Source of the DNA: an uncultured Gammaproteobacteria bacterium
GTDB taxonomy: Bacteria > Patescibacteriota > Patescibacteriia > S139-126
Length of the DNA: 64,000 nt
Reading direction: 5' to 3'
Assembly (NCBI GenBank): GCA_964620905.1
Contig: CAZUKA010000001.1
Location: forward strand, 298,589 to 362,588
Part shown: positions 1-64,000 of the stretch, in pieces
How the letters are laid out: every line of letters starts with the position of its first letter
Position numbering within the stretch: the first letter of the stretch is position 1
Notes under the pieces: model-generated
The model's input: the letters and a program-made list of their open reading frames with translations, nothing else
Database searches by the model: none
What the model was told of the DNA's origin: nothing
Program-made: the position numbers and the translations under genes

Positions 1-384
1 ATCTATTTGTTTATTAAAATTAAAAATAGCCATAAGTCTCGTGGCTCCACCTTCCACTGGTGCTTCATAAATAACATCAGCCATTGCCAATCCACTCTGT
101 GGACGGGCTAAAGAATGATTATCATACATTACTGCTACGGGATAAGTGGAAGAAGCTAAGAAAAATGTTTCAATAGAATTTTTATTTTCTGATAACAATT
201 TATCTGTCTTGAAATTAGTCGCAACAATTTGTGGTTGTTGACGAGCAAAAATATAACTATTATTTGCAAGTATAACAAAACTACCAAAAACTACCCAAAC
301 AAAAAATCCCAAAAATAAAATAGCAATAATCTTATCTTTATAGATAAAAAATAAATCGTTAATTTTTTTGTTTTTTTTATTCAT
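1..384 (-). CDS. DUF3048 (YerB-like) family protein, partial; start at 384, C-terminus lies beyond the window edge
   Basis: My own translation of the minus strand from ATG at 384..382 gives MNKKNKKINDLFFIYKDKIIAILFLGFFVWVVFGSF...YPVAVMYDNHSLARPQSGLAMADVIYEAPVEGGATRLMAIFNF. There is an N-terminal TM/signal segment, then the characteristic DUF3048 core (vaVMiDNhpxARPQsGLxxADivYEaxxEGGiTR). It runs off the window so it is absent from the ORF track. Confidence 0.6.
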   Translation of the reverse strand, partial: MNKKNKKINDLFFIYKDKIIAILFLGFFVWVVFGSFVILANNSYIFARQQPQIVATNFKTDKLLSENKNSIETFFLASSTYPVAVMYDNHSLARPQSGLAMADVIYEAPVEGGATRLMAIFNFNKQID

Positions 385-880
385 AACGCATGATAGTATA
401 TCCGTTTGGTATCTCTTCGGTAAAATTATACTTGGGACAATTTCCCCGACCGTGATCCTCTTGATAGGTTTCAAAATTTATCAGTTGTAAAATATAATAG
501 GTATTCAAACAATCATAACTGCCAAATTCAAATTTTTTATAACGATAAAAATAATCAGTATTATTCAAGGGGTCTCTAAATTGACCAAGTACAATTTTTT
601 CCTGTCGTAAAATAGGTAGAAAATCCGAACGACTTCCATCCGGCTTAACAGTCATATCCCAACCCTGCCAATCATCATCAGTAACCTCAGGATAACTTCC
701 GTGTCGGTCATAATAAGTATCCAAAGCTTTTACAATCTGACTAAGATCGGCTTGACGTTTAGTATCCCTAGCTTTTGCCCGAAAATCTTCAAAGGCTATA
801 AAAAAAATAATAGTTAAACAAGCTACAATAATCAAAGCGAAGCTCTTACGCAGTTTATTTATACCTTTAGTTTGTAACAT
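377..880 (-). CDS. Pilin/pseudopilin-like protein with non-canonical N-terminus
   Basis: Single N-terminal TM helix followed by the motif AKARDTKRQADLSQIVKALDTYY, which is the conserved post-helix motif of type IV pilins/T2SS pseudopilins. It lacks the canonical G|F-T-L-I-E prepilin peptidase site. Confidence 0.5.
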   Translation of the reverse strand: MLQTKGINKLRKSFALIIVACLTIIFFIAFEDFRAKARDTKRQADLSQIVKALDTYYDRHGSYPEVTDDDWQGWDMTVKPDGSRSDFLPILRQEKIVLGQFRDPLNNTDYFYRYKKFEFGSYDCLNTYYILQLINFETYQEDHGRGNCPKYNFTEEIPNGYTIMRYE

Positions 881-992
881 ATATTATACCTATTTGGTGA
901 TAAAATATATTTATATTATATCACAAATTTAATCCAAAAATTATTCCGCCCCGATATATAATCGGGGCGGAATTAAAAATTTTAAATAAAAC

Positions 993-1655
993 TTATTCTT
1001 TTGTTTCGCTTTCGGTTGAGGTTTCTTTTGTTTCCTCGATAGTAGCTTTTTCAGCATCGCCTTCAACCGGTACATTCTCTGGCTCTACCTCAACTCGCGG
1101 TTGTTGTACCAAACAGATTGGTACATCATCCTCTAATAAAAGTTCAATCCCATTTGGCCACTTGATATCGCCAACTAAGATCACTTTACCAAAATCATCC
1201 AAAGGACTAATATCAATTTCCATTTTAGCAACTAAATCTTTGGGTAAGCAACTAATTGGTACATGATTTAGACTTTTCACTAAAATACCCCCTAACTCTT
1301 TTACTGCTTTAGAAGTACCAATAAACTCCAAAGGTAATTCAGTTGTCAATTTCTCATCCATCTTAACCACATATAGATCAACATGCAAAGCTTGATCAGT
1401 TACTGCATCCAATTGTACATCTTTAATTAAAACATTAAATGGTTTATACTCATCAATTGTCAACATAATTAGATTACTTTCACCAGCTTGGTTAAAAAGT
1501 TTCTGAAAACTATTTTTGGGGATAATCACATGAGCATTTTTTTTACTATGACCATAAACTTCTCCCAATACAAACCCTTGCTCACGTAGGGTTTGGGGTG
1601 AAACATCTAATGGCCTGGTTTTTACTTTTAATTCAAACATATTTATTTTTAACAA
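993..1655 (-). CDS. rplY: 50S ribosomal protein L25 / general stress protein Ctc (long form with acidic C-terminal tail)
   Basis: 220 aa with length and sequence pattern of bL25/Ctc (..VLGEVYGHSKK..HVDLYVV..) and an acidic Glu/Thr-rich tail. Confidence 0.8.
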   Translation of the reverse strand: MLKINMFELKVKTRPLDVSPQTLREQGFVLGEVYGHSKKNAHVIIPKNSFQKLFNQAGESNLIMLTIDEYKPFNVLIKDVQLDAVTDQALHVDLYVVKMDEKLTTELPLEFIGTSKAVKELGGILVKSLNHVPISCLPKDLVAKMEIDISPLDDFGKVILVGDIKWPNGIELLLEDDVPICLVQQPRVEVEPENVPVEGDAEKATIEETKETSTESETKE

Positions 1656-1709
1656 TTACGTGCTATCTATATTAGCAAATAAACATAAGTAGTCAACCCC
1701 CAAATCCTA

Positions 1710-2798
1710 TCAACGGTCATGTACGTAAATGCTTTGAACCAACCCTAGGGCTAATAAAACTGAAACGATTGATGATCCCCCAGCTGAAACCAATGGTAAA
1801 GGCACACCGGCAACTGGCAAAAAGCCAACATTCATACCTATACTAATCATCATTTGTGAAAACAAATAAATCATCACCCCTAAAGCTATAAATTTACCAA
1901 AATCAGTTCGTGCTAACCGTAATGCTAATAATAAACGATAAAAAAAGAACAAATAAACAGCTAAAAATATAAAAGTACCCAAAAAACCAAAATTTTCCGC
2001 AACCACAGCAAAAATAAAATCGGTTTGTGCTTCAGGTAAAAAATCTAACTGCGATTGAGTACCAAAACCCAAACCTCGTCCCCATAGTCCACCCGAACCA
2101 ATAGCCACCTTGGCTTGAGTAATATTGTATGCTTCCCCTAACGGATCAGCAGTTTGATTGATGAAAGTCAAAATCCTGGTTTTTTGATAAGGTTGTAACA
2201 GATATTGCCAACTAACCAAAGCACCTACTAAAAAAAACAACACTAACAACAAATAATTCCAACGGCGCAAAGGTAAAAAAATAATCGCAACCAACCATAT
2301 TATAAATAAAATTAAAGCCGAACCTAAATCAGGTTGTTGAATGGTTAAAGCCATTAGCACAGCGGTAAAAAACCCAGAAATAAGTGTCAGCCGCCAAGCA
2401 TTATGATGACTAACTGAGCCAGAAAAAAATCTTGCTAAAAATATTATATACAAAACTTTAACAATTTCTATGGGTTGAATACTAATTGGACCAAACACAA
2501 ACCAAGCCTTAATATTTCTAATTTCTTGTCCAAAAAAAAGGACGGACACAAGCAAGATAACTGCAACAACATACGATAACCAACCATAATGCTGCCAAAC
2601 CCGATAATTACTGCGCATCAAGAAAAAATATCCACCCAAACCAACAACTATGGCCAAAATTTGTTTAGTAAAAAAAGCATTTTTACCAATCGAATCATCC
2701 AAACTAAAAAGAATTACCAAACCAAAAATCACTAAAACAAAAACAGCAGCCATAAGCAGCCAATCAGATTTAATTATTTTATTAAACCAAATTTTCAT
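1710..2798 (-). CDS. SEDS family peptidoglycan glycosyltransferase (FtsW/RodA)
   Basis: 10-TM protein with conserved SEDS blocks: DLGSALILF, GFGTQSQLDFLPEAQTDFIFAVVAENFGFLG, GVPLPLVSAGGSSI. Confidence 0.85.
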   Translation of the reverse strand: MKIWFNKIIKSDWLLMAAVFVLVIFGLVILFSLDDSIGKNAFFTKQILAIVVGLGGYFFLMRSNYRVWQHYGWLSYVVAVILLVSVLFFGQEIRNIKAWFVFGPISIQPIEIVKVLYIIFLARFFSGSVSHHNAWRLTLISGFFTAVLMALTIQQPDLGSALILFIIWLVAIIFLPLRRWNYLLLVLFFLVGALVSWQYLLQPYQKTRILTFINQTADPLGEAYNITQAKVAIGSGGLWGRGLGFGTQSQLDFLPEAQTDFIFAVVAENFGFLGTFIFLAVYLFFFYRLLLALRLARTDFGKFIALGVMIYLFSQMMISIGMNVGFLPVAGVPLPLVSAGGSSIVSVLLALGLVQSIYVHDR

Positions 2799-2806
2799 CT
2801 ATAAAA

Positions 2807-3679
2807 TCAACGTATTATATTTGGCCCAGCAGGAACCAATCTAATATTATTCTCCGACAAAGAATCAGGAAAAACTAAAACTTCTGTTCTTAAACCTGTT
2901 ATAAAACTTTGTGGCCAGGAAATTTCAATCAAACGTTTTTCATTACTTCGCAAATCATTTACTAATAGAGAATATATCCCTACCAAACGACTACCTTGCC
3001 AAACTAAAAGTTGGCATTCAACAGCCCAAAAATTATGAGGCGAGACATTATTTAATTCAAAACTAAAACGAGTCTGTTTTGCTGCTGGATTGGTACTATC
3101 ATACTTAATATTCTCAGCTTTTACATTTGGTCGTAACCAACGATTGTTTTTATCAAGTTGTGAAGTCTCTCTTACTCTCTGCCACAACTGACGTTTAATA
3201 AAAAGTCGAGCCGAGGCAACTTGAGTATTTTCCGACAGCTGAAAATGAATTAGGTATTTTTTGTCACTTGGCAAAACACTAGTTACTCTAGGTTCGGTTG
3301 TTTCAGTTCCTAAAATATAATAATATTCAATTTCCTTAAGCCACCAACGGGAATTGGGATTTTCTACTAACGTCGACAAATCATAGCCACTAAGATCACC
3401 ACTAGCTAAGGTTTGACCAATCGTTAAAGGCAGAGGTGCAGTATCGTTTCTAATACGTTCATAGTCAATATTATTGGTTGTCAATTCGAAAAGCATCAAC
3501 CGGTGCTGCGGAGTCGAACTTATATATCTATATAATTGCCAACCCGCATTGATATAAACTGCCAACAAAGCCAAACACACTAAAACAAAAAACAACATTC
3601 TTAGTTGCAAACGGTGAGTTACCCACCAATAACTAACCGATAACTCTTTATTGGTCAATTGTCCATATTCATCGGTCAT
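2807..3679 (-). CDS. Hypothetical membrane-anchored protein (N-terminal TM, large extracytoplasmic domain)
   Basis: 290-aa ORF immediately upstream of the SEDS gene on the same strand. One predicted TM helix (MLFFVLVCLALLAVYINAGW). No recognisable family. Confidence 0.5.
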   Translation of the reverse strand: MTDEYGQLTNKELSVSYWWVTHRLQLRMLFFVLVCLALLAVYINAGWQLYRYISSTPQHRLMLFELTTNNIDYERIRNDTAPLPLTIGQTLASGDLSGYDLSTLVENPNSRWWLKEIEYYYILGTETTEPRVTSVLPSDKKYLIHFQLSENTQVASARLFIKRQLWQRVRETSQLDKNNRWLRPNVKAENIKYDSTNPAAKQTRFSFELNNVSPHNFWAVECQLLVWQGSRLVGIYSLLVNDLRSNEKRLIEISWPQSFITGLRTEVLVFPDSLSENNIRLVPAGPNIIR

Positions 3680-3850
3680 ATTATTATTCTAAACCATTTT
3701 AAATTTTTTATGAAGTCAATACAAAATTGATACATAAAATCAGTCAACAACCCTGATTCTGTCTAGTCAACCTATCAAATCAAAAAAAGACTGGGGCTGA
3801 TAAAAAAAAACAATTATGCTATAATAAAATCAATAAAAATTAAAAATTAT

Positions 3851-4174
3851 ATGATTATTGAAACAACTAAAGATCTCTTTTGGTTATTATTTGGACTTTC
3901 CCTGGTTATTTTAACTCTATTTATCTGTTGGGGTATGTTTTACATGATTATGATGGTTAAAGATATGCGTGAGACTGTAAAAAATCTAAAAAGGAAGTTG
4001 GATCTATTAGAAGAATTTCTTACCACCGTTAAAGAAAAAATTTCCGACACTTCACTTTACTTAAAAACTATCTTCGAAACTTTCATCAAAATCACTGGTT
4101 GGTTTGAACAAAGAAAAAATTCGGTGACCGAAGAAGGTGGAAATAACAAGAAATCTCAATCTAGAAGAAAATAA
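3851..4174 (+). CDS. Hypothetical small membrane protein with coiled-coil C-terminus
   Basis: 107 aa with an N-terminal TM helix and a charged K/E-rich tail. Preceded by an extended -10 TGcTATAAT. Confidence 0.45.
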   Translation: MIIETTKDLFWLLFGLSLVILTLFICWGMFYMIMMVKDMRETVKNLKRKLDLLEEFLTTVKEKISDTSLYLKTIFETFIKITGWFEQRKNSVTEEGGNNKKSQSRRK

Positions 4175-4312
4175 CTAAGCTTTATTTTACTTGATTTTTA
4201 CAAATTTTGTCACTAAATGATTTTTGTTTTATAATTAAATACTAGCACAGATTAAAAACAGAGAAGGCAAAACCGCCCAATTGGCTCTGTTTTTTATTAT
4301 AAAATTAATTAC

Positions 4313-7300
4313 ATGAGTTTTGTTCACCTTCATGTTCATAGTCACTTTTCCCTACTTGATGGTTTATCAAAAATTGATGAACTAGTAGAGAAAGCCGTTT
4401 CTTACCACATGCCAGCCGTAGCTCTAACTGACCACGGTGTCATGTATGGAGCGATTGAATTTTATCAAAAATGCAAAAAGGCTGGTATTAAGCCCATTAT
4501 CGGTGTGGAAACCTATTTAGCACCCCTGAGCCGTTTTGATAAATCAAATTCGGAAAATAAATATTATCATTTAACACTGCTAGCCAAAGATTTTGTAGGT
4601 TACAAAAATTTGACCAAACTAGTAACTATCGGCCAACTGGAAGGTTTTTATTATAAACCCCGTATCGATTGGGAGGTGTTAATGTCACATGCAACCGGGC
4701 TAGTCTGCCTTTCCGGGTGCTTAAAAGGTGAATTATCAAGTTATCTAATTAAAAAAGATCTAATTGGTGCCAAAAAAATCATTACCAAATATATCAACTT
4801 ATTCGGCCAGGATAATTATTATTTGGAAGTTCAACACCATCCGGGAATTCCTGAACAAGCCCAAATCAATGAAATGCTTTTTAAACTAGCCAATGAATTT
4901 GGATTAAAAACTGTTGCCACCAACGACGTCCACTATTTATTAAGCGAGGATGCCGAAGCACACGATACTCTGATTTGCTTGCAAACCAAGAGCAAAAAAT
5001 TTGAGTCCAATCGTTTATCTTATCTTCATGATGATTTTTCTTTTCGCTCACCTCAAAGAATGTTGCAGGATTTTAGGGATCACCCCGAAGCTATTGAAAA
5101 TACTTTAGAAATTGCCACTAAATGCAACCTGGAAATACCTATGGGTGAATATTTACTTCCCCAATACGTTTTACCCAAAAATATTTCCCCAGAACAGGAA
5201 CTGAAAAAACTTTGTGAACAAGGTTTGCCACGACGCTACCCCGAACAATTTGACAATCCATCAATTAGAGAAAGATTAAATTACGAACTATCAATCATCA
5301 ATAAAACCGGCTTTGCTTCATACTTCTTGATTGTTCAAGACTTTGTTAATTGGGCAAAAAACAACGGTATCATCGTTGGACCGGGTCGTGGTAGCGCGGC
5401 TGGATCGATCGTCGCTTATTTGACCAATATCACCAATATCGATCCCTTGGCATATGATCTATTGTTCGAGAGATTTTTAAATCCCGATCGAATTTCTATG
5501 CCTGATATTGATTTAGATTTTGCCGATACCAGACGAGATGAAGTAATACATTATGTGGAAAATAAATACGGACATGACCACGTTGCCCAAATCATAACAT
5601 TTGGAACCATGGCTGCCAGAGTTGCAGTTAGGGATGTGGGACGCGTTTTGGGTTTTCCTTACTCTTATTGTGACCAACTGGCTAAACTAATACCAATGTT
5701 TACAACCTTAGACCAAGCTTTACAAGAAAGTTCGGAACTCAAAGAAAAATATACCAACGAAGAAGATACCCGGACAATTATAGATACGGCCAAAAAATTA
5801 GAAGGTATCTCACGTCATACATCAACTCATGCCTGTGGAGTAGTAATCACCCCACAACCACTTGTCAATTATTTACCATTGCAATACGCCGCTTCTGACG
5901 ATAAAACTATTGTTACTCAATACTCATTACACGCAGTTGAAGATTTGGGACTTTTAAAAATGGATTTTTTGGGTTTAAAAAATTTGACTTTAATTGAATC
6001 AGCCGTTGAAATTATTGCCAAAATACATAATCAAAAAATTGATGTAGAAAAAATACCCGTCAATGACAAAAAAACTTTTGCCTTATTACAAAAAGGAGAT
6101 ACCGCGGGAGTATTTCAATTGGAATCCAGCGGTATGCGTCGCTATCTGAAAGCCTTACTGCCCACTGAACTGGAAGACATTATTGCCATGGTCTCACTCT
6201 ATCGACCTGGTCCAATGGAATTTATTGAAGATTATATCAAAGGTAAACACGGTTTGAAAAAAATCTCATATATTGAACCAAAATTAGAACCAATCCTAGC
6301 CAAAACTTATGGCATAGCCGTTTATCAAGAACAGATTATGGAAATTGCCAGAAAACTGGCTCAATTTACTTATGCTGAAGCAGATGTCTTACGTAAAGCT
6401 GTAGGTAAAAAAATAAAATCATTACTTGATACTCAAGAGAAAAAAATGATCACTGGTATGGTGCAAAATGGCATTGCAGAAAAAACGGCCAAAAAAATCT
6501 GGGAATTCATCTTGCCCTTTGCCAGATACGGTTTCAACCGCGCCCATGCTGCCTGTTATGCTATGATTGCTTATCAAACGGCTTATTTGAAAGCCAACTA
6601 TCCAACTGAGTTTATGGCTGCTCTACTGACCGCCAACCAGAGTAATTTTGATCGGGTAGCCAAAGAAATTGAGGAATGTAAAAAAATGAACATCGCCGTA
6701 CTACCTCCTGATATCAATGAAAGCTATTCTACTTTTACTGTAGTCGCAGAAACTATTGGCAGCGAAAATCCGCGTATTCGTTTTGGGCTGACTGCTATCA
6801 AAAATGTCGGTTTAGGTGTAGTTAAAGCAATTATTAAAGAAAGGAAAAATAATGGTCATTTTAAAAATCTAACTGATTTTCTTTATCGCGTTCACAGTAA
6901 AGATTTAAATAAAAAATCTTTGGAATCATTGATTAAATCAGGCACGCTGGATACCTTCGGCGAACGAGAACAAATGTTAGAAAATTTGGAAAAACTTCTC
7001 CAATACAATAAATATGCTACAAATAATATTAACTCAAAACAAACAAATCTTTTCGGTCTAACCAGTCAACCCATACCACCTCTAAACCTAATTCCCGCTA
7101 CAAAAGAAGCAGATGATGCTAAAAAACTAGCCTGGGAAAAAGAATTACTCGGTCTCTATATAACTTCCCACCCTTTAAAAAGTCTGGCACCTTACTTAAA
7201 TAAAACCACTTTTAGAGAATGTAAAAATTTATCAGATCACTTAAACCAAATCATTCAAGTTGTCGGTATGATAGAAAAAATTAAAAAAGTTATCACTCGT

Positions 7301-7792
7301 AAAAACGAAACTATGTTATTTGTGACTTTTGCTGATCACACTGCCACTACTGAAGTGATCGTCTTCCCAAAACTTTACAAAAATTATCGTGAATTGTGGC
7401 AAGAAAGTAATATTCTGTTGATTAAAGGCAAAGTGTCAAATAAAGACAATGAACTAAAAATTATTGCCGAAGAAGCCAGAAAGCTGGATATAGAAAATAT
7501 CAAACTTAACCATACGAAAAAAAATGAGACACCAACTTCGACTTCCGGTCAAACTATTTTACAAATTATTCAGCAAAACAATAAACTACTACTACAGTTA
7601 CCTCTCCAAACCAAAGCTAAGTTAATTGATGAACTAAAAAAAATATTTCAAAATCATCCTGGCGATCAGCAGGTATTGCTAATTGTCAAACAAGAAAAAC
7701 AAATCAAAAAAATTGCTACTAATTTCTCAATTAGTTATAATGAAATAGTCAAACAAAAAATCGAGCTTGCTTGGCAAACTTATGGCCACTAA
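4313..7792 (+). CDS. dnaE: DNA polymerase III alpha subunit
   Basis: 1159 aa. N-terminal PHP domain (HLHVHSHFSLLDG), polymerase core motifs (GPGRGSAAGS, PDIDLDF), OB-fold region near the C-terminus. Confidence 0.95.
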   Translation: MSFVHLHVHSHFSLLDGLSKIDELVEKAVSYHMPAVALTDHGVMYGAIEFYQKCKKAGIKPIIGVETYLAPLSRFDKSNSENKYYHLTLLAKDFVGYKNLTKLVTIGQLEGFYYKPRIDWEVLMSHATGLVCLSGCLKGELSSYLIKKDLIGAKKIITKYINLFGQDNYYLEVQHHPGIPEQAQINEMLFKLANEFGLKTVATNDVHYLLSEDAEAHDTLICLQTKSKKFESNRLSYLHDDFSFRSPQRMLQDFRDHPEAIENTLEIATKCNLEIPMGEYLLPQYVLPKNISPEQELKKLCEQGLPRRYPEQFDNPSIRERLNYELSIINKTGFASYFLIVQDFVNWAKNNGIIVGPGRGSAAGSIVAYLTNITNIDPLAYDLLFERFLNPDRISMPDIDLDFADTRRDEVIHYVENKYGHDHVAQIITFGTMAARVAVRDVGRVLGFPYSYCDQLAKLIPMFTTLDQALQESSELKEKYTNEEDTRTIIDTAKKLEGISRHTSTHACGVVITPQPLVNYLPLQYAASDDKTIVTQYSLHAVEDLGLLKMDFLGLKNLTLIESAVEIIAKIHNQKIDVEKIPVNDKKTFALLQKGDTAGVFQLESSGMRRYLKALLPTELEDIIAMVSLYRPGPMEFIEDYIKGKHGLKKISYIEPKLEPILAKTYGIAVYQEQIMEIARKLAQFTYAEADVLRKAVGKKIKSLLDTQEKKMITGMVQNGIAEKTAKKIWEFILPFARYGFNRAHAACYAMIAYQTAYLKANYPTEFMAALLTANQSNFDRVAKEIEECKKMNIAVLPPDINESYSTFTVVAETIGSENPRIRFGLTAIKNVGLGVVKAIIKERKNNGHFKNLTDFLYRVHSKDLNKKSLESLIKSGTLDTFGEREQMLENLEKLLQYNKYATNNINSKQTNLFGLTSQPIPPLNLIPATKEADDAKKLAWEKELLGLYITSHPLKSLAPYLNKTTFRECKNLSDHLNQIIQVVGMIEKIKKVITRKNETMLFVTFADHTATTEVIVFPKLYKNYRELWQESNILLIKGKVSNKDNELKIIAEEARKLDIENIKLNHTKKNETPTSTSGQTILQIIQQNNKLLLQLPLQTKAKLIDELKKIFQNHPGDQQVLLIVKQEKQIKKIATNFSISYNEIVKQKIELAWQTYGH

Positions 7793-8933
7793 CAAAAAAA
7801 ATCAAATCAAACCTGCTATTTCCAAAGTCAATCGCCAGATTGCTATCGGTTTTGTTTTGGTCACTATTGTGTTGATAGTGATTATTGCTTATTTTTCTCT
7901 TTCCCAGGCAAAAATTATTATTACTCCTCCAATATTTGATATTACCCATTCCACCGAACTACAAATTTTACCAGAAGTGACTTCTACTTTAACTGGTTCC
8001 AATATTCTGCCAGGCGTAGTAACTTCTACAACTATTACTGTCTTTGATACCTTCATACCAAGCGAACAAACAAATACTGCCAATAAAGTAAGTGGAATGG
8101 CAACAATTATAAATAACTATTCACGCAATCAAACTCTAGTAGCCACTACTAGATTACTAACACCAAATAATCTTTTATTCCGTACTACTGAAACAATAGT
8201 TGTACCGGCTGGTGGTCAAACAAAAGTCAGAATTGAAGCGGACGAACCAGGAGAAGGCTTTATTATACCACCTACCACCTTTACTATTCCTGGACTTTGG
8301 GAGGGATTACAACAGTTTATCTACGCTACTACCGAAGAAGAATTAAACTTACAAACAAGCACGATAAAAAATATTACTTTGGCTGATTTAGAAAAAGCCA
8401 AAGAAATTTTACTTCTCCAAGCCAACAATCAAGCTAAAGCAGAAATCCTAAATCCTACAGATTATTATATTTTGACTGATGCCCAACTAATTTCAACCTC
8501 GTCCTCTGACCCTATTGGTTCCAATGTTGAACAATATACTATGAGTATCACTACTAAAGTTGATTTGATAGTTTTTAACAAAAATGATTTAGAAAAGGTA
8601 GTTGTCAATAATTTAAAAAACTCACTTACCAACAATCAAACCTATCTAAACCATGATCTGAACTCGCTTACTTACGAATTGCTTGATTATTCACTTTCCC
8701 CTCCTTCAGCTAGTATTAAAACCAGTATCAATGGTTTAGCTACCAATGATATTTTGGAAAATTTCAATAAAAAAGACATCTTAGGTTTTTCCGAAACTGC
8801 CATTAAAGAATATTTCCAGAAAAAATATAATATTTCCCAAATTGAAGTTGTTTTCTATCCAGCTTGGGTAAAATCTGTTCCTCCCCTAGCAGATAAAGTT
8901 AAAATAATTATAAATCTGCCACCGAATAAATAA
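7767..8933 (+). CDS. Hypothetical membrane-anchored Thr/Asn-rich protein
   Basis: 388 aa with a single N-terminal TM (IAIGFVLVTIVLIVIIAYF) and T/N/S-rich low-complexity segments. Overlaps the dnaE 3' end by 26 nt; the alternative start MATNKK at 7782 overlaps 11 nt. Confidence 0.5.
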   Translation: MLGKLMATNKKNQIKPAISKVNRQIAIGFVLVTIVLIVIIAYFSLSQAKIIITPPIFDITHSTELQILPEVTSTLTGSNILPGVVTSTTITVFDTFIPSEQTNTANKVSGMATIINNYSRNQTLVATTRLLTPNNLLFRTTETIVVPAGGQTKVRIEADEPGEGFIIPPTTFTIPGLWEGLQQFIYATTEEELNLQTSTIKNITLADLEKAKEILLLQANNQAKAEILNPTDYYILTDAQLISTSSSDPIGSNVEQYTMSITTKVDLIVFNKNDLEKVVVNNLKNSLTNNQTYLNHDLNSLTYELLDYSLSPPSASIKTSINGLATNDILENFNKKDILGFSETAIKEYFQKKYNISQIEVVFYPAWVKSVPPLADKVKIIINLPPNK

Positions 8934-8944
8934 TTTCCCCTAAA

Positions 8945-8973
8945 TTGACAAAAATTACAAATATTTATAAACT
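8945..8973 (+). promoter_or_regulatory. Sigma70-like promoter (TTGACA-17-TAAACT)
   Basis: TTGACA at 8945-8950, a 17-nt spacer, TAAACT at 8968-8973. Same architecture as the promoter at 12309-12337. Confidence 0.4.
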
Positions 8974-8974
8974 A

Positions 8975-9212
8975 AATGCACCGGCATAAGATTTTTGAAA
9001 AATCCTAAACAGAGAGAAAAAGCCCTGGGCTGAAAGCTTTTTCTAGGCTAATTTCAAATACTACCAACCGGGTTTCTGTTGGAACAGGAAAAAAATAAAT
9101 AGGTTTCAAAATGAGTGTCTCTATACCAAACATGGTTTAGAGAAATTCGGGTGGAACCGTCCTGAGCATAATCGAAGGACCCCGAAAACCAATGGTTTTG
9201 GGGATTTTTTAT
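8975..9212 (+). ncRNA. Candidate small non-coding RNA, class unknown
   Basis: About 235 nt between the promoter at 8945-8973 and an intrinsic terminator hairpin at 9180-9203 followed by TTTTTT. The only internal ATG opens a 10-codon ORF. No match to tRNA, tmRNA, SRP or RNase P signature strings that I can recognise by eye. Confidence 0.3.
9180..9210 (+). terminator. Intrinsic terminator
   Basis: CCCCGAAAACC-AAT-GGTTTTGGGG hairpin followed by ATTTTTT. Confidence 0.6.
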
Positions 9213-9240
9213 TTAAAAAGCCCCTGAAATTAATCAGGGG
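9213..9240 (-). terminator. Intrinsic terminator for ORF 9230..9517
   Basis: CCCCTGAaattaaTCAGGGG hairpin overlapping the stop codon. The T-run is CTTTTT on the minus strand. Confidence 0.5.
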
Positions 9241-9517
9241 AAACAATTTGTTCCTTGTAGTGGACTTTACAAAACTTATTGATGGAAATATCTTCAATGA
9301 TGTTTACAATAACTTCAGCAGAAGTTTCTCCGATAACTTCAATGACATCATTGTCAACTTCCCAATTGGGACCGGGTAAAATTTTTACTACCACGTTGGG
9401 TAAATTGAGTGTTAAAATTTTTTTAATAGCTGCCCAAACCATGACACTGGTAGGCAAATTTTCTTTCAGAGCAAACATTAAACCGTCATTGGTTAAGAAA
9501 ATAGATTCAACAATCAT
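9230..9517 (-). CDS. Hypothetical small protein (weak resemblance to MTH1187/YkoF-like fold proteins)
   Basis: 95-aa ORF whose stop codon is embedded in a terminator hairpin. The antisense ORF 9279..9539 on the plus strand is considered spurious. Confidence 0.4.
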   Translation of the reverse strand: MIVESIFLTNDGLMFALKENLPTSVMVWAAIKKILTLNLPNVVVKILPGPNWEVDNDVIEVIGETSAEVIVNIIEDISINKFCKVHYKEQIVSPD

Positions 9518-9585
9518 TTTTATACTCCTTTATTTATAGTTTAAAATGAACAATTAATTATATAATATAAATTAAATTTAAAAAT

Positions 9586-11349
9586 ATGTCAATATTCAAA
9601 GAATCAGACAAAAAAATAGAGCTTGACGCACTGCGTCACTCTGTCTCTCACTTGCTAGCTGCTGCTGTATTAGAACTTTGGCCAGGCACCAAAAATACTA
9701 TTGGTCCGGCAATTGCCAACGGATTTTATTATGACTTTGAATTTAAAAAACCAATTTCCGAAAATGACTTACCAAAAATAGAAGAAAAGATGCATACACT
9801 AATAAAAGATTGGGATGAATTTAAACGTGAGGAAGTAAGTATCAATAAAGCCAAACAAACTTATGGTGACAATCAATACAAATTAGAATTAATTGAAGAA
9901 TTTTCCCAAGCCGGCAAAACTTTAAGCTTTTATCATTCTGGTAAATTTACTGATCTGTGTCGGGGTGGACACGTGACAAAACCAAACAAAGAATTGAAGC
10001 ATTTTAAATTGCTATCACTGGCAGGGGCTTATTGGCGCGGTAGTGAAAAAAATACCATGCTCACCCGTATTTACGGCACGGCCTTTTTTTCAAAAAAAGA
10101 ATTGGAAGAATACTTACAAAAACTGGAAGATGCCAAAAAACGCGACCATCGTAAAATCGGTCAAGAACAAGAACTTTTCTTTTTTGACTCTTTAGTTGGA
10201 AAAGGACTACCAATGTGGCTACCAAAAGGTACTATTATAAAAAACGAAGTGGAGAAGCTGGCGATGGAACTGGAAAATAAATACGGTTATGAAAGAATTT
10301 CCACCCCCCATCTAGCTAAACAAGAACTATATCTCACCTCCGGTCATTTGCCCTATTATCAAGACTCAATGTATCCAGCAATGGAAATGGATGATGGTAC
10401 CTATTATTTAAAAAGTATGAATTGCCCTCACCATCATCTAGTATTTAAAGCAAAACCCAGAAGCTACCGAGATTTGCCAATCAGACTAGCTGAATACGGT
10501 ACAGTCTATCGCAATGAACTCTCCGGTACCCTAGCTGGACTCTTGCGGGTTAGATCTTTGCAGATGAACGATGCTCATATTTATTGTCGTAAAGATCAAA
10601 TTAAAACTGAAGTAAAAAAAGTAATAGAATTGAATTTAGAATTATTTAAGATTTTTGGATTAAATAATTTCTGGTTTAGATTGTCAAAGTGGGATCCAAA
10701 TCATAAAGAAAAATATGTCAATGAACCAGCCAACTGGGAATACTCTCAAAATATCCTTCGTGAAGTTTTACAAGAAAACAAAGTTGATTTTGTTGAAGCT
10801 GATGACGAAGCTGCTTTTTATGGTCCAAAAATTGATGTGCAATTTGAGTCAGTCATTGGCCGGGAAGAAACTATGTCCACTATTCAACTTGATTTTGTGG
10901 CTAAAACAAAATTCAACCTTACTTATACTAACCATGATGGTAAAGACAATAATGAAATATTTGTTATTCATCGTGCCCCCCTATCTACCCACGAACGATT
11001 TATGGCTTTTTTGATTGAACACTACGCCGGCGTCTGGCCAATTTGGCTTTCGCCGGTACAAGTAGCAATAATTTCAGTTGGCAAAGAACATCATGATTTT
11101 TGTCAGCAACTGGCTAGTGAATTTAAAAAATATGACATCCGTACTAATGTTGACGATGCCAATGAAACTGTGGGCAATAAAATACGTAAAGCCAGTCATG
11201 ACAAAATTCCTTATATTTTGGTAATTGGTGACAAAGAAATAAAATCTGATCAACTAATGGTCAGAGTCCGCGGACAAGAAAAACTCTTAACTATTGGAAA
11301 AAAAGAATTTATCGACCGCTTGATACAGGAAACAAACGAACGTCAATAA
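9586..11349 (+). CDS. thrS: Threonyl-tRNA synthetase (short form lacking the N-terminal TGS domain)
   Basis: Second additional domain with HxxxH (SVSHLLAAAV), class II core motifs (HRKIGQEQELFFF, FYGPKIDVQ, RAPLSTHERF) and a C-terminal anticodon-binding domain. 587 aa, against about 640 for the canonical enzyme. Confidence 0.95.
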   Translation: MSIFKESDKKIELDALRHSVSHLLAAAVLELWPGTKNTIGPAIANGFYYDFEFKKPISENDLPKIEEKMHTLIKDWDEFKREEVSINKAKQTYGDNQYKLELIEEFSQAGKTLSFYHSGKFTDLCRGGHVTKPNKELKHFKLLSLAGAYWRGSEKNTMLTRIYGTAFFSKKELEEYLQKLEDAKKRDHRKIGQEQELFFFDSLVGKGLPMWLPKGTIIKNEVEKLAMELENKYGYERISTPHLAKQELYLTSGHLPYYQDSMYPAMEMDDGTYYLKSMNCPHHHLVFKAKPRSYRDLPIRLAEYGTVYRNELSGTLAGLLRVRSLQMNDAHIYCRKDQIKTEVKKVIELNLELFKIFGLNNFWFRLSKWDPNHKEKYVNEPANWEYSQNILREVLQENKVDFVEADDEAAFYGPKIDVQFESVIGREETMSTIQLDFVAKTKFNLTYTNHDGKDNNEIFVIHRAPLSTHERFMAFLIEHYAGVWPIWLSPVQVAIISVGKEHHDFCQQLASEFKKYDIRTNVDDANETVGNKIRKASHDKIPYILVIGDKEIKSDQLMVRVRGQEKLLTIGKKEFIDRLIQETNERQ

Positions 11350-11362
11350 TAAAAATCATAAA

Positions 11363-11390
11363 ACAAACCCCATTTTCGGGGTTTGTTTTA
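11363..11390 (+). terminator. Intrinsic terminator after thrS
   Basis: ACAAACCCC-attttc-GGGGTTTGT hairpin followed by TTTTA. Confidence 0.6.
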
Positions 11391-11393
11391 TGA

Positions 11394-11422
11394 TTGACAA
11401 AATATGAATAATTTGCTATTAT
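11394..11422 (+). promoter_or_regulatory. Sigma70-like promoter (ATGATTGACAAAA...TGcTATTAT)
   Basis: TTGACA at 11394-11399, a 17-nt spacer, extended -10 TGcTATTAT. The upstream flank ATGATTGACAAAA is shared with the promoters at 40542 and 41085. Confidence 0.5.
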
Positions 11423-11473
11423 TTATAGTTCGTAATATTAAAAATTCATTAATTAAATAAAAAGGATTCAGAA

Positions 11474-11938
11474 ATGAAAGATTCACCAGTTACAAATACT
11501 GAAAAAAAAGTTGATTCCGAATTCAGGAAAATATTTTCTTGTGATCATGTACTAGTGCGTGTACCCCTTCCAAATAAATATATGCGCTATGATAAAGCGC
11601 ATAAATTCTTAAATAAGGAAAATAAATTAGTGTTTATACCTAGTAACTTTGTACGTGGATTTTTATTTCCAGGTACGAAAATGATAATGTATATACATTA
11701 CTATATTTCAGAAGATTATTTGGGTGGAATTATTGTAGCTCAAATTGAATTACAAAAAAAAATATATCCTGATAATCGCGTGCAGTACATTCTTAATGTA
11801 AGACCACAATCAAATGTTGGGCCTAAATACGAACTCAAAATTATCGCAAATAAGCCAAATAGAAACGATGACCTTGGTTATCTAATATGTATTGAGGGCA
11901 AAGCAATTGGTAAAATTGCTTGCCGAGAGATTGTATAA
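11474..11938 (+). CDS. Hypothetical protein
   Basis: 154-aa ORF with SD-like AAAAGGA upstream, bracketed by a promoter and a terminator. No family recognised. Confidence 0.5.
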   Translation: MKDSPVTNTEKKVDSEFRKIFSCDHVLVRVPLPNKYMRYDKAHKFLNKENKLVFIPSNFVRGFLFPGTKMIMYIHYYISEDYLGGIIVAQIELQKKIYPDNRVQYILNVRPQSNVGPKYELKIIANKPNRNDDLGYLICIEGKAIGKIACREIV

Positions 11939-11946
11939 AAAAACAA

Positions 11947-11972
11947 GGGACAGCTATCAAGCTGTCCTTTTC
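11947..11972. terminator. Bidirectional intrinsic terminator between convergent genes
   Basis: GGACAGCT-atca-AGCTGTCC hairpin with an A-run upstream and a T-run downstream. Confidence 0.7.
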
Positions 11973-11979
11973 ATTTTGT

Positions 11980-12228
11980 TTAAATTTTAATATCTCTAGT
12001 TATACCAAGCCAAAAAGATTTTGTACCACTTTGTACGGCTTTTACCCCTTGGTTTAGAAATTTTAATTTTAAACTTTGAATATGATATTCTGTCAACAGA
12101 AAATTACCAATAAAAGTATCGTACCCAAACTTTGTACCATTGGCTGTATCAGCCAAAATTGCTTCGGCATCACTGCCAACAAAAAAATGCTTATTATAAT
12201 CTTGATCAGTGAACATGATAAATACCAT
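11980..12228 (-). CDS. Hypothetical small protein
   Basis: 82-aa ORF with a strong SD (AAGGAGAAAATATG on the minus strand). Confidence 0.45.
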   Translation of the reverse strand: MVFIMFTDQDYNKHFFVGSDAEAILADTANGTKFGYDTFIGNFLLTEYHIQSLKLKFLNQGVKAVQSGTKSFWLGITRDIKI

Positions 12229-12308
12229 ATTTTCTCCTTTATTTTATAAATTGATAAACAACTATTTGCTAGTAAACTACTTTAAAATAATATATTTGTC
12301 AATAAATC

Positions 12309-12337
12309 TTGACATAAAGAAAATATTTTGTTAAACT
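12309..12337 (+). promoter_or_regulatory. Sigma70-like promoter (TTGACA-17-TAAACT)
   Basis: TTGACA at 12309-12314 and TAAACT at 12332-12337. The SD GGAGGA lies 6 nt upstream of the ATG at 12364. Confidence 0.5.
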
Positions 12338-12363
12338 AATATGATTTTTTACATGGAGGAAAA

Positions 12364-12624
12364 ATGTTCGTTTACATTATTTATTTTCTAATTGTCATGC
12401 AAATGCTGGCCTGGTTGTTTTTTTCGCTAAAAGGCGGAAACATTACTGATAAACAGTTCTATCTGTTTACTTTGGGAATGCTTTTGGGGCAATTTGGCGC
12501 CTCAATAGAGACATTTATAAATAATTCCTGGGGAACATTTGTGGTACAATTATACTTTTTTATATTTACATTGATTGGTGGTATTAAAAGATACCGTCTA
12601 ACTAAAAAAAGGACTACACAATAG
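12364..12624 (+). CDS. Hypothetical 2-TM small membrane protein
   Basis: 86 aa with two hydrophobic helices, a strong promoter and an RBS. Confidence 0.45.
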   Translation: MFVYIIYFLIVMQMLAWLFFSLKGGNITDKQFYLFTLGMLLGQFGASIETFINNSWGTFVVQLYFFIFTLIGGIKRYRLTKKRTTQ

Positions 12625-12663
12625 TAGTCTTTTTTATTTAAAACTATAAAATTAATATAAAAA

Positions 12664-12681
12664 AACGGACTTACGTCCGTT
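12664..12681. terminator. Bidirectional intrinsic terminator
   Basis: AACGGAC-ttac-GTCCGTT hairpin overlapping the GNAT stop codon. T-run TTTTTTTAT on the minus strand. Confidence 0.6.
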
Positions 12682-13132
12682 TATGATTAACTCTCATCTC
12701 TACTTGACCAGTTTTTTTAAAACCCAACTTTTTATAAAATTTATGATTTTTTTCAACACAATTTAAAATAACCTTATAACAACCAATTTTTATAGATTGG
12801 GATACAAGATATTTGATCAAATTTTTACCTATCCCCAGACCTCTCATATTTTTTTCTACTACAATATTTTCTATATGACCATATGGCCTACCACTATGAG
12901 ATAAATTTAATTGAACCAAAAGCATGCCCGTACCAACAATATTATTTTTGTATTTAGCGATAATTAATATATAATTATTATCATTTATAATCCTTTTAAG
13001 GATTGCTGCATATTGTTTATTGCTTTTTTTTATATTATTCACAACATCAACTGGGCTTAATTGGTAAAGTAATAATAAAATGGAGTTTAAATCACTCAAT
13101 CTTGCTTTTCTTATGATAAAAATTTTTTTCAT
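12671..13132 (-). CDS. GNAT family N-acetyltransferase
   Basis: Acetyl-CoA binding motif: HIENIVVEKNMRGLGIGKNLIKYL...KFYKKLGFKKTG. Confidence 0.75.
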   Translation of the reverse strand: MKKIFIIRKARLSDLNSILLLLYQLSPVDVVNNIKKSNKQYAAILKRIINDNNYILIIAKYKNNIVGTGMLLVQLNLSHSGRPYGHIENIVVEKNMRGLGIGKNLIKYLVSQSIKIGCYKVILNCVEKNHKFYKKLGFKKTGQVEMRVNHKRT

Positions 13133-13234
13133 TTTTACTCCTAATTAAATATTAAAAAACTATATAAATCACACTAACATAAAATAATTCTTGATTCAAG
13201 AACATTTTTATCATATAATACAAAGCACGAATTT

Positions 13235-14551
13235 ATGACAAAAAAACTCAAATACTATCTATTTGTGATTGGTTGCCAAATGAATTTATCCGATGCGGAA
13301 AGACTGGAAACAATCCTCCAAACCATCGGCTATACCAAAACAACCATAGAAGCAGAAGCTGATTTTATCGGTGTGGTTTCTTGTGCGGTCAGACAAAAAG
13401 CCATGGACAGGATTTATGGAAAAATCAGACGATGGAATCTAATGAAAGAATCACGTCCGCTTATCACTCTGCTAACAGGTTGTGTGCTTAAACATGACAA
13501 AAATAAACTCAAATATGAATTTGATATTTTACTGGATATGAAAGATATTCAAAAACTTCCCCAAGAATTGAAAATCCGCCAAGCCCAACTGGGTGATTTT
13601 ATTCCGGCTACTTCCTATCTGCAGATAAAACCAACTTATGAATCCGGCTACAAAGCTTATGTGCCAATTATGACTGGGTGTAATAAATTTTGTACTTATT
13701 GTGCTGTCCCCTATACCAGGGGTCCTGAAGTATCTCGTAGTGCTGAAGAAATTTTTGAAGAAATAAATACTTTACTAAAAAAAGGCTACAAAGAAATTAC
13801 TTTACTTGGTCAAAACGTAAACTCCTACGGTCTTGATAACAAAGATACTCGTAGCCCAAATTACAAAAAAGCTATGCTGACTTTTCCCGAACTTTTACAT
13901 GAAATCAACTCCTGGCGTGGTAATTTTTGGCTACGTTTTGTTACCTCTCACCCTTACGATATGTCAGATGAACTAATTAATGTAATGGCAGAAAAAAAAC
14001 ATCTTACTGAATATATGCATTTACCAGTCCAATCAGGTAGCGATAAGATACTAAAAAAAATGAATCGTAATTATACGGTTAAACATTATTTAAATAAATT
14101 AAAAAAAGTACGTTCAACAATTCCTATCATCTCTTTATCTACGGATATTATTGTTGGTTTTTCCGGTGAAACAGCTAAAGACTTTAGGCAAACAGCCCAA
14201 CTAATGGATAAAGTTGGTTATGACATGGCTTATATTTCGCAATATTCTCCTCGACCCGGGACTTCTGCTGCTAGACTATATCCTGATGACATATCACGAG
14301 AAATTAAAAAACAACGCGAATATCAACTCAATGAAATTCTTAAAAAAACGGCTTTCACCTATAACCAAAAATTTTTAAATAAAACTACCTCTGTACTGGT
14401 AGATGGGATAAAAAATAAAAAACTTCACGGTAAAAACCGAGAATTTAAAACTGTGCAATTCCCAGGCCCCAAAAAACTGATCGGTAATTTTGTTAATGTA
14501 AAAATAAATAAAGCTGGTACTTGGGGATTATCAGGTACCATAAAAAAATAA
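13235..14551 (+). CDS. miaB: tRNA-i6A37 methylthiotransferase (radical SAM MTTase; MiaB assigned by adjacency to miaA)
   Basis: UPF0004 N-terminal domain (IGCQMNLSDAERL), radical-SAM CxxxCxxC (CNKFCTYCAVPYTRG) and a C-terminal TRAM domain. Confidence 0.8.
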   Translation: MTKKLKYYLFVIGCQMNLSDAERLETILQTIGYTKTTIEAEADFIGVVSCAVRQKAMDRIYGKIRRWNLMKESRPLITLLTGCVLKHDKNKLKYEFDILLDMKDIQKLPQELKIRQAQLGDFIPATSYLQIKPTYESGYKAYVPIMTGCNKFCTYCAVPYTRGPEVSRSAEEIFEEINTLLKKGYKEITLLGQNVNSYGLDNKDTRSPNYKKAMLTFPELLHEINSWRGNFWLRFVTSHPYDMSDELINVMAEKKHLTEYMHLPVQSGSDKILKKMNRNYTVKHYLNKLKKVRSTIPIISLSTDIIVGFSGETAKDFRQTAQLMDKVGYDMAYISQYSPRPGTSAARLYPDDISREIKKQREYQLNEILKKTAFTYNQKFLNKTTSVLVDGIKNKKLHGKNREFKTVQFPGPKKLIGNFVNVKINKAGTWGLSGTIKK

Positions 14552-15492
14552 TGTCCAAGAAAAAAATTTTAATAATATTAGGACCAACTGCCTCAGGTAA
14601 AACTGAATTGGCTTTACGTTTGGCTAAAAAATTCAATGGCTTTGTAATATCAGCTGATTCAAGACAACTTTATAAAGAAATGAATATTGGTACGGCTAAA
14701 CCGAAGGGTAGAATATTGAATTTTGAATCTGGAATAAAGAATATAAATACAGTTTATTCTGTTCAAAATATTCCACATTTTATGCTAGATATAATAAATA
14801 CAAATAAATTATTCACTTTGGCTGATTGGCTTAAAATTACCAAACAAATATTAAACTCCAAAATTCTAAATTCTAAATTCCAGATTCCAATAATCTGTGG
14901 TGGTACTGGACTTTATATTTCAGCTCTAGTTGATAATTATGATTTACCCCAAGGTAAAGTTGATTTGCTTTTACGAAAAAAACTAAATAAGCTATCACTT
15001 TTATCATTACAAAAAAAATTAAAAAAACTTGATTTAGCTGCGTATGAAACAATCGACCAACAAAACAAGATTAAAATTATCAGAGCACTAGAATATGTTT
15101 TAACCAATCAACGTATCTTTAAACCAAAGACTAATCAAAAATCATCTTATAAATTTTTACAAATTGGATTGAATATACCACGAGAAAAACTTTACCAAAG
15201 AATAAATCAACGAGTAGATAAAATGATAAAAAACGGTCTAATCGAAGAAGTCAAACGACTTACTAAAAAATATTCAGCTAATCTACCGTCAATGTCTGGA
15301 ATTGGTTATAAACAGATTCAAATGTATTTAAATAACAAAATAGACAAAACTCAAGCAATTGAAATGATAAAAACTGATACCAGACACTATGCCAAAAGAC
15401 AACTCACTTGGTTTAAGAGAAATAAAAATATTATTTGGATTAAAAAATATCATACTGCCGAAAAATTAGTAAAAAATTTTTTACAAAATTAA
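14551..15492 (+). CDS. miaA: tRNA dimethylallyltransferase
   Basis: P-loop ILGPTASGKTELALRLA and DSRQLYKEMNIGTAKP. The ATG at 14551 overlaps the miaB stop (TAATG); the track ORF starts at an upstream TTG at 14521. Confidence 0.9.
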   Translation: MSKKKILIILGPTASGKTELALRLAKKFNGFVISADSRQLYKEMNIGTAKPKGRILNFESGIKNINTVYSVQNIPHFMLDIINTNKLFTLADWLKITKQILNSKILNSKFQIPIICGGTGLYISALVDNYDLPQGKVDLLLRKKLNKLSLLSLQKKLKKLDLAAYETIDQQNKIKIIRALEYVLTNQRIFKPKTNQKSSYKFLQIGLNIPREKLYQRINQRVDKMIKNGLIEEVKRLTKKYSANLPSMSGIGYKQIQMYLNNKIDKTQAIEMIKTDTRHYAKRQLTWFKRNKNIIWIKKYHTAEKLVKNFLQN

Positions 15493-15493
15493 A

Positions 15494-15517
15494 GGGAGCA
15501 TGCTGCTCCCTTATTTT
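15494..15517. terminator. Bidirectional intrinsic terminator between miaA and the convergent gene
   Basis: GGGAGCA-tgc-TGCTCCC hairpin followed by TTATTTT. Confidence 0.7.
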
Positions 15518-16529
15518 AATAGAATTTTTGAATTTTTTTCTTTATCATCTCAAAATTTTTTGACTTAATGTGCAACCGATCTTCCCGGTGCCAATCATTT
15601 GCCTCTTCATTCGGCAAAAGTTCAAATAATTTGAAATGTTTTTGAAATCTCCTAGGAGTAAATAAACTTATTTGATCCCCAAGTTTTCCAATTAATCTTA
15701 TTGCCACGATTGAATTATTATCACCCTGACGAAACATTTCAGCTTTCAATAACCCCAAGTTGGGTTTAATACCTTGTTGATACTCTTTTAAAATATCAAC
15801 ATAGACTAAACCTTTTTCCTTCTTAATGTTTACAAATAGATTTTGTGTTAGGATTTTATTTTGCTGATATTCAGCGGTGATGATATTTATGTAATCACTA
15901 ATTACTTCGTCATTTTGTCCGTTTTCTATCCAAACACGCAATTTCTCGTACAAAGTTTGACGATTCTCCTGACGGGAGACCGGATTAACAAAATAGCTGG
16001 GACCATAAAATGTTCCCATTAGATAAATATTCGCTAGTGGCGAATAACCATTACTATTAATTTGACCTTCAAATTTATTGGCGTCAATGTCAAGTTGATC
16101 ATAAAATTTTTGGTCAAAACAACCCTTTAAATAAGACAAGTATCCATCTAAATCATCATGAAATACAACGAAATCAACCTTTCTTTTTAACCATTCACCA
16201 ATTTCTACCATACTGGTAGCCGAGGGGGCAAACTCCCCGGGTAATACGCGGGCATTTTTACCCAAACGATCAACAATTTGATGATAGTTTGAAATATTTT
16301 TTTCTTTATTTTCGTGATGATCAATATATACCACTTCAATACCAAAATTGATGAGAGTTTTTATTAAATCAACTATTTGATCTGATGGACCTAGATCCAC
16401 CAGGGCAACTTTTTTTATTTTATTTAATAAAATAAACTCTGCTATCAATAATAGATGAATATAAGATAGAAAGGGTTGTATGGCAAACCCTTTAATACCA
16501 TTGATTATGGTATGGATTATGGGCTCCAT
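15516..16529 (-). CDS. Hypothetical protein with DHH-phosphoesterase-like motifs in non-canonical order
   Basis: Contains VVYIDHHEN (DHH motif III-like), then about 45 aa later FHDDLDGYLS (motif I-like HxDxDGxxS), and VALVDLGPSD. Confidence 0.45.
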   Translation of the reverse strand: MEPIIHTIINGIKGFAIQPFLSYIHLLLIAEFILLNKIKKVALVDLGPSDQIVDLIKTLINFGIEVVYIDHHENKEKNISNYHQIVDRLGKNARVLPGEFAPSATSMVEIGEWLKRKVDFVVFHDDLDGYLSYLKGCFDQKFYDQLDIDANKFEGQINSNGYSPLANIYLMGTFYGPSYFVNPVSRQENRQTLYEKLRVWIENGQNDEVISDYINIITAEYQQNKILTQNLFVNIKKEKGLVYVDILKEYQQGIKPNLGLLKAEMFRQGDNNSIVAIRLIGKLGDQISLFTPRRFQKHFKLFELLPNEEANDWHREDRLHIKSKNFEMIKKKIQKFY

Positions 16530-16644
16530 AACTCACCTCCATGAATTTAATTTATAATTTTATTAATTTTTAATATACAAAATAATGTCAATAAACGACT
16601 GCTTAGTATATCTGACTTTCAACATTTTGTCAAGTATATAAAAA

Positions 16645-16661
16645 AGGCAGTCTAACTGCCT
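16645..16661 (-). terminator. Intrinsic terminator
   Basis: AGGCAGT-cta-ACTGCCT hairpin overlapping the stop of ORF 16652..17080. TTTTTTAT on the minus strand. Confidence 0.6.
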
Positions 16662-17080
16662 TTAGTTTGATTATTAAAGTTTGGGGATATACCCAAACGT
16701 GTAATAATTTTTTCAGTCATGGAAACTGAGATAGTAAATAAAATTTGTTTCTGGTAAATATAAATTATGGTTTTTTCTTCATTGTCTCCGCAGATTTTAA
16801 TTTTTATTTTTTTTATCTCCGGTAATTTTTTATCAGTAAAAAATTCTAAAATTTTTTCTTTAGAGCAATACAAACCTTCGGAAAAGGTTTCACCAACAAT
16901 AATCGAATCAGCCATCATAGCCGTTAACCAATTTTGATCATTGGTTAAAAAACCGTCATAAAATATTTTTCCGAAATCATAAAAAAAAGAAGAGTCAGTC
17001 GTTGGGTGTTTTTCCTGAGATAAAGCAGAAGAAATGCTCAGTACAATTAAACCAGCCACAAAAAAATGCGTTAAACGCAT
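16652..17080 (-). CDS. Hypothetical secreted protein
   Basis: 142 aa with an N-terminal signal peptide (MRLTHFFVAGLIVLSISSALSQE). Confidence 0.5.
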   Translation of the reverse strand: MRLTHFFVAGLIVLSISSALSQEKHPTTDSSFFYDFGKIFYDGFLTNDQNWLTAMMADSIIVGETFSEGLYCSKEKILEFFTDKKLPEIKKIKIKICGDNEEKTIIYIYQKQILFTISVSMTEKIITRLGISPNFNNQTKGS

Positions 17081-17182
17081 AGATCCTCCCTGATATTAAG
17101 TTGTTAAATAAGTTTTAAATAAACTGAATCTTTACATTTTACAACTTCCAATAAAAAAGTCAATCTAAACTATATATAAAAA

Positions 17183-18676
17183 TCAGGTGAGTAATTTGAT
17201 AAGTAATTCTTCAACTTTCACCGGATCTGCTTTACCTTTGGATTTTTTCATAACCATACCAATTAAAAATTTAAGCACAGCAGTTTTGCCCTGTTTATAC
17301 TGGCCAACTTGACTATTATTTTCAGATATTACTTCTTTTATCAAATCTTCAATATCACTACCTGATGTTTGTTGAAGATCAAGTTCATCCATAATATCTG
17401 ACGGGTCTTTACCAGTAGTAAACATTTTTTCTAAGATTGCCTGGGCAGCAGTAGAATTTACCCGTCGGGTAAAAACTAATTGCAAAAATTCGGCCATATT
17501 TTCTGGAGTGATTTTCAAATCAACCACCTCTAAATTATTTTTATTTATTAATTGTAATAAATTATTCAATAACCAATTAGCTACCAATTTGGCAATTTTA
17601 TCTTTGTATTGTTCTTGGATTTCTGCAACTGTACCTTGCAGATTATCTCCTGATTCTAACCAAGCTAAAAATTCAGAATATACTTTTTCTGCATAACGAT
17701 CAAATCCCGAAAAAGACAGCAAAATATTTACCTCTGATAATTTAAAACCATATTCACCAATCAGACGATGTCTGGTTTGATTCGGTAATTCAGGTATCTG
17801 TTTTTTTATTGTAGCTACCTCTGGTGAAGTTAAAATAAGTGGGGGTAAGTCAGGTTCCGGAAAATAGCGATAATCACTAGCTTCTTCTTTGACCCGTTGT
17901 TCAACTGTTATGTTTTTTTGTTCATCCCATCCCCTAGTACTCTGACAATCAGGTGGGCTACCGTCTTGCCATAATTTTGTCTGACGTTTAATTTCATACT
18001 CCAAAGCTCGTTCCACTGATCGAAAAGAATTTAAATTTTTTATTTCGGTCTTAGGATACAACTTATTATCACCAGCAGGACGCAAAGAGACATTAGCATC
18101 ACAACGAAGTTGCCCTTTTTCCATATCAGCATCAGATATACCAAGTAGCCACATAATTGCTCTCAATTCTTGCAAAAATATTTTGGCTTCTTGAGGGGTG
18201 TGGAAATCAGGACGCGTCACAATTTCTACCAAGGGTGTTCCCGCACGGTTAAAATCAATTAAGGCATAATCTGCTTGGTGAAAATTTTTGGCTGCATCTT
18301 CTTCCAAATGCAACCTTTCTATACCAAATTGTTTTTCGCCATCAGGCAACAATATTTCCAAAAAACCATAGCTGGCTAAAGGTTGATCATACTGAGAAAT
18401 CTGATAACCCTTGGGTAAATCGGGATAAAAATAACTTTTACGATCAAATTTTGAGTGTTCATTTACTTTCAAATTCAAGGCAAGTGCCGCTTTGATACCC
18501 AAAAATATAGCTCGCTTGTTAGTTACAGGTAATATTCCTGGATGTCCCATACAAATAGGGCAAACATTCTTGTTTGGTTCAGTGATGTCAAATTCATTGG
18601 CACAACTACAAAACATTTTTGATTTTGTTTTGAGTTGAACGTGTATTTCCAAACCAATAATCGGTTCATATTTCAT
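17183..18676 (-). CDS. gatB: Asp-tRNA(Asn)/Glu-tRNA(Gln) amidotransferase subunit B
   Basis: MKYEPIIGLEIHVQLKTKSKMFCSC..., with the conserved GatB catalytic and C-terminal YqeY-like domains. Confidence 0.95.
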   Translation of the reverse strand: MKYEPIIGLEIHVQLKTKSKMFCSCANEFDITEPNKNVCPICMGHPGILPVTNKRAIFLGIKAALALNLKVNEHSKFDRKSYFYPDLPKGYQISQYDQPLASYGFLEILLPDGEKQFGIERLHLEEDAAKNFHQADYALIDFNRAGTPLVEIVTRPDFHTPQEAKIFLQELRAIMWLLGISDADMEKGQLRCDANVSLRPAGDNKLYPKTEIKNLNSFRSVERALEYEIKRQTKLWQDGSPPDCQSTRGWDEQKNITVEQRVKEEASDYRYFPEPDLPPLILTSPEVATIKKQIPELPNQTRHRLIGEYGFKLSEVNILLSFSGFDRYAEKVYSEFLAWLESGDNLQGTVAEIQEQYKDKIAKLVANWLLNNLLQLINKNNLEVVDLKITPENMAEFLQLVFTRRVNSTAAQAILEKMFTTGKDPSDIMDELDLQQTSGSDIEDLIKEVISENNSQVGQYKQGKTAVLKFLIGMVMKKSKGKADPVKVEELLIKLLT

Positions 18677-18710
18677 AGGGAAATTTTATCATACTAAAAA
18701 AAATAAAAAA

Positions 18711-18730
18711 AGCTTGTCATAAACAAGCTT
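18711..18730. terminator. Bidirectional intrinsic terminator
   Basis: AGCTTGT-cataaa-ACAAGCT hairpin flanked by A-runs and T-runs. Confidence 0.6.
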
Positions 18731-18738
18731 TTATTAAT

Positions 18739-19041
18739 TTAAATAAAATTACTTAAGTCCTTCCACCAAATGTGGAAAATTTTTTTCATCATTTTATTGG
18801 CTTCAGTTTCGCCACATTTTTTAATCATGTCTTTATATCGGGAAATTATTTTTTGACGAAATTCTTCTTCTTTTTCCAATAATTCTTGGAGTAAGGGTGG
18901 ACAAGTTTGGCACAATGGTACCACTTGTGTTTTTAGCTGCAAGGCTGAACTAATATTATCAAACTCAATTTCGATGTCAAAATCTCTTCTCCCTGACGGA
19001 ACTTCATCCGATTTAAAATAAGAATTAATATCAAAGAACAT
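18739..19041 (-). CDS. Hypothetical protein
   Basis: 100-aa ORF with a very strong SD (AAGGAGGAGTTATG on the minus strand), 21 nt downstream of tmk. No family recognised. Confidence 0.5.
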   Translation of the reverse strand: MFFDINSYFKSDEVPSGRRDFDIEIEFDNISSALQLKTQVVPLCQTCPPLLQELLEKEEEFRQKIISRYKDMIKKCGETEANKMMKKIFHIWWKDLSNFI

Positions 19042-19062
19042 AACTCCTCCTTATATTTTGTT

Positions 19063-19743
19063 TTAGAATATATATTTATGTAAAATTTTATAAATCTTAT
19101 TGTTTACTTCTAGTTTTGTCAAGAGATGACCAGCTTCATAACATTCTACCATATAAAAATCAGAAAATTCACGTGCGATCTCAAAAAAAACTTTTTCCGC
19201 CAACTGTAAATGGTTTAGATCACTTTCATGTAGATCTCTTTTCACCCCGCCGACATAATCACGATGACCCTTTTTATCAACTAAACTTTGAGCAACTGTG
19301 GCTGGTACATGTAAAACCAATGTAGCATCGGGTTTGGGAATACCTAAAATATTGTATTCAAAATCATATAACCAATTAAAAAAAATTTTGCGTTCTTCCT
19401 TGTCTTTGATTTTTGCCCCCTGATGACCCATATTAGCCGAAACATAACGATTGGCAATTATTAACGTTTCAGTAGCCAACATCTTTTCTATTTCTTTTTT
19501 GATGGCAAACCTATCTAAAGCATAAAAAACTGATGCTTGATAAGGACCGATTTCATCCAGACTACCAAATTTACCATTCAAATAGCTTTCCACAAACCAA
19601 GCCGATGGTTGAGCATATCTAGGAAAATCAATTTTAGCTACTTTTTGTCCTTCTGTTTGTAATCTATCAATCAACAAATCAACCTGGGTTGACTTGCCAG
19701 AACCATCAGTACCGTCTATCACAACTAATTTACCTTTATTCAT
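19063..19743 (-). CDS. tmk: Thymidylate kinase (dTMP kinase)
   Basis: P-loop GKLVVIDGTDGSGKSTQ, DRF/LID region and overall Tmk length. Confidence 0.85.
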   Translation of the reverse strand: MNKGKLVVIDGTDGSGKSTQVDLLIDRLQTEGQKVAKIDFPRYAQPSAWFVESYLNGKFGSLDEIGPYQASVFYALDRFAIKKEIEKMLATETLIIANRYVSANMGHQGAKIKDKEERKIFFNWLYDFEYNILGIPKPDATLVLHVPATVAQSLVDKKGHRDYVGGVKRDLHESDLNHLQLAEKVFFEIAREFSDFYMVECYEAGHLLTKLEVNNKIYKILHKYIF

Positions 19744-19777
19744 AAAATTATTTTAACAATTTATTGAAAAATTTAAA

Positions 19778-19798
19778 AGCCCGATCAATGATCGGGCT
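19778..19798 (-). terminator. Intrinsic terminator after tdk
   Basis: AGCCCGATC-aat-GATCGGGCT hairpin followed by a T-run. Confidence 0.65.
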
Positions 19799-19802
19799 AT
19801 TT

Positions 19803-20447
19803 TTATACAGAAAAATTATAATGTTCACGTTTACAATTAATACAAACGCCTATATGTCTTATACTTTCAATCTGTTCTCCTTGTAAAATAACAAATTTCC
19901 CTCCTTCATAAACTACTTTATCATCTTTTAACCTCACTGTTCGATATCCTTTGCCTCCACAAATACTACAATTGTTATACCTGTTTACAATTGTACATTC
20001 CGGGATACTCAACAACGCCAAAGTGGCGGGAAATGGTCGATCAACAAAATCGAGATTCAAACCGGAAACATAAATTTTTTTTCCTTTTTTAGCCAATTCC
20101 AACACGGCAAAGGCAATTGTCTCTTTAAAAAAATGACAGTCATCTATAATATAGACATCAAAACCATTTTCCAAAATAAACAAGCGATTTTCATGACCAG
20201 GCTGTATTAACTGCAAAGAAATATTTTCATGTTCACGCACGTCAAGAAAAAGATTTCCTACGTGCGACTCAAAAATACACGAATCGCGATATAAACCATC
20301 AATATCAGGCCTCACCATAAGAATTTTTACTAATTCTTTGGTCATACTTTTGACCCGACTATTTTCATAAGCTTTGCTTATGATATAGAAAGATTTACCG
20401 GAATACACCGGTCCTACCACTACTTCGATCTTACCAAAGTTTGACAT
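19803..20447 (-). CDS. tdk: Thymidine kinase
   Basis: P-loop VGPVYSGKS, DDCHFF and a C-terminal zinc ribbon (CSICGG...CINCKREH). Confidence 0.85.
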   Translation of the reverse strand: MSNFGKIEVVVGPVYSGKSFYIISKAYENSRVKSMTKELVKILMVRPDIDGLYRDSCIFESHVGNLFLDVREHENISLQLIQPGHENRLFILENGFDVYIIDDCHFFKETIAFAVLELAKKGKKIYVSGLNLDFVDRPFPATLALLSIPECTIVNRYNNCSICGGKGYRTVRLKDDKVVYEGGKFVILQGEQIESIRHIGVCINCKREHYNFSV

Positions 20448-20525
20448 TTTAACTCCTTTTTTATTTTGTGAATGTGCTTTAAGTTTATTTTATCTTACAC
20501 TCTAAATTTAGTTAGTCAATAAAAA

Positions 20526-20545
20526 ATCCCAGCTACTCTGGGGAT
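20526..20545 (-). terminator. Intrinsic terminator after folA
   Basis: ATCCCAG-ctact-CTGGGGAT hairpin. TTTTTT on the minus strand. Confidence 0.6.
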
Positions 20546-20599
20546 AAATATTATTATTATTGATCCTGATTTAAATGTTAAACCAACAAGCGCACAAAT

Positions 20600-21076
20600 T
20601 TATTTTTTTCTTTGATAAACAACAAAAGAAAAACCAGGATGAACTTCTTCATTTTCTTTATACCATATCTTTTCATCTACCTCTGGAAAATATGTATCCC
20701 CAACTGGTTCTAATTCAACCTGAGTAATATAAAGTTGATCTGCATAAGGTATTGTTTGTTTGTAAATACTCGCTCCACCAATCACCCAAACTTCTTCAGC
20801 TTGCAAGGACGATAGTGCTTCAGCAAGTGAATAAAATACTTCTACACCCTCTGGAACTTGATAATCTTTATTCAAAGTAACGACAACATTGCGACGACTA
20901 GGCAGGGGTTTTCCCAACCTTTTAACAATTGATTCAAATGTATTACTGCCCATTAGCACGGTTTTACCATTGGTCAAATTTTGAAAATGTTTTAAATCTT
21001 CCGGTATGTGCCAAGGCAGTTCATTACCTTGACCAATCACGTTGTTTTTAGCCACTGCCGCAATAATTTTTATCAT
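20600..21076 (-). CDS. folA: Dihydrofolate reductase
   Basis: MIKIIAAVAKNNVIGQGNELPWHIPEDLKHFQNLTNGKTVLMGSNTFESI..VIGGASIY. Overlaps thyA by 4 nt. Confidence 0.9.
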   Translation of the reverse strand: MIKIIAAVAKNNVIGQGNELPWHIPEDLKHFQNLTNGKTVLMGSNTFESIVKRLGKPLPSRRNVVVTLNKDYQVPEGVEVFYSLAEALSSLQAEEVWVIGGASIYKQTIPYADQLYITQVELEPVGDTYFPEVDEKIWYKENEEVHPGFSFVVYQRKK

Positions 21077-21945
21077 ACTGCAATATCAAATTTAATAGTC
21101 GGGTAACTTTCATAACCCACAATTTCACTATCAGTATATTGCCAATCAAAAATTGATTTGAAGTTTTCCGTTTTTATCCTTGGTAATTTGAATTTATTTG
21201 GATCTCTGATCAATTGTTCTTTTAGACCATCAATATGATTTAAATATATGTGAGTATCAGCCAAAAAACCGGTTAAAACCCCCTCTTTAAAACCAGTCTC
21301 CAAAGCCAATAAATGCAACAAAGTGGCATAACTAGCAATATTAAAAGGCAAACCCAAAGCAACATCCACACTCCGCTGATTCCAAAATAGATTGAGCTTA
21401 TTGTTTATCACTGTTACCTGCCAAGCGTAATGACAATAGGGCGGAATAGCTTTATCAATATCTATTGGATTCCAAGCGACCACTACCATCTGCCGGCTAT
21501 CTGGTTTAGTTTTAAGTGTTTCCACTACTCGTCTCAATTGATCAACACCTTGACCTGTATAATCTGTTTGATAATCAAGATAATTTGCCCCGAAGTGGCG
21601 CCACTCCCAGCCATAAATTGTACCTAAATCTCTTTCTGCCAACATTTTTAGTTTGGTTTGTCCATCGTGACTATAAGGTACTTTGAGCGGAGTACACCAC
21701 TCATCCCAAATATGATTATTCCTATCCTGCAACCACTTTTTATCAGTAATACCTTTGATAAAAAATTCTAATTCTGATGCCACTAAACGAAAAGGAATTT
21801 TTTTGGTAGTTAGCAATGGAAAACCCTGACTCATATCATGTTTAAACATAGCTCCGGCAATAGCCAAAGTTCCAGTCCCAGTTCGATCAGTTTTTTGTTC
21901 TCCTTTTTCTAAAATTTCTTTTACTATATCAAGATAGGCTTGCAT
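21073..21945 (-). CDS. thyA: Thymidylate synthase (ThyA type)
   Basis: RTGTGT, the WNP..D..ALPPCH-like block (here PPYCHYAWQ) and FNIASYA. Confidence 0.95.
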   Translation of the reverse strand: MQAYLDIVKEILEKGEQKTDRTGTGTLAIAGAMFKHDMSQGFPLLTTKKIPFRLVASELEFFIKGITDKKWLQDRNNHIWDEWCTPLKVPYSHDGQTKLKMLAERDLGTIYGWEWRHFGANYLDYQTDYTGQGVDQLRRVVETLKTKPDSRQMVVVAWNPIDIDKAIPPYCHYAWQVTVINNKLNLFWNQRSVDVALGLPFNIASYATLLHLLALETGFKEGVLTGFLADTHIYLNHIDGLKEQLIRDPNKFKLPRIKTENFKSIFDWQYTDSEIVGYESYPTIKFDIAV

Positions 21946-21998
21946 TGGTGATAGAATTAAGAAGTTAAAATTAAGAATTAAGAATAAAAATAATTATA

Positions 21999-22424
21999 TT
22001 AATCAGTGCTACCAAAATTACCTCGACTATTTTCTTTCAAATCAACCATTGATTCTTCCCAATCAGCTTTTTCAATCCTGACAAAAACTGCTTGCCCAAC
22101 TCTTTCACCTTCTTCTACAATTACCTCATTATCAGTAAAATTATAAACTTGAAATAATATCTCGTCAGTCGGCCCATAATGATCCTGATCAATAATACCG
22201 GAAATTGACATAATCCCCTTTTTCAAAGCAAGGCTAGATCGATCTTGAATATAAAGCATAAACCCTTCTGGGATAGCAATTATAAGATTGGTAGGAATAC
22301 GATGAATTGCATGTGGTTTAATTATCTGTTTTTGTCTTGCATATAAATCAAAAGCTACCGCGCCTGAAGTTTGGTATTGCGGTAGAGGTAACGACTTGTC
22401 AACTAATTTTATTTTTACTTTCAT
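21999..22424 (-). CDS. dut: dUTP diphosphatase
   Basis: All five dUTPase motifs are present: AVAFDLYA, DRSSLALKKGI, GIIDQDHYG, GERVGQAVF, RGNFGSTD. Confidence 0.85.
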   Translation of the reverse strand: MKVKIKLVDKSLPLPQYQTSGAVAFDLYARQKQIIKPHAIHRIPTNLIIAIPEGFMLYIQDRSSLALKKGIMSISGIIDQDHYGPTDEILFQVYNFTDNEVIVEEGERVGQAVFVRIEKADWEESMVDLKENSRGNFGSTD

Positions 22425-22427
22425 CGG

Positions 22428-22835
22428 TTATTTAATCAATTTTTTTTCTACTCCTTCCAGCATCAAAATCAATAGAGTTAAAACTGCTCCCATAATCGCC
22501 AATTCGTACATTCCATATCCTACTGACATACCAACCGCAGCAATCGTCCAAATGGAAGCGGCCGTAGACAAACCACGTACACTGTCAGACTGATGAATGA
22601 TAGTACCTGCACCCAAAAAACCTATACCCGTAACAATACCAGCAGTGATTCTAGTGGGATCAACGGTGTTTATTACTCCTAACTCACTAGAAATAATGGT
22701 GAAAACCGTTGCCCCAAGAGCTACCAACATATGAGTTCGCAGTCCTGCTGGGGTTTTAGTTTTTTCCCGCTGCCAACCAACAATGCCAGCCAAAAAAACT
22801 GACAATAACAATTTAACTAAAACAATATAATCCAT
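22428..22835 (-). CDS. MgtC/SapB family membrane protein
   Basis: LLLSVFLAGIVGWQREKTKTPAGLRTHMLVALGATVFT, the typical MgtC N-terminal domain. 135 aa short form. Confidence 0.8.
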   Translation of the reverse strand: MDYIVLVKLLLSVFLAGIVGWQREKTKTPAGLRTHMLVALGATVFTIISSELGVINTVDPTRITAGIVTGIGFLGAGTIIHQSDSVRGLSTAASIWTIAAVGMSVGYGMYELAIMGAVLTLLILMLEGVEKKLIK

Positions 22836-22839
22836 AATT

Positions 22840-23421
22840 TTAAATTTTGCTTAAAAATTTATCAATTTGCATATAAAGTCTTGGTAAATCACTGTCATTG
22901 ATAACCGTAAAATCAGCCATCGCAATCGGTCCGGCTTTTTCAATATTTTCTATTTCCGCATAATCCCTAGCTTTAGCCTGCTCGGGCGACAAAGCTCTAA
23001 ATCTAACGGCAGTATCTTTACTGACGTCATGGTGACGTCCGAACAAACGTTCATATCTTAATAACGGTGGAGCAAAAACCGCCAAAATTTTTAAATCATC
23101 ACAATATTTTTCTTTCAGAACCTTGTATTCTGACCAAGAATAAAGACCATCCACTACTACCCCATGATCATTTTTTAGCAACTGATCAATTTTAGGAATA
23201 TTCAAAATTGCAAAAGCTGCCATACCATGTTCAGCTCGCAAATTTTCTCTAATTTTTTTTTCTTGGTCTTCACCACTAACTCCTCGCTCTTTACAAATAT
23301 CCAAAGTAATTTGGCCAAACCGTAAATAAGAAAAATTTTTTGTTACCAAATAATCAGCAACCAAACTTTTACCTGCACCACACATACCCACAATAGCCAC
23401 GATTTTATTTTTAGAAGTCAT
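22840..23421 (-). CDS. P-loop nucleotide/nucleoside kinase family protein (dNMP-kinase or CoaE-like)
   Basis: Walker A IVAIVGMCGAGKS, a Walker B-like VVVDGLYSWSE and a LID-like basic region. Embedded in the thymidylate cluster. Confidence 0.55.
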   Translation of the reverse strand: MTSKNKIVAIVGMCGAGKSLVADYLVTKNFSYLRFGQITLDICKERGVSGEDQEKKIRENLRAEHGMAAFAILNIPKIDQLLKNDHGVVVDGLYSWSEYKVLKEKYCDDLKILAVFAPPLLRYERLFGRHHDVSKDTAVRFRALSPEQAKARDYAEIENIEKAGPIAMADFTVINDSDLPRLYMQIDKFLSKI

Positions 23422-23776
23422 AATTATCTTTTTTTTCTTGATTTAAATTGTCCGGTATTTTTTTTGGTAGCCACGTCCAAGATAAATACAACCCAACCAA
23501 AAAACCAAAAATTAAGACTGTTACAAAATAAGCAAAAAAAGTTCTCTCCGCATAATTCATCCCAGCAGTCAAACAAATTTGTGAGTAACTACAGATTGTC
23601 TCTACCACCAGATTGCCCAAACCAAACAAGGTGCCAATTGTCTCGGAAGCATAAGGCAAATACAAACCGCGACGATGTAAATAATTTTCCAACAAAAATA
23701 GGGGTAATAACGCCAAGGCCGTCCAAATAACCCCTTTGGCATAAAACTGCCAAAATTTTGGTGAAAAAATCATCAT
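23411..23776 (-). CDS. Hypothetical 3-TM membrane protein
   Basis: 121-aa hydrophobic ORF overlapping the kinase gene by 11 nt. Confidence 0.45.
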   Translation of the reverse strand: MMIFSPKFWQFYAKGVIWTALALLPLFLLENYLHRRGLYLPYASETIGTLFGLGNLVVETICSYSQICLTAGMNYAERTFFAYFVTVLIFGFLVGLYLSWTWLPKKIPDNLNQEKKDNYDF

Positions 23777-23777
23777 A

Positions 23778-24296
23778 TCAACGAATATTATCGGGATAAA
23801 AGTCTTTGAAGTTGTTTAAAATATCATGCAAATTTTCCATCACCAACTGCTCATAATCAATTCCTTTGATATCAAATATCTTCCGAGCGGCTTGGAAAGT
23901 ATCAACTTCAGGATATTTGTCCAATAAATAATAAACTTTTCTTATTCCTTTTTGGGCCATCAATTTAGCACATTCATTGCAACAACTTAAAGTAGTATAC
24001 ACCCGACAATCAGACAAATCTGATTTTGTCGCATTTAAAATAGCGTTGGCCTCTGCGTGAACTACATAAGGATATTTTGTCTGCATAAATTCACCTTCTC
24101 TGCTCCATGAAAATTTTGTTTCATCAATCCCAGCCACAAAACCATTGTAGCCAGTACCAACGATATGATTGTTTTTATCGACAATTACTGCTCCGACTTT
24201 GGAGGATGGATCTTTACTACGAAATGAAGTGAAAATCGCCATTCCCATAAAATATTCATCCCAAGTAAGATTTTGCTTTGACATATTTTTATACAC
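23778..24296 (-). CDS. dCMP deaminase (ComEB-like cytidine/deoxycytidylate deaminase)
   Basis: Zinc-binding HAEANAI and SCCNECAKLM (PCxxC) motifs. 172 aa. Confidence 0.85.
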   Translation of the reverse strand: MYKNMSKQNLTWDEYFMGMAIFTSFRSKDPSSKVGAVIVDKNNHIVGTGYNGFVAGIDETKFSWSREGEFMQTKYPYVVHAEANAILNATKSDLSDCRVYTTLSCCNECAKLMAQKGIRKVYYLLDKYPEVDTFQAARKIFDIKGIDYEQLVMENLHDILNNFKDFYPDNIR

Positions 24297-24343
24297 AATA
24301 TTTTCTTTATTTTACCTATTTTTTCATTTTCGAGCAAATAAAA

Positions 24344-24362
24344 AGAGAGGCTTAACCTCTCT
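24344..24362 (-). terminator. Intrinsic terminator
   Basis: AGAGAGG-cttaa-CCTCTCT hairpin overlapping the stop of ORF 24352..24741. TTTTTATTT on the minus strand. Confidence 0.65.
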
Positions 24363-24741
24363 TGAAAATTCTTTGCAAATGTTCTATTACTTCATCTCGA
24401 TCTCTGTCAAAATCACCGGTTTTATTGGGAAAAAATATTTCCAGTTCTTCTACTTGGGGAAAGTCAAGATGTTGTGTATTGGTCAAATCAATTAAATGGA
24501 TATTTTTTTCCCTAAACTTCATAATCTTCCTTTTATTACGCTGACTGCTCAATTGTTTAGCTAAACTGGTTTCAGAAAAAACTTGCATTTCTTCATTGGT
24601 AAAATCTGCTTGAATAATTAGATTGGAATTACGAAATTTTTTGTTCAAAGGTAAGATTATGTGTAGGTGATTGAATTTTTTGTTAAAACATTTTTTCGAA
24701 AAATAAGCTACAATTATCATCTTGCGATGTGTATCTGACAT
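24352..24741 (-). CDS. Hypothetical protein occupying the position where rplJ normally follows rplA
   Basis: 129 aa with no similarity to L10 or L7/L12. Followed by its own terminator. Confidence 0.45.
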   Translation of the reverse strand: MSDTHRKMIIVAYFSKKCFNKKFNHLHIILPLNKKFRNSNLIIQADFTNEEMQVFSETSLAKQLSSQRNKRKIMKFREKNIHLIDLTNTQHLDFPQVEELEIFFPNKTGDFDRDRDEVIEHLQRIFKRG

Positions 24742-24790
24742 TAGTAACCTCCTGGTGATAAATTAAAGAACAATTATTAATAGTAAATGT

Positions 24791-24811
24791 GATCCCGCCC
24801 TTGGACGGGAT
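24791..24811 (-). terminator. Hairpin downstream of rplA (possible terminator/attenuator)
   Basis: GATCCCG-cccttgga-CGGGATC hairpin, with only a weak T-run. Confidence 0.35.
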
Positions 24812-24827
24812 CAATATCTACTATCAA

Positions 24828-25508
24828 TTAAGGTTTCACTCTAATCCCCGGACCCATTGTAGTAGTCAGGGTTATTGATTTAATATATGTACCCTTAATA
24901 TCTTCTGGTTTAGTTTTTTTAATTTCCGTCATGAGAGCATCATAGTTTTCCTTTATTTTTTCTGCCCCCAAGCCAACTTTACCTAAAGTAATATGAATAT
25001 TGCCATTCTTGTCATTTTTAAATGATATTTTTCCTTTCGCCAACTCATTCATTGTTTTTGTAACATCACTAGTAACGGTTTCTGACTTAGGATTGGGCAT
25101 TAAACCTTTGGGACCCAAAACTTTTGCAACTTTAGCCAGTTCTTTCATCATTTCCGGAGTAGCAATAGCTAAATCAAAATCTACTTTGCCACTTTTTCTG
25201 ATTTCTTCAACTAGGTCTGCGCCTCCCACAATTTTGGCACCTAATTTCTTGGCTTCATCGGCTGCTTTACCTTCAGCAAAAACCGCAATTCTTTTTTGTT
25301 TGCCACTGCCATGAGGAGGGACAATAGTACCTCGGATTTGTTGCTCACCTTTTTTTGGATCAATGTTTAAATTGAGATGCAACTCAACGGTTGACTCAAA
25401 TTTGGTCACCGCAGTTTTCAACAACAAATCAATTGCTTCAACCAGCGGGTATGATTTATTTTTTTCCACCAATTGACTGGCGGCTGAATATTTTTTCCCT
25501 CTTTTCAT
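24828..25508 (-). CDS. rplA: 50S ribosomal protein L1
   Basis: MKRGKKYSAASQ...TVELHLNLNIDPKKGEQQIRGTIVPPHG. Start chosen at the conserved MKRGKKY; the track ORF extends 13 codons upstream. Confidence 0.9.
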   Translation of the reverse strand: MKRGKKYSAASQLVEKNKSYPLVEAIDLLLKTAVTKFESTVELHLNLNIDPKKGEQQIRGTIVPPHGSGKQKRIAVFAEGKAADEAKKLGAKIVGGADLVEEIRKSGKVDFDLAIATPEMMKELAKVAKVLGPKGLMPNPKSETVTSDVTKTMNELAKGKISFKNDKNGNIHITLGKVGLGAEKIKENYDALMTEIKKTKPEDIKGTYIKSITLTTTMGPGIRVKP

Positions 25509-25557
25509 AAATTTCAAGGTGGTATTAGCGGCTAAATTGCCTCCCACAAATTAATTA

Positions 25558-25983
25558 TTAATCTTTAATCACAATTCCCATTTGCCTGGCGGTACCAGCA
25601 ATAATTTGCTTAGCACCCTCCAAATCTTTGGCATTTAAATCTGGCATCTTGGTTTTGGCAATCTCTTCTAGCTGAGCTTGACTAATCGTGCCAACTTTAT
25701 CTTTCAATGGACTACCAGAACCTTTCTGAATCCCAGCGGCTTTTTTCAACAACTCTGCTGCTGGTGGAGTTTTAACTACAAAATCAAAACTCCTGTCCTC
25801 ATAAACTGTTATCACCACCGGTAAGACGCTACCCATTTTGTCTTTAGTGGCCTCATTGTAACGAGTACAAAACTCTTGAATCGCTACACCGTGCTGACCC
25901 AATGCTGGACCAACGGGAGGCGCGGGATTGGCTTGCCCGGCTTGGATTTGCAATTTAATAATAGCTTTGACTGCTTTTGGCAT
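25558..25983 (-). CDS. rplK: 50S ribosomal protein L11
   Basis: [33 protein letters not shown], the canonical L11 N-terminus. Confidence 0.95.
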
Positions 25984-26053
25984 ATATTTATTTCTTTGTT
26001 CCTTTCAGCGAGAAGCTTACTCAAAAATTGAGACGCTGTTGGGATTAATAATA

Positions 26054-26599
26054 TTAAATCTTTTTGATCTGCAAAAAATCAAGTTCCACTGGTGTTTCCC
26101 GACCAAAAATTGAAACTAGTACTTTGACTTTACCTCGTGCTTCATCAATCTCAGAAATCTTACCTTCATAATCTTTAAATGGTCCATCAACTATACGCAC
26201 TGGCGTATCCACACTAACATCAATTTTATATTTTGGTTCTTCCACACCCATCCGCTTTTGCAATTCCTGAATTTCTTTATCAGAAATCGGCGTCGGTACA
26301 TTGCCGGCACCAATAAAACCAGTGACATTGGGGGTATTTCTAACCACATACCAAGAATCATCAGTGACAATCATATTGACCATCACATAACCAGGAAATA
26401 TTTTTTCTCGTACAGTCTTTCGCTTACCATTTTTAATCTTGATTTTAGTTTCAGTTGGGATCATAATATCAAAAATCTTATCTTCCATATCCATGGATTC
26501 TATACGCTGACGTAAATTCCTGGCTACATTTTCTTCATAACCAGAATAAGTATGTAGAACATACCAACGTTTGCCTTGATTGAGCTGTTGTTTGGCCAT
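26054..26599 (-). CDS. nusG: Transcription termination/antitermination factor NusG
   Basis: NGN domain (WYVLHTYSGYEENV) and KOW domain (GKISEIDEARGKVKVLVSIFGRETPVEL). Confidence 0.95.
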   Translation of the reverse strand: MAKQQLNQGKRWYVLHTYSGYEENVARNLRQRIESMDMEDKIFDIMIPTETKIKIKNGKRKTVREKIFPGYVMVNMIVTDDSWYVVRNTPNVTGFIGAGNVPTPISDKEIQELQKRMGVEEPKYKIDVSVDTPVRIVDGPFKDYEGKISEIDEARGKVKVLVSIFGRETPVELDFLQIKKI

Positions 26600-26614
26600 A
26601 GCTTTAAATTATCA

Positions 26615-26809
26615 TTAAATATTCAAATCTAACAATTTTTCCAAGCCATAACTCAAAGCCAAATCAACTGCACCCAAAAAGGCTGCGGTCAATAAGGAAA
26701 TAACAATCACCAAAGCAGAACTGCGTACAGTTTCCTGCTTCGTGGGCCAGGTGACTTTTTTAAGCTCGGACCTGGAATCAATAAAATATTGAATTAATTT
26801 ATTGGCCAT
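26615..26809 (-). CDS. secE: Preprotein translocase subunit SecE
   Basis: 64 aa: FIDSRSELKKVTWPTKQETVRSSALVIVISLL, a single TM helix. Canonical secE-nusG-rplK-rplA order. Confidence 0.85.
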   Translation of the reverse strand: MANKLIQYFIDSRSELKKVTWPTKQETVRSSALVIVISLLTAAFLGAVDLALSYGLEKLLDLNI

Positions 26810-27039
26810 ATATTGGCTAATATTAAATAAATTTAAGCTTTTTTAAAAGCCCTTAGTCGTGGGCTTTTATAAAACTAAGTATATTATACCAAATTCCCCA
26901 AATTTGGCAAGAGTGAGATTTGAATAATATTTTTGTTTGGGGGATAATTAAAATAGAATTAATATTTTCAATATTTAGAGTAAATTCACTATTATTAATC
27001 AAAAAGTCTATATATTAACAAGTTATATGTAATATAAAA

Positions 27040-27061
27040 CCCCTGATTACAGGGGTTTTTT
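27040..27061. terminator. Intrinsic terminator between gyrB and secE
   Basis: CCCCTG-atta-CAGGGG hairpin followed by TTTTTTGG. Confidence 0.7.
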
Positions 27062-27083
27062 GGATATAGGAATTTATTTGAAA

Positions 27084-31551
<4,468 letters not shown>

Positions 31552-31554
31552 AAA

Positions 31555-32562
31555 TTAAAACTGCTTAAGAAATCTAATATCATTCCCCAGTAGCAATCTG
31601 ATATCTTCAATACCATAGCGCATCATCACCAACCTAGTAAGTCCCAAACCAAAAGCAAAACCGTTCCATTCAGTTGGATCAAGTCCGCCACTTCGCAAAA
31701 CATGTGGATGAACTAATCCACAGGGCAACAGTTCCAACCAACCACTATTTTTACAAACGCTACAACCTCTACCGTTACAAATTAAACATTTAATATCCAG
31801 CTCAAACCCCGGTTCCACAAAAGGAAAAAATCCCGGCCGCAACCTGACTATCACTTCTTTTTTAAAAATCCCTTGTAATAACTCTTTCATAACTGCGATC
31901 AAGTTGGTGATACTAATATTTTTATCTATCATCAATCCTTCCAACTGATAAAAAGTGTGATCATGAGAAGCGTCAGTGGCTTCATTGCGAAAAACTTTTC
32001 CCGGTGCCACCACTCGCAACGGAGCGCCGTATTTTTCTATTGCCCGAATTTGTACTGGTGAAGTATGAGTACGAAGTAAATTGCCTTCTTTAGTAAAAAA
32101 AGTATCTTGCGTGTCCCGAGCTGGATGATAACTGGGAATATTTAAAGCATCAAAATTATAATACTCTGACTCTAGTTCCGGTCCATCCTCGATAATAAAT
32201 CCCAAAGATATAAATAATTCTTCCAGTTCAGACTGAATTAGTGTAATGGGATGAAGATGTCCAAGCTCAGGAAAACTACCCGGCAGAGTCAAATCAAGCG
32301 ACGATTTACTACTTTCACCAATAAAAATATTTTTTTGTTTATTGAAAAAATCAACCAATTCATCTTTGACAGAATTGGCCAAAATACCCAATTCTTTTTT
32401 TTCTGAAACTGCCAATTCTTTTAAACTTTCCATCAACTTATTTAACTCCCCCTTACGTCCTAAATATTTCTTTTCCAAAACCAACCAATCATCTTTGGTC
32501 ATATTTGACTTGATATCAGCTTTAACCTGTTTAAATAAATTTTTTAGTTCCTCGGCCAACAT
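31555..32562 (-). CDS. pheS: Phenylalanyl-tRNA synthetase alpha subunit
   Basis: Class II motifs (FRNE.TDASHDHTFYQLEG; GFAFGLGLTRLVM). Confidence 0.95.
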   Translation of the reverse strand: MLAEELKNLFKQVKADIKSNMTKDDWLVLEKKYLGRKGELNKLMESLKELAVSEKKELGILANSVKDELVDFFNKQKNIFIGESSKSSLDLTLPGSFPELGHLHPITLIQSELEELFISLGFIIEDGPELESEYYNFDALNIPSYHPARDTQDTFFTKEGNLLRTHTSPVQIRAIEKYGAPLRVVAPGKVFRNEATDASHDHTFYQLEGLMIDKNISITNLIAVMKELLQGIFKKEVIVRLRPGFFPFVEPGFELDIKCLICNGRGCSVCKNSGWLELLPCGLVHPHVLRSGGLDPTEWNGFAFGLGLTRLVMMRYGIEDIRLLLGNDIRFLKQF

Positions 32563-32567
32563 ATAAT

Positions 32568-32954
32568 TTAATCAATTCTTTTTCTCTTAGTTGATAAAAA
32601 GAAAAATTCCAGTACCGCCACGGCCAAAATCAGTAGCACGGAATTATACCAAGTTAACATTTTGAATTTTTGCATCCATAAACTAGCCACTACCAATAAA
32701 CCAAACAAAAACGCTTGACGAAAAGTCACGGCCACTTGTCTAAATATTAATTCGCCCTGCAAAAACTTACGACGTAAAGCAAAACCAATAATGGCAAAAC
32801 TTCCAACCAATGATAAAAATAAACTGGCATAAAAGAATACGACTGCCAACGGACCAGTCGTGATGGGATTCATATAAAAAATTACCAGTAAAAAAGCCAG
32901 CCAACATACTAGACTGGCCATACCCATCAAAATAAGATATTTACGTAATGTCAT
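32568..32954 (-). CDS. Hypothetical 4-TM membrane protein
   Basis: 128-aa hydrophobic ORF immediately upstream of pheS on the same strand. Confidence 0.45.
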   Translation of the reverse strand: MTLRKYLILMGMASLVCWLAFLLVIFYMNPITTGPLAVVFFYASLFLSLVGSFAIIGFALRRKFLQGELIFRQVAVTFRQAFLFGLLVVASLWMQKFKMLTWYNSVLLILAVAVLEFFFLSTKRKRID

Positions 32955-33067
32955 AATAATAAAAAACAGGTTTAGCCTGCTAAAATTTTACCATTTTTTA
33001 GGTATTTTTTCAAACTAATTTTTGGGGATAAAAAATTATTTTTTTAAGCTATTTTTAGCCAAATAAA

Positions 33068-33367
33068 TCATGAGATTATTTTTATATCTTTGATTTTTCC
33101 TGAACCAAATTTTCTGGCTAATTCGGATAAAATTAACTCCCGACGAATCTTTATTTCCTGAGCAATAGTAGGATGTAAAACTGCCACTGCTAAGATATTA
33201 TGACGAAAATAAGCCGCTTTCATATATTTGCTCATTGTTTTATCCCAAACTTTAGGCACAATCTTATCAAACTCCTCCAAAATCAAAGTGGCCTCAATTT
33301 TGCTGGCTAAACCTTTGGCTGTGACCTGACGGTTGATTAGATCCTTAAATGATGAAAAAGTAGACAT
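33068..33367 (-). CDS. DUF721 domain protein (family typically encoded between recF and gyrB)
   Basis: LILEEFDKIVPKVWDKTMSKYMKAAYFRHNILAVAVLHPTIAQEIKIRRELILSELARKFGSGKIKDIKI matches the DUF721 pattern (aWeeivG..la.ht.p..l.dgvL.V.v.ssawaqeL...il..ln..lg..ikdirf). Confidence 0.55.
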   Translation of the reverse strand: MSTFSSFKDLINRQVTAKGLASKIEATLILEEFDKIVPKVWDKTMSKYMKAAYFRHNILAVAVLHPTIAQEIKIRRELILSELARKFGSGKIKDIKIIS

Positions 33368-33545
33368 ATATATTGTTTGTTATTATTTTAACTGATTGAT
33401 ATTTTATTACAAATACCAATTAGCCAGATTTCCACATCTCAAAATCAAAAAACCATTGCTTTTTTGACAAAATATGTGTATAATTCTATAGATTTATCCT
33501 GGTTATCAGGATAGGTCTTTTATTTTTTAATTTATAAATTAAATT

Positions 33546-34988
33546 ATGATGTCTACAACTTTAAAAAATAGTCTGGGTAGAATACTGGCCCAACGCTTAT
33601 TTTGGCGCTTAATGCCAATAATCGCTCTGGCTATAACTTCAGTCGCTCAAGCTGCAACTGAAGAAGGTGGAGCTGGTCATAGTGCAGCTTTTACTTTTCT
33701 TTGGATCGCGGTAATTTTAATTGCCGCCAAGATTTCTGGCCTGGTAGAACGCTGGGGACAGCCTTCTGTGCTTGGCGAATTAGTAATTGGTGTTATTATC
33801 GGTAACTTAGCGCTCCTTGGCCTCCACTGGTTTGAACCAATCAAAGCAGACCCAATTATTGCTTTTTTAGCTGAACTCGGGGTAGTTATTTTGCTATTTC
33901 AAATTGGTCTTGAATCAAATATCGCCAAGATGAAACAAGTAGGTATGCGCGCCTTTATGGTCGCTACTATTGGAGTTGTAGCACCGTTTATACTGGGTAC
34001 CTATGTAATCGGACCATGGCTCATGCCGGGCTTAGAATTTAATGCGTATTTATTTTTAGGAGCAACCTTAACTGCTACTTCGGTCGGTATTACTGCCCGA
34101 GTATTTAAAGATTTAAAAAAATTGCAAATACCAGAAGCACAAATCGTGCTAGGAGCCGCTGTAATTGATGACGTAATGGGACTTATTATCTTAGCCGTTG
34201 TGTCAGCCATAGTCACGGTTGGAAGCGTTGGTATTGGTATGATTACTTGGATTACAGCCAAAGCTATTTTATTTTTAGTACTCGCAGTTGTTATTGGCCA
34301 GCTCCTTGCGCCACAACTTGGTAAATGGTTTGCCAAAATACATACTGGCATAGGTATGAAACTTACCCTTGCGCTCGCATTTGGACTTATTACTGCCTTT
34401 TTAGCTCAAGTAATAGGACTTGCTCCAATCGTTGGGGCATTTGCTGCTGGTTTAGTCTTAGATCCTGTGCACTTTAAATTTTTCAAAGATCCACAAATTG
34501 TTGAAGATATAAAAGAATCATTAAAGGAATCAACTGATCAAACTCTGAAAGAAAAAGTAGATAAAGTAATGGAACATCATTCACATCGTCATATTGAAGA
34601 TCTAATAGAACCAATTGGTTTTTTCTTAGTCCCTCTTTTCTTTGTCTATACTGGCATTAATGTAAAATTAGAAACCATGTTTGATCTGCCGGTACTCCTA
34701 GTAGCACTTGGCGTAACCGCAGCTGCGTTTATTGGTAAAATAGTATCTGGTCTTGCAGCTGGTAAAGTCAATAAATGGCTAGTAGGCTTTGGTATGATCC
34801 CCAGAGGTGAGGTTGGCTTAATTTTTGCTGTAATTGGTAAATCACTTGGTGTGGTAAATGATGAAGTATTTTCTATTGTGGTTATCATGGTCATACTCAC
34901 AACCCTTGCTACCCCACCGATACTTACCTACTTATTGAAAAAGCAAGATAAAAAATTACCTACCCCAGAACCTGAAACTATAAAATAA
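33546..34988 (+). CDS. Monovalent cation:proton antiporter (Na+/H+ exchanger family, CPA)
   Basis: 480 aa with about 12 TM helices and typical CPA blocks (LGELVIGVIIGN, FLGATLTATSVGITARV, PRGEVGLIFA). Confidence 0.8.
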   Translation: MMSTTLKNSLGRILAQRLFWRLMPIIALAITSVAQAATEEGGAGHSAAFTFLWIAVILIAAKISGLVERWGQPSVLGELVIGVIIGNLALLGLHWFEPIKADPIIAFLAELGVVILLFQIGLESNIAKMKQVGMRAFMVATIGVVAPFILGTYVIGPWLMPGLEFNAYLFLGATLTATSVGITARVFKDLKKLQIPEAQIVLGAAVIDDVMGLIILAVVSAIVTVGSVGIGMITWITAKAILFLVLAVVIGQLLAPQLGKWFAKIHTGIGMKLTLALAFGLITAFLAQVIGLAPIVGAFAAGLVLDPVHFKFFKDPQIVEDIKESLKESTDQTLKEKVDKVMEHHSHRHIEDLIEPIGFFLVPLFFVYTGINVKLETMFDLPVLLVALGVTAAAFIGKIVSGLAAGKVNKWLVGFGMIPRGEVGLIFAVIGKSLGVVNDEVFSIVVIMVILTTLATPPILTYLLKKQDKKLPTPEPETIK

Positions 34989-35002
34989 TATTCGTACTAA
35001 AA

Positions 35003-35023
35003 ATCCCGCCATTTTGGCGGGAT
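35003..35023. terminator. Bidirectional intrinsic terminator between convergent genes
   Basis: ATCCCGCC-atttt-GGCGGGAT hairpin flanked by A-runs and T-runs. Confidence 0.7.
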
Positions 35024-35024
35024 T

Positions 35025-36389
35025 TTATTTTATTTTTTTTATAATCCCCTTATTGGCGTCAACCTCTACTATATCTCGATCTTTAAATACTTTGCTTGCA
35101 AATTGAGTGCCCACTATACAGGGTTTTTTATATTCCCGCGCTATTATCGCAGCATGGCTTGTTAAACCGCCATCATCTGTCACAACTGCTTTGGCTTTAA
35201 GCATATAAGGAGTAAATACTGGATAGGTAAACTTAGCAACAAAAATATCTTTACTAGTTACTTTCATCAAATCTTTTTCATTTGCTATAATTTTTACTAT
35301 TCCCCTTACTTTACCCTGACAAGCAACACTACCTTTAACTATTGTATTTTTATCATGGGAACTTATTTTGTTTAACCATTCACTATTATTTGCATTAGAA
35401 ATAAAATATATGCAATTTTTTTCATAGTAATATGCGTATAACCCTTTGGTGCGCAATTTTAACTCTTTTAAATCTGGCCTTATATCTAACTGCAAATAAC
35501 TAAAACCTTCTTTAATAGTCATATTCGTTGCATCACGCAAAGAAATACCTAACTGTTTAGCTAAATACTCATAAAAAGGCCGCGCATAAAATTGCCCTTG
35601 TTTCCACACATCTACTCTGTCAGTTTTTAGCCACACAAATTCACGGGCTATTTCAATTTTTTGCTTTAACTTTTTATCTTTAATAGTTTCAATAAAATTA
35701 GAAAAATCTTTTTTTGATTTAGCAAAATTTTTATATTGATCAAGAATTATATTTTTGTTTAACTTTTTACGTAAAGTAAAAAAATATTTTTTATCATAGG
35801 ACTCTTCAAATGGATTATAGGCATTTAACCAACCATATTTTTTTACTAATACTTTGTCAGATAAACGAAATATATCTTTTTCCATTTTCATATATTCAAT
35901 CGGCCTATTTAGAGAAAATATAACATCCACTTTATCTGGATACTTGCTTATTATTTCTGGTTCATAAATATAAATTGCTGACCACGCTCCCCAAATATAA
36001 TCACAAAAATCATACGCACTTTGCAAATACTCACCATAACTTTTGCTAATGGCTTTTTTATTTTTCTTTTGCGATACTTGACCTAAAATTTTAGCTTTTT
36101 TTATTAAATCATTTTTCTTAGGTACATACTTTTCCAAATAGGTATACCAATTTTTACTCATTTCTTTTCCCAAAATAGTCAAAGTATTCTGATTTGATTG
36201 GGGTTCAAAATAATAGCTAAATACTTTACCATCAGGTACAACTATAAAACTTTTTACCCCCTTGTCTACAATCCAAGATACCCACACTTCGACTCTTGCA
36301 ATACAATCTACTCGCGAAGTAAAATACTCAAATTGCTCTTTGGGTAACGTGATTGAATTATATATATTTTTATATGGATTAAATTTCAT
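35025..36389 (-). CDS. PEP-utilizing-enzyme mobile (phosphohistidine swivel) domain protein, paralog B; N-terminal 350 aa unassigned
   Basis: C-terminus GIVKII..TSKDIFVAKFTYPVFTPYMLKAKAVVTDDGGLTSHAAIIAREYKKPCIVG matches the PEP-utilizers His domain (GGxxxHAAIIAREx.iPcvvG). The start codon overlaps the stop of the upstream paralog (TAATG). Confidence 0.7.
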   Translation of the reverse strand: MKFNPYKNIYNSITLPKEQFEYFTSRVDCIARVEVWVSWIVDKGVKSFIVVPDGKVFSYYFEPQSNQNTLTILGKEMSKNWYTYLEKYVPKKNDLIKKAKILGQVSQKKNKKAISKSYGEYLQSAYDFCDYIWGAWSAIYIYEPEIISKYPDKVDVIFSLNRPIEYMKMEKDIFRLSDKVLVKKYGWLNAYNPFEESYDKKYFFTLRKKLNKNIILDQYKNFAKSKKDFSNFIETIKDKKLKQKIEIAREFVWLKTDRVDVWKQGQFYARPFYEYLAKQLGISLRDATNMTIKEGFSYLQLDIRPDLKELKLRTKGLYAYYYEKNCIYFISNANNSEWLNKISSHDKNTIVKGSVACQGKVRGIVKIIANEKDLMKVTSKDIFVAKFTYPVFTPYMLKAKAVVTDDGGLTSHAAIIAREYKKPCIVGTQFASKVFKDRDIVEVDANKGIIKKIK

Positions 36390-37486
36390 TATATTTTTTT
36401 GATAATTCCTTTATCCGCATTAAGCTCTAGCATATCTCCATTTTTAAATACTTTAGTAGCAAATTTTGTTCCAATTATACAGGGCTTTTTAAGCTCACGC
36501 GCAATAATAGCTGCGTGACATAAAATACCTCCTTCATCAGTAATAATACCAGCACTTCTTTTTAACAAAGACATTAAATCTGGGTGTGTCATAGAAGCAA
36601 CTACAATATACTTATATGCTGGTGTATTACACTTACCCATATTACTGATTAAATAAGCCTTAGCTGTAACATTTCCTTTATAAATAGATATTCCTTCGAG
36701 TTCATTCACCCGATCGATCTTCGGCCATAAATAATTATGTATTTTATTTAAATCACCTGACTTATATAAAACTTGTTCCTTTTTACCATAGTGCAAAAAA
36801 AAATATTTCTTTTTCCTTACTTGGTATAAACTCATTACCTGTTTAATATTTAACTTTTTTCTAAGAAATTGTAAGAATTCTCTACGAGTTAGATAACATA
36901 AAGCATCACCATTAAATTTATTATTAATACTCAACCCTTGAGCAGCTCTACTTAATAATTTTTCAAATAAAACATATTGTTTTGCTACTTCGTTTCTTTC
37001 ATTACCTATTCTTACGACCATTTTACTCGATATGATATTGGTTTTATTTTGGAAAAGTCTAAAAAAACAATTATAAATTGCAATAGCAAAATGAATATCG
37101 ATGGAATACTTATATAATAACCCCAGAGTTTTAAAATATTTTTTATTATTTAAAGATTTTTCAATGGTAGATAAATGTAATTTATTTGATTTATATAATA
37201 TATAAGCTTTTTTTAAAACAATATCAACTTTTTTGTTTGCATCACTTTTTAAATAATTTGAAAGCTTTTGGCGTAAATCATCTTCATTTACAAGCGAATA
37301 AATATCTCCTCCTTTTCCAAACGCACCAAGCGCATTATAACCAAAACCAAATATTTTTTTCAGCCTTACCAAATAAGCCTGAGATAAACTACTCATGGTA
37401 TACAATGAGAGGTCTCGACGAATTGAAGGATGTAAACCGAGTTCTTTTAATTTTCTTATTACTTTTTCTACTTTATTTTTTTTCAT
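36389..37486 (-). CDS. PEP-utilizing-enzyme mobile (phosphohistidine swivel) domain protein, paralog A; N-terminal 270 aa unassigned
   Basis: C-terminus AKAYLI...YKYIVVASMTHPDLMSLLKRSAGIITDEGGILCHAAIIARELKKPCIIG..GDMLELNADKGIIKKI, and the same ...DANKGIIKKI tail as paralog B. Lies 6 nt downstream of the helicase gene. Confidence 0.7.
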   Translation of the reverse strand: MKKNKVEKVIRKLKELGLHPSIRRDLSLYTMSSLSQAYLVRLKKIFGFGYNALGAFGKGGDIYSLVNEDDLRQKLSNYLKSDANKKVDIVLKKAYILYKSNKLHLSTIEKSLNNKKYFKTLGLLYKYSIDIHFAIAIYNCFFRLFQNKTNIISSKMVVRIGNERNEVAKQYVLFEKLLSRAAQGLSINNKFNGDALCYLTRREFLQFLRKKLNIKQVMSLYQVRKKKYFFLHYGKKEQVLYKSGDLNKIHNYLWPKIDRVNELEGISIYKGNVTAKAYLISNMGKCNTPAYKYIVVASMTHPDLMSLLKRSAGIITDEGGILCHAAIIARELKKPCIIGTKFATKVFKNGDMLELNADKGIIKKI

Positions 37487-37492
37487 ATCATA

Positions 37493-40400
37493 TTACTTCG
37501 CCTGCGAAAATTCGCAAATCTTATTAAAATCACAATGTGCGCAAATAAACGGATTGGGGCTAGGAATGAAATTGTTTTGTTTAATCTGTTCAATAGTAGC
37601 TAAAATATCCTGCTTCATTTCAGCTAGTTCTTTATCCGTACCAATAAAACTTAATTTTTTACCATCATCCAAATAATAATAAGTCAGATTTTTGACATTT
37701 TTTTCACCGATTTGTTGAGCTGCCAATTGATAAATCAGTAGCTGTTTTTTGTTGTCCTTATCCAGTTTTTCTTTAGAACTTCCGGTCTTATAATCAATAA
37801 TCTCTAAACTATTATCTGCCAATCTATCTACTCGATCAATCCGACCGGTTAGTTGCCAGTCATCTATTTTTAAATTAAATTTACTTTCCAATCTTTCCGG
37901 GATTACTTTTTCTTTTTCCCAGTTGTCATAAAAATTTTTCAAAGCCTCTTTGCCCTTTTGATAATACTGTTCTTTTTGTTTTTTACTTTCATACCAGTCA
38001 TCTAACCAACACTCATCATAAATTCTCAGCATATTATCAAGGGTTGGCAAATTATTTTTTATAATTGATTTATCAAATAAGTCTGCTTGTCGTAATGATG
38101 TTGCCAATTTTACTTGTTCAAAAAACTTTTGCATAGTCTGATGCATAGTAGTGCCATAACTGAAAGTAAATTTCCCTCGTACCGGAATACGCAAGATATA
38201 AGCAAACTTATACTGCAAAGGACAAGCCTGATAAGAACTAATTTGACTATAGGAAAAAACTTTTGGCGTCGGAAAATTGTAAGCTTTTGCCAATGATTTT
38301 TTGTCTATCCTAATTGTCTTAACTGGTGATAATATTTTTTTAACATTATCAGTTGCTTTAACTGATTTTTCTTTTATCTCTCTTACCAATCCCAATTCAT
38401 ATAAAAACTGACTGGGTTTTTTCTCGCGTACTCCCCCATAATCTTTAGCACCAGATAAAAATAAACCCAATTTTGATCTAGTAATTGCTACATACAATAA
38501 ACGTCTTTCTTCCTGCAAATGTGCATCTCCTTCGGGTAAGATATCTTTGATTAGTTTATCAGGCAAAAGAATTGGTTCTTTTCTTTCTGTGGTTGGAAAT
38601 CTTTTATCTACTAAATTTGGTATAAACACGTATTTAAACTCCAATCCTTTGGCACCATGAATGGTCATTATGCTAACGGTTTCTGGTCCACTACTTGGAT
38701 CCCAAATCATCTTACCCTGTTCTCCAGCATCCAACTCCATTTCCATTTCTATCAAGAAATCCCTCACTTGATTGTCACTAAAACTTTTTTCAAACTCTTT
38801 GGCTTTTTGCAAAAATTGGTTTATATAATTGATATTAGCTTGGGCTTTCTCTGAATCTATCTTGGTCAAATACTGACTATAACCAGTATCTTCTAAAAAA
38901 GATAAAATGACTTTGGTAATTGGTTTACTTTTAGCAATTTGAGTATGTTTATCAATCCAACCCAAAAGCTTACTAACCTCGGTTGTAGTTTGGGGAGATA
39001 CATTTTTTAAAAAAGAAATATTGTTTAGAGTTTCAAACAATGACCAATTTTTTCGATTGGTCCAATAATTCAAATTAATAATTTGCGATTGTTCTATATG
39101 TAAAATCGGTAAATTTAACATTCGATACAACGCCGGCGATTCGTGATAATTATCAAGCAAACGTAAATAATTGATAATATCCAAAATAATTGGCTTAAAA
39201 TAAAGCCCACGAGAAGCAAAAAACTGAAAAGGTATCTGCCGGCTTTCCAACTCTTGAATAAACTCTTTAGCGCTGTCATTGGCCCGAACTAAAATTGCCA
39301 AATCATTCCAAGTCAAATCAGAATCTTTTTCCTTTAAACTGGCAATCTTATCAACCACGCTCGCGACCTCTTGTTCTAAAGAATCATATAAATCAAAGAC
39401 AATCTCACCGGGTTTATTTGATTGAGCGGTCAATTTTTTTGATAAATTTTTCTTATGGTCATTTAATTTTACTTCCAATCTATCTGGGTTGTTGAGTTGA
39501 ATAAAGTTATATGCCAAATCCAAAATATTCTGACTACTACGATAATTGGCTTGTAAAAAAACTTCCTGACTCTGCGGAAAATCTTTTTTGAAATTTAAAA
39601 TATTAGATACTGACGCGCCCCGAAATTTATAAATAGATTGGTCATCATCACCAACCACAGTAATATTGTTTTTTGGTTGTGCTAGCAATTTTATCAGTTC
39701 GTATTGTGCCCAATTGGTATCCTGAAACTCATCGACTAGAATATATTTAAATTGTTGTTGATAATATTGAAGAATTCTTGTTCTGGTTTTAAATAACTTT
39801 AAAGTATAGTTGATTAAATCACCAAAATCCAATGAATTATTGGCAAGTAATATCTGCTGATAAATATGATAGGCAGTGGCCACTTCATTTAACCTGCTTA
39901 TTTCTTGTTCATTAACTTCATTATTTGTACCCTTAATTCTTAATTCTTTATTCTTAATTCTAGCCTTTCCCTTACTCCCCTCCATATCATCAAGGTTTAT
40001 TTTCAGTTCCTCAGCATAAGCTAAATAATCAACCGGATAAATTTCCTCGTCTTTACAACGAGAAAAATGCTGTAATAATGCATGGATAAATTTGGTAGGA
40101 TTACCCAAGGGCGCATAATAATCAAGCAAAAACTTATCTAGATTTTTTCTTATCAACAGCCAACTTTGCGTCTGATCTAATAGTTTAAAATTGGTTGACA
40201 GACCTATATCCAAAGCGTGTAGATGTAAAACTCTCTCACAAAAAGCATGAAAAGTGGAAATCCACAAATCTACATAACCATAAGGCAAAGCTCTATCCAC
40301 CCGCTCTTCCATCTCCCCAGCGGCTTTGTCTGTAAAAGTCAGAGCTAAAATTTGATCAGCAGTTAATTTTTTTTCTTGTACCAACCAGTTTATCCGCTGA

Positions 40401-40513
40401 GTAATAACCGTAGTTTTGCCAGTACCAGCTCCAGCCACAATCAACAATGGCCCTTCACCATGAGTAACAGCTTCTTTCTGTGCTTGATTTAAACTATTAA
40501 GATTTATTTCCAT
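37493..40513 (-). CDS. UvrD/PcrA-family ATP-dependent DNA helicase fused to a C-terminal Cas4/AddB-type PD-(D/E)XK nuclease with a 4-Cys cluster
   Basis: N-terminal SF1 helicase motifs (LIVAGAGTGKTTV; VDEFQDTN; the 2B region), then a C-terminal RecB-family nuclease (GRIDRVDRL...LEIIDYKTG) with Cys at YQACPLQ and CAHCDFNKIC. 1006 aa. Confidence 0.9.
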   Translation of the reverse strand: MEINLNSLNQAQKEAVTHGEGPLLIVAGAGTGKTTVITQRINWLVQEKKLTADQILALTFTDKAAGEMEERVDRALPYGYVDLWISTFHAFCERVLHLHALDIGLSTNFKLLDQTQSWLLIRKNLDKFLLDYYAPLGNPTKFIHALLQHFSRCKDEEIYPVDYLAYAEELKINLDDMEGSKGKARIKNKELRIKGTNNEVNEQEISRLNEVATAYHIYQQILLANNSLDFGDLINYTLKLFKTRTRILQYYQQQFKYILVDEFQDTNWAQYELIKLLAQPKNNITVVGDDDQSIYKFRGASVSNILNFKKDFPQSQEVFLQANYRSSQNILDLAYNFIQLNNPDRLEVKLNDHKKNLSKKLTAQSNKPGEIVFDLYDSLEQEVASVVDKIASLKEKDSDLTWNDLAILVRANDSAKEFIQELESRQIPFQFFASRGLYFKPIILDIINYLRLLDNYHESPALYRMLNLPILHIEQSQIINLNYWTNRKNWSLFETLNNISFLKNVSPQTTTEVSKLLGWIDKHTQIAKSKPITKVILSFLEDTGYSQYLTKIDSEKAQANINYINQFLQKAKEFEKSFSDNQVRDFLIEMEMELDAGEQGKMIWDPSSGPETVSIMTIHGAKGLEFKYVFIPNLVDKRFPTTERKEPILLPDKLIKDILPEGDAHLQEERRLLYVAITRSKLGLFLSGAKDYGGVREKKPSQFLYELGLVREIKEKSVKATDNVKKILSPVKTIRIDKKSLAKAYNFPTPKVFSYSQISSYQACPLQYKFAYILRIPVRGKFTFSYGTTMHQTMQKFFEQVKLATSLRQADLFDKSIIKNNLPTLDNMLRIYDECWLDDWYESKKQKEQYYQKGKEALKNFYDNWEKEKVIPERLESKFNLKIDDWQLTGRIDRVDRLADNSLEIIDYKTGSSKEKLDKDNKKQLLIYQLAAQQIGEKNVKNLTYYYLDDGKKLSFIGTDKELAEMKQDILATIEQIKQNNFIPSPNPFICAHCDFNKICEFSQAK

Positions 40514-40541
40514 AATACTATTTTATCACCCTAAAGTATGA

Positions 40542-40570
40542 TTGACAAAAAATCAATTTGGTGCTAATTT
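40542..40570 (+). promoter_or_regulatory. Sigma70-like promoter (ATGATTGACAAAA...TGcTAATTT)
   Basis: TTGACA at 40542-40547, a 17-nt spacer, extended -10 TGcTAATTT. The downstream RBS is AAGGA. Confidence 0.4.
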
Positions 40571-40614
40571 ATAAAATTATTACATTAAAAAATAAAATAT
40601 AAAAGGAATAAATC

Positions 40615-41043
40615 ATGAAAAGAATCAACTTAAGTAAACCAGCTAGCCAAATCTGGAGTATTGGCTTTTTTCTTTGTTTAGTTTGCACATTTATATATTT
40701 TTATTTAGTCGGTCATTCAACCGTCCCAACTATTGCTAGCCCGATTAATATAATTGAACTAATTCTAAACTACTGGATATTTTCCCTTCCTCTAAGCATA
40801 GTCGGTTTTATATTTTTTATCAGATATTATCTAATACTAAAAAGAAAATACAAATCAAACCAAAAAGAATACTTATCTATAATTTCTACTATGCTTATGC
40901 TAGCTTTATTTCCTTCAATTGTATTTGGCGCTGCTCTCCTAGAGATCACATCAAGCTATTTTGCTTTTATTCCTACTGCTTTAATTATCGCCTGTTTGGT
41001 GATAATTAATATATTAAAAAACTTTAAACAAACCTCGTTTTAG
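40615..41043 (+). CDS. Hypothetical 4-TM small membrane protein
   Basis: 142-aa hydrophobic ORF with a promoter, an RBS and a terminator hairpin at 41031-41057. Confidence 0.45.
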   Translation: MKRINLSKPASQIWSIGFFLCLVCTFIYFYLVGHSTVPTIASPINIIELILNYWIFSLPLSIVGFIFFIRYYLILKRKYKSNQKEYLSIISTMLMLALFPSIVFGAALLEITSSYFAFIPTALIIACLVIINILKNFKQTSF

Positions 41044-41057
41044 AAAAACGAGGTTTT
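41031..41057 (+). terminator. Intrinsic terminator
   Basis: AAACCTCGTTT-tagaa-AAACGAGGTTT hairpin (the stop codon sits in the loop) followed by a T-rich tract. Confidence 0.55.
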
Positions 41058-41084
41058 AATATAATTTTTTAATTCAAAATATGA

Positions 41085-41113
41085 TTGACAAAATCCCAAA
41101 AATGTGCTATCAT
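41085..41113 (+). promoter_or_regulatory. Sigma70-like promoter (ATGATTGACAAAA...TGcTATCAT)
   Basis: TTGACA at 41085-41090, a 17-nt spacer, extended -10 TGcTATCAT at 41105-41113. Confidence 0.5.
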
Positions 41114-41157
41114 TCTAAATTAGTAGTTATTTAAAATCAACAAAAAAAGGACAAAAA

Positions 41158-41448
41158 ATGAAAGATTTCATTCTTTCTATAATAATCATTTTTGGACTAT
41201 TTAGTATAGTCTATCTGATGTCAATTATTTTTGTAATTTTCTTAATCATTGCCTGGGCTCTCCTGGGCACAACAAGTTCTCTCTTTATGGGAGATTTAAA
41301 TTCTTTTCTTATATTTAATAAACAAAATCCTGCACTTATATATATTGCAGCCGGGTTTTCCTTTTTATTTATCGCTTACAAAGCGATACATGAAAAAAAT
41401 AAAAAGAAAAGAAACTTTCGCGGTACATTTATCCGCGGACAAAAATAA
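41158..41448 (+). CDS. Hypothetical 3-TM small membrane protein
   Basis: 96 aa with RBS AAAGGA. Followed by tandem terminators. Confidence 0.45.
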   Translation: MKDFILSIIIIFGLFSIVYLMSIIFVIFLIIAWALLGTTSSLFMGDLNSFLIFNKQNPALIYIAAGFSFLFIAYKAIHEKNKKKRNFRGTFIRGQK

Positions 41449-41453
41449 TATTT

Positions 41454-41504
41454 GCCTACCTTTGCAGGTAGGCTTTTTAATTAAAAAGACCCTCATTGGG
41501 GTCT
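41454..41504. terminator. Tandem bidirectional intrinsic terminators
   Basis: GCCTACCT-ttgc-AGGTAGGC followed by TTTTT, then AGACCC-tcattg-GGGTCT followed by a T-rich tract. They sit between convergent genes. Confidence 0.7.
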
Positions 41505-41522
41505 TTAATTTTTTTAATCAAT

Positions 41523-41933
41523 TTACACAATCCAGTCGCAAGAATTATCTTGAAAAATTTTGATCATTTTAAAATCAATTTTAACGTTGGGAAATTTCAA
41601 ACGCAATAATTCAATGACTTCTTCATTGATTTGTTTGTGTTTCTTTAGTTCGTCCTCTATATCTGCAAATTTTTTAAAATGAGACTTATAAGCCCCACAA
41701 TCCAAATGATCAAACAATACAATTTCACTATTGCTATGCATATTGATAATATCTTCAATCATCTTCAATACCAACAAGCGGGAGTCAGGCAGAGACAAGG
41801 CTAAGATGGGATTGGCAAACTGAATGGTGTCAAAGTTACCAAATAAATTATTGTTCACCAAAAAATCATGGTAAATTTTTTTAATTCGTGGTTCAGTACA
41901 GATCAAATGAAGATACTTAACTGGTTTGGACAT
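41523..41933 (-). CDS. Hypothetical protein
   Basis: 136-aa ORF with Cys/His residues in LICTEPRI and FDHLDCGAY. No confident family. Confidence 0.45.
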   Translation of the reverse strand: MSKPVKYLHLICTEPRIKKIYHDFLVNNNLFGNFDTIQFANPILALSLPDSRLLVLKMIEDIINMHSNSEIVLFDHLDCGAYKSHFKKFADIEDELKKHKQINEEVIELLRLKFPNVKIDFKMIKIFQDNSCDWIV

Positions 41934-41983
41934 AATTTACTCCTTTATTTTTAATGTATGAATAAAATATATTATAAAAATTA

Positions 41984-42436
41984 CTATAATTTGTCAATAC
42001 CTTCTCGGCTGGTTCTAATACCTTTCAACTGACGATACTTTTTGCCAACTTTGAGTCTGGCCATTTCTCTTTCCAAGTTAGCAACTACGGCGGCGTATTC
42101 TTCTTGATCATCAATTTTTTCTGTTAATAATTTTTCCGCTCGCGCTCTCGCCTCTTCTACCTTTTCTAAATCAATCTCAGTCGCTAAATCAGCAGAATCA
42201 GCTAAAATAGTGACACTATTTTTCCCCACTTCAATAAACCCACCAGAAACGGCCATAAATTCTTCGTTATTATCAACTTTGATATGTAATTCCCCCGGTG
42301 CTAGCAACGAAATCAAAGGAATGTGTTCTGGTAATACGGTAATCTCCCCTTGCCGAGTAGGGATTGAGACGCTATCAACTTGCTGGTCGAAAACCTTTCG
42401 TTCTGGGGTGGTAATTTTTAAATGAATTTTATTCAT
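41984..42436 (-). CDS. atpC: F1Fo ATP synthase epsilon subunit
   Basis: Beta-sandwich N-terminus (LKITTPERKVFDQQVDSVSIPTRQGEITVLPEHIPLISLL) and a helical C-terminus. Confidence 0.9.
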   Translation of the reverse strand: MNKIHLKITTPERKVFDQQVDSVSIPTRQGEITVLPEHIPLISLLAPGELHIKVDNNEEFMAVSGGFIEVGKNSVTILADSADLATEIDLEKVEEARARAEKLLTEKIDDQEEYAAVVANLEREMARLKVGKKYRQLKGIRTSREGIDKL

Positions 42437-42508
42437 AAATAGCTACCATGTTAATCCTAGGATATATTATTGATTAATAATCTTAATTTTTAATTCTAGA
42501 TTCTAATT

Positions 42509-44799
<2,291 letters not shown>

Positions 44800-44827
44800 A
44801 AACTAATTTTTGAAAATTTATAGCTAA

Positions 44828-46351
44828 TTATAAAGTCTTATTGAAATCTTCAATCACTTGTTTTAATTTATTTTCAATTTCTTCTGTTAACTGTTTTTCC
44901 TGGCTTAATTGTTGACGTAATTTATCACCTGAAGTTTTTAAATAGTCAATAAATTTGTCTTGCCAATTTTTTATATTATCAACTGAAATATTATCAAGAT
45001 AACCATTAGTCAAAGCATACAATACTGCCACCTGATCAACTACGTCAATTAAAACATATTGTGCCTGCTTTAAAATTTCAGTAGCTCTTTTACCAAGTTC
45101 AATCTGTTTTTTGGTAGCTTCATCCAAATCAGAACTAAACTGGGCAAAAGCTGCCAGCTCCCGATACTGGGCCATGTCTAAACGCAATTTTCCAGCCACT
45201 TTTTTCATAGCTTTAATTTGCGCTGCGCTACCAACACGCGAGACTGAAAGTCCCGCATTGATAGCTGGACGGATTCCTTGATAAAACAAATCGGATTCCA
45301 AATATATTTGCCCATCAGTGATAGAAATTACATTGGTGGGAATATAAGCCGACACGTCACCTGCCTGAGTTTCAATAATTGGCAAAGCTGTCAATGACCC
45401 TCCACCATATTTTTCCGACAGTTTAGCAGCTCGTTCCAGTAAACGGGAATGCAAATAAAACACATCACCTGGATAAGCTTCTCGGCCCGGTGGGCGTTTC
45501 AAAAGTAAAGATATTTGCCGATAGGCCCAAGCGTGTTTAGACAAATCATCATAAACTACTAAAACATCTTTACCTTGATCCATAAAATATTCCCCCATGG
45601 CACAACCAGCATAAGGTGCAATATAAGATAAGGCCGCGGGGTCAGAAGCGGAAGCTAAAACTACAATCGTATGATCCATTGCCCCAGACTCTGTCAATTT
45701 GGCAACAATTTTGGCAATTTTCGATTCTTTTTGCCCGATCGCCACATAAATACAAATGATATCCTTGCCTTTCTGATTGATGATGGTATCAATCGCAATC
45801 GCCGTCTTACCAGTTTGCCGGTCACCAATTATCAGCTCTCTTTGTCCCCGACCAATCGGAATCATACTATCGATCGCGACGATACCGGTCTGAACAGGTG
45901 TATCAACTTTCTTTCTAGTAATTACCCGCGGAGCTATTTTTTCCACTGGATACATCTTTCCTGTATCAATTGCACCTTTATTATCCAAAGCCAGTCCTAA
46001 GGGATTGACTACCCGTCCGATTAATTTTTCTCCCACAGGTACAGACAAAATTTTACCAGTACCAATGGCTCGATCGCCTTCTTTCAATTTATTGGCTTCA
46101 CCTAAAATCATCACCCCCAAAATTTCTTCTTCCAAATTCAAAGCAACTCCATACACTTTTTCTCCATTTTCGCTACTAGGAAGAAATTCAATCATTTCTG
46201 CTTGCATGGCATCATACAAACCAGCCACTCTGGCAATACCATCACCAACCTCAATAATCGTACCAAATTTTTCTTCTCGGGTTTGTAATTCGGTTTTGGT
46301 AATTTGTTTTTTCAACTCATCAATTATGTATTGTTTTGTTTCAATTGACAT
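44828..46351 (-). CDS. atpA: F1Fo ATP synthase alpha subunit
   Basis: P-loop [13 protein letters not shown], and overall alpha-subunit conservation. Confidence 0.97.
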
Positions 46352-46372
46352 ATAAATTAGACATTATATTAA

Positions 46373-46768
46373 TTAAGATAAATTTTTTTTCATCAATTTA
46401 AGCTTGCCGGACATTGTATCATCCCATAAATTATCATCCCATGATATTTGTAACCCGGCCAATAAATCTGACTCAACATTATTCTGTAATTCAATTTTAG
46501 CGTTCAGTCGTTTAGCCATAGTTTGCTCAATCAATTTTTTTTCTAGGTTAGTTAAGACCTTAGCCGAATCAACTTTAATAGTTTTAATATTATGGTGCTG
46601 ATTGTATACCTTAGAAAATTCTGACAAAATTTGCTTACCAAAATGTAAGGCTTGGTGATCATGTAAATACTGGACAAAATCAGCAACTATTTTGTTAATT
46701 TCAGTTTTATTTTTTCCCTCAACCAACCGAACTAAACTACGAGCATAATTTTTTGGTTTGATCTTCAT
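46373..46768 (-). CDS. atpH: F1Fo ATP synthase delta (OSCP) subunit, short form
   Basis: Assigned from its operon position between atpF and atpA and from OSCP-like helical sequence. 131 aa, against about 175 typical. Confidence 0.6.
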   Translation of the reverse strand: MKIKPKNYARSLVRLVEGKNKTEINKIVADFVQYLHDHQALHFGKQILSEFSKVYNQHHNIKTIKVDSAKVLTNLEKKLIEQTMAKRLNAKIELQNNVESDLLAGLQISWDDNLWDDTMSGKLKLMKKNLS

Positions 46769-46771
46769 GAT

Positions 46772-47311
46772 TTATTGTTTATCAATTTCGTTAATTACTT
46801 TTTTGATAGCCATTTCATCAATTTTTTCACTAATAAAATGTTCCAATATTTTCTTGGTTAACATAACAACCAATGCCGCTGTTTCTTGTTTTAAATCTGC
46901 TTGTAATAGTTTTTTTTCATCAACAATTTGTTGTTTAGCTTGCTCAACGATATTTTGGGCATCAACTTTAGTCTTCGCGAGTAAAGTTTGTCGCTGACTT
47001 TCCGCCGCCGCAGTTGCCTCAGTGATAATAGCTTGTGATTCTTTTTTTGCTTGAATAATCTTAGCTTCATAATCACTTTCGGTTTTAGCCAACTTTTCTT
47101 CTATTATCTTGGCTTGTTCTAAACTTTTTGCTATCTCGGCACTACGATTATCCATTGTTTTTCGTAATGGCTTAAAAGCAAACTTCCACAAAACCCCGAG
47201 CACTATAAAAAAATTGACAAGTTGAGCAAGTAATAATTTCCAATCAATATAAAATGTTTTTACTAGTTCGTCCATAAAATGAAAATTAAAATTAAATAAT
47301 ATTTTTATCAC
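46772..47311 (-). CDS. atpF: F1Fo ATP synthase subunit b
   Basis: N-terminal TM helix followed by a long charged coiled coil. Confidence 0.85.
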   Translation of the reverse strand: MIKILFNFNFHFMDELVKTFYIDWKLLLAQLVNFFIVLGVLWKFAFKPLRKTMDNRSAEIAKSLEQAKIIEEKLAKTESDYEAKIIQAKKESQAIITEATAAAESQRQTLLAKTKVDAQNIVEQAKQQIVDEKKLLQADLKQETAALVVMLTKKILEHFISEKIDEMAIKKVINEIDKQ

Positions 47312-47349
47312 GAAAGACTGAAATAATCAATCTTTCGTTCATAAAAAAA

Positions 47350-47574
<225 letters not shown>

Positions 47575-47657
47575 CTATTTATTTTCTACTCGACTTATTT
47601 GTTTTTTATTTTATAGTCGGTGAAAATAAATAATTTAATAATTAATTAGTTAACCAA

Positions 47658-48575
47658 TCAATGTTCCTCGGCAGTGGAGGCAATTGTAAAATACACCAAC
47701 GTCAACATAGCAAAAATCAAGGCCTGAATTATACCTACTATTATCTCCAAAAAAATAAACGGGATGGGTACAGCAAACGCAAAAATTGCTGCCATAGAGG
47801 CAAGTAAAACCTCACCAGCAAAAACATTACCGAACAACCTAAATGATAAAGATGCTACTTTAGCTACCTCACCAATTATTTCAATCAAACCGACAAAAAA
47901 CTTTATCGGATTGACAATTACTATTGCCGGTTCTTTCACTATCCGACCAGGGATTTCTGCCAGGGCTTTTAAATTGACAAACTTATTTAAAAAATTCCAT
48001 CCGCCAACTGTTAAAACGCCAAAAAAATTTGCAGCCAGCACTGAAAATATCGCTAAAGCCAAAGTAGTATTTAAATCAGCAGTTGCACCTCGAAACCAAG
48101 GAATAAAAGCGCTATGACCATGGCTAGTTTCAATAAAACCAATTGAACCTACCCCTGGCAACAAACCCAACCAATTATTGAGTAGTAAAAAAATAAAAAT
48201 TGTAAAAACAAAAGGAAAAATTTTTTTGGATTTTACGCTATCATGTGTGACTGAATCCATCATTTCCACGGCTTTCTCCACCATAATTTCAAATATATTT
48301 TGTATACCTTGGGGAATTTTTTTAATACTTCGGCCTAAAACAACAGCCAAAATAACCAAGACAACTACTACTGACCATGAAGAAATTAAAGAATTGGTTA
48401 CTGAAAAATTTCCAATATGAAAAATTGGTTCGGCATACAATGTGATTTCATGACTAACATGTTTATCAACTTCAACTAATTCATTACTTGATTTTTGAGC
48501 CTCGTTTTCCCCAACTATTACTGTAGCATCAACATTTTCATTATTTGCTTTATTATTATCAGAATTTTGAATCAT
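47658..48575 (-). CDS. atpB: F1Fo ATP synthase subunit a
   Basis: LSFRLFGNVFAGEVLL (conserved Arg), multi-TM. Confidence 0.9.
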   Translation of the reverse strand: MIQNSDNNKANNENVDATVIVGENEAQKSSNELVEVDKHVSHEITLYAEPIFHIGNFSVTNSLISSWSVVVVLVILAVVLGRSIKKIPQGIQNIFEIMVEKAVEMMDSVTHDSVKSKKIFPFVFTIFIFLLLNNWLGLLPGVGSIGFIETSHGHSAFIPWFRGATADLNTTLALAIFSVLAANFFGVLTVGGWNFLNKFVNLKALAEIPGRIVKEPAIVIVNPIKFFVGLIEIIGEVAKVASLSFRLFGNVFAGEVLLASMAAIFAFAVPIPFIFLEIIVGIIQALIFAMLTLVYFTIASTAEEH

Positions 48576-48860
48576 TTATTTAGATTTATTTTCATTTTCT
48601 TTTTTATCTTGTTGTTTTTTTACTTCTTGTTCTGCGGCTTTAATAAAGCGAGTAGCAATGGTTATAATGCCATAAGCTGACACAAAGAAAGCAATAGCGG
48701 TTAGACTTAAAAAAAACCATGGTTCGGAATTATACTTATTATCAAAATAACGTCCGGCATACAAGGCCACTATGATTGGTCCGACTATCCAACCTGTCAC
48801 CTCAGCAAAAACTGTTAACCCCGGCCCCCACCACGGTTCAGTTTTATTTGATTTATTCAT
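48576..48860 (-). CDS. ATP synthase protein I-like (AtpZ/AtpI-like) small membrane protein
   Basis: 94 aa with two TM helices, directly upstream of atpB and abutting it, at the usual atpI position. Confidence 0.5.
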   Translation of the reverse strand: MNKSNKTEPWWGPGLTVFAEVTGWIVGPIIVALYAGRYFDNKYNSEPWFFLSLTAIAFFVSAYGIITIATRFIKAAEQEVKKQQDKKENENKSK

Positions 48861-49071
48861 AAAAAATTTTGATTTTGATAAAGAAAAAGAAAAACCAATA
48901 AAATTACATAAAAATACTATAGGTTAATAATTTTTTTAACCTACTGAGAGACAATTATAATAAAAAGTAAATAATTATTCAAGGGTTTATTATTTTTTTA
49001 TTTTATATTAGCCAAAAAAATCAAAATAACCAATTCAACAAACAAATTAGATATGATACAATTAAACTAAT

Positions 49072-49533
49072 ATGGAAGAATTTATTAAAGTTTTTTTAAG
49101 TGCCCTGACACCAATTGGGGAACTAAGATTATCAATTCCTTTGGGACTTGGCACTTTTAGACTGCCTTGGTGGCAAGTTTATCTGGTATCAGTGGTGGGA
49201 AATATGATACCACCAATTTTGATTTTATGGTTATTTCCCAAAATTTCTACTTGGCTAAACCAACGCAGCAAACTGTATCAAAAATTTTTTAACTGGCTAA
49301 TTACCCGTACCAGAAACAAAACTGAAAAAAAAATCAATCAATATGGTGTGTTGGCTTTGATAATTTTTGTCGCTATCCCCCTACCAAATACAGGCGCCTG
49401 GACTGGAGCATTGGCTGCGTGGATTTTTGGACTTCCTTTCAATAAATCATTATGGTCAATTTTTATTGGCGTGTTGATTGCTGGTATTGTAGTGAGTCTT
49501 CTAACCTTAGGATTTATTAAATTGCCTTTCTAA
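49072..49533 (+). CDS. Small multidrug export (Sm_multidrug_ex/COG2426) family membrane protein
   Basis: LTPIGELRLSIPLGLG motif and a 4-TM topology. Confidence 0.55.
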   Translation: MEEFIKVFLSALTPIGELRLSIPLGLGTFRLPWWQVYLVSVVGNMIPPILILWLFPKISTWLNQRSKLYQKFFNWLITRTRNKTEKKINQYGVLALIIFVAIPLPNTGAWTGALAAWIFGLPFNKSLWSIFIGVLIAGIVVSLLTLGFIKLPF

Positions 49534-49552
49534 ACAAGCCAAAATAAAAAAG

Positions 49553-49573
49553 CCTTCGCTACCAAAGCGAAGG
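49553..49573. terminator. Bidirectional intrinsic terminator
   Basis: CCTTCGCT-accaa-AGCGAAGG hairpin. The T-run is strong on the minus strand. Confidence 0.65.
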
Positions 49574-49583
49574 ACACTTACTT

Positions 49584-50039
49584 TTAACAAATTGCCGGTA
49601 AGACAAACGAATATACTGCCCATACAGACAATAAATAACCCACAATGGTAAACCACATTTTCCAGTTATTTATACTTTCTTGATGTTTTTCAATATATAA
49701 AATACTACTAACACCAAGTACCAAAGCAGCTACCATTGCTAAACCAAATAAAGCAGCCAGATCATGACTAGACATATGGTGACGGGTAATAATAGCAAAC
49801 ATCAACCCGGTAACAGTAATCAGATAAGGTAGTCTATCAAACCATTTATACTTGGAAAACAGGACAAAACCCAAAGTTACACCAGTAACAATCAATAAAT
49901 TTTGCTTTGCTTTAAAAGCAAATAAGTGAATGTCACTAAACTCAAGCACAATATAAATTAAAGTAACCAGTACAAAAATAAATAATTGTCTCAGGTTTAA
50001 TCCAGCCCAAGAAGCCAATGAATAAGAAAGTTTTTCCAT
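49584..50039 (-). CDS. Hypothetical 4-TM membrane protein
   Basis: 151-aa hydrophobic ORF with a terminator immediately downstream. Confidence 0.45.
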   Translation of the reverse strand: MEKLSYSLASWAGLNLRQLFIFVLVTLIYIVLEFSDIHLFAFKAKQNLLIVTGVTLGFVLFSKYKWFDRLPYLITVTGLMFAIITRHHMSSHDLAALFGLAMVAALVLGVSSILYIEKHQESINNWKMWFTIVGYLLSVWAVYSFVLPAIC

Positions 50040-50167
50040 TTTTTTCCTCTTTTTTGTTTTTGTTTATTGTTAATTAACTAGGATAAAATAATTTTAAATC
50101 AACTATTGAAATTGTCAATACAAAAATCCCTAAATTTCTAGGGATTGAATTGATAAAAAAATATTTA

Positions 50168-51202
50168 TTATTCTTCTATTTTTGGTTTTTCTAGTTCCAA
50201 AACTTCAATATTTGCATCCTGACCGGTAATTCTTGTGACGTCTTTATCAACTTTTTTAAATTCTTTATAGCCAATATTGTAAGTATTTACCACTGTTCCC
50301 AGCTGTGTACCTATTTTTTTCATATATTCATCGTAGTTGACCAAGTGTTTTTGTAAAGCTTCAACATTTTTTCTAATGTCTTTAGCTGATTCTTCTATTT
50401 GCAAAGCGCGCAGTCCTTGCAGTACAGTCTGTAAATAAGCCAAGAATGATGTGGGGGAAACGATAATTACGTGCTTATCTTTGAAGGCGTATTCTATCAA
50501 ATCCTGGGTGGAAACTTGGACGGCACCAACTTTATTGATAAGTAAATCATAGTAAATTGCCTCAGAAGGAATAAACATAAAAGCAAAATCCATTGTACCC
50601 TCACTGGGTTTGATATATTTTGAAGTTTCATCAATTCGATTTTTTAGATCCTGTTTAAAAGCTTTTTCCAATTTTTCTTTTTCTCCTTCATCAATAGTTC
50701 CTAAAATTCTTTCATAATTTTCTAAGGAAAATTTACTATCAATGGGTATAATCTTTTCTTTAACAAACACCACCGCATCAACTATCGAGCCATCGGTAAA
50801 TCCGTATTGCATTTGATAACTTTTAGGTGGTAAAACATTTTTTAAAACAGTTTCTAAATAGAATTCTCCCAGAACTCCTCTTTGTTTTGGATTTTTTAAA
50901 ATATCTTGTAAATTTTTCAATTGATCAGCAAAATTTACAACTTGCCGGTTGGTATCGTCAAGTTTTGTCAACTTTTCAGTAACATGCTGGATGATTTTGG
51001 TTGATTCCGAAAACTGGTTTTGAAACATTTTTGCCGATTCACCCAACTTGTTATCAAGGGTCTTATTTACTTCATTTATTTGATTTTGCAACATGAGTAG
51101 GGCTTGATCTTGGGAAGAATCTTTTTTTTGTTTTGTGAGCAACCAAAACATCACCGCAAAACCAACAATTATTATAAAAATTAAAATAAATTCTATCGAC
51201 AT
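50168..51202 (-). CDS. rmuC: DNA recombination protein RmuC
   Basis: N-terminal TM plus long coiled coil, then a C-terminal RmuC nuclease-like domain (DAVVFVKEKIIPIDSKF...FMFIPSEAIY). Confidence 0.75.
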   Translation of the reverse strand: MSIEFILIFIIIVGFAVMFWLLTKQKKDSSQDQALLMLQNQINEVNKTLDNKLGESAKMFQNQFSESTKIIQHVTEKLTKLDDTNRQVVNFADQLKNLQDILKNPKQRGVLGEFYLETVLKNVLPPKSYQMQYGFTDGSIVDAVVFVKEKIIPIDSKFSLENYERILGTIDEGEKEKLEKAFKQDLKNRIDETSKYIKPSEGTMDFAFMFIPSEAIYYDLLINKVGAVQVSTQDLIEYAFKDKHVIIVSPTSFLAYLQTVLQGLRALQIEESAKDIRKNVEALQKHLVNYDEYMKKIGTQLGTVVNTYNIGYKEFKKVDKDVTRITGQDANIEVLELEKPKIEE

Positions 51203-51203
51203 A

Positions 51204-52043
51204 TTAAATATTGAAAAAATTTCTAGCTGTTTGTGTAGTAACCTCAGCTACCCTATCATAACTTATGTTTTTTAATTCTGCAATTTTTTCTGCCACCAAA
51301 CGCACATGGCTTGGTTCGTTCCTTTTGCCACGATTAGGTTCGGGTGATAAATAGGGTGCATCAGTCTCTATCATTATTTTTTCCAAAGGCAACTCTTTGG
51401 CTAAACTTTGTAAAATATGGGCGTTTTTAAAAGTAATAATACCGGTAAAACTAACTAGTAAACCCCGTTCAATAAATTTTTTTGCCTGTTCCAAATTTCC
51501 ACTAAAACAATGTACCACCCCTTTATAGTAGCCAGTCTTATCTAAAACCGCCAAAACATCATCATATGCATCTACCGTTCCCTTACTAGGACGGGTATGA
51601 ATAACTATGGGTTTATTGACGGACTTAGCTAACTTCATTCCTGCTAAAAAAACTTGCTGTTGTAATTCTTTTATTTCAACTGGATCTTGATCGTCAGGTA
51701 AATGAAAATAGTCAATCCCCATTTCACCAACACCAACCACTTTGGGGTTTTCCAACAGTTCAGCATATTTTTCATAATCAAATTTTTCCGCCCGAGATCT
51801 AAAATTTAAATTCTGTTCAAATTCATCAATCTCCATTTCGTACAAATGAATCGGATGTAGACCAACGACGGCATAAACACCTTGATTATATTTATTGGCT
51901 ATCTCTATGGCTCGAAGTGAAGTTGACAGTTGACTGCCAATATTAATCAACCAAATATCACTGGATAAACTTCTCTCAATCACTTCGGTAGCATCATCTT
52001 TATAAGCAGAAAAATTAACATGGCAATGTGTATCTATCAACAT
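51204..52043 (-). CDS. tatD: TatD family metal-dependent DNase
   Basis: MLIDTHCHVNF..., GLHP, EMGIDY, IHTR, HCFSG metal-binding signature blocks. Confidence 0.9.
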   Translation of the reverse strand: MLIDTHCHVNFSAYKDDATEVIERSLSSDIWLINIGSQLSTSLRAIEIANKYNQGVYAVVGLHPIHLYEMEIDEFEQNLNFRSRAEKFDYEKYAELLENPKVVGVGEMGIDYFHLPDDQDPVEIKELQQQVFLAGMKLAKSVNKPIVIHTRPSKGTVDAYDDVLAVLDKTGYYKGVVHCFSGNLEQAKKFIERGLLVSFTGIITFKNAHILQSLAKELPLEKIMIETDAPYLSPEPNRGKRNEPSHVRLVAEKIAELKNISYDRVAEVTTQTARNFFNI

Positions 52044-52044
52044 G

Positions 52045-52563
52045 TCAAAAATTTATTAATACTTTCATTTTATCAATCGTTTCCGGAATTAAAGGGGTTA
52101 AAATTTCTGCAAACTTAAGTAACTGTCTAGCAATTTGTGAACCCTCAATTTTGTTTAATATAGTACCACTAAACGGAAAACGTACTAAAAAATAAAATGC
52201 TATTCCCACAATCAAACTACCCTCCAAGCAACCAAAAACTGCCCCGGCCAATTTATTCAAAGATTTGGTAAAAGGTATAAAACGCAACAAATTGAAAGCT
52301 CGATCTAAAATATAAGTAAAAAGTTTAAACAACTTACCCACGGCTACTAACAAAAAAATAAATACAAAAAACTTGGCAAAAATTTCACTGCCAAAAAACA
52401 ACCACTGCCAAGAACTGGCAATTGGTGCAAAATATCGGGCAGCAAAAAATACTCCCACCAAAAACCCTACTAAACCTCCCAAGGTACGGATAAAACCGGA
52501 TTTAAATCCCGCCCAGGTATAATAAAGAATTACTACAATAATTACTATCTCCAAAAATGACAT
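52045..52563 (-). CDS. cvpA: CvpA (colicin V production) family membrane protein
   Basis: N-terminus IIVVILYYTWAGFKSGFIRTLGGLVGFLVG with a 4-TM topology. Confidence 0.75.
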   Translation of the reverse strand: MSFLEIVIIVVILYYTWAGFKSGFIRTLGGLVGFLVGVFFAARYFAPIASSWQWLFFGSEIFAKFFVFIFLLVAVGKLFKLFTYILDRAFNLLRFIPFTKSLNKLAGAVFGCLEGSLIVGIAFYFLVRFPFSGTILNKIEGSQIARQLLKFAEILTPLIPETIDKMKVLINF

Positions 52564-52573
52564 ATATTTTTAT

Positions 52574-54037
52574 TTAATTTACTAAACGAGGAAAAAGCGG
52601 TTCGGCTTTGGCTATTTTTTCAGCTGTCATTATTGTTTCTATTTTAGCTGCCGTATCTGGTAAATAGGGTTTTAACTGTTTACTCAACTCCAAAATAGCT
52701 ACAGCTATAATAGACAAAGTATTTTTTATTTTTTCTATATCACCACTATTACCAGATTTTGCTAGTTGCCAAGGTTTGGTAACATCAATCAACTTGTTTA
52801 ATTCATCAATATTTTTTTTGACTTCGTCCAACGCTTTATCAAAGTGTAAATTTTCTGTATATTCAGCAATCTGTGGCCAATTAAAATTACTAGTAATAGA
52901 AAAATCAACTTGCCCGTCCAAATAATTTGCAATCATATTGGTTGTTCGGGAAATAAGATTACCCAAACCATTAGTCAAATCAGCTGTGTATAATTCACGA
53001 AACCTTTTTTCTGAAAAATCACCATCACCCCTGGTAGGTATTTCTTTTAGTAAATAATAACGCACGGGATCAACACTAAAATTTTTTACCAAAGCCAGAG
53101 GATCAATTACGTTGCCCAATGATTTGGACATTTTCTTGCCCTCAATCGTTATATAACCATGGACAAATAATCGATCGGGTAATTTTAAACCAGCGGCGAG
53201 TAACATTGCTGGCCAAATAGCTGCGTGAAAACGCAAAATACCCTTACCAATCACATGGGTGATAAACCCTTGCTGCCAAAAATTATTAAAATTTTTATCA
53301 TCATCAGCATACCCCAAGGCTGATATATAATTGGTTAAAGCATCACACCAGACATACATCACTTGACTGTCATCGCCAGGTACTGGTACACCCCAATTTA
53401 GTTTTTCTCTAGGTCGAGAAAAACTAACCCGACTAAAACCCTCTTTTAAAATATTAATGATTTCATTTTCCCGACTTTTAGGAACGATGGCCAATTTACC
53501 ACTTGTAATGCTATCGATAATTATTTGGGAATACTTGCCTAAATTGAAAAAATAATTTTCTTCATGTAACACTTCTGGTTCAGTATTATGATCTGGGCAT
53601 TTACCATCAACTAAATCTTTATCCAATTTAAATTCTTCACAACCCACACAATACAATCCCTCATATTTATCTTTGTACAAATCACCATTATCAGCTAACT
53701 TATTCCACATCTTAAAAACAGCTGGCCAATGATTATTTTGATCTGAAGTCCTAATAAATGCGTCATTGGAAATATTATAAACTTTTACCAATTCTTGGAA
53801 TTTAGCGGCATTTTGATCAACAAAATCTTGTGGTTCCATCCCTAACTTCTTTGCGCTAGTAAAATTTTTTGTACCGTGTTCGTCAGTCCCAGTTAAAAAA
53901 AACACTTGCTTGCCTTGAGCACGCCAATATCTAGCCAACACATCGGCTTGCACTTTTTCCAAGGCATGCCCAAGATGTGGTTGAGCATTGACATAATCAA
54001 TGGCCGTAGTTATATAAATTGAACTATTTTTATTCAT
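52574..54037 (-). CDS. metG: Methionyl-tRNA synthetase (short form without the C-terminal tRNA-binding domain)
   Basis: HIGH-type motif (AQPHLGHA), zinc knuckle (CVGCEEF...CPDH), KMSKS. Confidence 0.95.
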   Translation of the reverse strand: MNKNSSIYITTAIDYVNAQPHLGHALEKVQADVLARYWRAQGKQVFFLTGTDEHGTKNFTSAKKLGMEPQDFVDQNAAKFQELVKVYNISNDAFIRTSDQNNHWPAVFKMWNKLADNGDLYKDKYEGLYCVGCEEFKLDKDLVDGKCPDHNTEPEVLHEENYFFNLGKYSQIIIDSITSGKLAIVPKSRENEIINILKEGFSRVSFSRPREKLNWGVPVPGDDSQVMYVWCDALTNYISALGYADDDKNFNNFWQQGFITHVIGKGILRFHAAIWPAMLLAAGLKLPDRLFVHGYITIEGKKMSKSLGNVIDPLALVKNFSVDPVRYYLLKEIPTRGDGDFSEKRFRELYTADLTNGLGNLISRTTNMIANYLDGQVDFSITSNFNWPQIAEYTENLHFDKALDEVKKNIDELNKLIDVTKPWQLAKSGNSGDIEKIKNTLSIIAVAILELSKQLKPYLPDTAAKIETIMTAEKIAKAEPLFPRLVN

Positions 54038-54718
54038 TTATTCAAAAAATTTGGGGGCGATTACTAGAACAAACTCTCCCTTTACCTTATCATTTTTTAA
54101 TTTTTCAGCAACTTGGTTAGGGTAACCTCGATAAATTCTTTCAAATTTTTTAGTCAACTCACGTGCCAACATTATCTTTCTTTGGGGGATATAAATTATT
54201 AGTTCTTGTAAAAATTTATTGATACGGTGCACAGATTCATAACAAACTACGGCTATCTCAGTTTGATCAATCTGTCGCAAAAAAGTTTGTCTACCTTTTT
54301 TATGGGGCACAAATCCCATAAAAATAAATCGATCGACAGGAAAACCGCTAACCGATAAAGCTGCAACCACTGCCGCTGGTCCCGGTAAGGGAACAATTTC
54401 CAAATCATCTCCAAATTTTTTATATAACTTTTCTACCAATAAACCACCCGGATCAGAAATACCGGGAGTACCAGCATCTGTCACGTAAGCAACCTGCTGA
54501 TTTGTCTGCAAACAACTTGTTATTTTCAGCAAAGAGTTATCCTTGGAATGTTGATGAAATGACAATAAAGGTTTAGTAATTTTATATCTAGTCAATAACC
54601 GCTGTGTTACTCTAGTATCTTCACACACTATCAAATCAACTTGCCGTAATACTGATAAGGCGCGGATAGTAATATCCTCCAAATTTCCTATCGGTGTAGC
54701 TAACAAATAAAGTCGCAT
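54038..54718 (-). CDS. rsmI: 16S rRNA (cytidine1402-2'-O)-methyltransferase
   Basis: LYLLATPIGNLEDITIRALSVLRQVDLIVCEDTRVTQRLL, a tetrapyrrole-methylase fold. Confidence 0.9.
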   Translation of the reverse strand: MRLYLLATPIGNLEDITIRALSVLRQVDLIVCEDTRVTQRLLTRYKITKPLLSFHQHSKDNSLLKITSCLQTNQQVAYVTDAGTPGISDPGGLLVEKLYKKFGDDLEIVPLPGPAAVVAALSVSGFPVDRFIFMGFVPHKKGRQTFLRQIDQTEIAVVCYESVHRINKFLQELIIYIPQRKIMLARELTKKFERIYRGYPNQVAEKLKNDKVKGEFVLVIAPKFFE

Positions 54719-54721
54719 GAT

Positions 54722-55789
54722 TTAGCCATTATCCACTCGACCACTCCCCTTATACTGCCAAGGATAATCCATAAAATCTTTCAAAAAAATACTCAAAATA
54801 ATAGCCACCGGAATTGAAATAATTGCCCCCACTGGGCCGCCAATTTTAGCACCAATTAAAATTGATAAAATCACAATCACCGGATTAAGCCCCACGGCCT
54901 TAGACATTATCTTTGGAGTGAGAAAACTATTTTCGATTTGTTGAATAAAAAAATAAAGTAATATAGTAAATACACCCATCCAAGGAGAAAGTGTAAAGCC
55001 AATTAGCACACCAGGCAACGCTCCTAAAAAAGGCCCCACATAAGGTATTATTTCAGTAATTGCAGCGATTAAAGCCAGGACAAAAGCATATTTGATACCC
55101 AATATTTTTAAACCAATATATACTAAAGTACCAACCGCCAAACTCAAAATCATTTGCCCTCGCAACCATTGACCCATACGTAAAGAAATGCGATCCATTA
55201 ATTCTATTAAATATGACTGATATTTTTTGGGGCTAATAGAAGTGATAAATTTTTTCGTATTATCTTCTTCAATTATCATATAAAAAGTCATGACCAAAAC
55301 GGAAAATAAAGAAATAACACCACCAAATACTCCTCCAACAAAAGTAAGTACATTACCGGAAGTTTGTCCAACATTAGCTTGCCAACCGCTTAAGAGTGTT
55401 CTTAAATTTCCAATCACCTCTTGACCCACGGCAGTTGTTCTGATATTTGTCAACCAGGAAGTAAACTGATCAATAAAACGAGGTAAATTTTTTATTAACT
55501 CATTGGCCTGTTCTATTACGACTGGTACCATCAAACCAACGGCCAAAGAAAAGAATCCTAAAACAATAATATAAATTCCCAAAATACTAAAACCCCTAGG
55601 AATTTTTTTCTTTTGCATCCAATCAACCCAAGGATCAAAAGCGGACGATAATACAATAGCAATAAGCAACAAAAACAAAATATCACGCACTAACCAAACA
55701 AAACCTATAATCAATAAGACTGCAATAACCTTAAAGAAAGTTAGAGTGGATACTGTTACCATCACAGGTTGTTTGTTGTCACCGTTCAT
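54722..55789 (-). CDS. AI-2E family transporter (PerM/YhhT-like permease)
   Basis: 355 aa, 8 TM, with conserved GxxLxxxxxxIPxxGP-like segments (IPYVGPFLGALPG). Confidence 0.8.
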   Translation of the reverse strand: MNGDNKQPVMVTVSTLTFFKVIAVLLIIGFVWLVRDILFLLLIAIVLSSAFDPWVDWMQKKKIPRGFSILGIYIIVLGFFSLAVGLMVPVVIEQANELIKNLPRFIDQFTSWLTNIRTTAVGQEVIGNLRTLLSGWQANVGQTSGNVLTFVGGVFGGVISLFSVLVMTFYMIIEEDNTKKFITSISPKKYQSYLIELMDRISLRMGQWLRGQMILSLAVGTLVYIGLKILGIKYAFVLALIAAITEIIPYVGPFLGALPGVLIGFTLSPWMGVFTILLYFFIQQIENSFLTPKIMSKAVGLNPVIVILSILIGAKIGGPVGAIISIPVAIILSIFLKDFMDYPWQYKGSGRVDNG

Positions 55790-55799
55790 ATGTTTAAAA

Positions 55800-57071
55800 T
55801 TAAAAATTAATCAGTTTAAACAAATTTTCTTTACTTAAACCACCACCCACTACAGCCAGATTTAATCGGTGCGAATCAATAATTCTCTGCCAAGCAGACC
55901 TGGCTGATGATAATTTTACCTCCTTAACTTTAGCCAGATACTGTAGCGGCGTTTCTAAAGGCAAATTATCTAACCAACGATCAGCATACCATTGAGCAAT
56001 ACGCGAACTGTCTTCAAAAGCCAAAATTGATTTGCCGTGAATATAATTTTTGGCTTTATCAAATTCTACTGACGATAATCCGCGTTTTTTCAAACTAACA
56101 AACTCCTTGGTTATCAAACTCACAGCCTGCAGCAAACGATCTTTATCCAGACCAGCATAAACTGCCCAAGTGCCGTTGTCAGCGAATGAATTTACTTGCG
56201 AACGAATATAATAACCTAGACCTTCGCGTTCCCTGATATTTATGAACAGACGTGAACTCATATTGCCTCCAAAAGCCACATTGGCGATTTTTAAAGGTAA
56301 AGTATGGATGGAGTTGTGTTTTATATCACCCACAAAACCCAAAGCCATATGAATTTGTTCAGTGGGTTTTTCTTTCAAAAAAACTTTGGCTTTATTTTGC
56401 CTAATAATATTTTTCTTGAAGTTGCCTTTTTTTCCAGGTTTTATTTGACCAAAAAATTTTTCAACTTGTCTAGTTACACTCGGTTGATCAATATGCCCAG
56501 CTACCACTACCAGCATATTTTTGGCAGTATAATAACGATGAAAAAACTTTATAAAATCCTTTTTTTTAAAAGCTGAAACTGTATCTTTGCTACCAGCAAT
56601 ATTTTTACCCAGTTGACTCTGAGGAAAAGCTGATTCATCAAAAACATCTTCCAATATCATCATTGGCGCGTCTTCATACATATTTATCTCTTCGATTATC
56701 ACTCCCTTTTCCCGTTCAATTTCTTTCTTAGCAAATAAAGAATACTGTAACATATCAGCCAATATATCCAAAGCCAATACTAAGTACTGGGCGTCAGTTT
56801 TTATATAATAGCAAGTATATTCCTTACCGGTAAAAGCGTTATAATCAGCACCGATTGAATCAAGTTCACGAGAAATTTTCAAAGTTGATGGCCGTCTAGT
56901 TGTCCCTTTGAACATCATATGTTCCGTAAAATGAGCTAAACCATTGGTTCTATCAGTTTCATAACGAGAGCCAACTCTGACTGCCACCAACACTGTCACC
57001 GCCTTAGTCCCCGCCAAAGGACTAATAACAGAAGTTAAGCCATTTTTATATTTTACCTGCTGAAACATCAA
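55800..57071 (-). CDS. M16 family (insulinase/pitrilysin-like) zinc peptidase
   Basis: Inverted zinc motif HFTEHMMFKGT plus the downstream Glu region. 423 aa. Confidence 0.85.
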   Translation of the reverse strand: MMFQQVKYKNGLTSVISPLAGTKAVTVLVAVRVGSRYETDRTNGLAHFTEHMMFKGTTRRPSTLKISRELDSIGADYNAFTGKEYTCYYIKTDAQYLVLALDILADMLQYSLFAKKEIEREKGVIIEEINMYEDAPMMILEDVFDESAFPQSQLGKNIAGSKDTVSAFKKKDFIKFFHRYYTAKNMLVVVAGHIDQPSVTRQVEKFFGQIKPGKKGNFKKNIIRQNKAKVFLKEKPTEQIHMALGFVGDIKHNSIHTLPLKIANVAFGGNMSSRLFINIREREGLGYYIRSQVNSFADNGTWAVYAGLDKDRLLQAVSLITKEFVSLKKRGLSSVEFDKAKNYIHGKSILAFEDSSRIAQWYADRWLDNLPLETPLQYLAKVKEVKLSSARSAWQRIIDSHRLNLAVVGGGLSKENLFKLINF

Positions 57072-58462
57072 TTAAATTTATTTTTAAAATAATCAACCAG
57101 TTCTGCAATGGCAATACGTTCTTGCTGCATAGAATCACGATCGCGAACGGTTACTGATTTATCAGTGGAACTATCAAAATCAACAGTCAAACAATACGGC
57201 GTACCAATCTCATCCTGCCTTCGGTAGCGACGGCCGATAGATCCAGTTTCATCATATTGAACGTTGTAAAATTTATTTAACTGTCTAACTATTTCTCGTG
57301 CTTCAACCAACAATGGTTCTTTTTTAACCAAAGGTAAAACCGCAATTTTTACTGGTGCTAATTCATAGGGTAAACGCAAAACTACCTCGACATCTTTAGT
57401 CGCAGTAGTCGTGGTTGTCCGACCACCATCAATTTCAGTATAAGCTTCCAATAAAGTTACCAGAAATGTACGATCAACGCCTAATGATGGCTCTATAATA
57501 TGGGGTAAGTATTTTTCTTTACTCACTGGATCGGTATACTGCAAGTTCTGACCACTGAATTTCTGATGTTGAACCAAATCATAATCAGTCCGATAAGCCA
57601 AACCATACAACTCTTTACGACCAAACGGATAGTTGTATTCAAAATCAATTGTCCGACGCGAATAAAAAGCTCGTTCCTTTTCATCAATTTCGTGTAAAAA
57701 TAGATCCTCATTTTTAATACCTAAAAACTTGCACCAATTTTTCATTACTTCCAACCAATCAGTAAAATGTTTTTCCCAAACTTGGGGATGAACAAAATAT
57801 TCCACTTCCATTTGTTCAAACTCTCTAGTACGAAAAATAAAATTTTCTACTGTAATTTCATTACGGAAAGCCTTGCCAATTTGACCGATGCCAAAAGGAA
57901 CACGCAAACGCATGGCATCTACTACGTTTTTAAAATTTACAAAAATTCCCCCCGCTGTTTCTGGTCGTAGATAAACTTGTGCGGCTACTTCTTCCACCGG
58001 TCCCATAAAAGTTTTAAACATTAAGTTAAACTGCCGTACCGGCGTTAAATCACCGTTACAATCAGGACATTTAAATTCATCCAAAAAAAATGGTTTTTCC
58101 TTGTCATAACCGGGCACGATAGTATTGGCGGGTAAAATATGATCCGCTCGAAATCTTTTTTTACACTGTTTACAATCAATTAACGGATCAGTAAAATTCT
58201 GTACGTGTCCTGATGCTTCCCATACTTTGGGATGCATAATAATCGCTGCATCCAAACCAACCATATCCAAACGACTGGAAATAAACCTTTGCCACCAAGC
58301 ACGTTTTATATTGTTTTTCAGTTCCACACCCAAAGGACCATAATCATAAGCGGCTTGTAGTCCACCATATATTTCTGAGGAAGGAAAAATAAAACCGCGC
58401 CGCTTAAGTAGCGACACTAACTTATCCATTTTGTTTTCGCTAGCCGTTGAATTTTTTTCCAT
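57068..58462 (-). CDS. glyQS: Glycyl-tRNA synthetase (alpha2 dimeric type)
   Basis: LLKRRGFIFPSSEIYGG..YDYGPLG, class II motifs and an anticodon-binding C-terminus. Confidence 0.95.
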   Translation of the reverse strand: MEKNSTASENKMDKLVSLLKRRGFIFPSSEIYGGLQAAYDYGPLGVELKNNIKRAWWQRFISSRLDMVGLDAAIIMHPKVWEASGHVQNFTDPLIDCKQCKKRFRADHILPANTIVPGYDKEKPFFLDEFKCPDCNGDLTPVRQFNLMFKTFMGPVEEVAAQVYLRPETAGGIFVNFKNVVDAMRLRVPFGIGQIGKAFRNEITVENFIFRTREFEQMEVEYFVHPQVWEKHFTDWLEVMKNWCKFLGIKNEDLFLHEIDEKERAFYSRRTIDFEYNYPFGRKELYGLAYRTDYDLVQHQKFSGQNLQYTDPVSKEKYLPHIIEPSLGVDRTFLVTLLEAYTEIDGGRTTTTTATKDVEVVLRLPYELAPVKIAVLPLVKKEPLLVEAREIVRQLNKFYNVQYDETGSIGRRYRRQDEIGTPYCLTVDFDSSTDKSVTVRDRDSMQQERIAIAELVDYFKNKFN

Positions 58463-58529
58463 TTAAATATATTTTAGTTCATAATACCTAATAATTATAA
58501 TGAATAATGGCCATTTTGGCAAATTAAAA

Positions 58530-58547
58530 AGCGGCTAATCAGCCGCT
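58530..58547 (-). terminator. Intrinsic terminator
   Basis: AGCGGCT-aatc-AGCCGCT hairpin overlapping the stop of ORF 58539..59411. TTTTT on the minus strand. Confidence 0.6.
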
Positions 58548-59411
58548 GGATGGAAAGTAAAAAATTTTAATCTCATTGGGTAAAAAAAATTTATACAAAG
58601 ATAAAAACTCTGAGGTTTTGATCTTTAGCTTGTGGCTAGAAAAATTTTTTGAATATTTTATGAATCTTTGCTGTAACTCCTTTAATTCGGAGTAATTATT
58701 ATTGGATGTGATCAGTTTAACTTGATCCATAAAATATAATTTTTCTCCTTGTAGAAATGCCGGTTGGATTTTTTTTATGATAATATCTGTCGCAAAACTG
58801 CGAACTTTTTTGAAAAACAAATAACCACGTTTTAAATCGGCGGTATCAACCAAAAATTTTATTTCACTGATACCATATAAGGCAGGTCGAGTCATAACCT
58901 TTTCTAAAAAAGTTGCCAACAAAAAATGTTTCATGGGTAAAAATGATTGTTCATCAGCCACCAACTGCGGCCAAAAGGCGGGATCGGGTTTTAATGCAAT
59001 TTCGGTTGGACAAAAAAATTCTTGTCCTTTTACTTTTGTGTTAAAATTCATTACTTTTTCCCGACCGTTTAAAACATACTTCAGTAAAACCTGGTCATTT
59101 GTTTTGTCAGTAGTAAATCTCAATGTTTGATCTTTACCAAAACTTGCTTCCATGCCCATGGGTTTTAACTGATTGTCTTGAAAACAATAAAAATTGAAAA
59201 TTTGTGCCAATTTTGCTCTGGCGCCTTGAGCGATTTTTAATTTTTTAGGCTGGATAATACAGATCAAGGCTTGTTTATTATTTTTATCCGAAAATAATAT
59301 TTCATATTTTGGGAAATATTTTTTCCCACGAGTAACGACTGGTAAAAATGAAAAATCATTAATTACTTTCTGACACGCCTGATTGACTGCTCGCAAAAAA
59401 TTCTTTGCCAT
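58539..59411 (-). CDS. Hypothetical protein
   Basis: 290-aa ORF, monocistronic (divergent promoter region, own terminator). No family recognised. Confidence 0.5.
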   Translation of the reverse strand: MAKNFLRAVNQACQKVINDFSFLPVVTRGKKYFPKYEILFSDKNNKQALICIIQPKKLKIAQGARAKLAQIFNFYCFQDNQLKPMGMEASFGKDQTLRFTTDKTNDQVLLKYVLNGREKVMNFNTKVKGQEFFCPTEIALKPDPAFWPQLVADEQSFLPMKHFLLATFLEKVMTRPALYGISEIKFLVDTADLKRGYLFFKKVRSFATDIIIKKIQPAFLQGEKLYFMDQVKLITSNNNYSELKELQQRFIKYSKNFSSHKLKIKTSEFLSLYKFFLPNEIKIFYFPSSG

Positions 59412-59483
59412 TTTTTATCTCCTTTTTTTATGTTAATGTATTTCACAAAATTTTAATAAAAATAAAAATAAAAGTCAAATATC

Positions 59484-59492
59484 TGCTATAAT
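59484..59492 (+). promoter_or_regulatory. Extended -10 promoter (TGcTATAAT) for the pilin gene; likely leaderless transcript
   Basis: Perfect TGnTATAAT 6 nt upstream of the ATG at 59499 with no SD, implying a transcription start at or next to the start codon. Confidence 0.45.
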
Positions 59493-59498
59493 GTATTT

Positions 59499-59987
59499 AT
59501 GACTAAACGTGGTTTTAGTTTAATTGAAATATTAATTACTATCGCTATCATCGGCTTAATCAGTAGTATTGTTTTTATATCTCTGAGCGGAGTTAGAGAG
59601 AGATCGAGGGATACTAAAAGAAAAAGTGATATTGCCCAAATTGGTCGATTTTTAGCACTAGCTTGTTATGAACCAAATGCCGGAGATGGTAATTATGATT
59701 TGGCGGAATTAATCGACGAAATAAAAATAAAATTCCCTCAAATCAGTAGTTTTCTTTCCCACACACCGCGCGATCCAAAAATCGGCACTGATATGCAAAC
59801 TTATTATTATTATCTTTACTCAAGCGTGGATAAAAAATGTGCCCTTTATGCCAATTTAGAAAATGAGAATGAAACTATAACTTTACCAAATTTAAACCTA
59901 CCCACCCCCGGTGGCGGACAAGGAGTTTTACGAGCTAACAGTAATGGTCCCAACAACACTCCTATTTATTTTCAATACACCAACTAA
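59499..59987 (+). CDS. Type IV pilin / pseudopilin (prepilin-type N-terminal cleavage/methylation domain)
   Basis: MTKRG|FSLIEILITIAIIGLI is a canonical prepilin peptidase site with Glu+5. It is followed by ERSRDTKRKSDIAQI. Confidence 0.8.
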   Translation: MTKRGFSLIEILITIAIIGLISSIVFISLSGVRERSRDTKRKSDIAQIGRFLALACYEPNAGDGNYDLAELIDEIKIKFPQISSFLSHTPRDPKIGTDMQTYYYYLYSSVDKKCALYANLENENETITLPNLNLPTPGGGQGVLRANSNGPNNTPIYFQYTN

Positions 59988-59989
59988 AA

Positions 59990-60008
59990 ACGGTACAAAT
60001 TGTACCGT
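59990..60008. terminator. Bidirectional intrinsic terminator
   Basis: ACGGTACA-aat-TGTACCGT hairpin with an A-run upstream and TTTTTTATT downstream. Confidence 0.75.
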
Positions 60009-60011
60009 TTT

Positions 60012-61151
60012 TTATTGCCAATATTTTTTACCTTTTAATTCAGTGGGTAAATAATCATCTTGATCATATTTATCATAACCTTGACCATACTTCAAATCTT
60101 TTAAAAATCTTGTTGGCGCGTTTCTAATTTTTAAGGGTATGGGTAAGTTGCCATATTTTTTTACATCTTCACAAGCAGTTTGCCAACCATCATAAGCACT
60201 TCGGTCTTTTTTACAAGTAGCTAAATATACCGTGCCGTGAGCTAAATTGATAGCACCTTCTGGCAAGCCAACAGTTTCAACTGCTCGAAAAACTTCATTG
60301 GCTACTACCAAAGCGGTGGGTTGAGACATGCCTATATCTTCGCTAGCAAAAATAACCATCCGACGGGCAATAAATTTTGGATCTTCCCCAGCATCTATCA
60401 TTCGTGCCAAATAGTACAGTGCGGCATTGGGTTGACCGGCTCTCATACTTTTTATAAAAGCACTAATTGTATTGTAATGCTCTTCACCTTGTTTATCATA
60501 GCGTAAAAATTTAGCTTGCAAAGTATTTTTTAAATTATCTAAATTAATTGTTTGATAAAGATTGGCGGTATTTTCAATCATAGAAATAGCTTGTCTAGCA
60601 TCACCATTGGCCATATTTAATAACCAAGTCAGTTCTTCTTTTTTTAATTTATGACCAGTACGATTGATTATTTTAATCATATCTTTATCGGTCAATTCTT
60701 GCAGTACAAAGACCCGACAACGGGAAAGTAAAGGGGCAATTATTTCAAAACTTGGGTTTTCTGTTGTTGCACCAATTAATGTTAATTGGCCACTCTCTAC
60801 AAACGGCAATAAAAAATCCTGTTGCGATTTATTGAAACGATGAATTTCATCCAAAAATAAAACTTTGGGTTTATCAGCCTTAGTAGCGATAATCTTTCTA
60901 ATATCGTCTTTACCGGCCGATACAGCCGACAATTCAAAAAGTTGAGCTTGTAGGGCCTTAACGTAAATTCGTGCCAAAGTGGTTTTTCCCACACCCGGCG
61001 GACCCCATAAAACAAATGAAAATAAATGTTTTTTGGCAATCGCCACGCGCAAAGGCTTATTGACACCCACTAAATGTTCCTGACCACAAAATTCGTCTAA
61101 ATCTTTTGGTCTGATTTTATCTGCCAATGGTTGCATATTTATATTGTACAC
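60012..61151 (-). CDS. rarA: Replication-associated recombination protein A (AAA+ ATPase MgsA/RarA)
   Basis: Walker A LWGPPGVGKTT, Walker B VLFLDEIHRFNKSQQD, sensor and C-terminal MgsA helical domain. Confidence 0.9.
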   Translation of the reverse strand: MYNINMQPLADKIRPKDLDEFCGQEHLVGVNKPLRVAIAKKHLFSFVLWGPPGVGKTTLARIYVKALQAQLFELSAVSAGKDDIRKIIATKADKPKVLFLDEIHRFNKSQQDFLLPFVESGQLTLIGATTENPSFEIIAPLLSRCRVFVLQELTDKDMIKIINRTGHKLKKEELTWLLNMANGDARQAISMIENTANLYQTINLDNLKNTLQAKFLRYDKQGEEHYNTISAFIKSMRAGQPNAALYYLARMIDAGEDPKFIARRMVIFASEDIGMSQPTALVVANEVFRAVETVGLPEGAINLAHGTVYLATCKKDRSAYDGWQTACEDVKKYGNLPIPLKIRNAPTRFLKDLKYGQGYDKYDQDDYLPTELKGKKYWQ

Positions 61152-61272
61152 ATCTAATCCAAATAAAAAAAGCTCAATAATTTTGAGTTAATTTCACTTT
61201 TAATCCAGACTCACTGATCAATATCATTTTAACTCATATTAAAAATTTAAAAAAAATGTTATAATAAAAACA

Positions 61273-61770
61273 ATGAAAAAAAATTCAAAACCAACAAATA
61301 AATTGCGAGTCGGTTGGTTCACTTTTAGTTGCTGCGAAGACAGCACTGTGCTCTTTACTGAACTTCTGAATGATCATTGGCAAGACTGGTTGCCTTATTT
61401 AGATTTTAAACACGCCAAAGTATTACAATCACGCAATGTCCTAACCGATATGGATGTGGCCTTTGTTGAAGGTGCGATTGCATCTCAAGAAAAAGAAAAA
61501 GAGTTAAAAAAAATTAGAGCCAAAACCAAAGTCTTAGTAGCAATCGGCGCCTGTGCAGTTACCGGCATGCCATCTGCTCAACGCAACGAATTTCCTGAAG
61601 AGGTTAGACAGGAAATTGATTTTTTACTCACCAAATTCAATTATGGTGATCAAGTAAAAAAACTTGAGGAACTAGTAAAAGTTGATGCCAAAGTTCCCGG
61701 TTGTCCTATGAACGAACAAAAGTTTGTTGAACTTATGGAAGAAATGTTTAAACAATTTAATATAAAATAA
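61273..61770 (+). CDS. [NiFe] hydrogenase small subunit, group-3b-like (HydD/delta-like), truncated to the proximal-cluster domain
   Basis: KLRVGWFTFSCCEDS, VAFVEGAIAS, KVLVAIGACAVTGMP, KVDAKVPGCPM align with the N-terminal half of sulfhydrogenase delta/NuoB-like small subunits. There are 4 Cys only, and 165 aa. Confidence 0.75.
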   Translation: MKKNSKPTNKLRVGWFTFSCCEDSTVLFTELLNDHWQDWLPYLDFKHAKVLQSRNVLTDMDVAFVEGAIASQEKEKELKKIRAKTKVLVAIGACAVTGMPSAQRNEFPEEVRQEIDFLLTKFNYGDQVKKLEELVKVDAKVPGCPMNEQKFVELMEEMFKQFNIK

Positions 61771-63063
61771 ATGCACCTTATTGACTTTGATTTAAATATC
61801 AATGAAATCACCAAAGTAGAAGGATCAGCGGGACTTGATGTCAAAGTTACTGGTGGTAAAGTCGAGTATGTAAAATTTAAAGTTCAAGACTATAAAAGAT
61901 TTTATACTCAAGCTATCCAAGGAAAGCCAATTGCTGCTGTCCCTCAACTCTTATCCAGAATTTGTGGCACCTGTAGTATCGCCCATCTAATTGCCAGTAT
62001 TGAAGCCGTAGAAAAAACTTTAGGTTATCAGCCCACTCCGCAAACAAAAATTCTTCGCGATCTTACCTATCACGGATTGATTATTAGAGACCACGCTCTT
62101 CATCTTTATGTTTTTGTTCTGCCAGATTTATTTAATAAAGATTCTTTACTTGAATTTGATGAAACCGACAAATTACAACACCAGCTTCTCCATGATACTT
62201 TTGCTGTCAAAAGTGTTGGCAACAACTTAGCTAAATATACCGCCGGGCGTAGTGTCCATGCGCCATTCCCAGTACCCGGAGGATTTTTAAAAATTCCTGA
62301 CAATCAAGGTAAAACTGCTTTGCTTGAAGAAATGGAAAAAGTTAGACCAGCAGTTTTGAGGTTAATCGAGCTATTTTTAAATTCTACTGACACTCTGATT
62401 CGCCCAACCAACTACGCAGCATTAACCAGTGATAATTATTCATACCTTGAAGGTAAGCTTAGCGATCTCAATGGCGTTATCGCCGAAGAAGCAGAATTTC
62501 GCAATCACCTGGAACATGTAGTACTACCTTATTCCCAAGCTTCTGCTTATACCTTTGCTGGTCAACCCTACCGCGTGGGAGCGCTGGCTAGAATAAATCT
62601 GAACCAACAAGCCCTAAACCACCGAACCAAAAGAGATTGTAGTCAGGCTCTACAAGTCTTTCCTTCTCATAATGCTTACCACAACAACTTAGCCCAAGCT
62701 ATTGAAATCTTACACTCTATTGACGACACTATTGACCTTTTGAAATCAAATAATTTTCAACCGGAAAAACCAAATAAACTCGATATCAGACAAGCCACTG
62801 GCGTAGGTGTAGTAGAAGCTCCTAGGGGAACACTTTATCATAAACTTGAAATTGATGAAAAAGGAATAGTTACTAAAGGTGAAGTAATAGTACCAACTGG
62901 CCAAAATCAAATTACTATTGAACTTGATATTGCTGAATACATCCAAAAAAATCTTGACCAACCAAAAAAAGAGCTGGCTTTAGCTTGTGAAAAAATTATC
63001 CGTGCTTATGACCCCTGTATGAGCTGCGCTTCTCATTTTTTGGAAGTTAATTGGTTAGAATAG
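61771..63063 (+). CDS. [NiFe] hydrogenase large subunit (group 3-like, 430 aa)
   Basis: N-terminal L1 motif RICGTCSIAH and C-terminal L2 motif DPCMSCASH, followed by an 8-residue extension (FLEVNWLE). The ATG directly follows the small-subunit TAA. Confidence 0.9.
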   Translation: MHLIDFDLNINEITKVEGSAGLDVKVTGGKVEYVKFKVQDYKRFYTQAIQGKPIAAVPQLLSRICGTCSIAHLIASIEAVEKTLGYQPTPQTKILRDLTYHGLIIRDHALHLYVFVLPDLFNKDSLLEFDETDKLQHQLLHDTFAVKSVGNNLAKYTAGRSVHAPFPVPGGFLKIPDNQGKTALLEEMEKVRPAVLRLIELFLNSTDTLIRPTNYAALTSDNYSYLEGKLSDLNGVIAEEAEFRNHLEHVVLPYSQASAYTFAGQPYRVGALARINLNQQALNHRTKRDCSQALQVFPSHNAYHNNLAQAIEILHSIDDTIDLLKSNNFQPEKPNKLDIRQATGVGVVEAPRGTLYHKLEIDEKGIVTKGEVIVPTGQNQITIELDIAEYIQKNLDQPKKELALACEKIIRAYDPCMSCASHFLEVNWLE

Positions 63064-63421
63064 CCACTACCTTTTTAGCTAATAATTTAATATCCCCTTG
63101 CGATGGGATACCAATAATCCTTAAGGAGAGTTCGGGATTTATTTTTTTTATAAGTTTAAGTTCAGTAGCTAGATCATAATCATGTAAACTAAACCGACGC
63201 TGGTCTTTTATTTTATCGAGATCAGTAATTAAACATACTTGATCTAAATTTTTGACTACATCAATAATCCACCAAATAGATTCGGCGGGAGGAATGATTT
63301 GCTCTTGCGGATCTTGATGAATAAATTCCGCTGCAGGCATCATTTTTTTTAAATAAGGCACCAGTTTTAGCGCCAGGGAATCTTCTGGTAAATTAGGGTT
63401 GCCAAAAACGGATATTCTCAT
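63047..63421 (-). CDS. Hydrogenase maturation endopeptidase (HycI/HybD family)
   Basis: MRISVFGNPNLPEDSLALKLVPYL...FIHQDPQEQII...WIIDVV matches the maturation protease N-terminal pattern (MrilvlGiGN.l..Ddg.G..v...L). Overlaps the large-subunit 3' end, convergent. Confidence 0.7.
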   Translation of the reverse strand: MRISVFGNPNLPEDSLALKLVPYLKKMMPAAEFIHQDPQEQIIPPAESIWWIIDVVKNLDQVCLITDLDKIKDQRRFSLHDYDLATELKLIKKINPELSLRIIGIPSQGDIKLLAKKVVAILTN

Positions 63422-64000
63422 TTTTGAAATTTAATTTTTCCTTTTTTTATGTCTTGAGGTTGTTTGAGCGATTTAATCTTTTGGGGATGTAAAATATTAT
63501 CAACGACATTCTGTGAGAAAATTTTAGCATCAGAAAAATCAATAATTATATTTTTTCTTATGATTGCCTGTTGCCAAATATTAAAATAAATATTATTTAA
63601 CTGCAACTGGTAAATGTTATCAAGTATTTCATCTTTATTTCCTACCGCCACAACTACTCCAAAATGGTGATAAACCAAATTGCCAACTTCTGCTTTTAAT
63701 TCTGTGGGTAACAAAACTTTTTTGAAAATTATATTTCCCAATGTTGTTTTTGTATGCAAAGTGACCAACCTTTTTTTAGAAACATAATCAATTTTTGTTA
63801 ATCGAGAAATATTCAATAAATGAGCCAGCGCATAGGCTGGGCCGTTCTGCCTATCAATTTGATTGTTTTTGATATCGTCAGCGTGATCCAATGCAAAACA
63901 ACGCAAAATGTCACTCTCCCCCAATTGGATTAAATGATGATGTTGGGCATATTTAGCCAAAGTTGACGGTGCGGCAGTAATAATATGTTGTCCTAAATCT
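63418..64000 (-). CDS. Hypothetical protein, partial (the reading frame stays open upstream to the window edge)
   Basis: The frame is open from 64000 down to stop TGA at 63418. The track start at 63960 is an internal TTG. ATGA overlap with the protease gene suggests co-transcription. Confidence 0.4.
   Translation of the reverse strand, partial: DLGQHIITAAPSTLAKYAQHHHLIQLGESDILRCFALDHADDIKNNQIDRQNGPAYALAHLLNISRLTKIDYVSKKRLVTLHTKTTLGNIIFKKVLLPTELKAEVGNLVYHHFGVVVAVGNKDEILDNIYQLQLNNIYFNIWQQAIIRKNIIIDFSDAKIFSQNVVDNILHPQKIKSLKQPQDIKKGKIKFQK

What the first reader, a model, noticed from the sequence alone, without database searches (positions are those of the whole stretch)
35025..40513. Operon coupling a UvrD-helicase/Cas4-like nuclease fusion to two phosphohistidine swivel-domain proteins
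Three minus-strand genes are packed with a 6-nt gap and a TAATG overlap. The first is a 1006-aa SF1 (UvrD/PcrA) helicase carrying a C-terminal RecB/Cas4-type PD-(D/E)XK nuclease with a 4-Cys cluster (CPLQ...CAHCDFNKIC). The other two are paralogs whose only recognisable module is the PEP-utilizing-enzyme mobile His domain (GGILCHAAIIARELKKPCIIG and GGLTSHAAIIAREYKKPCIVG). The unit is bounded by a promoter region at 40514-40614 and a bidirectional terminator at 35003-35023. A phosphotransfer swivel module translationally coupled to a DNA end-processing helicase-nuclease is not a textbook arrangement. It could be a regulated repair machine, a defence-type module, or a phosphotransferase acting on a small molecule in the style of rifampin-phosphotransferase-like enzymes.
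Basis: partly seen in the sequence, partly recalled or inferred. Interest (0 to 1): 0.7.

Follow-up and report, generated by a model that had tools for sequence, protein, structure and literature searches.

The report
Orphan dikinase modules beside repair helicase
The three genes are real and probably co-transcribed, but the helicase-nuclease is a housekeeping DNA-repair gene, and the two genes after it are accessory substrate-binding/phospho-histidine subunits of a rifampin-phosphotransferase-like two-part kinase, a family that ultra-small bacteria and archaea expand into large, so far undescribed tandem arrays.

Summary
In detail: three tightly packed minus-strand genes encode a 1006-aa UvrD helicase fused to a 4-Cys PD-(D/E)XK nuclease, then 365-aa and 454-aa proteins ending in a PEP-utilizer swivel domain.

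The proposed functional coupling does not hold.
- Three relatives share the ATP-synthase–helicase–DciA–PheST backbone but have no swivel genes (L167-L169). One relative has four (L002).
- Only 1 of 80 helicase-orthologue loci has a swivel gene nearby.
- Only 2 of 80 swivel loci carry the orthologous helicase, which is the chance expectation.

The swivel proteins are not split PEP synthase. Their helical N-domain matches only the rifampin-binding domain of rifampin phosphotransferase (RPH). That makes them the substrate-plus-swivel component of a two-component small-molecule dikinase, like HpeH, PpsA and CreH.

In Patescibacteria and DPANN MAGs the family forms same-strand arrays of up to 10 paralogues. 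An array usually has one ~315-aa ATP-grasp gene, and fusions occur, including one 3761-aa ATP-grasp plus 8 modules.

No ATP-grasp gene lies in this 64-kb window, so the phosphoryl donor for this pair is unknown. I found no paper describing the arrays.

Verdict: an ordinary helicase next to a divergent, uncharacterised variant of a known enzyme kind.

The parts
37493..40513 (-). 1006-aa SF1A UvrD/PcrA-type helicase fused to a C-terminal RecB/Cas4-type PD-(D/E)XK nuclease with a 4-Cys cluster. It is a conserved backbone (housekeeping) gene.
   Evidence: Pfam UvrD-helicase, UvrD_C and PDDEXK_1. More than 8000 homologues were found, and the top 120 are 48-100% identical with the same architecture, mostly from Patescibacteria. 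Walker A, DEFQDTN, the nuclease motifs and all four Cys are invariant in 27 orthologues.
37511..38257 (-). Nuclease domain of the helicase (residues 753-1001), including C764 and C991/C994/C1000.
   Evidence: PDDEXK_1 E 9e-39. TIGR00372 Cas4 scores 54.6 bits, below its cut-off of 65. The invariant columns are listed.
36389..37486 (-). 365-aa 'short-type' module: a helical N-domain of about 260 aa followed by a C-terminal phospho-histidine swivel domain.
   Evidence: PF00391 at residues 293-360. 2323 homologues were found. The full-length hits are about 335-380 aa and come from Patescibacteria and DPANN. A family profile aligns residues 194-364 to RPH residues 703-866.
36515..36517 (-). Codon for the predicted catalytic His324 of the 365-aa protein (motif GGILCHAAIIARE).
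   Evidence: H324 is invariant in 50 homologues. It aligns to the RPH motif GGLMTHGAVIARE. The codon was read directly from the sequence.
35025..36389 (-). 454-aa 'long-type' module: an RPH rifampin-binding-like helical N-domain (residues 1-345) followed by a C-terminal swivel domain.
35355..36389 (-). N-domain of the 454-aa protein, the putative substrate-binding domain. Its invariant residues are R26, R32, Y59, Y88, Y191, T256, R258, D260 and F272.
   Evidence: Alignment A3, the AF2 model and the fold searches.
35154..35156 (-). Codon for the predicted catalytic His412 of the 454-aa protein (motif GGLTSHAAIIARE).
   Evidence: H412 is invariant in 48 homologues. The motif His is present in at least 252 of 296 family swivel modules by a strict pattern, and in all 12 printed pattern misses.
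35000..35026 (.). GC-rich hairpin flanked by an A-run and a T-run. It is the shared terminator of the three-gene unit and the convergent Na+/H+ exchanger gene.
   Evidence: 12-bp stem, 6 GC pairs, T-run.
40520..40548 (-). Best sigma-70-like promoter candidate upstream of the helicase (TTGTCA-17-TAAAAT, extended -10 TG).
   Evidence: This is a consensus match only, and such sites are not enriched over shuffled sequence.

Best explanation
The locus holds two unrelated things that sit next to each other.

(1) The helicase-nuclease is the conserved single-chain DNA-end-processing enzyme of this Patescibacteria lineage. It has an AddA/AdnB/RecB-like motor and an iron-staple Cas4/AddB-type nuclease, and it belongs to a stable ATP-synthase–helicase–DciA–PheST–GyrB backbone.

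(2) The slot just downstream of the helicase is variable. In this genome it holds two accessory genes that are transcribed by read-through from the helicase promoter.

Each accessory gene encodes the 'substrate-binding domain plus His-swivel' component of an RPH-type dikinase. This is the same component as HpeH, PpsA or CreH in the two-component dikinases.

Inferred mechanism:
- A separate ATP-grasp (PPDK_N) protein presents ATP.
- The swivel His (H324 or H412) attacks the beta-phosphate and becomes phosphorylated; AMP and Pi are released.
- The swivel domain then rotates onto its own helical N-domain and passes the phosphoryl group to a bound small molecule.

The two divergent N-domains imply two different substrates. 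The translationally coupled pair may alternatively act as a heterodimer.

What is shown: the domain architecture, the conserved His, the RPH-like fold, the family-wide genetic linkage and fusion to an ATP-grasp domain, and the lack of conserved linkage to the helicase.

What is inferred: the phosphotransfer chemistry, the substrates, and the existence of an ATP-grasp partner elsewhere in this 716,806-bp genome.
For: Fold
- The N-domain-only model (pLDDT 94) hits only RPH-Lm structures by Foldseek: six entries, probability 0.69-0.99, TMq 0.46-0.52. The next hit has TM about 0.1.

Sequence
- Family profiles align to RPH residues 699-866 and 703-866, across the end of the RIF-binding domain and the swivel domain.
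- Relatives such as P0102 (795 aa) and P0100 (718 aa) carry PPDK_N in front of the same N-domain plus swivel.

Linkage to an ATP-grasp domain
- In 84 family loci, 26 carry exactly one PPDK_N. It is either a stand-alone gene of 311-337 aa (Pfam E 4e-99 for the L014 example) or is fused in front of the modules.
- The fusions are ATP-grasp plus 1 module (L078, 796 aa), plus 2 modules (L026, L054, L070, L086) and plus 8 modules (L059, 3761 aa).

Catalytic competence
- The motif His is present in at least 252 of 296 modules by a strict pattern and in all 12 printed pattern misses.

Precedent
- HpeHI is a characterised two-component dikinase. HpeI is the ATP-grasp component and HpeH holds the RIF-binding-like and swivel domains. 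An H581Q substitution abolishes activity. PpsAB and CreHI are homologous systems (PMC12167813). The RPH domain logic is described in PMC4844700.

Independence from the helicase
-.

Accessory character
- Copy number in the same slot is 0, 2 or 4 among relatives.
- GC is 0.275 and 0.292, against 0.35 +/- 0.03 for the other ORFs.
Against: - No ATP-grasp/PPDK_N gene exists anywhere in the 64-kb window (tblastn; family HMM, best E 1.4). The close relative L002 has none within its 17 kb either.
- Only about 31% of family loci show a PPDK_N within about 10 kb. A trans-encoded partner is therefore assumed, not seen.
- The N-domain profile has no significant sequence hit in the PDB.
- Scores against every curated NCBIfam model (RPH, PEP synthase, PRK08296) are far below their cut-offs.
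- The swivel motif has Thr or Leu at His-2. Thr is the PEP-synthase-type residue, whereas RPH and HpeH have Met.
- No biochemical data exist for any member of this clade.
- Tight packing with the helicase, plus a second independent adjacency (L048, where the swivel stop overlaps the helicase start), leaves a small chance of a real link.
Confidence: 0.72

Rival explanations
1. A true functional operon. The swivel proteins regulate or energise the helicase-nuclease, for example by phosphorylating it, its DNA substrate or a nucleotide. This would be a regulated repair machine or a defence-type module.
For: - A 6-nt gap and a TAATG overlap, one promoter candidate and one terminator.
- The adjacency is retained in L002.
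- An independent adjacency occurs in L048, with the gene order reversed and the swivel stop overlapping the helicase start.
- The helicase hits PADLOC GajB/DRT helicase models.
Against: - L167, L168 and L169 keep the helicase and its flanking backbone but have no swivel genes.
- Only 1 of 80 helicase-orthologue loci has a swivel ORF, and it lies 4 kb away.
- 2 orthologous helicases in 1.2 Mb of swivel-family loci equals the 1-2 expected for a single-copy gene.
- The PADLOC hits are generic UvrD similarity. The swivel proteins have no defence-model hit apart from noise at E 0.0018.
- The N-domain is absent from viral contigs.
- The family's consistent partner is an ATP-grasp gene, not a helicase.
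Confidence: 0.06
2. Orphan or decaying remnants. The pair is what is left of a larger array (four genes in L002, up to ten elsewhere). It has lost its ATP-grasp partner and is non-functional or on the way to being lost.
For: - Copy number in the same slot varies among relatives: 0, 2 or 4.
- No ATP-grasp gene lies in 64 kb.
- GC and GC3 are low.
Against: - Both ORFs are full length, and every family-invariant residue is intact.
- Orthologues at 82-83% identity keep the same lengths (P0002, P0122).
- Translational coupling is preserved.
- Most family loci (58 of 84) also lack an adjacent ATP-grasp gene, so its absence from a window is the norm.
Confidence: 0.12
3. Swivel carriers that are loaded by something other than an RPH-type ATP-grasp protein. 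The donor could be the organism's own PPDK or PEP synthase, or PEP through an Enzyme-I-like route. Alternatively the domain could act as a regulator without phosphotransfer, like the C-terminal swivel-fold domain of Geobacillus pyruvate kinase.
For: - The swivel domains are closer in sequence to PEP synthase (8a8e, E 1.6e-43) than to RPH (E 6e-30), and they keep the PEP-synthase-type Thr at His-2.
- No ATP-grasp gene is nearby.
Against: - Direct fusions and adjacency to PPDK_N in the same family.
- The RPH-like domain order and N-domain fold.
- No PEP-utilizers_C TIM barrel in the arrays.
- The His is conserved in essentially all modules, which argues for catalysis.
Confidence: 0.1

Closest known systems
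Two-component small-molecule dikinases HpeHI, CreHI and PpsAB (phenylphosphate synthase), specifically the HpeH/CreH/PpsA component
   Same: - Same split architecture: one protein carries an RPH-like helical substrate domain and a C-terminal swivel domain, with the catalytic His in a GG..H motif near the C-terminus.
- The ATP-grasp domain is a separate ~310-340-aa protein, seen in 26 of 84 family loci (PMC12167813).
   Different: - The proteins here are much smaller: 365 and 454 aa, against about 640 aa for HpeH.
- There is no detectable sequence similarity outside the last ~170 residues.
- The residue at His-2 is Thr or Leu rather than Met.
- One ATP-grasp gene serves arrays of up to 10 divergent modules, or is fused to as many as 8.
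- The family is restricted to Patescibacteria and DPANN and has no aromatic-catabolism gene context.
- In this window no ATP-grasp gene is present at all.
Rifampin phosphotransferase (RPH; PDB 5fbs, 5fbt, 5hv1)
   Same: - The domain order is the same: substrate domain followed by a C-terminal swivel domain.
- The sequence aligns over RPH residues 699-866.
   Different: - RPH is a single 867-aa chain with an N-terminal ATP-grasp domain.
- NCBIfam RIF_Ptrans_rph scores 52-53 bits against a cut-off of 999.
- The N-domain here is about 100-170 residues shorter.
- Nothing suggests rifamycin as a substrate.
PEP synthase and pyruvate phosphate dikinase
   Same: - Their swivel domain is the best sequence match (8a8e, E 1.6e-43).
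- The GGxT(S/C)HAAI(I/V)AR motif is kept, including the Thr position.
   Different: - No PEP/pyruvate-binding TIM barrel (PEP-utilizers_C).
- No ATP-grasp domain in the same chain.
- The domain in front of the swivel is RPH-like.
- NCBIfam scores are 71-100 bits against cut-offs of 598-740.
AddA, AdnB and RecB helicase-nucleases, and Cas4/AddB iron-staple nucleases (for the 1006-aa protein)
   Same: - An SF1A UvrD-type motor followed by a RecB-family PD-(D/E)XK nuclease.
- A 1+3 Cys arrangement around the nuclease, as in AddB and Cas4.
   Different: - It is a single chain, and no AddB/AdnA-like partner gene lies next to it.
- It is below the cut-off of every curated equivalog: pcrA 492 vs 911, addA 213 vs 708, cas4 54.6 vs 65.
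- It forms its own widely conserved Patescibacteria clade.

Membership tests
Two-component small-molecule dikinase (HpeHI/CreHI/PpsAB type) | A component that carries an RPH rifampin-binding-like substrate domain followed by a C-terminal His swivel domain | tested here: met
   PF00391 sits at the C-terminus. The N-domain model matches only RPH. Profiles align to RPH residues 699-866.
Two-component small-molecule dikinase (HpeHI/CreHI/PpsAB type) | A conserved catalytic His in the GG..H motif within about 50 residues of the C-terminus | tested here: met
   H324 and H412 are invariant. The motif His is present in at least 252 of 296 family modules by a strict pattern and in all 12 printed pattern misses.
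Two-component small-molecule dikinase (HpeHI/CreHI/PpsAB type) | A separate ATP-grasp (PPDK_N) component encoded with it | tested here: inconclusive
   Not present in the 64-kb window. It is present as one stand-alone or fused copy in 26 of 84 family loci. The rest of this genome could not be read.
Two-component small-molecule dikinase (HpeHI/CreHI/PpsAB type) | ATP-dependent phosphorylation of a small (phenolic) substrate through a phospho-His intermediate | not testable with these tools
   This needs biochemistry. No aromatic-catabolism genes are nearby.
Rifampin phosphotransferase (RPH) | A single chain with ATP-grasp, RIF-binding and swivel domains that reaches the NCBIfam RIF_Ptrans_rph cut-off | tested here: not met
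   No PPDK_N domain. Scores are 52.3 and 53.4 bits against a cut-off of 999.
PEP synthase / PPDK (including a 'split PEP synthase') | A PEP-utilizers_C TIM-barrel domain and a PPDK_N domain, in the chain or in adjacent genes | tested here: not met
   Neither domain is in the proteins or in the window. The domain in front of the swivel is RPH-like.
AddAB / AdnAB / RecBCD-type helicase-nuclease (1006-aa protein) | A UvrD-like SF1 motor with a C-terminal RecB-family nuclease | tested here: met
   Pfam domains. The ATPase and nuclease motifs are invariant.
AddAB / AdnAB / RecBCD-type helicase-nuclease (1006-aa protein) | A heteromeric partner subunit (AddB, AdnA, or RecC/RecD) encoded alongside, and equivalog-level similarity | tested here: not met
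   No second nuclease or helicase ORF is in the window. All NCBIfam equivalog scores are below their cut-offs.
Known anti-phage defence systems (PADLOC) | System-specific models hit by the component proteins | tested here: not met
   Only generic GajB/DRT UvrD-helicase similarity. The 365-aa protein has no hit. The 454-aa protein has one hit at E 0.0018, which is noise.

The most novel reading that the evidence does not exclude
Patescibacteria and DPANN archaea carry a shared, horizontally mobile 'one loader, many modules' dikinase system that has not been described. A single ATP-grasp protein would charge the swivel His of up to ten or more divergent RPH-like substrate modules. These modules lie in same-strand arrays, are sometimes fused into polyproteins of up to 3761 aa, and often sit beside His_Phos_1, HAD or HD phosphatases. 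Together they would form a battery for trapping or inactivating many different small molecules taken from or aimed at their hosts. The window's pair would be a minimal instance of this system, loaded in trans.
Probability: 0.45. Interest if true: 0.65.

Novelty: new variant of a known kind. Interest (0 to 1): 0.42.

Why it matters
For the original claim, the result removes a false lead. The helicase-nuclease is the ordinary DNA-end-processing enzyme of this lineage, and its neighbours are incidental.

The by-product is more interesting. Genomes of only about 0.6-1 Mb, known for shedding metabolism, keep and exchange large arrays of RPH-like phosphotransfer modules whose substrates are unknown.

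If these are multi-substrate dikinases served by one ATP-grasp loader, they could explain one of two things about episymbiotic CPR and DPANN cells: how they trap scavenged metabolites, or how they neutralise host antibiotics.

They would also extend the recently recognised two-component dikinase subfamily far beyond aromatic catabolism.

The result also warns against annotating these genes as 'PEP synthase', 'phenylphosphate synthase' or 'rph' resistance genes in CPR and DPANN metabolic reconstructions, as was done in PMC8091004 and PMC8651080.

Tried and rejected
- Defence system: PADLOC gave only generic helicase hits. A viral-contig scan matched only the swivel domain, never the N-domain. 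Rejected.
- Split PEP synthase: no PPDK_N or TIM barrel in the window by tblastn or by a family HMM. Rejected.
- Sequence-only identification of the N-domain: the Pfam, NCBIfam and PDB profile searches found nothing significant upstream of the last ~60 N-domain residues. Structure prediction was needed.
- The AFDB Foldseek library was unavailable, so similarity to HpeH/PpsA models could not be checked directly.
- Organism name: cluster look-up returned no names or accessions. The Rfam scan found no rRNA or tRNA to help with placement.
- Literature: searches for the arrays using PF00391, 'phosphohistidine swiveling domain', 'PEP-utilizing', 'phenylphosphate synthase' and 'rifampin phosphotransferase', each combined with CPR, Patescibacteria or DPANN terms, found only passing annotations.
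- A first iterative-HMM script timed out in MAFFT. I re-ran it with hmmsearch alignments.
- I could not find a way to read the rest of the 716,806-bp genome to look for the ATP-grasp partner.


Full report
OBSERVATION

They are 37493-40513 (1006 aa), 36389-37486 (365 aa) and 35025-36389 (454 aa).

The helicase stop and the next ATG are 6 nt apart, and the last two genes overlap as TAATG. A hairpin with a 12-bp stem, 6 GC pairs and a T-run lies at 35000-35026. It sits between this unit and the convergent Na+/H+ exchanger gene. The best promoter-like site, TTGTCA-17-TAAAAT with an upstream TG, lies at 40548-40520. Such sites are not enriched over shuffled sequence in this AT-rich DNA (33 found, 30.9 expected).

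Pfam finds UvrD-helicase, UvrD_C and PDDEXK_1 in the large protein. In each small protein it finds only PF00391, the PEP-utilizers mobile domain, at the C-terminus.

The context is a core chromosome of a low-GC (34%) Patescibacteria-like organism. Nearby genes include DnaE, ThrRS, MiaB, GatB, GyrB, PheST, DciA and the F-type ATP synthase. The proteins map to an NCBI contig of 716,806 bp.

THE HELICASE-NUCLEASE

A homology search saturated at 8000 hits. The best 120 are 48-100% identical and have the same UvrD plus PDDEXK_1 architecture. Where a source names them, they come from Patescibacteria.

In an alignment of 27 orthologues, mean column identity is 61%. The following are invariant:
- the Walker A motif and the DEFQDTN motif;
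- the nuclease residues D893, D907-Y908-K909 and Q924/Y928;
- all four cysteines, C764, C991, C994 and C1000.

It scores below the cut-off of every curated equivalog: pcrA 492 vs 911, addA 213 vs 708, cas4 54.6 vs 65. No partner subunit is encoded nearby. I read it as the lineage's single-chain AddA/AdnB-like DNA-end-processing enzyme with an iron-staple nuclease. This is a housekeeping function inferred from family knowledge.

IS THE ADJACENCY CONSERVED?

I tested this in three ways.

(1) Syntenic relatives. Four related contigs share the backbone ATPase operon – two small ORFs (absent in L169) – helicase – [slot] – DciA – PheS – PheT – GyrB.
- L002 (helicase 70% identical) has four swivel genes in the slot.
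- L167 (73% identical), L168 (64%) and L169 (62%) have none. In L167 the helicase is followed directly by the Na+/H+ exchanger gene.

The swivel genes are therefore variable cargo in a slot downstream of a fixed helicase. Their GC content fits accessory origin: 0.275 and 0.292 (GC3 0.19 and 0.22), against 0.35 +/- 0.03 for other ORFs in the window.

(2) From the helicase side. Among 80 metagenome loci encoding helicase orthologues (856 kb of DNA), one has a swivel ORF, and it lies 4 kb away.

(3) From the swivel side. In 80 genome loci of the swivel family (1.2 Mb), the orthologous helicase appears twice, in L048 and L016. A single-copy gene in a 0.6-1.2-Mb genome would be expected there 1-2 times by chance.

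L048 is notable because the swivel stop overlaps the helicase start. It is a single case, and the gene order is reversed relative to the window. Functional coupling to the helicase is therefore not supported.

WHAT THE SWIVEL PROTEINS ARE

Each is the founder of a large subfamily. The 454-aa 'long type' had more than 1645 hits, and the 365-aa 'short type' had 2323. Named sources span Patescibacteria (Falkowbacteria, Jacksonbacteria, Magasanikbacteria and others) and DPANN (Woesearchaeota, Nanoarchaeota, Pacearchaeota, Micrarchaeota).

Sequence similarity to characterised proteins is confined to the swivel domain and the ~60-100 residues before it.
- PEP synthase 8a8e gives E 1.6e-43, covering the swivel domain only.
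- RPH 5fbs aligns at residues 699-866 and 703-866, across the end of its rifampin-binding domain and its swivel domain. The catalytic His aligns with it.

H412 and H324 are invariant in their families.

AF2 models are confident, with pLDDT 92 for the whole protein and 94 for the N-domain alone. With the N-domain alone:
- Foldseek returns six RPH-Lm entries as the only credible hits (probability 0.69-0.99, TMq 0.46-0.52). The next hits have probability 0.07 or less and TM about 0.1.

The two window paralogues share the C-terminal ~100 residues of the N-domain plus the swivel domain, at 33% identity. Iterated profiles pull 249 of 255 array N-regions into one superfamily. That merging may be driven largely by this shared sub-domain.

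GENOMIC LOGIC OF THE FAMILY

I analysed 84 independent loci.
- Swivel ORFs sit on one strand in 269 of 271 cases.
- The median is 3 modules per locus. 33 loci have at least 4 modules and 12 have at least 8. The maximum is 10 in about 20 kb.
- 26 loci contain exactly one PPDK_N ATP-grasp. Most are stand-alone genes of 311-337 aa (Pfam E 4e-99 for the L014 example). The rest are fused in front of one module (L078, 796 aa), two modules (L026, L054, L070, L086; 1047-1246 aa) or eight modules (L059, 3761 aa).
- Module-module fusions without an ATP-grasp domain also exist (P0032, P0038, P0048, P0049).
- The catalytic His is kept in essentially all 296 modules. The residue at His-2 is Thr in about 74% of motif-matched modules and Leu in about 17%.
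- Recurrent neighbours are phosphatase-type genes: His_Phos_1 in 9 loci, HAD in 8 and HD in 6. CTP_transf_like occurs in 5 loci.

This is the architecture of the two-component small-molecule dikinases described in 2025. In HpeHI, HpeI is the ATP-grasp component and HpeH carries the RPH-like substrate domain plus the swivel domain. H581Q abolishes activity, and PpsAB and CreHI are homologues (PMC12167813). The system here is miniaturised and multiplied.

MECHANISM

This is inferred by homology to RPH (PMC4844700), PpsAB and HpeHI.
- An ATP-grasp protein presents ATP.
- The swivel His takes the beta-phosphate, and AMP and Pi are released.
- The swivel domain rotates onto its own helical N-domain and phosphorylates a bound small molecule.

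The divergent N-domains imply different substrates. The fusions, together with HpeH's tendency to dimerise, suggest the translationally coupled 365-aa/454-aa pair may work as a heterodimer. That last point is speculative.

THE MAIN GAP

No ATP-grasp gene exists in this 64-kb window. tblastn found nothing, and a family HMM run with filters off gave a best E of 1.4. There is none in L002's 17 kb either. I could not read the rest of the genome.

Since 58 of 84 family loci also lack an adjacent ATP-grasp gene, a partner encoded in trans is plausible but unproven. Three rivals remain open at low probability: orphan remnants, loading by PPDK or PEP synthase, and a true link to the helicase.

COMPARISON WITH KNOWN FAMILIES, AND NOVELTY

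The proteins fail membership of RPH and of PEP synthase/PPDK. They lack an ATP-grasp domain and a TIM barrel, and their scores are far below the cut-offs. They meet the structural definition of the HpeH/PpsA-type component but are far outside that clade in sequence and size.

Literature searches found only passing annotations:
- 'phenylphosphate synthase' genes reported in DPANN MAGs (PMC8091004);
- 'rph'-like genes counted in a CPR resistome survey (PMC8651080).

I found nothing on the arrays, the 1:many ratio of ATP-grasp genes to modules, or the polyprotein fusions. I therefore rate the swivel genes as a new variant of a known kind and the helicase as ordinary.

Interest is moderate. The headline coupling is refuted. 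The family-level pattern found while testing it is unexpected for such reduced genomes and is directly testable.

Noticed in passing
L059:476-11761: A single 3761-aa ORF in a Woesearchaeota MAG encodes one PPDK_N ATP-grasp domain followed by eight [helical N-domain + swivel] modules. It is a polyprotein-like 'Rosetta stone' for the whole system.
   Followed up: partly
L168:1-7026 and L169:1-7862, compared with window 41984-48575, L002 and L167: Relatives with the same helicase–DciA–PheST backbone carry a V/A-type ATPase operon at the position where the window, L002 and L167 carry the F-type ATP synthase operon. This looks like an in-place swap of ATPase type between related Patescibacteria.
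   Followed up: no
L007-L086 (e.g. L028:7169-8098, L052:2766-3365, L084:13223-13828, L008:7158-7571): Genes next to the swivel arrays are recurrently phosphatase-type: His_Phos_1 in 9 loci, HAD in 8 and HD in 6. Cytidylyltransferase-like genes occur in 5 loci. This hints at phosphorylation/dephosphorylation cycles around unknown metabolites.
   Followed up: partly
L003:1-15482: The contig's gene order is a mirror image around the swivel gene (279, 480, 393 and 303-aa genes on both sides in opposite orientation). It is probably a palindromic assembly artefact.
   Followed up: no
Proteins P0280, P0312, P0327, P0332 and P0339 (helicase orthologues, 1356-1409 aa): Some orthologues of the helicase-nuclease carry Hint/intein-splicing Pfam domains (PF01079 and/or PF14890). 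This suggests intein insertions in this conserved helicase.
   Followed up: no
window 35025-37486: The two swivel genes have clearly lower GC (0.275 and 0.292; GC3 0.19 and 0.22) than the helicase (0.33) and the other ORFs of the window (0.35 +/- 0.03). This fits accessory or acquired genes.
   Followed up: partly
window 1-64000: An Rfam scan at gathering thresholds finds no RNA family at all, not even a tRNA, in 64 kb of core chromosome.
   Followed up: no
window 40615-41043 and 41158-41448 (+ strand): Two small hydrophobic ORFs (142 and 96 aa, no Pfam hit for the first) are divergently transcribed from the helicase. ORFs of the same sizes occupy that position in L002 and L167 (142 and 97 aa), and L168 has 143- and 73-aa ORFs there. 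They appear to be conserved unknown membrane proteins of this lineage.
   Followed up: no
L048:3872-8304: This is a second, independent case of a swivel gene directly abutting the orthologous helicase-nuclease. The order is swivel then helicase, and the stop and start overlap at position 5395. Statistically it is consistent with chance, but it deserves a look if more such cases turn up.
   Followed up: partly

What the first reader, a model, noticed from the sequence alone, without database searches (positions are those of the whole stretch)
35025..37486. Tandem paralogs ending in an identical His-swivel tail but with divergent, unassignable N-terminal regions
Both proteins end ...(E/D)(L/V)(N/D)A(D/N)KGIIKKI. 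Both keep the catalytic His context of PEP synthase / PPDK / EI / rifampin phosphotransferase. Their N-terminal 270 aa (paralog A) and 350 aa (paralog B) lack the GGK ATP-grasp signature of PPDK_N. There is no PEP-binding TIM-barrel domain in either protein or in the neighbouring genes. A swivel His domain with no partner catalytic domains is functionally unexplained.
Basis: seen in the sequence. Interest (0 to 1): 0.55.

Follow-up and report, generated by a model that had tools for sequence, protein, structure and literature searches.

The report
Split dikinase modules missing their ATP-grasp
The two genes encode the substrate-binding and phosphate-carrying part of rifampin-phosphotransferase-like kinases without the ATP-binding part, and they belong to a little-studied family that forms arrays of up to 11 such genes (and 8-module giant proteins) in ultrasmall CPR bacteria and DPANN archaea.

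Summary
Two translationally coupled genes, A (36389-37486, minus strand, 365 aa) and B (35025-36389, minus strand, 454 aa), each end in a PEP-utilizers phosphohistidine swivel domain with the catalytic His. Neither has an ATP-grasp or a TIM-barrel domain.

The N-terminal regions can be assigned. High-confidence AlphaFold models match only rifampin phosphotransferase (RPH) beyond the swivel domain. This match is clear for B and partial for A. So each protein is a substrate-binding helical domain plus a swivel domain, like HpeH, CreH and PpsA of two-component dikinases.

A and B are two parallel modules. They are not two halves of one enzyme.

In 87 related loci, mostly from Patescibacteria and DPANN, such modules form arrays of 2-11 paralogs. 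The swivel domains are conserved (median 54% identity) and the N-domains are divergent (median 21%). A stand-alone PPDK_N ATP-grasp gene lies in 25 of the loci. In 18 of the 24 that could be measured, it sits within 150 nt of a module gene on the same strand. Fusions reach 3,761 aa, with one ATP-grasp and eight modules.

No ATP-grasp gene occurs in the window or in about 16 kb of extension. Its presence elsewhere in the genome is unresolved, and the substrates are unknown.

Verdict: a new variant of a known kind. Interest is moderate to high because of the array system.

The parts
36389..37486 (-). Gene A, 365 aa: helical/beta-hairpin N-domain plus C-terminal phosphohistidine swivel domain (A-type module)
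36710..37486 (-). A N-domain (aa 1-259). Nearly invariant family residues: R24, R164, Y171, E203, R224
   Evidence: Alignment A1 of 66 sequences; secondary structure; residues ~194-260 align to RPH 703-766; own An HMM hit 5-259
36392..36700 (-). A swivel domain (aa 263-365) with motif TDEGGILCH; the His324 codon is at 36515-36517
35025..36389 (-). Gene B, 454 aa: RPH-type helical substrate-binding domain plus C-terminal swivel domain (B-type module)
   Evidence: ORF; PF00391; AF2 pLDDT 92.2; Foldseek hit to RPH 5fbu, E 3.7e-13, TMq 0.57, ~560 aligned columns; orthologues at 40-47% identity in Woesearchaeota
35349..36389 (-). B N-domain (aa 1-347). Conserved residues: R26, R32, W187, Y191, T256-D-R258-x-D260 (LKTDRVD motif), E294, R313
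   Evidence: Alignments A2 and A3; 1185 representative clusters carry this N-domain, some directly after a ~290-aa N-terminal extension consistent in size with a PPDK_N domain; direct PPDK_N fusion is shown in L084 and P0102
35028..35339 (-). B swivel domain (aa 351-454) with the PEP-synthase-like motif TDDGGLTSH; the His412 codon is at 35154-35156
36387..36391 (-). TAATG junction where the stop of A overlaps the start of B (translational coupling)
35000..35026 (.). 12-bp GC-rich hairpin with T/A runs on both sides, lying between the convergent gene B and the Na+/H+ exchanger; likely a bidirectional terminator that ends the operon
37493..40513 (-). UvrD-type helicase with a PD-(D/E)XK nuclease domain. 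It lies 6 nt upstream of A and is probably in the same operon. This is context only: the same synteny is seen only in the close relative L001

Best explanation
A and B are two different substrate modules of split (multi-component) RPH-like ATP-dependent small-molecule dikinases. Each has a divergent helical substrate-binding domain and a conserved phosphohistidine swivel domain.

Inferred mechanism, by analogy with RPH, PpsAB and HpeHI: a separately encoded PPDK_N ATP-grasp protein presents ATP. The swivel His (His324 in A, His412 in B) attacks the beta-phosphate, and the gamma-phosphate is released as Pi, leaving AMP. The swivel domain then returns to its own helical domain and phosphorylates the small molecule bound there.

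The tails are near-identical because all modules must dock on one common ATP-grasp charger. The N-domains diverge because each binds a different substrate.

Shown: the domain composition, the RPH-type fold, the intact catalytic His, purifying selection, the array organisation in relatives, and the linkage and fusion of such modules to a PPDK_N ATP-grasp.

Inferred: that A and B are charged by an ATP-grasp protein encoded elsewhere in this genome, and that their targets are small molecules. The substrates are unknown. Trapping scavenged metabolites or xenobiotics by phosphorylation is the most plausible role for an organism with a reduced genome.
For: - PF00391 is the only Pfam domain, and the catalytic motif is intact.
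- HpeH, CreH and PpsA have the same architecture and work with a separate ATP-grasp subunit; HpeH is an RPH homologue lacking the ATP-grasp (PMC12167813).
- In 87 related loci, 64 have at least 2 and 30 have at least 5 swivel-module genes. 311 of 317 swivel domains keep GGxxxH by the scripted motif, and one of the six misses, GGLLSH, also has it.
- Within-locus paralogue identity is 54% (median) for swivel domains and 21% for N-domains, over 657 pairs.
- Stand-alone PPDK_N genes occur in 25 loci. All 24 measurable ones are on the same strand as module genes, and 18 lie within 150 nt of one.
- Fusions: P0102, 795 aa, is PPDK_N + B-like domain + swivel. L084, 1313 aa, is PPDK_N + 2 B-type modules. 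L041, 3761 aa, is PPDK_N followed first by an A-type module, with 8 PEP-utilizers domains in all, confirmed by Pfam.
- In the representatives search, about 10 of the top 150 proteins have the B N-domain starting at residue ~280-306.
- The stand-alone ATP-grasp is extremely conserved, 74-100% identity among the best 120 hits. This fits one charger serving many modules.
- dN/dS is 0.27 for A and 0.14 for B.
Against: - No PPDK_N gene is in the 64-kb window or in about 16 kb of extensions.
- None is seen near the orthologues in close relatives L001 and L090.
- About 64% of related loci show no ATP-grasp within the sequence available.
- Whether this genome encodes one at all could not be determined.
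- A and B are much shorter (365 and 454 aa) than HpeH or PpsA (about 600-700 aa) and than the RPH substrate domain. The first ~190 aa of A match only generic helical bundles.
- No substrate, phosphorylation or interaction has been demonstrated for any member of these CPR/DPANN subfamilies.
- The catalytic Arg-Glu/Lys block of RPH could not be mapped onto A or B.
Confidence: 0.6

Rival explanations
1. A and B are ATP-grasp-independent phosphotransferases. [quoted passage not shown] The phosphate then passes to a second small molecule bound in the same helical domain, so the reaction is metabolite-to-metabolite transphosphorylation.
For: - HpeH alone catalyses phosphotransfer from 4-phosphoacetophenone to acetovanillone without HpeI (PMC12167813).
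- There is no ATP-grasp gene in about 80 kb around A and B, or near the orthologues in L001 and L090.
- Most related loci show no adjacent PPDK_N.
- HAD and histidine-phosphatase genes recur inside arrays, in 10 and 8-11 loci respectively. This hints at traffic of phosphorylated metabolites.
Against: - Where context is complete, a PPDK_N gene is typically operonic with the modules or fused to them, including A-type and B-type modules.
- Many loci are cut by contig ends, so absence from a locus is weak evidence.
- The high conservation of the swivel surface among paralogues is best explained by a shared protein partner.
Confidence: 0.17
2. A and B form a hetero-oligomeric unit, or a phosphorelay in which phosphate passes between swivel domains. 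They would then act on one common target and not on two separate substrates.
For: - The two genes are translationally coupled.
- A-type and B-type modules are adjacent in 8 of 11 loci that have both.
- Natural fusions of two full modules exist: P0032, P0038, and L064 with Bn-sw-An-sw.
- HpeH behaves as a dimer.
Against: - The adjacency enrichment is weak: about 10 adjacent pairs observed against about 6 expected, in loci that were selected for B.
- B orthologues occur alone (L090, L009, L014) and A orthologues occur alone (L006, L072, L085).
- His-to-His relay between swivel domains has no precedent in this superfamily.
- No multimer model could be computed.
Confidence: 0.13
3. A and B are the two halves of an ordinary split PEP synthase, PPDK or RPH, or they are decaying remnants of such a gene.
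For: - NCBIfam's best partial hits are PEP synthase and RPH models.
- Public annotations call relatives 'pyruvate, water dikinase' or 'PEP-utilizing enzyme'.
- The array has 4 genes in relative L001 but 2 here.
Against: - All NCBIfam scores are far below the cut-offs, and the hits cover only the swivel domain plus or minus ~100 residues.
- Neither protein has an ATP-grasp or a TIM barrel. Both are the same kind of module, so they cannot complement each other into one enzyme.
- The ORFs are intact, the His is conserved, dN/dS is 0.14-0.27, and orthologues at 82-83% identity exist.
Confidence: 0.03

Closest known systems
Two-component small-molecule dikinases: HpeHI (Rhodococcus), CreHI (Corynebacterium), PpsAB phenylphosphate synthase (Thauera)
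   Same: The H/A subunit is an RPH-type substrate-binding domain plus a C-terminal swivel domain with T/SxxGGxxxH. The ATP-grasp is a separate polypeptide. The mechanism is a dikinase reaction through phospho-His (PMC12167813). A and B have the same two-domain order and the same catalytic motif. Relatives have an operonic ~312-aa PPDK_N gene.
   Different: - A and B are 365 and 454 aa, against about 600-700 aa for the known H subunits.
- No ATP-grasp gene is adjacent here.
- The known systems are one H plus one I subunit, in aromatic catabolism of free-living bacteria. This family forms arrays of 2-11 different H-like modules per ATP-grasp in CPR and DPANN.
- The residue two positions before the His is Met in HpeH, but Leu in A and Thr in B (PEP-synthase-like).
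Rifampin phosphotransferase RPH-Lm (PDB 5FBS/5FBT/5FBU/5HV1) and the RPH superfamily of small-molecule dikinases (Stogios et al. 2016, PMC4844700)
   Same: RPH is the only solved structure that matches A and B beyond the swivel domain. The swivel domain is C-terminal. The central domain evolves fast while the swivel is conserved, as described for the superfamily. Fused relatives (P0102, L084) have the full RPH domain order.
   Different: - RPH is a single 867-aa chain with an N-terminal ATP-grasp; A and B lack it.
- Their helical domains are about 60-80% of the size of the RIF-binding domain (427 aa).
- Identity to RPH is 14-17%.
- The RIF-binding residues and the block-9 Arg-Glu/Lys were not identified.
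PigC / RedH / HapC prodiginine-condensing enzymes
   Same: NCBIfam PigC and RedH models align to the last ~200 residues of A and the last ~110 of B. These enzymes have the same ATP-grasp, helical domain and C-terminal swivel logic.
   Different: Scores of 47-59 bits are far below the cut-offs of 1300-1350. PigC-type enzymes are single ~880-aa chains in pigment biosynthesis clusters, and no such cluster is present here.
PEP synthase / pyruvate phosphate dikinase / PTS Enzyme I
   Same: The swivel domain is homologous, with E 1e-37 to 1e-43 against archaeal PEP synthase structures 8A8E and 9DAE. B keeps the PEP-synthase-type GGxTSH motif.
   Different: A and B have no PPDK_N domain, no PEP/pyruvate TIM barrel and no HPr-binding subdomain. 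Similarity is confined to about 105-130 residues.

Membership tests
PEP-utilizers mobile (swivel phosphohistidine) domain, PF00391 | Pfam hit above the gathering score, with a conserved T/SxxGGxxxH catalytic His | tested here: met
   A scores 75.1 bits and B 78.0 bits against a cut-off of 23.1. His324 and His412 sit in TDEGGILCH and TDDGGLTSH.
RPH superfamily of small-molecule dikinases | Central helical substrate-binding domain homologous to the RIF-binding domain, immediately N-terminal to the swivel | tested here: met
RPH superfamily of small-molecule dikinases | N-terminal ATP-grasp (PPDK_N) domain in the same polypeptide | tested here: not met
   No PF01326 hit and no ATP-grasp fold in A or B. 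It is present in fused relatives P0102, L084 and L041.
RPH superfamily of small-molecule dikinases | Catalytic Arg-Glu...Lys (block 9) in the substrate domain, contacting the transferred phosphate | not tested
   Conserved basic and acidic residues exist (A: R164, E203, R224; B: R258, D260, E294, R313). Equivalence to RPH R666/E667/K670 could not be established without model coordinates or the RPH sequence.
Two-component dikinases (HpeHI/CreHI/PpsAB type) | H-type subunit consisting of a substrate-binding domain plus a swivel domain, without an ATP-grasp | tested here: met
   compared with the HpeH description in PMC12167813.
Two-component dikinases (HpeHI/CreHI/PpsAB type) | Cognate stand-alone ATP-grasp subunit encoded next to the H subunit | tested here: not met
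   None is in the window or in ~16 kb of extensions. It is met in 25 of 87 related loci, with 18 of 24 measurable genes within 150 nt on the same strand. The rest of the genome could not be read.
Two-component dikinases (HpeHI/CreHI/PpsAB type) | ATP-dependent phosphorylation of a phenolic substrate through phospho-His | not testable with these tools
   This needs biochemistry. The substrates of A and B are unknown.
PEP synthase / PPDK | PPDK_N ATP-grasp plus swivel plus PEP-utilizers_C TIM barrel in one chain | tested here: not met
   Only the swivel domain is present. NCBIfam scores of 71-100 bits fall far below cut-offs of 598-843.
PTS Enzyme I | HPr-binding helical subdomain plus a C-terminal PEP-binding TIM barrel | tested here: not met
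   TIGR01417 scores 31-32 bits against a cut-off of 341.7, covering the swivel only. Structural matches to EI are limited to about 100 residues.

The most novel reading that the evidence does not exclude
A and B are a minimal two-gene instance of an undescribed CPR/DPANN-wide 'one charger, many modules' phosphorylation system. In it, a single ATP-grasp protein, conserved at 74-100% identity, loads phosphate onto the conserved swivel domains of up to 11 paralogous modules, or of up to 8 modules fused with it in a 3,761-aa protein. Each module has a different substrate pocket. This would give ultrasmall episymbionts a battery for trapping or inactivating many host-derived small molecules. The module families occur in both Patescibacteria and DPANN archaea at 40-47% identity, so the system appears to be shared across the two domains.
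Probability: 0.35. Interest if true: 0.8.

Novelty: new variant of a known kind. Interest (0 to 1): 0.6.

Why it matters
CPR bacteria and DPANN archaea make up a large share of microbial diversity. They have very small genomes, and their metabolism is mostly inferred from annotation. These genes are currently labelled 'PEP-utilizing enzyme' or 'pyruvate, water dikinase', which can wrongly suggest gluconeogenic PEP synthesis.

These reduced genomes nevertheless keep 2-11 paralogous RPH-like modules, often with one highly conserved ATP-grasp gene and with phosphatase genes nearby. That points to an important, unexplored small-molecule phosphorylation capacity, such as metabolite scavenging, xenobiotic or antibiotic inactivation, or signalling.

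It also extends the recently recognised two-component dikinase subfamily (HpeHI, CreHI, PpsAB) from one-to-one pairs to one-to-many arrays and giant multi-module fusions. This gives a directly testable model: one ATP-grasp protein, a panel of modules, and a metabolite screen.

Tried and rejected
1. Split PEP synthase or PPDK halves: rejected. Both proteins are the same module type, with no ATP-grasp and no TIM barrel.

2. Anti-phage defence component: PADLOC gives nothing significant for A, B or the stand-alone PPDK_N.

3. Search for the ATP-grasp partner:
- tblastn with a Woesearchaeota PPDK_N against the window: best E 0.57.
- Own PPDK_N HMM on all window ORFs: no hit.
- Extending the window by looking up its edge genes (L088, L089): none.
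- Relatives L001 and L090: none.
- The last homologue search used a Falkowbacteria PPDK_N, hoping to spot a hit on the 716,806-bp contig. The top 120 hits, all at least 74% identical, did not include it, so the result is inconclusive.
- Looking up P0001 to name the assembly failed: it is not on record and no accession is given.

4. Sequence-level homology of the first ~180 aa of A and ~270 aa of B to each other: not detected by hhalign. Only the fold-level similarity stands.

5. Conserved A-B pairing: adjacency in 8 of 11 loci is only weakly above chance, so it is not used as a main argument.

6. Literature: searches for PEP-utilizing, swivel, dikinase or PF00391 together with CPR, DPANN, Patescibacteria or Nanoarchaeota found no description of these arrays. 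This covers open-access text only, so absence is not proof.

7. Functional link to the upstream UvrD/PD-(D/E)XK helicase: this synteny is seen only in the closest relative, so it is treated as coincidental.

Full report
**1. What is in the window**

The two ORFs exist as described. A is at 36389-37486 (minus strand, 365 aa) and B is at 35025-36389 (minus strand, 454 aa). The stop codon of A overlaps the start codon of B (TAATG). A begins 6 nt after the stop of a UvrD-type helicase with a PD-(D/E)XK nuclease domain (37493-40513). A strong hairpin at 35000-35026 separates B from a convergent Na+/H+ exchanger gene. Helicase, A and B are therefore probably one operon.

The window has about 33% G+C. 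It carries DciA, F-type ATP synthase and NiFe-hydrogenase genes. The closest homologues of A and B are unnamed metagenomic proteins, and the named relatives are Patescibacteria and DPANN archaea. The exact proteins lie on a 716,806-bp contig. This fits a CPR bacterium with a small genome.

**2. Checking the observation**

- Pfam finds only PF00391 (the PEP-utilizers mobile domain) at each C-terminus.
- The catalytic motifs are intact: TDEGGILCH324 in A and TDDGGLTSH412 in B. The tails are ...LELNADKGIIKKI in A and ...VEVDANKGIIKKIK in B.
- BLASTP of A against B gives 33% identity over the last ~215 residues.
- Profile-profile comparison of the two families is significant only over the last 187 columns.
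- There is no PPDK_N motif, Pfam hit or fold in either protein, and no TIM-barrel domain in the neighbouring genes.
- A and B are the only swivel-containing ORFs in the window, so no PEP synthase, PPDK or Enzyme I is present.

**3. The N-terminal regions can be assigned**

I built alignments of 66 full-length relatives of A and 50 of B. They gave AlphaFold2 models with mean pLDDT 93.3 and 92.2. Both models show small beta-hairpin elements, long helices and then the swivel sandwich. Neither shows an ATP-grasp fold.

Foldseek against the PDB puts Listeria rifampin phosphotransferase (RPH) first for both proteins. For A the best hit has E 1.5e-9. For B it has E 3.7e-13 and TM 0.57 over the whole query. 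Every other hit covers only the ~105-residue swivel domain.

HMM searches against PDB sequences also align A194-364 and B284-455 to RPH 700-866. That reaches 60-70 residues into the RIF-binding domain.

Both N-domains have nearly invariant charged and aromatic residues. In A these are R24, R164, Y171, E203 and R224. In B they are R26, R32, W187, Y191, R258, D260, E294 and R313. Both genes are under purifying selection against the orthologues in L001: dN/dS is 0.27 for A and 0.14 for B, and the N-domains are constrained too.

So each protein is an RPH-type substrate-binding domain plus a swivel domain. This is the architecture described for HpeH, CreH and PpsA, the phosphocarrier subunits of two-component dikinases. 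Their ATP-grasp is a separate protein (HpeI, CreI or PpsB) (PMC12167813).

**4. Context from related sequences**

Both families are large and are concentrated in Patescibacteria and DPANN archaea. The B N-domain alone retrieves 1185 clusters at 50% identity.

The gene neighbourhoods show tandem runs of such genes:

- four in the close relative L001
- seven to eight in archaeal contigs L004 and L005
- six in Woesearchaeota L002, which also has a stand-alone 314-aa PPDK_N gene

I then fetched 80 loci from GTDB species-representative genomes. I scanned all 87 related loci with my own HMMs for the swivel domain, the A and B N-domains, and PPDK_N. Pfam checks confirmed the key cases. The results:

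- 64 loci have at least 2 swivel domains and 30 have at least 5. The maximum is 11, in L059.
- 311 of 317 swivel domains keep GGxxxH by the scripted motif.
- Among paralogues in the same locus, swivel domains are 54% identical (median) and N-domains 21%, over 657 pairs.
- A stand-alone PPDK_N gene is present in 25 loci. All 24 measurable ones are on the same strand as the modules, and 18 are within 150 nt of one.
- Fusions exist. P0102 (795 aa) is PPDK_N + a B-like domain + swivel (PPDK_N from the precomputed Pfam column; sequence). L084 (1313 aa) is PPDK_N + two B-type modules. L050, L061 and L077 (about 1150-1250 aa) are PPDK_N + two modules. L041 (3761 aa) is PPDK_N followed first by an A-type module, with eight PEP-utilizers domains in all. 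L081 has at least eight swivel domains.
- The stand-alone ATP-grasp is very conserved. The best 120 relatives of a Falkowbacteria copy are all 312-328 aa, PF01326 only, and 74-100% identical. They span lineages such as Saccharimonadales.
- The most frequent other genes inside or beside arrays are HAD hydrolases (10 loci), histidine-phosphatase-superfamily proteins (8-11), TrmB regulators (7), hexapeptide transferases (5), small cytidylyltransferase-like proteins (5) and PTA_PTB (4).

Some taxonomic labels in these MAG records, such as 'uncultured Gammaproteobacteria', are automated and look unreliable.

**5. Most likely mechanism**

It is what one expects if many modules must dock on one common ATP-grasp charger while each binds its own substrate.

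By analogy with RPH, PpsAB and HpeHI, the steps would be as follows (PMC4844700, PMC12167813). The swivel His attacks the beta-phosphate of ATP held by the ATP-grasp. The gamma-phosphate is hydrolysed. The phospho-His domain then swings back onto its helical domain and phosphorylates the bound small molecule.

The fold, the catalytic motif, the selection, and the linkage and fusion to PPDK_N in relatives are shown. The charging step in this particular organism and the nature of the substrates are inferred. The HpeHI authors suggest that such dikinases trap diffusible compounds by phosphorylation. That would suit scavenging episymbionts, and RPH-like inactivation of host-made compounds is equally possible.

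**6. What remains open**

No PPDK_N gene is in the 64-kb window, in about 16 kb of extension, or next to the orthologues in L001 and L090. I could not read the rest of the genome.

Three rivals remain:

- ATP-grasp-independent transphosphorylation. HpeH alone can do this.
- Charging by a full-length PPDK or PEP synthase.
- An A-B hetero-complex or phosphorelay. This is supported only weakly, by translational coupling, by adjacency in 8 of 11 loci, and by natural two-module fusions.

The idea that A and B are complementary halves of one ordinary enzyme is rejected.

**7. Comparison with known systems and novelty**

A and B work like the H-type subunits of two-component RPH-like dikinases. They pass the architecture tests for that group. 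They fail the adjacent-ATP-grasp test in this window, and they are much shorter than the characterised subunits. They are not PEP synthase, PPDK or Enzyme I.

My literature searches found no description of multi-paralogue arrays or multi-module megaproteins of this type in CPR or DPANN.

I rate the finding a new variant of a known kind. The window's instance is a minimal two-module array. The wider system it belongs to is the interesting part.

Noticed in passing
L041:476-11761 (Woesearchaeota MAG contig JAFGGS010000004.1); also L081:1-8814: A single uninterrupted 3,761-aa ORF encodes one PPDK_N ATP-grasp followed by eight (helical domain + PEP-utilizers swivel) modules, confirmed by Pfam. L081 has an ORF of at least 2,937 aa with eight swivel domains.
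   Followed up: partly
L029:19021-19956 and 120 homologues (P0236-P0355): The stand-alone 312-aa PPDK_N ATP-grasp proteins of Patescibacteria are unusually conserved, at 74-100% identity across the best 120 clusters. This contrasts with the highly divergent module genes next to them.
   Followed up: partly
Related loci, e.g. L080:8654-9247, L029:12510-13460, L078:11324-12358, L064:9578-10579: HAD-family hydrolases, histidine-phosphatase-superfamily proteins, TrmB regulators, hexapeptide transferases and PTA_PTB genes recur inside or beside the module arrays. This may hint at the chemistry of the substrates.
   Followed up: partly
window 61273-63063: Small (Oxidored_q6) and large (NiFeSe_Hases) subunit genes of a [NiFe] hydrogenase, in what looks like a ~0.7-Mb CPR genome. 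The Pfam assignments come from the identical genes on L089.
   Followed up: no
window 33546-34988 versus L001:11374-13861: In the syntenic close relative, two further swivel-module genes (471 and 356 aa) follow the A-B pair. In the window, that position holds a convergent Na+/H+ exchanger gene. This indicates recent gain or loss of modules.
   Followed up: partly
L090 (JGI contig Ga0081425_140351, 15,482 bp): The gene order is mirrored around the B orthologue: SecDF, a sigma-70-like gene, DUF8128 and a 279-aa ORF appear on both sides in opposite orientation. This looks like a palindromic assembly artefact.
   Followed up: no
window 37493-40513: A 1006-aa UvrD helicase fused to a PD-(D/E)XK nuclease (AddA/PcrA-like) lies 6 nt upstream of gene A, apparently in the same operon. 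The same arrangement is in L001, but not in more distant relatives.
   Followed up: partly
window 40615-41448: Two small predicted membrane proteins (142 and 96 aa) with no Pfam match lie between the helicase and a putative Pro_CA_2 gene. The same pair is present in L001.
   Followed up: no

Follow-up and report, generated by a model that had tools for sequence, protein, structure and literature searches.

Toward the end of the 64-kb window (the whole stretch of DNA that was analyzed), the genes for the small and large subunits of a [NiFe] hydrogenase lie next to each other (Table 1). The ATG of the large-subunit gene directly follows the stop codon of the small-subunit gene, and the two open reading frames are exactly as originally predicted, a 165-aa small subunit and then a 430-aa large subunit with intact L1 and L2 motifs. 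The upstream position of rarA, on the opposite strand, was likewise confirmed. Downstream, the protease gene is convergent with the large-subunit gene, and their 3' ends overlap by 17 nt. The original prediction had a protease and an unassigned open reading frame here, both on the opposite strand; both are present, but the latter is cut by the window end and in full encodes 252 aa, including a HypC-like domain. Genes beyond the window were read from a 15.9-kb public Logan contig (L001) that is identical in sequence and was the sole contig found to encode the window protein; its coordinates were converted as window = L001 + 61154. In total, we examined approximately 74 kb (the window plus 10 kb beyond it) of a contig that measures at least 717 kb, and functions over 1 to 59 kb of the window were judged by eye from translations. 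In a promoter and terminator scan of positions 61000 to 64000, promoters occurred at chance level and terminators were uninformative.

Table 1. Features of the hydrogenase locus in window coordinates (window-equivalent coordinates beyond position 64000)
Feature	Position	Strand	Evidence or remark
rarA (MgsA/RarA)	60012..61151	-	Pfam MgsA_C 1.3e-47; upstream neighbor of the hydrogenase pair
[NiFe]-hydrogenase small subunit, 165 aa	61273..61770	+	Pfam Oxidored_q6 7.5e-20
[NiFe]-hydrogenase large (catalytic) subunit, 430 aa	61771..63063	+	Pfam NiFeSe_Hases 4e-29
Compact hydrogenase maturation endopeptidase, 124 aa	63047..63421	-	Assigned at fold level
252-aa gene, C-terminal ~193 codons within the window	63418..64000 (to window-equivalent 64176)	-	HypC-like fold
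EamA transporter gene	64163-65059 (window equivalent), beyond the window		Read on L001
60-aa HypC-like gene	65074-65256 (window equivalent), beyond the window		Pfam HupF_HypC 2.8e-5

Inspection of the large subunit revealed both sequence motifs of a [NiFe]-hydrogenase large subunit, L1 (RICGTCSIAH, residues 63 to 72; consensus RxCGxCxxxH) and L2 (DPCMSCASH, residues 414 to 422; consensus DPCxxCxxH/R), the latter followed after its His by an 8-aa tail, FLEVNWLE. Across 17 diverse relatives, R63, C65, C68, H72, C416, C419, H422, E17, and R352 are invariant, as are the EG (E17-G18) and PRG (P351-R352-G353) motifs as a whole. The conserved Glu of the N-terminal xEG motif and the Arg of the PRG motif presumably lie near the active site. 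Among NCBIfam models, the protein scored best against ShyA (2.9e-68, 231 bits) and HydA (4.1e-63, 214 bits), compared with 133 bits for VhuA and 117 bits for FrhA. Since the equivalog cutoffs of ShyA and HydA are 700 and 880 bits, respectively, and the scores lie well below them, the large subunit is related to group 3b rather than orthologous to its members. The best PDB matches were HyhL of Thermococcus kodakarensis (5YXY; 1e-57) and the alpha subunit of Pyrococcus furiosus SHI (9NEZ). More than 6,000 homologs were found, the best of them from Patescibacteria, and the relatives carry the names Patescibacteria, Paceibacter, or Moraniibacteriota. The predicted pairing of a 3b-like catalytic large subunit with a short small subunit was supported.

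The small subunit comprises only the N-terminal, proximal-cluster domain and has no Tat signal. It aligns only to residues 3 to 144 of the 261-aa delta subunit of P. furiosus SHI, and its best NCBIfam model is HydD, with a score far below the equivalog cutoff. Among 67 family members, C94 and C144 are present in all, C20 in 66, and C21 in 59, with Ser at this second Cys position in 7. Family lengths are mostly ~160 to 190 aa, and every one of the 67 members terminates ~20 aa past the GCP motif. The four-Cys pattern across the family, the short end, and a match to SHI delta that does not extend past residue 144 indicate that the small subunit is reduced to a domain predicted to bind a single proximal [4Fe-4S] cluster. 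Group 3b small (delta) subunits are built differently: they measure ~250 to 260 aa and have medial and distal Fe-S clusters in addition to the proximal one.

These features point to a known group of enzymes. Jaffe et al. (2020; BMC Biol 18:69; PMC7304191) described a CPR-specific, group 3b-related clade, "hyd2," with truncated small subunits (mean, 164 aa), no beta or gamma subunits nearby, and a hypC-like family nearby. Its function was considered uncertain and its partner was left open, some loci having PF07992 flavoproteins or Fe-S proteins. The window has a 165-aa small subunit, a 3b-related large subunit with Patescibacteria relatives, no proximal beta or gamma gene, and a HypC-like gene nearby. 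In our own neighbor-joining (NJ) tree, it groups with 86 relatives that have short small subunits, and a long stem separates this group from a hyd1-like outgroup. Judging by these traits and the tree, the locus is a real, well-conserved two-subunit [NiFe] hydrogenase of Patescibacteria of the hyd2 type. The missing partner subunits are therefore a lineage trait known since 2020 and not a new discovery; the arrangement is not peculiar to this genome but defines a published clade (PMC7304191). A contig scan with a single protein found three close relatives. Against three relatives, dN/dS was 0.02 to 0.08 for the small and large subunits and 0.09 to 0.16 for the protease and the 252-aa gene; the genes of the locus are under strong purifying selection.

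The 124-aa protein encoded by the convergent gene has the alpha/beta fold of hydrogenase maturation endopeptidases (HybD/HycI, peptidase A31), with T. kodakarensis HybD (5IJA) among the top fold matches, so the original assignment as a maturation protease holds at the level of fold. A fold search was needed to identify it, since a profile of 39 homologs found no peptidase among PDB sequences. The protein has no Pfam match at an E value of ≤1 and falls outside NCBIfam NiFeSe_H2_mat (E value, 0.006; 16 bits versus a cutoff of 190). D14, D54, and H80 are invariant in the 39 members of the family, and their spacing, compared by sequence alone, is compatible with the HybD triad. In Escherichia coli HybD, the metal-binding triad consists of E16, D62, and H93.

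We also noted that the statement that no hyp maturation genes are adjacent was not quite right. Downstream of the large-subunit gene, at a distance of 2 kb and thus ~1.1 kb past the window end, there is a gene for a 60-aa HypC-like protein, and the previously unassigned open reading frame has a HypC-like domain. The 60-aa protein begins MCFQLSK (orthologs in loci L002 to L004 begin MCFQ[I/L]PKKV), scores 24.6 bits with PF01455 (E value, 2.8e-5), short of the gathering threshold of 28.5, and is missing the conserved HypC His. The 252-aa protein belongs to a Patescibacteria-only family. Its N-terminal domain is helical and bears Cys and His residues, and its C-terminal domain is a HypC-like OB fold, which makes it a putative hydrogenase maturation chaperone. 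The family is linked to HypC only by its fold and weak Pfam matches (2/29); hhalign against a local HypC profile gave a probability of 0.5%. DUF6390 (PF19927), which also has a HypC-like C-terminal domain, occupies the slot of the 252-aa gene in other hyd2 loci. Comparison of the two families by BLASTP and hhalign revealed nothing significant. Membership of the 252-aa protein in DUF6390 was not supported, as there was no Pfam match and the hhalign probability was 4.7 to 5% over only 23 to 24 columns; what it shares with DUF6390 is the genomic slot and the HypC-like C-terminal motif.

HypC, EamA, DUF6390 or the 252-aa family, and the protease form a conserved convergent module over ~77 dereplicated hyd2 loci. 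The protease was a neighbor in 55/63 dereplicated loci, DUF6390 or the 252-aa family in 42/56, EamA in 32/48, and HypC in 13/46; in one locus, an extended HypC-domain protein is fused to the transporter. Crude motif scans revealed no HypD, HypE, or HypF signatures in ~1 Mb of hydrogenase flanks and nothing convincing for HypA, -B, -D, -E, or -F or for 2x[4Fe-4S] ferredoxins in the window and loci. Likewise, no HypA homolog was found in the 64-kb window by tblastn and motif scan. One tentative and rather doubtful proposal is that Patescibacteria hydrogenases, of both the hyd2 and the four-subunit type, depend for their maturation on a lineage-specific gene set comprising a small HypC that lacks the His, a dedicated EamA-family transporter, and an N-terminally extended HypC-domain protein (DUF6390 or the 252-aa family). 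In these reduced genomes, this set could replace part of HypABCDEF, for example in metal or ligand-precursor delivery. DUF6390 is not mentioned in the literature searched, which for hyp genes in CPR and newer hyd2 work gave nothing beyond Jaffe et al. (2020) and Valentin-Alvarado (2024), the latter dealing with four-subunit CPR 3b enzymes.

The 64-kb window contains no homologs of beta/gamma subunits, ferredoxin, ferredoxin:NAD(P) reductase (FdR), or 2-oxoacid:ferredoxin oxidoreductase (OFOR) by tblastn and motif scan, and the 10 kb beyond it contain none of these genes. Beta/gamma sequences of a CPR four-subunit locus (L090) gave no tblastn match in the window. The locus thus does not show, within the ~74 kb examined, the group 3b operon with its diaphorase subunits, of which beta is the Fe-S and gamma the FAD/NAD(P) subunit, and the observation that no such genes are adjacent stands.

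This absence could be explained by a split operon: the enzyme would be a usual group 3b (sulf)hydrogenase linked to NAD(P), with its beta/gamma diaphorase subunits encoded elsewhere in the genome. The nearest characterized relatives of the large subunit are 3b enzymes, inspection covered only ~10% of the genome, and proteins with NAD-binding motifs occur somewhere near some hyd2 loci (PMC7304191). We nevertheless consider this explanation improbable. The small subunit lacks the entire C-terminal domain with the medial and distal clusters that is present in SHI delta and in the 268-aa L090 subunit, and no beta/gamma genes were seen on inspection of the gene maps of 89 hyd2 loci (~1 Mb of flanks), the L090 queries having been run against the window only. 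Moreover, in L090, where beta/gamma genes are present, the small subunit is full length and the large subunit is only 29% identical.

It is quite improbable that the enzyme acts mainly as a sulfur or polysulfide reductase (sulfhydrogenase-like), or in another H2-independent redox role, instead of turning over H2 with ferredoxin. Enzymes of group 3b were originally described as sulfhydrogenases, and those of CPR are discussed in sulfur cycling; however, canonical 3b sulfur reduction is linked to beta/gamma, sulfite-reductase-like subunits (PMC7304191), which are absent here, and no conserved sulfur-metabolism genes adjoin hyd2 in the loci examined. The unusually small small subunit and missing partners could suggest a hydrogenase-like protein with a sensory or non-catalytic role, or a remnant in decay; this is very unlikely and already largely refuted, because the four metal-binding Cys and all other Ni-Fe ligands are invariant together with the EG and PRG motifs (contrary to the placement in a non-catalytic clade that the original prediction had allowed for), the dedicated endopeptidase and HypC-type genes are conserved, dN/dS is 0.02 to 0.08, and no histidine kinase or regulator genes were seen to recur beside hyd2 in the gene maps.

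The preferred reading, a functional hydrogenase with a soluble electron carrier, draws on the relatives of the window. The claim that there is no electron-transfer partner is correct locally but not for the family: in 15/48 dereplicated hyd2 loci, FdR lies directly upstream on the same strand with a ferredoxin (FdR lies within 10 kb in 22/48), so that the family has candidate partners of a different kind. In this one third or so of the loci, the ferredoxin and FAD-dependent FdR genes are translationally coupled, and the gap between FdR and the small subunit has a median of 2 nt, indicating that they form one operon. This FdR (Pyr_redox_2 plus Rubredoxin_C/Reductase_C) is nearest to ferredoxin and putidaredoxin reductases, and the operon ferredoxin is of the Fer4_15/13 single-cluster type. 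Ferredoxin genes are found near hyd2 in 16/42 dereplicated loci and OFOR genes in 9/37. These operons and OFOR neighbors suggest, by analogy, that the electron partner is a soluble, small, low-potential ferredoxin. In the NJ tree, the loci with ferredoxin/FdR and OFOR make up a derived clade, and the window's subclade falls outside it, so the analogy may not transfer to the window, where no such partner gene was seen in the ~74 kb examined.

Taken together, we favor, with a probability of about 0.6, a functional minimal cytoplasmic hyd2 [NiFe] hydrogenase that is matured by the convergent gene set and passes electrons from its single cluster to a separate soluble carrier, probably ferredoxin. 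The data show directly what the four genes encode, the reduction of the small subunit to one cluster, the conservation of the locus, its accessory module, and the statistics on neighboring genes. The large subunit of the cytoplasmic heterodimer would carry a normal Ni-Fe site, and we infer that the HybD-like endopeptidase trims its short conserved C-terminal tail. Maturation may be aided by the 252-aa HypC-domain protein, the EamA-family transporter, and the small HypC-like protein. Because the small subunit is reduced to a single proximal cluster, electrons would enter or leave directly at this [4Fe-4S] cluster via the separate carrier. We infer that a small ferredoxin of low potential serves as this carrier. 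Many relatives have a ferredoxin gene in one operon with the gene for an FAD-dependent ferredoxin:NAD(P)+ reductase, or OFOR genes beside the locus; in the window's subclade, where the carrier gene is not beside the hydrogenase, the carrier would be supplied from elsewhere. The enzyme may vent fermentative reducing equivalents as H2 or take up H2 reversibly.

The value of the window is confirmatory, as its main peculiarity has been in print since 2020. The hyd2 enzymes, widespread in an enormous uncultivated radiation, may rank among the simplest natural [NiFe] hydrogenases, with a catalytic subunit and a one-cluster small subunit, and the heterodimer would offer a compact engineering scaffold. 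Their redox partner, once known, would clarify redox balance and H2 exchange with hosts in episymbiotic ultrasmall bacteria. Additional leads are the HypC/EamA/HypC-domain-protein/protease module and the ferredoxin-FdR operon in one third of loci, both undescribed in the literature searched.

Compared with known systems, the locus differs in nothing essential from the hyd2 clade of Jaffe et al. (2020), with which it shares a CPR genome, a 3b-related large subunit, and a truncated small subunit; its subclade is without flavoprotein or ferredoxin, and the slot that DUF6390 occupies in most loci is taken here by the 252-aa HypC-domain family. Both subunits find their best sequence matches in the group 3b heterotetramers P. 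furiosus SHI (9NEZ and 9E15) and T. kodakarensis Hyh (HyhL, 5YXY), which are likewise cytoplasmic, with a very short large-subunit C-terminal tail and a HybD-type protease (5IJA). Unlike in these enzymes, the window small subunit is without the ~100 C-terminal residues for the medial and distal clusters and has C-C-E-D in place of C-x-x-C as its first cluster motif; there are no beta/gamma subunits, and the large subunit scores 230 bits against a cutoff of 700, far below the NCBIfam equivalog level.

In size, the small subunit resembles HoxY of group 3d (5XF9 chain C, 189 aa; E value, 3.7e-10), HydS of the Acetomicrobium bifurcating HydABCSL (7T2R chain E, 179 aa; E value, 2.6e-8), and NuoB/group 4 small subunits, all recognizably homologous. 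In these subunits, the proximal [4Fe-4S] cluster is the only one, and a separate Fe-S protein takes over the electrons. Their enzymes form stable complexes with large NuoEFG-like or membrane modules whose genes share the operon, whereas hyd2 has no such module and at most a small ferredoxin and FdR. The locus protease shares the fold of HybD/HycI endopeptidases and has a candidate Asp/Asp/His triad but is ~30 residues shorter and escapes Pfam. With HypC/HybG/HupF chaperones, the small HypC-like protein shares the Met-Cys start but not the HypC His, whereas the 252-aa protein and DUF6390 each share the HypC-like OB domain, including the conserved His, in an internal position after a 120- to 150-aa Cys/His-bearing domain. 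Finally, unlike canonical [NiFe] maturation, the hyd2 module includes a dedicated EamA transporter.

The original prediction of a two-subunit [NiFe] hydrogenase locus was real and accurately described, with ORF layout, Pfam, NCBIfam and the best-matching structures all in agreement. The gene cut by the window end was seen whole on L001, a 15.9-kb public contig identical to the window (window coordinate = L001 + 61154). ORF calling in the window alone gives a 180-aa product from an internal TTG, but the real gene encodes 252 aa. On L001 it is followed on the same strand by a gene for a 298-aa EamA transporter and by a 60-aa ORF (starting MCFQLSK), which matched Pfam HupF_HypC at 2.8e-5, slightly below the gathering score. 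ClpB, tgt and further housekeeping genes lie beyond. The claim that no hyp genes are adjacent was therefore an artefact of the window edge.

Positions of the genes discussed, in the window and on contigs of relatives
Feature	Sequence	Position	Strand	Remark
F-type ATP synthase operon	window	about 41984-48575	-	read by eye
MgsA/RarA gene	window	60012..61151	-	upstream neighbour; Pfam search
[NiFe] hydrogenase small subunit, 165 aa	window	61273..61770	+	ORF calling; Pfam Oxidored_q6
[NiFe] hydrogenase large subunit, 430 aa	window	61771..63063	+	no gap after small subunit; Pfam NiFeSe_Hases
124-aa ORF	window	63047..63421	-	3' end overlaps large-subunit 3' end by 17 nt
180-aa ORF called from internal TTG	window	63418-63960	-	part of the 252-aa gene, which starts past window end
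60-aa HypC-like ORF	L001	3920-4102	-	follows EamA gene
EamA-DUF6390 fusion, 559 aa	L022	11726-13405	-	single in-frame ORF
HypA-like chimera, 135 aa	L090	14699-15106	+
Second HypA-like ORF, 85 aa	L090	15339-15596	+

Up to 59 kb, the window consists of housekeeping genes, as judged by eye from translated ORFs (dnaE, thrS, miaB/A, gatB, thymidylate genes, rplA/K, gyrB, pheST, a UvrD-like helicase, the F-type ATPase operon, metG and glyS). GC skew is negative throughout (cumulative, -4.6); the minus strand carries nearly all genes, and the hydrogenase pair belongs to the small plus-strand minority.

For the large subunit, the best NCBIfam models were those of group 3b sulfhydrogenase, ShyA (2.9e-68) and HydA (4.1e-63), while the small subunit matched HydD best (2e-14). 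All three lie far under the equivalog cut-offs. The closest solved structures were Thermococcus kodakarensis HyhL (5YXY; 1e-57) and Pyrococcus furiosus sulfhydrogenase I (SHI) alpha for the large subunit and SHI delta for the small one. The window hydrogenase has more than 6000 homologues, of which the best 120 were 53-100% identical, and its relatives are labelled Patescibacteria, Moraniibacteriota, WWE3 or Paceibacter. Two contigs entitled "uncultured Gammaproteobacteria bacterium" (L002, CAZINS010000001.1; L003, CAZBLW010000001.1) share 20-kb synteny with the window and a Candidatus Paceibacter MAG (L004), so their label is probably wrong.

CPR group 3b-related large subunits have been divided into hyd1 and hyd2, the latter "separated by a relatively long branch" (Jaffe et al. 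2020, PMC7304191). That study described a family with hypC homology common to hyd1 and hyd2 and PF07992 flavoproteins or Fe-S proteins near some hyd2 loci, and stated of hyd2, "Its function remains uncertain." Feature comparison revealed that the window locus agrees with every hyd2 feature stated there. The central surprise of the locus was already published in 2020, and the window adds another hyd2 member.

One reading is that the enzyme is a sensor or a remnant. Among 17 diverse relatives, the L1, L2, N-terminal EG and PRG motifs of the large subunit were invariant, and a short tail (H-F-L-x-V-x-W) was conserved past the L2 His. Comparison with three relatives 89-92% identical gave dN/dS of 0.02-0.08 for both subunits. 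The invariant motifs and low dN/dS make a sensory, noncatalytic or decaying hydrogenase unlikely, and this reading is disfavoured.

In order to compare neighbourhoods, 89 loci were collected, ORFs were called and clustered, family HMMs were built, and six-frame translations were rescanned. Dereplication at 95% large-subunit identity gave 77 clusters, and counts were taken over loci with enough flank.

Frequency of genes near hyd2
Feature	Loci
Small subunit directly upstream of large subunit	58/66
Convergent protease within 1.5 kb	55/63
DUF6390	38/56
252-aa family, in DUF6390's slot	4/56
EamA	32/48
Small HypC-like	13/46
FAD oxidoreductase immediately upstream, same strand	15/48
FAD oxidoreductase within 10 kb	22/48
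87-95-aa ferredoxin	16/42
2-oxoacid:ferredoxin oxidoreductase (OFOR), with ADP-forming acetyl-CoA synthetase, divergently upstream	9/37

Many hyd2 relatives thus have ferredoxin-centred neighbours, a typical full locus reading ferredoxin (Fd) > ferredoxin reductase (FdR) > small subunit > large subunit > < protease < DUF6390 < EamA < HypC. The oxidoreductase (Pyr_redox_2 plus Rubredoxin_C/Reductase_C) has its nearest relatives among ferredoxin, putidaredoxin and rubredoxin reductases, and the ferredoxin is of the single-cluster Fer4_15/13 type (C-x-x-A-x-x-C...CP). The gap from reductase to small subunit has a median of 2 nt (-8 to +8 in 17/19), which indicates a shared operon. In an NJ distance tree rooted on a hyd1-like large subunit, Fd/FdR and OFOR loci formed a large, apparently derived clade, and the window subclade (L001-L004, then L005-7 and L008-14) contained neither; the polarity is tentative, because the tree is NJ only. 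Small- and large-subunit genes are adjacent or overlapping except in a few loci (L016, L059, L065, L076 and others), where 0.8-3 kb with an extra ORF (about 290-570 aa) separates them. In 12-13 loci (L005-L007, L028, L037, L049, L060, L068, L070, L074, L077, L082 and L083), genes for NifU-like proteins and cysteine desulfurases occur at most 10 kb from hyd2, possibly supplying Fe-S clusters to the enzyme.

The 124-aa protein, the predicted protease, had no Pfam match, and its family profile recovered no peptidase from PDB sequences; D14, D54 and H80 are invariant in the family. The 252-aa protein belongs to a small, Patescibacteria-only family. It shares a slot with DUF6390, but homology between the two was not demonstrable (probability, about 5%). 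Like the 252-aa protein, DUF6390 has a HypC-like C-terminal domain: Pfam HupF_HypC was matched by 7/30 DUF6390 members (4.4e-5 at best), HypC proteins took the first three places among the PDB matches of the DUF6390 profile, and in the alignment HypC Cys2 falls opposite an internal Cys that is invariant in DUF6390, and GDWVIVHTGF opposite GD-V-S-x-H-W-G. An hhalign comparison with the local HypC profile gave 39%. The small CPR HypC-like proteins (L001-L004, L050, L052, L080, L082, L086, L089 and L090) keep the N-terminal Met-Cys and lack the conserved HypC His. His in an equivalent G-D-x-V-x-x-H motif is kept by DUF6390, the 252-aa family and "u174", a Cys-bearing family (about 150-200 aa, no Pfam match) encoded directly downstream of the large subunit on the same strand in 11/63 loci, mostly OFOR linked (including L023, L030, L055, L067, L068, L075, L079, L081, L083 and L085). 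The C-terminal end of u174 reads G-D-x-V-x-x-H-R, HypC-like at an hhalign probability of only 3%.

In the relative L022, EamA (residues 12-290) and DUF6390 (318-558) are fused, which argues that transporter and HypC-domain protein work together. The EamA/252-aa/HypC trio also lies inside L090, a canonical four-subunit CPR 3b locus, and adjoins hyd2 in Komeilibacteria. On these three grounds, the accessory module is hydrogenase linked and no chance neighbour. Besides beta and gamma, L090 encodes a small subunit of 268 aa and a large subunit of 418 aa whose last residue is the L2 His, and no protease gene is annotated near it. Its chimera joins a HypA-like N terminus (about 62 aa), identical to that of the second HypA-like ORF, to a stretch that exactly repeats the C-terminal ~73 residues of the neighbouring large subunit, reflecting either local duplication or an assembly artefact. 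A lineage-specific hydrogenase maturation route seems rather unlikely.

Across 67 family members, small subunits are mostly 160-190 aa, and all end about 20 residues past the GCP motif. Only four Cys are widely conserved (C20, 66/67; C21, 59/67; C94, 67/67; C144, 67/67), and their positions correspond to the proximal [4Fe-4S] cluster alone. The first motif reads (S/T)F(S/T)C(C/S)ED, with Ser replacing the second Cys in 7/67; residues 19-24 of the window protein (61327-61344) contain C-C-E-D, whereas SHI delta has C-x-x-C. In the alignment with SHI delta, the second Cys of that CxxC is matched by the invariant Asp, so the fourth ligand is uncertain and may be nonstandard. The small subunit has no twin-arginine signal, and the enzyme is therefore predicted to be cytoplasmic.

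The locus is thus predicted to encode a large subunit that is catalytic and a small subunit with one cluster, together with a dedicated protease and HypC-type accessory proteins. We propose that the hyd2 dimer would exchange electrons directly with soluble ferredoxin at the proximal cluster. Fd-FdR loci would link H2 to NAD(P)(H), a functional stand-in for the beta/gamma diaphorase, and OFOR loci would link it to the oxidation of 2-oxoacids and to substrate-level ATP formation; the window's genome would encode its ferredoxin elsewhere than the hydrogenase locus. A split canonical 3b hydrogenase, with beta and gamma encoded apart, is disfavoured. In tblastn of the window, hyd2-linked neighbour families and L090 beta, gamma and HypA gave no matches other than the hydrogenase genes and the 252-aa ORF, and a motif scan of the window found no ferredoxin or HypA/B/D/E/F signatures. 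A sulfur reductase is also disfavoured. Concrete leads on the electron partner and maturation of hyd2 are the conserved HypC/EamA/HypC-domain-protein/protease module and the Fd-FdR operon fusion. Small subunits of like size, HoxY (5XF9 chain C) and Acetomicrobium HydS (7T2R chain E), were recovered as homologues of the hyd2 small subunit; HoxY and HydS pass electrons on to further Fe-S subunits.

Follow-up and report, generated by a model that had tools for sequence, protein, structure and literature searches.

The 64-kb stretch of DNA analyzed here (the window) ends in a locus that probably encodes a minimal cytoplasmic two-subunit [NiFe]-hydrogenase of the CPR/DPANN type hyd2, in which a single cluster would exchange electrons with a separate, exchangeable redox partner. 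The small-subunit gene (61273..61770, forward strand; 165 aa) is of the hyd2 type and encodes the flavodoxin-like proximal-cluster domain only. It abuts the gene for a group-3b-related [NiFe] large subunit (61771..63063, forward strand; 430 aa), the junction reading TAA-ATG with zero gap. On the reverse strand follow the gene for a divergent HybD/HycI-type maturation endopeptidase (63047..63421; 124 aa) and the 3' part of a gene without an assigned function (63418..64000; 252 aa in full), the start of which lies beyond the window.

This locus belongs to a clade described before and is typical of it. As described in CPR bacteria, hyd2 has a truncated small subunit (mean of 164 aa versus about 250), no co-located beta or gamma subunits, and a HypC-family gene close by; a subset of the loci also has a PF07992 flavoprotein and an Fe-S protein in the neighbourhood, and the function of the clade was graded uncertain (Jaffe et al. 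2020, BMC Biol 18:69, PMC7304191). The small subunit of the window, at 165 aa, does not differ in kind from those described; the 10 kb before and the 7.4 kb after the subunit genes contain no beta or gamma genes, a hypC-like gene is close, and the host belongs to the CPR. The assignment to hyd2 is drawn from these locus features and from sequence matches. Among named organisms, the closest relatives are Candidatus Paceibacter and Patescibacteria MAGs, the GC content of the window is 30-39%, and its housekeeping gene content is as in small genomes. The family, traced by its motif, is present in 506 species genomes, and the same hyd2 module was also found in DPANN archaea.

RESULTS

The small subunit consists of the proximal-cluster domain

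The small subunit matches Pfam Oxidored_q6 (7.5e-20) and spans just positions 4-149 of the 261-position HydD profile. Motifs quoted in an earlier note on this DNA, which likened the protein to the N-terminal half of group-3b delta subunits, do align with the delta subunit of P. furiosus SHI, and the Cys-rich C-terminal region is absent, in line with the observation in the same note that the protein ends before the region of the medial and distal cluster cysteines. After C144, the tail comprises 21 residues and zero Cys. Cys-free tails are found in 17 of the 23 short (≤208 aa) representatives, including all those of the hyd2 type, whereas the long relatives in the representative set possess tails of 100-125 residues with 8-10 Cys. 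More than 2,300 homologues of the small subunit were found, and the best 120 are 156-213 aa long (median, 165), with 18-33 residues after the GCP motif.

The integrity of the reading frame was examined from several sides. The large-subunit ATG directly follows the TAA of the small-subunit gene and hence leaves no room for a lost domain, and there is no downstream Cys-rich frame near 61770. The hydrogenase genes have the same sequence in two independent Logan assemblies, and a JGI assembly encodes the same protein. Comparison with relatives yields pN values of 0.06-0.10 versus pS values of 0.63-0.74, that is, strong purifying selection.

An AlphaFold2 (AF2) model of the small subunit (pLDDT 89, pTM 0.85) has as its top whole-chain PDB matches HydS (7t2r_E), from the HydABCSL enzyme of Acetomicrobium mobile, and HoxY (5xf9_C), from group 3d, with TM scores of 0.78-0.79 relative to the query and 0.72-0.73 relative to the target, at 22-23% identity. 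Like the hyd2 protein, HoxY and HydS are small (about 180 aa) and carry the proximal cluster only. The lack of an intramolecular relay, to which the earlier note drew attention, is no anomaly: in HoxY, HydS, and NuoB, a small subunit with just one cluster is the normal state.

Tandem cysteines match the ligands of cluster N2

The small subunit contains exactly four Cys (C20, C21, C94, and C144), all invariant in the 25 aligned relatives. The first two are adjacent and belong to the motif CCEDS (61330..61344, forward strand; codons C20-C21-E22-D23-S24), which is likewise invariant in 25/25 relatives; the CC pair recurs in 118 of the best 120 small-subunit homologues. C94, in GACA (61552..61554, forward strand), is the predicted third cluster ligand and aligns with C111 of Nqo6 and with GACAV of P. 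furiosus HydD, and C144, in PGCPM (61702..61704, forward strand), is the predicted fourth ligand and aligns with C140 of Nqo6. Taken together, C20, C21, C94, and C144 pair one-to-one with the N2 ligands C45, C46, C111, and C140 of Thermus Nqo6 (NuoB) (hhalign, probability 96%), which bears out the NuoB-like character that the earlier note ascribed to the adjacent cysteines. In the register obtained with hmmalign and the PDB alignments, C21 corresponds to canonical Cys1 and Ser24 stands in place of canonical Cys2; C20, further upstream, has no canonical counterpart.

Several observations bear on how specific this arrangement is. A CCxGC tandem also occurs in long, three-cluster relatives, so that CC is not peculiar to hyd2. 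Conversely, three hyd2-like representatives have CSEDS, without C21, and the fourth ligand therefore might not always be C21; the invariant residues E22 and D23 are candidate alternative ligands. Group-4 hydrogenase small subunits, which the earlier note also credited with adjacent cysteines, probably keep CxxC. The CC pairs of hyd2 and NuoB most likely arose independently. Overall similarity of the small subunit to NuoB (NCBIfam NuoB, E of 3e-4 to 6e-3 with cut-offs of 116-283 bits) is much weaker than that to group 3. NuoB/Nqo6 and the hyd2 small subunit share the Oxidored_q6 fold family, a similar size, a single [4Fe-4S] cluster (predicted for hyd2), and the tandem CC. Unlike NuoB, however, the hyd2 protein is partnered by a genuine Ni-Fe large subunit with four metal-binding Cys, not by NuoD, and unlike complex I, the hyd2 locus includes no membrane subunits and involves no quinone chemistry. 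Tandem-Cys ligation of cluster N2 itself is documented (PMC8042128).

The large subunit has a complete Ni-Fe site and a short tail typical of its family

Best matches of the large subunit are NCBIfam ShyA (2.9e-68) and HydA (4.1e-63), neither of which comes near its equivalog cut-off (231 versus 700 bits), and, in the PDB, HyhL of T. kodakarensis (5yxy_A, 1e-57). The large subunits of the HoxY- and HydS-containing enzymes are more distant (E of 1e-33 to 1e-42). All the hallmarks of a [NiFe] active site are in place: four metal-binding Cys in RxCGxCxxxH and DPCxxCxxH, the Glu of VEG (E17), and the Arg of APRG (R352); residues invariant in the family include E17, C65, C68, R352, C416, C419, and H422. 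The L1 motif RICGTCSIAH (61957..61986, forward strand), with Ni/Fe ligands C65 and C68, reads R[IV]CGTCSxAH in 72/72 family members. The C-terminal motif DPCMSCASH (63010..63036, forward strand) contributes two more ligands, C416 and C419, and ends in His422, the presumed site of cleavage.

Past His422 lies an 8-residue tail, FLEVNWLE (63037..63060, forward strand; family consensus FL[KE][VL][NK]W), which is the presumed propeptide. The motif and the eight residues are as the earlier note described them, but its characterization of this extension as unusually short has to be dropped: past the His, just 4 residues remain in HyhL of T. kodakarensis and in HydA of P. furiosus, and 54 of 71 family members have 7-9, with F423 and L424 invariant. 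A very short tail is common to hyd2 and group 3b, although it measures 8 aa in the former and 4 aa in the latter.

A divergent maturation protease adjoins the hydrogenase

The protease gene is convergent with the large-subunit gene, and their 3' ends overlap by 17 nt. Its product groups with 55 proteins from the neighbourhoods of hyd2 large subunits. The window protein has no Pfam match, and its best NCBIfam score is only E = 0.006; in the PDB sequences, nothing was retrieved for it by phmmer or with a 25-sequence profile. However, Pfam HycI is reached by 3 of the 25 family members, the window protein not among them, one representative of the family matching at 4.3e-6 with 27 bits, above the cut-off of 23. 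An AF2 model built with 11 database homologues (pLDDT 85) has HybD (1cfz_A) as its best PDB match (E = 2.9e-4, TM 0.64). The invariant residues of the protease are G7, D14, D54, H80, and D83, of which we take D14, D54, and H80 to be equivalent to the metal-binding triad E16, D62, and H93 of HybD. The 124-aa protein is accordingly a divergent HybD/HycI-type maturation endopeptidase with the features of PF01750, its activity being predicted from the model and the family match, and the earlier proposal that a cognate protease adjoins the hydrogenase stands.

Other maturation functions are sparsely represented around the locus. A HypC-like 60-aa ORF (MCFQLSK...) lies 2 kb downstream in locus L001 and matches Pfam HupF_HypC at 2.8e-5, below the cut-off, and a motif screen of the window detected none of HypA, HypB, HypD, HypE, and HypF; a literature search returned nothing on Hyp maturation genes in CPR. 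The 252-aa neighbour gene, complete in L001 (L001:12146-12904), sits where most relatives have DUF6390, a family on which nothing was found in the literature. It has no Pfam match, and with an hhalign probability of 1.3%, the idea that it encodes a diverged DUF6390 protein was rejected, there being no detectable relation between the two; position is its only tie to the hydrogenase. Across the clade, hyd2 travels with a fixed maturation-type module that consists of the protease, DUF6390, an EamA transporter, and HypC.

Candidate redox partners are linked or fused to hyd2 in relatives

No ferredoxin, flavoprotein, or other redox partner was found in the 64-kb window or in the 7.4 kb past its end. 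Searches of the window by tblastn with all members of the reductase, ferredoxin, DUF6390, and HypC families gave no match, and scans of all 71 window ORFs for Cys motifs revealed no partner. In this respect, the locus resembles about two thirds of the well-flanked relatives, which likewise have no partner nearby. Of the 42 loci flanked on either side by 5 kb or more of sequence, 14 encode a ferredoxin and/or a flavoprotein within about 5 kb. For example, four loci (L026, L057, L071, and L080) show the order ferredoxin, reductase, small subunit, large subunit, and in two of these (L071 and L080), the reductase gene runs 4 nt into the small-subunit gene. The partner ferredoxin has 3 Cys (CxxAxxC...CP) and matches Fer4_13/15; the partner reductases combine Pyr_redox_2 with Reductase_C/Rubredoxin_C domains.

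Partners are also found covalently joined to the small subunit. Reductase-small-subunit fusions make up at least 15 distinct 90%-identity protein clusters from several sources. In other fusions, the module attached to the small subunit is a TrxR-like flavoprotein or, in one distant representative (P0250) with a hyd2-type small subunit, a NuoF-like module. The suggestion in the earlier note of direct contact with ferredoxin or another carrier thus finds support in the gene neighbourhoods and fusions of relatives and none in the window itself.

DISCUSSION

The most likely mode of action of this hydrogenase is direct electron exchange between its single cluster and a detachable ferredoxin or flavoprotein. 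The large subunit, with its complete Ni-Fe site, is probably matured with the help of the nearby HypC-like chaperone, and its 8-residue tail would be removed by the adjacent HybD-like protease. The small subunit would correspond to the N-terminal flavodoxin-like domain alone and, judging from the alignment, would bind one proximal [4Fe-4S] cluster via C20 and C21 (in tandem, as in NuoB N2), C94, and C144. Because there are no medial and distal clusters, electrons would pass directly between this cluster and the cofactor of a partner protein that is separate and can be exchanged. Among relatives, this role would fall to a 3-Cys mono-cluster ferredoxin together with an FAD-dependent flavoprotein of the NAD(P)H:ferredoxin-reductase type, encoded in the same operon or fused; in this genome, where the partner is not adjacent to the hydrogenase, it would be supplied in trans. 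Most likely, the enzyme would vent or take up H2 to balance the NAD(P)H and ferredoxin pools of a fermentative organism.

Two known arrangements provide the closest comparisons. In the HoxY and HydS enzymes, the proximal cluster gives electrons straight to a cofactor of the partner subunit, but these partners are fixed (HoxFU or HydABC, which are NuoEFG-like) and encoded in the same operon. The architecture of the hyd2 small subunit is HoxY-like; nevertheless, HoxF and HoxU genes are absent from the locus, and the large subunit is closer to 3b than to 3d. Group 3b, represented by P. furiosus SHI (HydBGDA; PDB 9nez, 9e1j) and T. kodakarensis Hyh, comprises the closest sequence relatives of both subunits; a literature search found no paper for structures of the P. 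furiosus alpha-delta heterodimer. The group-3b delta subunit is 256-266 aa long, the long relatives having 8-10 more Cys past GCP, and its first motif is the canonical CxxC, in contrast to the tandem CC of the window protein. Group 3b also possesses beta and gamma diaphorase subunits, and the hyd2 locus has none nearby. The ferredoxin-reductase-small-large gene order of some hyd2 relatives mirrors that of P. furiosus SHI, which is presumably beta-gamma-delta-alpha.

Other readings of the locus were weighed against direct exchange with a separate partner. The heterodimer could have no dedicated partner at all and serve as an H2 sensor or regulator, or it could be a decaying remnant. The lack of partner genes in cis, the failure to detect HypA, HypB, HypD, HypE, and HypF in the window, and the highly reduced genomes of CPR would fit such a scenario, but we regard it as improbable: the catalytic residues and the cluster ligands do not vary and evolve under strong purifying selection, the protease and the HypC-like gene have been kept, the clade shows no associated signalling domain or regulator, and the family extends over 506 species genomes.

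Coupling of both NAD(P)H and ferredoxin to H2, as in electron-confurcating or -bifurcating hydrogenases, is suggested by the small ferredoxin and FAD flavoprotein that share an operon with the hydrogenase in relatives, by the bifurcating NiFe enzyme from which the closest structural analogue, HydS, comes, and by the existence of the NuoF-like fusion. An FdR and a 3-Cys ferredoxin, however, make up the linear class-I chain that ordinarily feeds electrons to P450s and dioxygenases. Moreover, fused forms such as that of L062 have no nearby ferredoxin gene, no sign of a second electron path or of a bifurcating flavin was seen, and nothing of the kind is encoded in the window, which together make bifurcation quite improbable.

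It is very improbable, too, that the two subunits belong to a classical group-3b (sulf)hydrogenase tetramer, with the beta and gamma genes at another site of the same genome, even though both match the 3b enzymes of P. furiosus and T. kodakarensis best. In [NiFe]-hydrogenases, electrons travel on from the proximal cluster by way of the medial and distal clusters, and the delta domain that holds the latter two is absent here. Neither the three-cluster delta nor HydB/HydG is found at the locus, with beta and gamma genes missing from the whole interval surveyed on both sides. FdR-type and TrxR-like flavoproteins and ferredoxin were the sole recurrent partner-like families near 69 loci in a clustering that used no HydB/HydG queries, and the linked or fused partners are non-homologous flavoproteins. 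Beta and gamma genes are co-located with hyd1 only (Jaffe et al. 2020, PMC7304191). Finally, a frameshift, mis-assembly, or mis-called ORF that cuts short a normal delta of 250 aa, a concern of the earlier note for which only the prior expectation of about 250-260 aa in group 3b speaks, can be dismissed as next to impossible in view of the gene junction, the identical assemblies, the lengths of homologues and their residues past GCP, the published clade mean (PMC7304191), the purifying selection, and the absence of a Cys-rich frame downstream.

Within the preferred reading, direct exchange between the single cluster and a separate partner, a more far-reaching proposal can be put forward only tentatively, and we consider it rather unlikely as a whole. 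According to this proposal, hyd2 would be a "plug-and-play" core whose tandem-Cys cluster serves as an exposed docking port; three or more unrelated NAD(P)H flavoprotein modules and the 3-Cys ferredoxin would have been connected to it on separate occasions, through shared operons or gene fusions. In partner-less episymbionts, the core would use any available carrier, possibly one supplied by the host. The series CxxC, CCxxC, CCxxS among group-3 small subunits would be an independent replay of the origin of N2 and may tune the cluster potential for direct exchange of this kind.

For the window itself, the yield is modest, as the locus is a typical member of a published clade. Several features of the clade nevertheless appear to be absent from the description by Jaffe et al. 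2020, namely, the tandem-Cys ligand swap, the reductase-small-subunit fusions, the protease/DUF6390/EamA module, and the occurrence of hyd2 in DPANN; in a term search of the main text of that paper, "cysteine" was found in connection with Ehr proteins only. The ligand swap offers a comparative handle on the tandem cysteines of complex I, and enzyme engineers might take an interest in a [NiFe]-hydrogenase that is by nature pared down to two subunits and about 600 residues. Much of microbial diversity lies in CPR bacteria and DPANN archaea, whose energy and redox metabolism has for the most part been deduced indirectly; hyd2 is among their few recurrent redox enzymes. The N2-like single cluster, the linked or fused ferredoxin and NAD(P)H flavoproteins, and the fixed maturation-type module yield testable hypotheses on the function of hyd2 in these organisms.

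Locus organization and affiliation with the hyd2 clade

The hydrogenase is encoded by a 165-aa small-subunit ORF (61273 to 61770, + strand; Pfam Oxidored_q6, 7.5e-20) and a 430-aa [NiFe] large-subunit ORF (61771 to 63063, +) whose best relatives are group-3b enzymes, the two meeting at a TAA/ATG junction with zero spacing. Convergent with the large-subunit gene is a 124-aa ORF (63047 to 63421, −) for a putative divergent maturation endopeptidase, followed by the gene of a 252-aa protein, of which only the 3' part lies in the window (63418 to 64000, −; complete at 12146 to 12904 of L001, the assembly contig bearing this locus), and, directly past the window end, an EamA/DMT-family transporter gene (L001:12891-13787, −). 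A divergently oriented MgsA/RarA gene lies upstream of the small subunit, and the remaining window genes are housekeeping genes (DnaE, tRNA synthetases, GyrB, F1Fo ATP synthase, and similar). The large-subunit and protease genes share 17 nt at their 3' ends (63047 to 63063), with the tail codons antisense to the protease C-terminus; comparable 3' overlaps of 20 to 62 nt occur in four loci carrying relatives (L029, L032, L033, and L057).

The group-3b-related hydrogenases of the CPR have been divided into hyd1 and hyd2 (Jaffe et al. 2020, BMC Biol 18:69; PMC7304191). The latter is presented as CPR-specific, with a truncated small subunit (mean, 164 aa), beta and gamma subunits not co-located, and a hypC-like family in the vicinity; a family of PF07992 flavoproteins and one of Fe-S proteins lie close by in a subset, and the function of hyd2 “remains uncertain” in that study. 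The window locus matches every one of these points, including a HypC-like 60-aa ORF on L001 that lies downstream of the large-subunit gene at a distance of 2 kb. A term search for “cysteine” in the main text of that paper finds Ehr proteins only (PMC7304191). This kind of enzyme has already been described, and the tandem-cysteine swap and fusion evidence reported here are incremental additions.

A naturally short small subunit with a single predicted cluster

Of the 261 positions in the HydD profile (sulfhydrogenase delta), the small subunit covers only 4 to 149, and it pairs with residues 11 to 153 of the Pyrococcus furiosus SHI delta subunit, spanning the motifs quoted in the earlier note, which had likened it to the N-terminal part of a group-3b delta subunit; both alignments bear this out. 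The artefactual truncation or mis-called ORF ends for which that note had allowed are excluded: there is no coding space for the lost C-terminal domain, both genes are nucleotide-identical in two independent Logan assemblies, a JGI assembly has 7 nt differences that leave the encoded small subunit unchanged, and the homologues are equally short. A search of 5.8 billion proteins returned 2,356 matches; among the 120 matches listed, lengths range from 156 to 213 aa (median, 165), with 18 to 33 residues after GCP. Against relatives 82 to 87% identical, pN is 0.06 to 0.10 versus a pS of 0.63 to 0.74 for both subunits.

In the AF2 model (pLDDT 89, pTM 0.85), the best whole-chain PDB matches are single-cluster small subunits, namely, HydS of A. 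mobile HydABCSL (7t2r_E; TM 0.79 on query, 0.73 on target) and HoxY (5xf9_C; 0.78 and 0.72). NuoB-type chains come next (TM 0.53 to 0.61), whereas P. furiosus delta matches by its N-terminal domain only (target TM about 0.48). In the HydS, HoxY, and NuoB-type systems, the proximal cluster hands electrons directly to a partner's cofactor. The intramolecular relay is indeed absent, as had been noted, but given these proximal-only precedents its absence is no anomaly per se. That beta and gamma subunits are encoded elsewhere in the genome is unlikely, because the domain that would wire them is missing from the small subunit.

Exactly four cysteines (C20, C21, C94, and C144) are present, all invariant in 25 relatives (55 to 85% identity); C20 and C21 belong to the motif F-[ST]-C-C-E-D-S-T, which is likewise invariant there. 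Aligning the protein with the small subunits HydD, Vhu, and Frh gives the same register as an hmmalign of 150 representatives (50% identity): C21 corresponds to the opening Cys of canonical CxxC, Ser24 stands in place of the second, and C20 is an extra residue directly upstream. A profile comparison (96% probability) with Thermus thermophilus Nqo6, using a query identical to PDB 2fug_6, pairs the four cysteines with C45, C46, C111, and C140, the ligands of cluster N2, whose tandem-Cys ligation is documented (PMC8042128); the motif was therefore correctly described as NuoB-like. CCxGC, with three cysteines, occurs in 11 representatives, 8 of which are ordinary long, three-cluster small subunits (241 to 266 aa, 8 to 10 more Cys), so the upstream Cys appears older than the truncation, and the peculiarity of hyd2 would be loss of the second Cys rather than addition of the upstream one. 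Three hyd2-like representatives have CSEDS, keeping C20 without C21, and other short families carry CDEGC or DCEGC; hence, the fourth ligand may vary, the invariant E22 and D23 being candidates.

In the short subunits with CDEGC or DCEGC (152 to 191 aa), Asp stands beside or replaces a ligand Cys (representatives of the CDEGC, DCEGC, and CCxGC forms include P0253, P0256, P0259, P0268, P0291; P0330, P0337; P0283, P0288, P0300, and others). By these alignments, group-3 small subunits are more variable in their first Cys motif than the textbook CxxC implies.

Large subunit and putative maturation protease

The large subunit is nearest to group-3b enzymes (ShyA, 2.9e-68; HydA, 4.1e-63; Thermococcus kodakarensis HyhL 5yxy_A, 1e-57), with all NCBIfam bit scores well under equivalog cut-offs. 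Across 69 family members, E17, C65, C68, R352, C416, C419, and H422 do not vary. The 8-residue tail after His422 (FLEVNWLE) had been called unusually short; however, in HyhL and P. furiosus HydA (428 aa each) the homologous His is residue 424, leaving four residues, and 54 of 71 family members have tails of 7 to 9 aa (consensus FL[KE][VL][NK]W, F423 and L424 invariant), so 8 residues is not unusually short for the lineage. Large subunits of three Moraniibacteria-type loci (L011, L020, and L023) have Lys-rich tails of 34 to 35 aa with terminal His runs (e.g., ...KKHHSHHH); a protease gene adjoins L020, with none adjacent in L011 or L023.

The 124-aa protein has a weak NCBIfam match (E = 0.006) and clusters with 55 proteins encoded beside hyd2 large subunits, one of which scores above the Pfam HycI gathering score, a level that only 3 of 25 members reach. 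G7, D14, D54, H80, and D83 are invariant, and the sole significant PDB match of its AF2 model (pLDDT 85) is Escherichia coli HybD (1cfz_A; E = 2.9e-4, TM 0.64). On this homology and modeling, we take the protein to be a divergent maturation endopeptidase that would trim the large-subunit tail.

Gene neighborhoods of relatives

Of 185,579 species genomes scanned for the pattern, 506 carry a relative. The best 80 loci span many Patescibacteria lineages and DPANN-labelled MAGs (Pace-, Woese-, and Nanoarchaeota). ORFs were called and proteins clustered in this analysis, and counts refer to the 42 loci flanked on each side by 5 kb or more. By Pfam, the conserved module is small subunit, large subunit, and then convergent neighbors: protease (35/42), DUF6390 (25/42), an EamA transporter (26/42), and HypC (12/42).

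DUF6390 (PF19927, 2e-59) occurs in L064 (4688 to 5455, −) and 35 other loci, further examples being L046:12144-12929 and L073:9723-10523; its gene comes right after that of the protease in the 25 of 42 well-flanked loci. C19, C32, H136, H137, C163, H224, and C229 are invariant. A role in metal handling during maturation is possible; a literature search found no paper mentioning the family. In the window lineage, its slot holds the 252-aa protein, which shows no detectable relationship to DUF6390 (hhalign probability, 1.3%), has no Pfam match, and includes a HypC-like “GNLVYHHFGVVVAV” stretch. The EamA/DMT-family transporter belongs to the conserved cluster (e.g., L046:12871-13794); DMT transporters are not known to import nickel. 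A SET-domain gene (PF00856, 7e-22) lies immediately 5' of the small subunit on the same strand in L015 (407 to 835) and 7 other loci, the Moraniibacteria-type loci with it including L018, L019, L022, L024, L030, and L038.

DPANN-labelled MAGs carry the small subunit/large subunit/protease module with CCEDS in L039, L043, L054, L059, L066, L068, L074, L077, and L081, and archaeal TFE lies on one of these contigs (L043:18880-19629) and HypA on a second (L081:8028-8342). This suggests CPR-DPANN transfer of the module, against its CPR-specific description. In some archaeal-labelled loci the subunit genes are apart, with a SnoaL-like insert in L043 (10471 to 10779) and four ORFs between them in L039.

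Redox partners and proposed mechanism

A redox partner, ferredoxin and/or flavoprotein, is encoded within about 5 kb in 14 of the 42 well-flanked loci. The ferredoxin (74 to 103 aa; Fer4_13/15) has three Cys in a CxxAxxC...CP pattern; the flavoprotein is of the ferredoxin/rubredoxin-reductase type (Pyr_redox_2 plus Reductase_C) in bacterial loci and TrxR-like in archaeal loci. The TrxR-like protein is carried or fused in L027, L054, L066, and L077. Four loci have the order ferredoxin, reductase, small subunit, large subunit. In L071 and L080 the reductase gene shares 4 nt with that of the small subunit, and in L062 the two are joined in a single 581-aa ORF. At least 15 distinct clusters from NCBI, JGI, ENA, and Logan combine both domains (570 to 629 aa, 48 to 57% identity to the L062 ORF). 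Hyd2-type small subunits are also fused to a TrxR-like flavoprotein (P0246 and L054) and to a NuoF-like FMN/4Fe-4S module (P0250). These fusions constitute Rosetta-stone evidence that the single-cluster subunit probably docks NAD(P)H-oxidising flavoproteins.

More distant representatives join the small-subunit domain to a response-regulator receiver, HATPase_c, and Fer4 (P0370, 859 aa), to Fer4 and an [FeFe]-hydrogenase H-domain, Fe_hyd_lg_C (P0375 and P0379), or to the large subunit (P0354, 566 aa).

In the window itself, tblastn with all members of the partner families gave no match, and screening all 71 ORFs for Cys motifs revealed no partner; on L001, the genes called from 10 kb upstream of the subunit genes to 7.4 kb past them on the downstream side include none either. 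The closest relatives, L004 to L006, are likewise without partner genes.

That the heterodimer is a sensor or a remnant is rather improbable, and so is electron bifurcation. The observation that opened this analysis is real, and its interpretation was right in part. Alongside the observed family membership, ligand pattern, architecture, and conservation, and the linkage and fusion in relatives, we propose that the small subunit would hold one proximal [4Fe-4S] cluster that exchanges electrons directly with a separable partner, either ferredoxin or an NAD(P)H flavoprotein, provided in trans. The role of such an enzyme would be redox balancing through H2 evolution or uptake.
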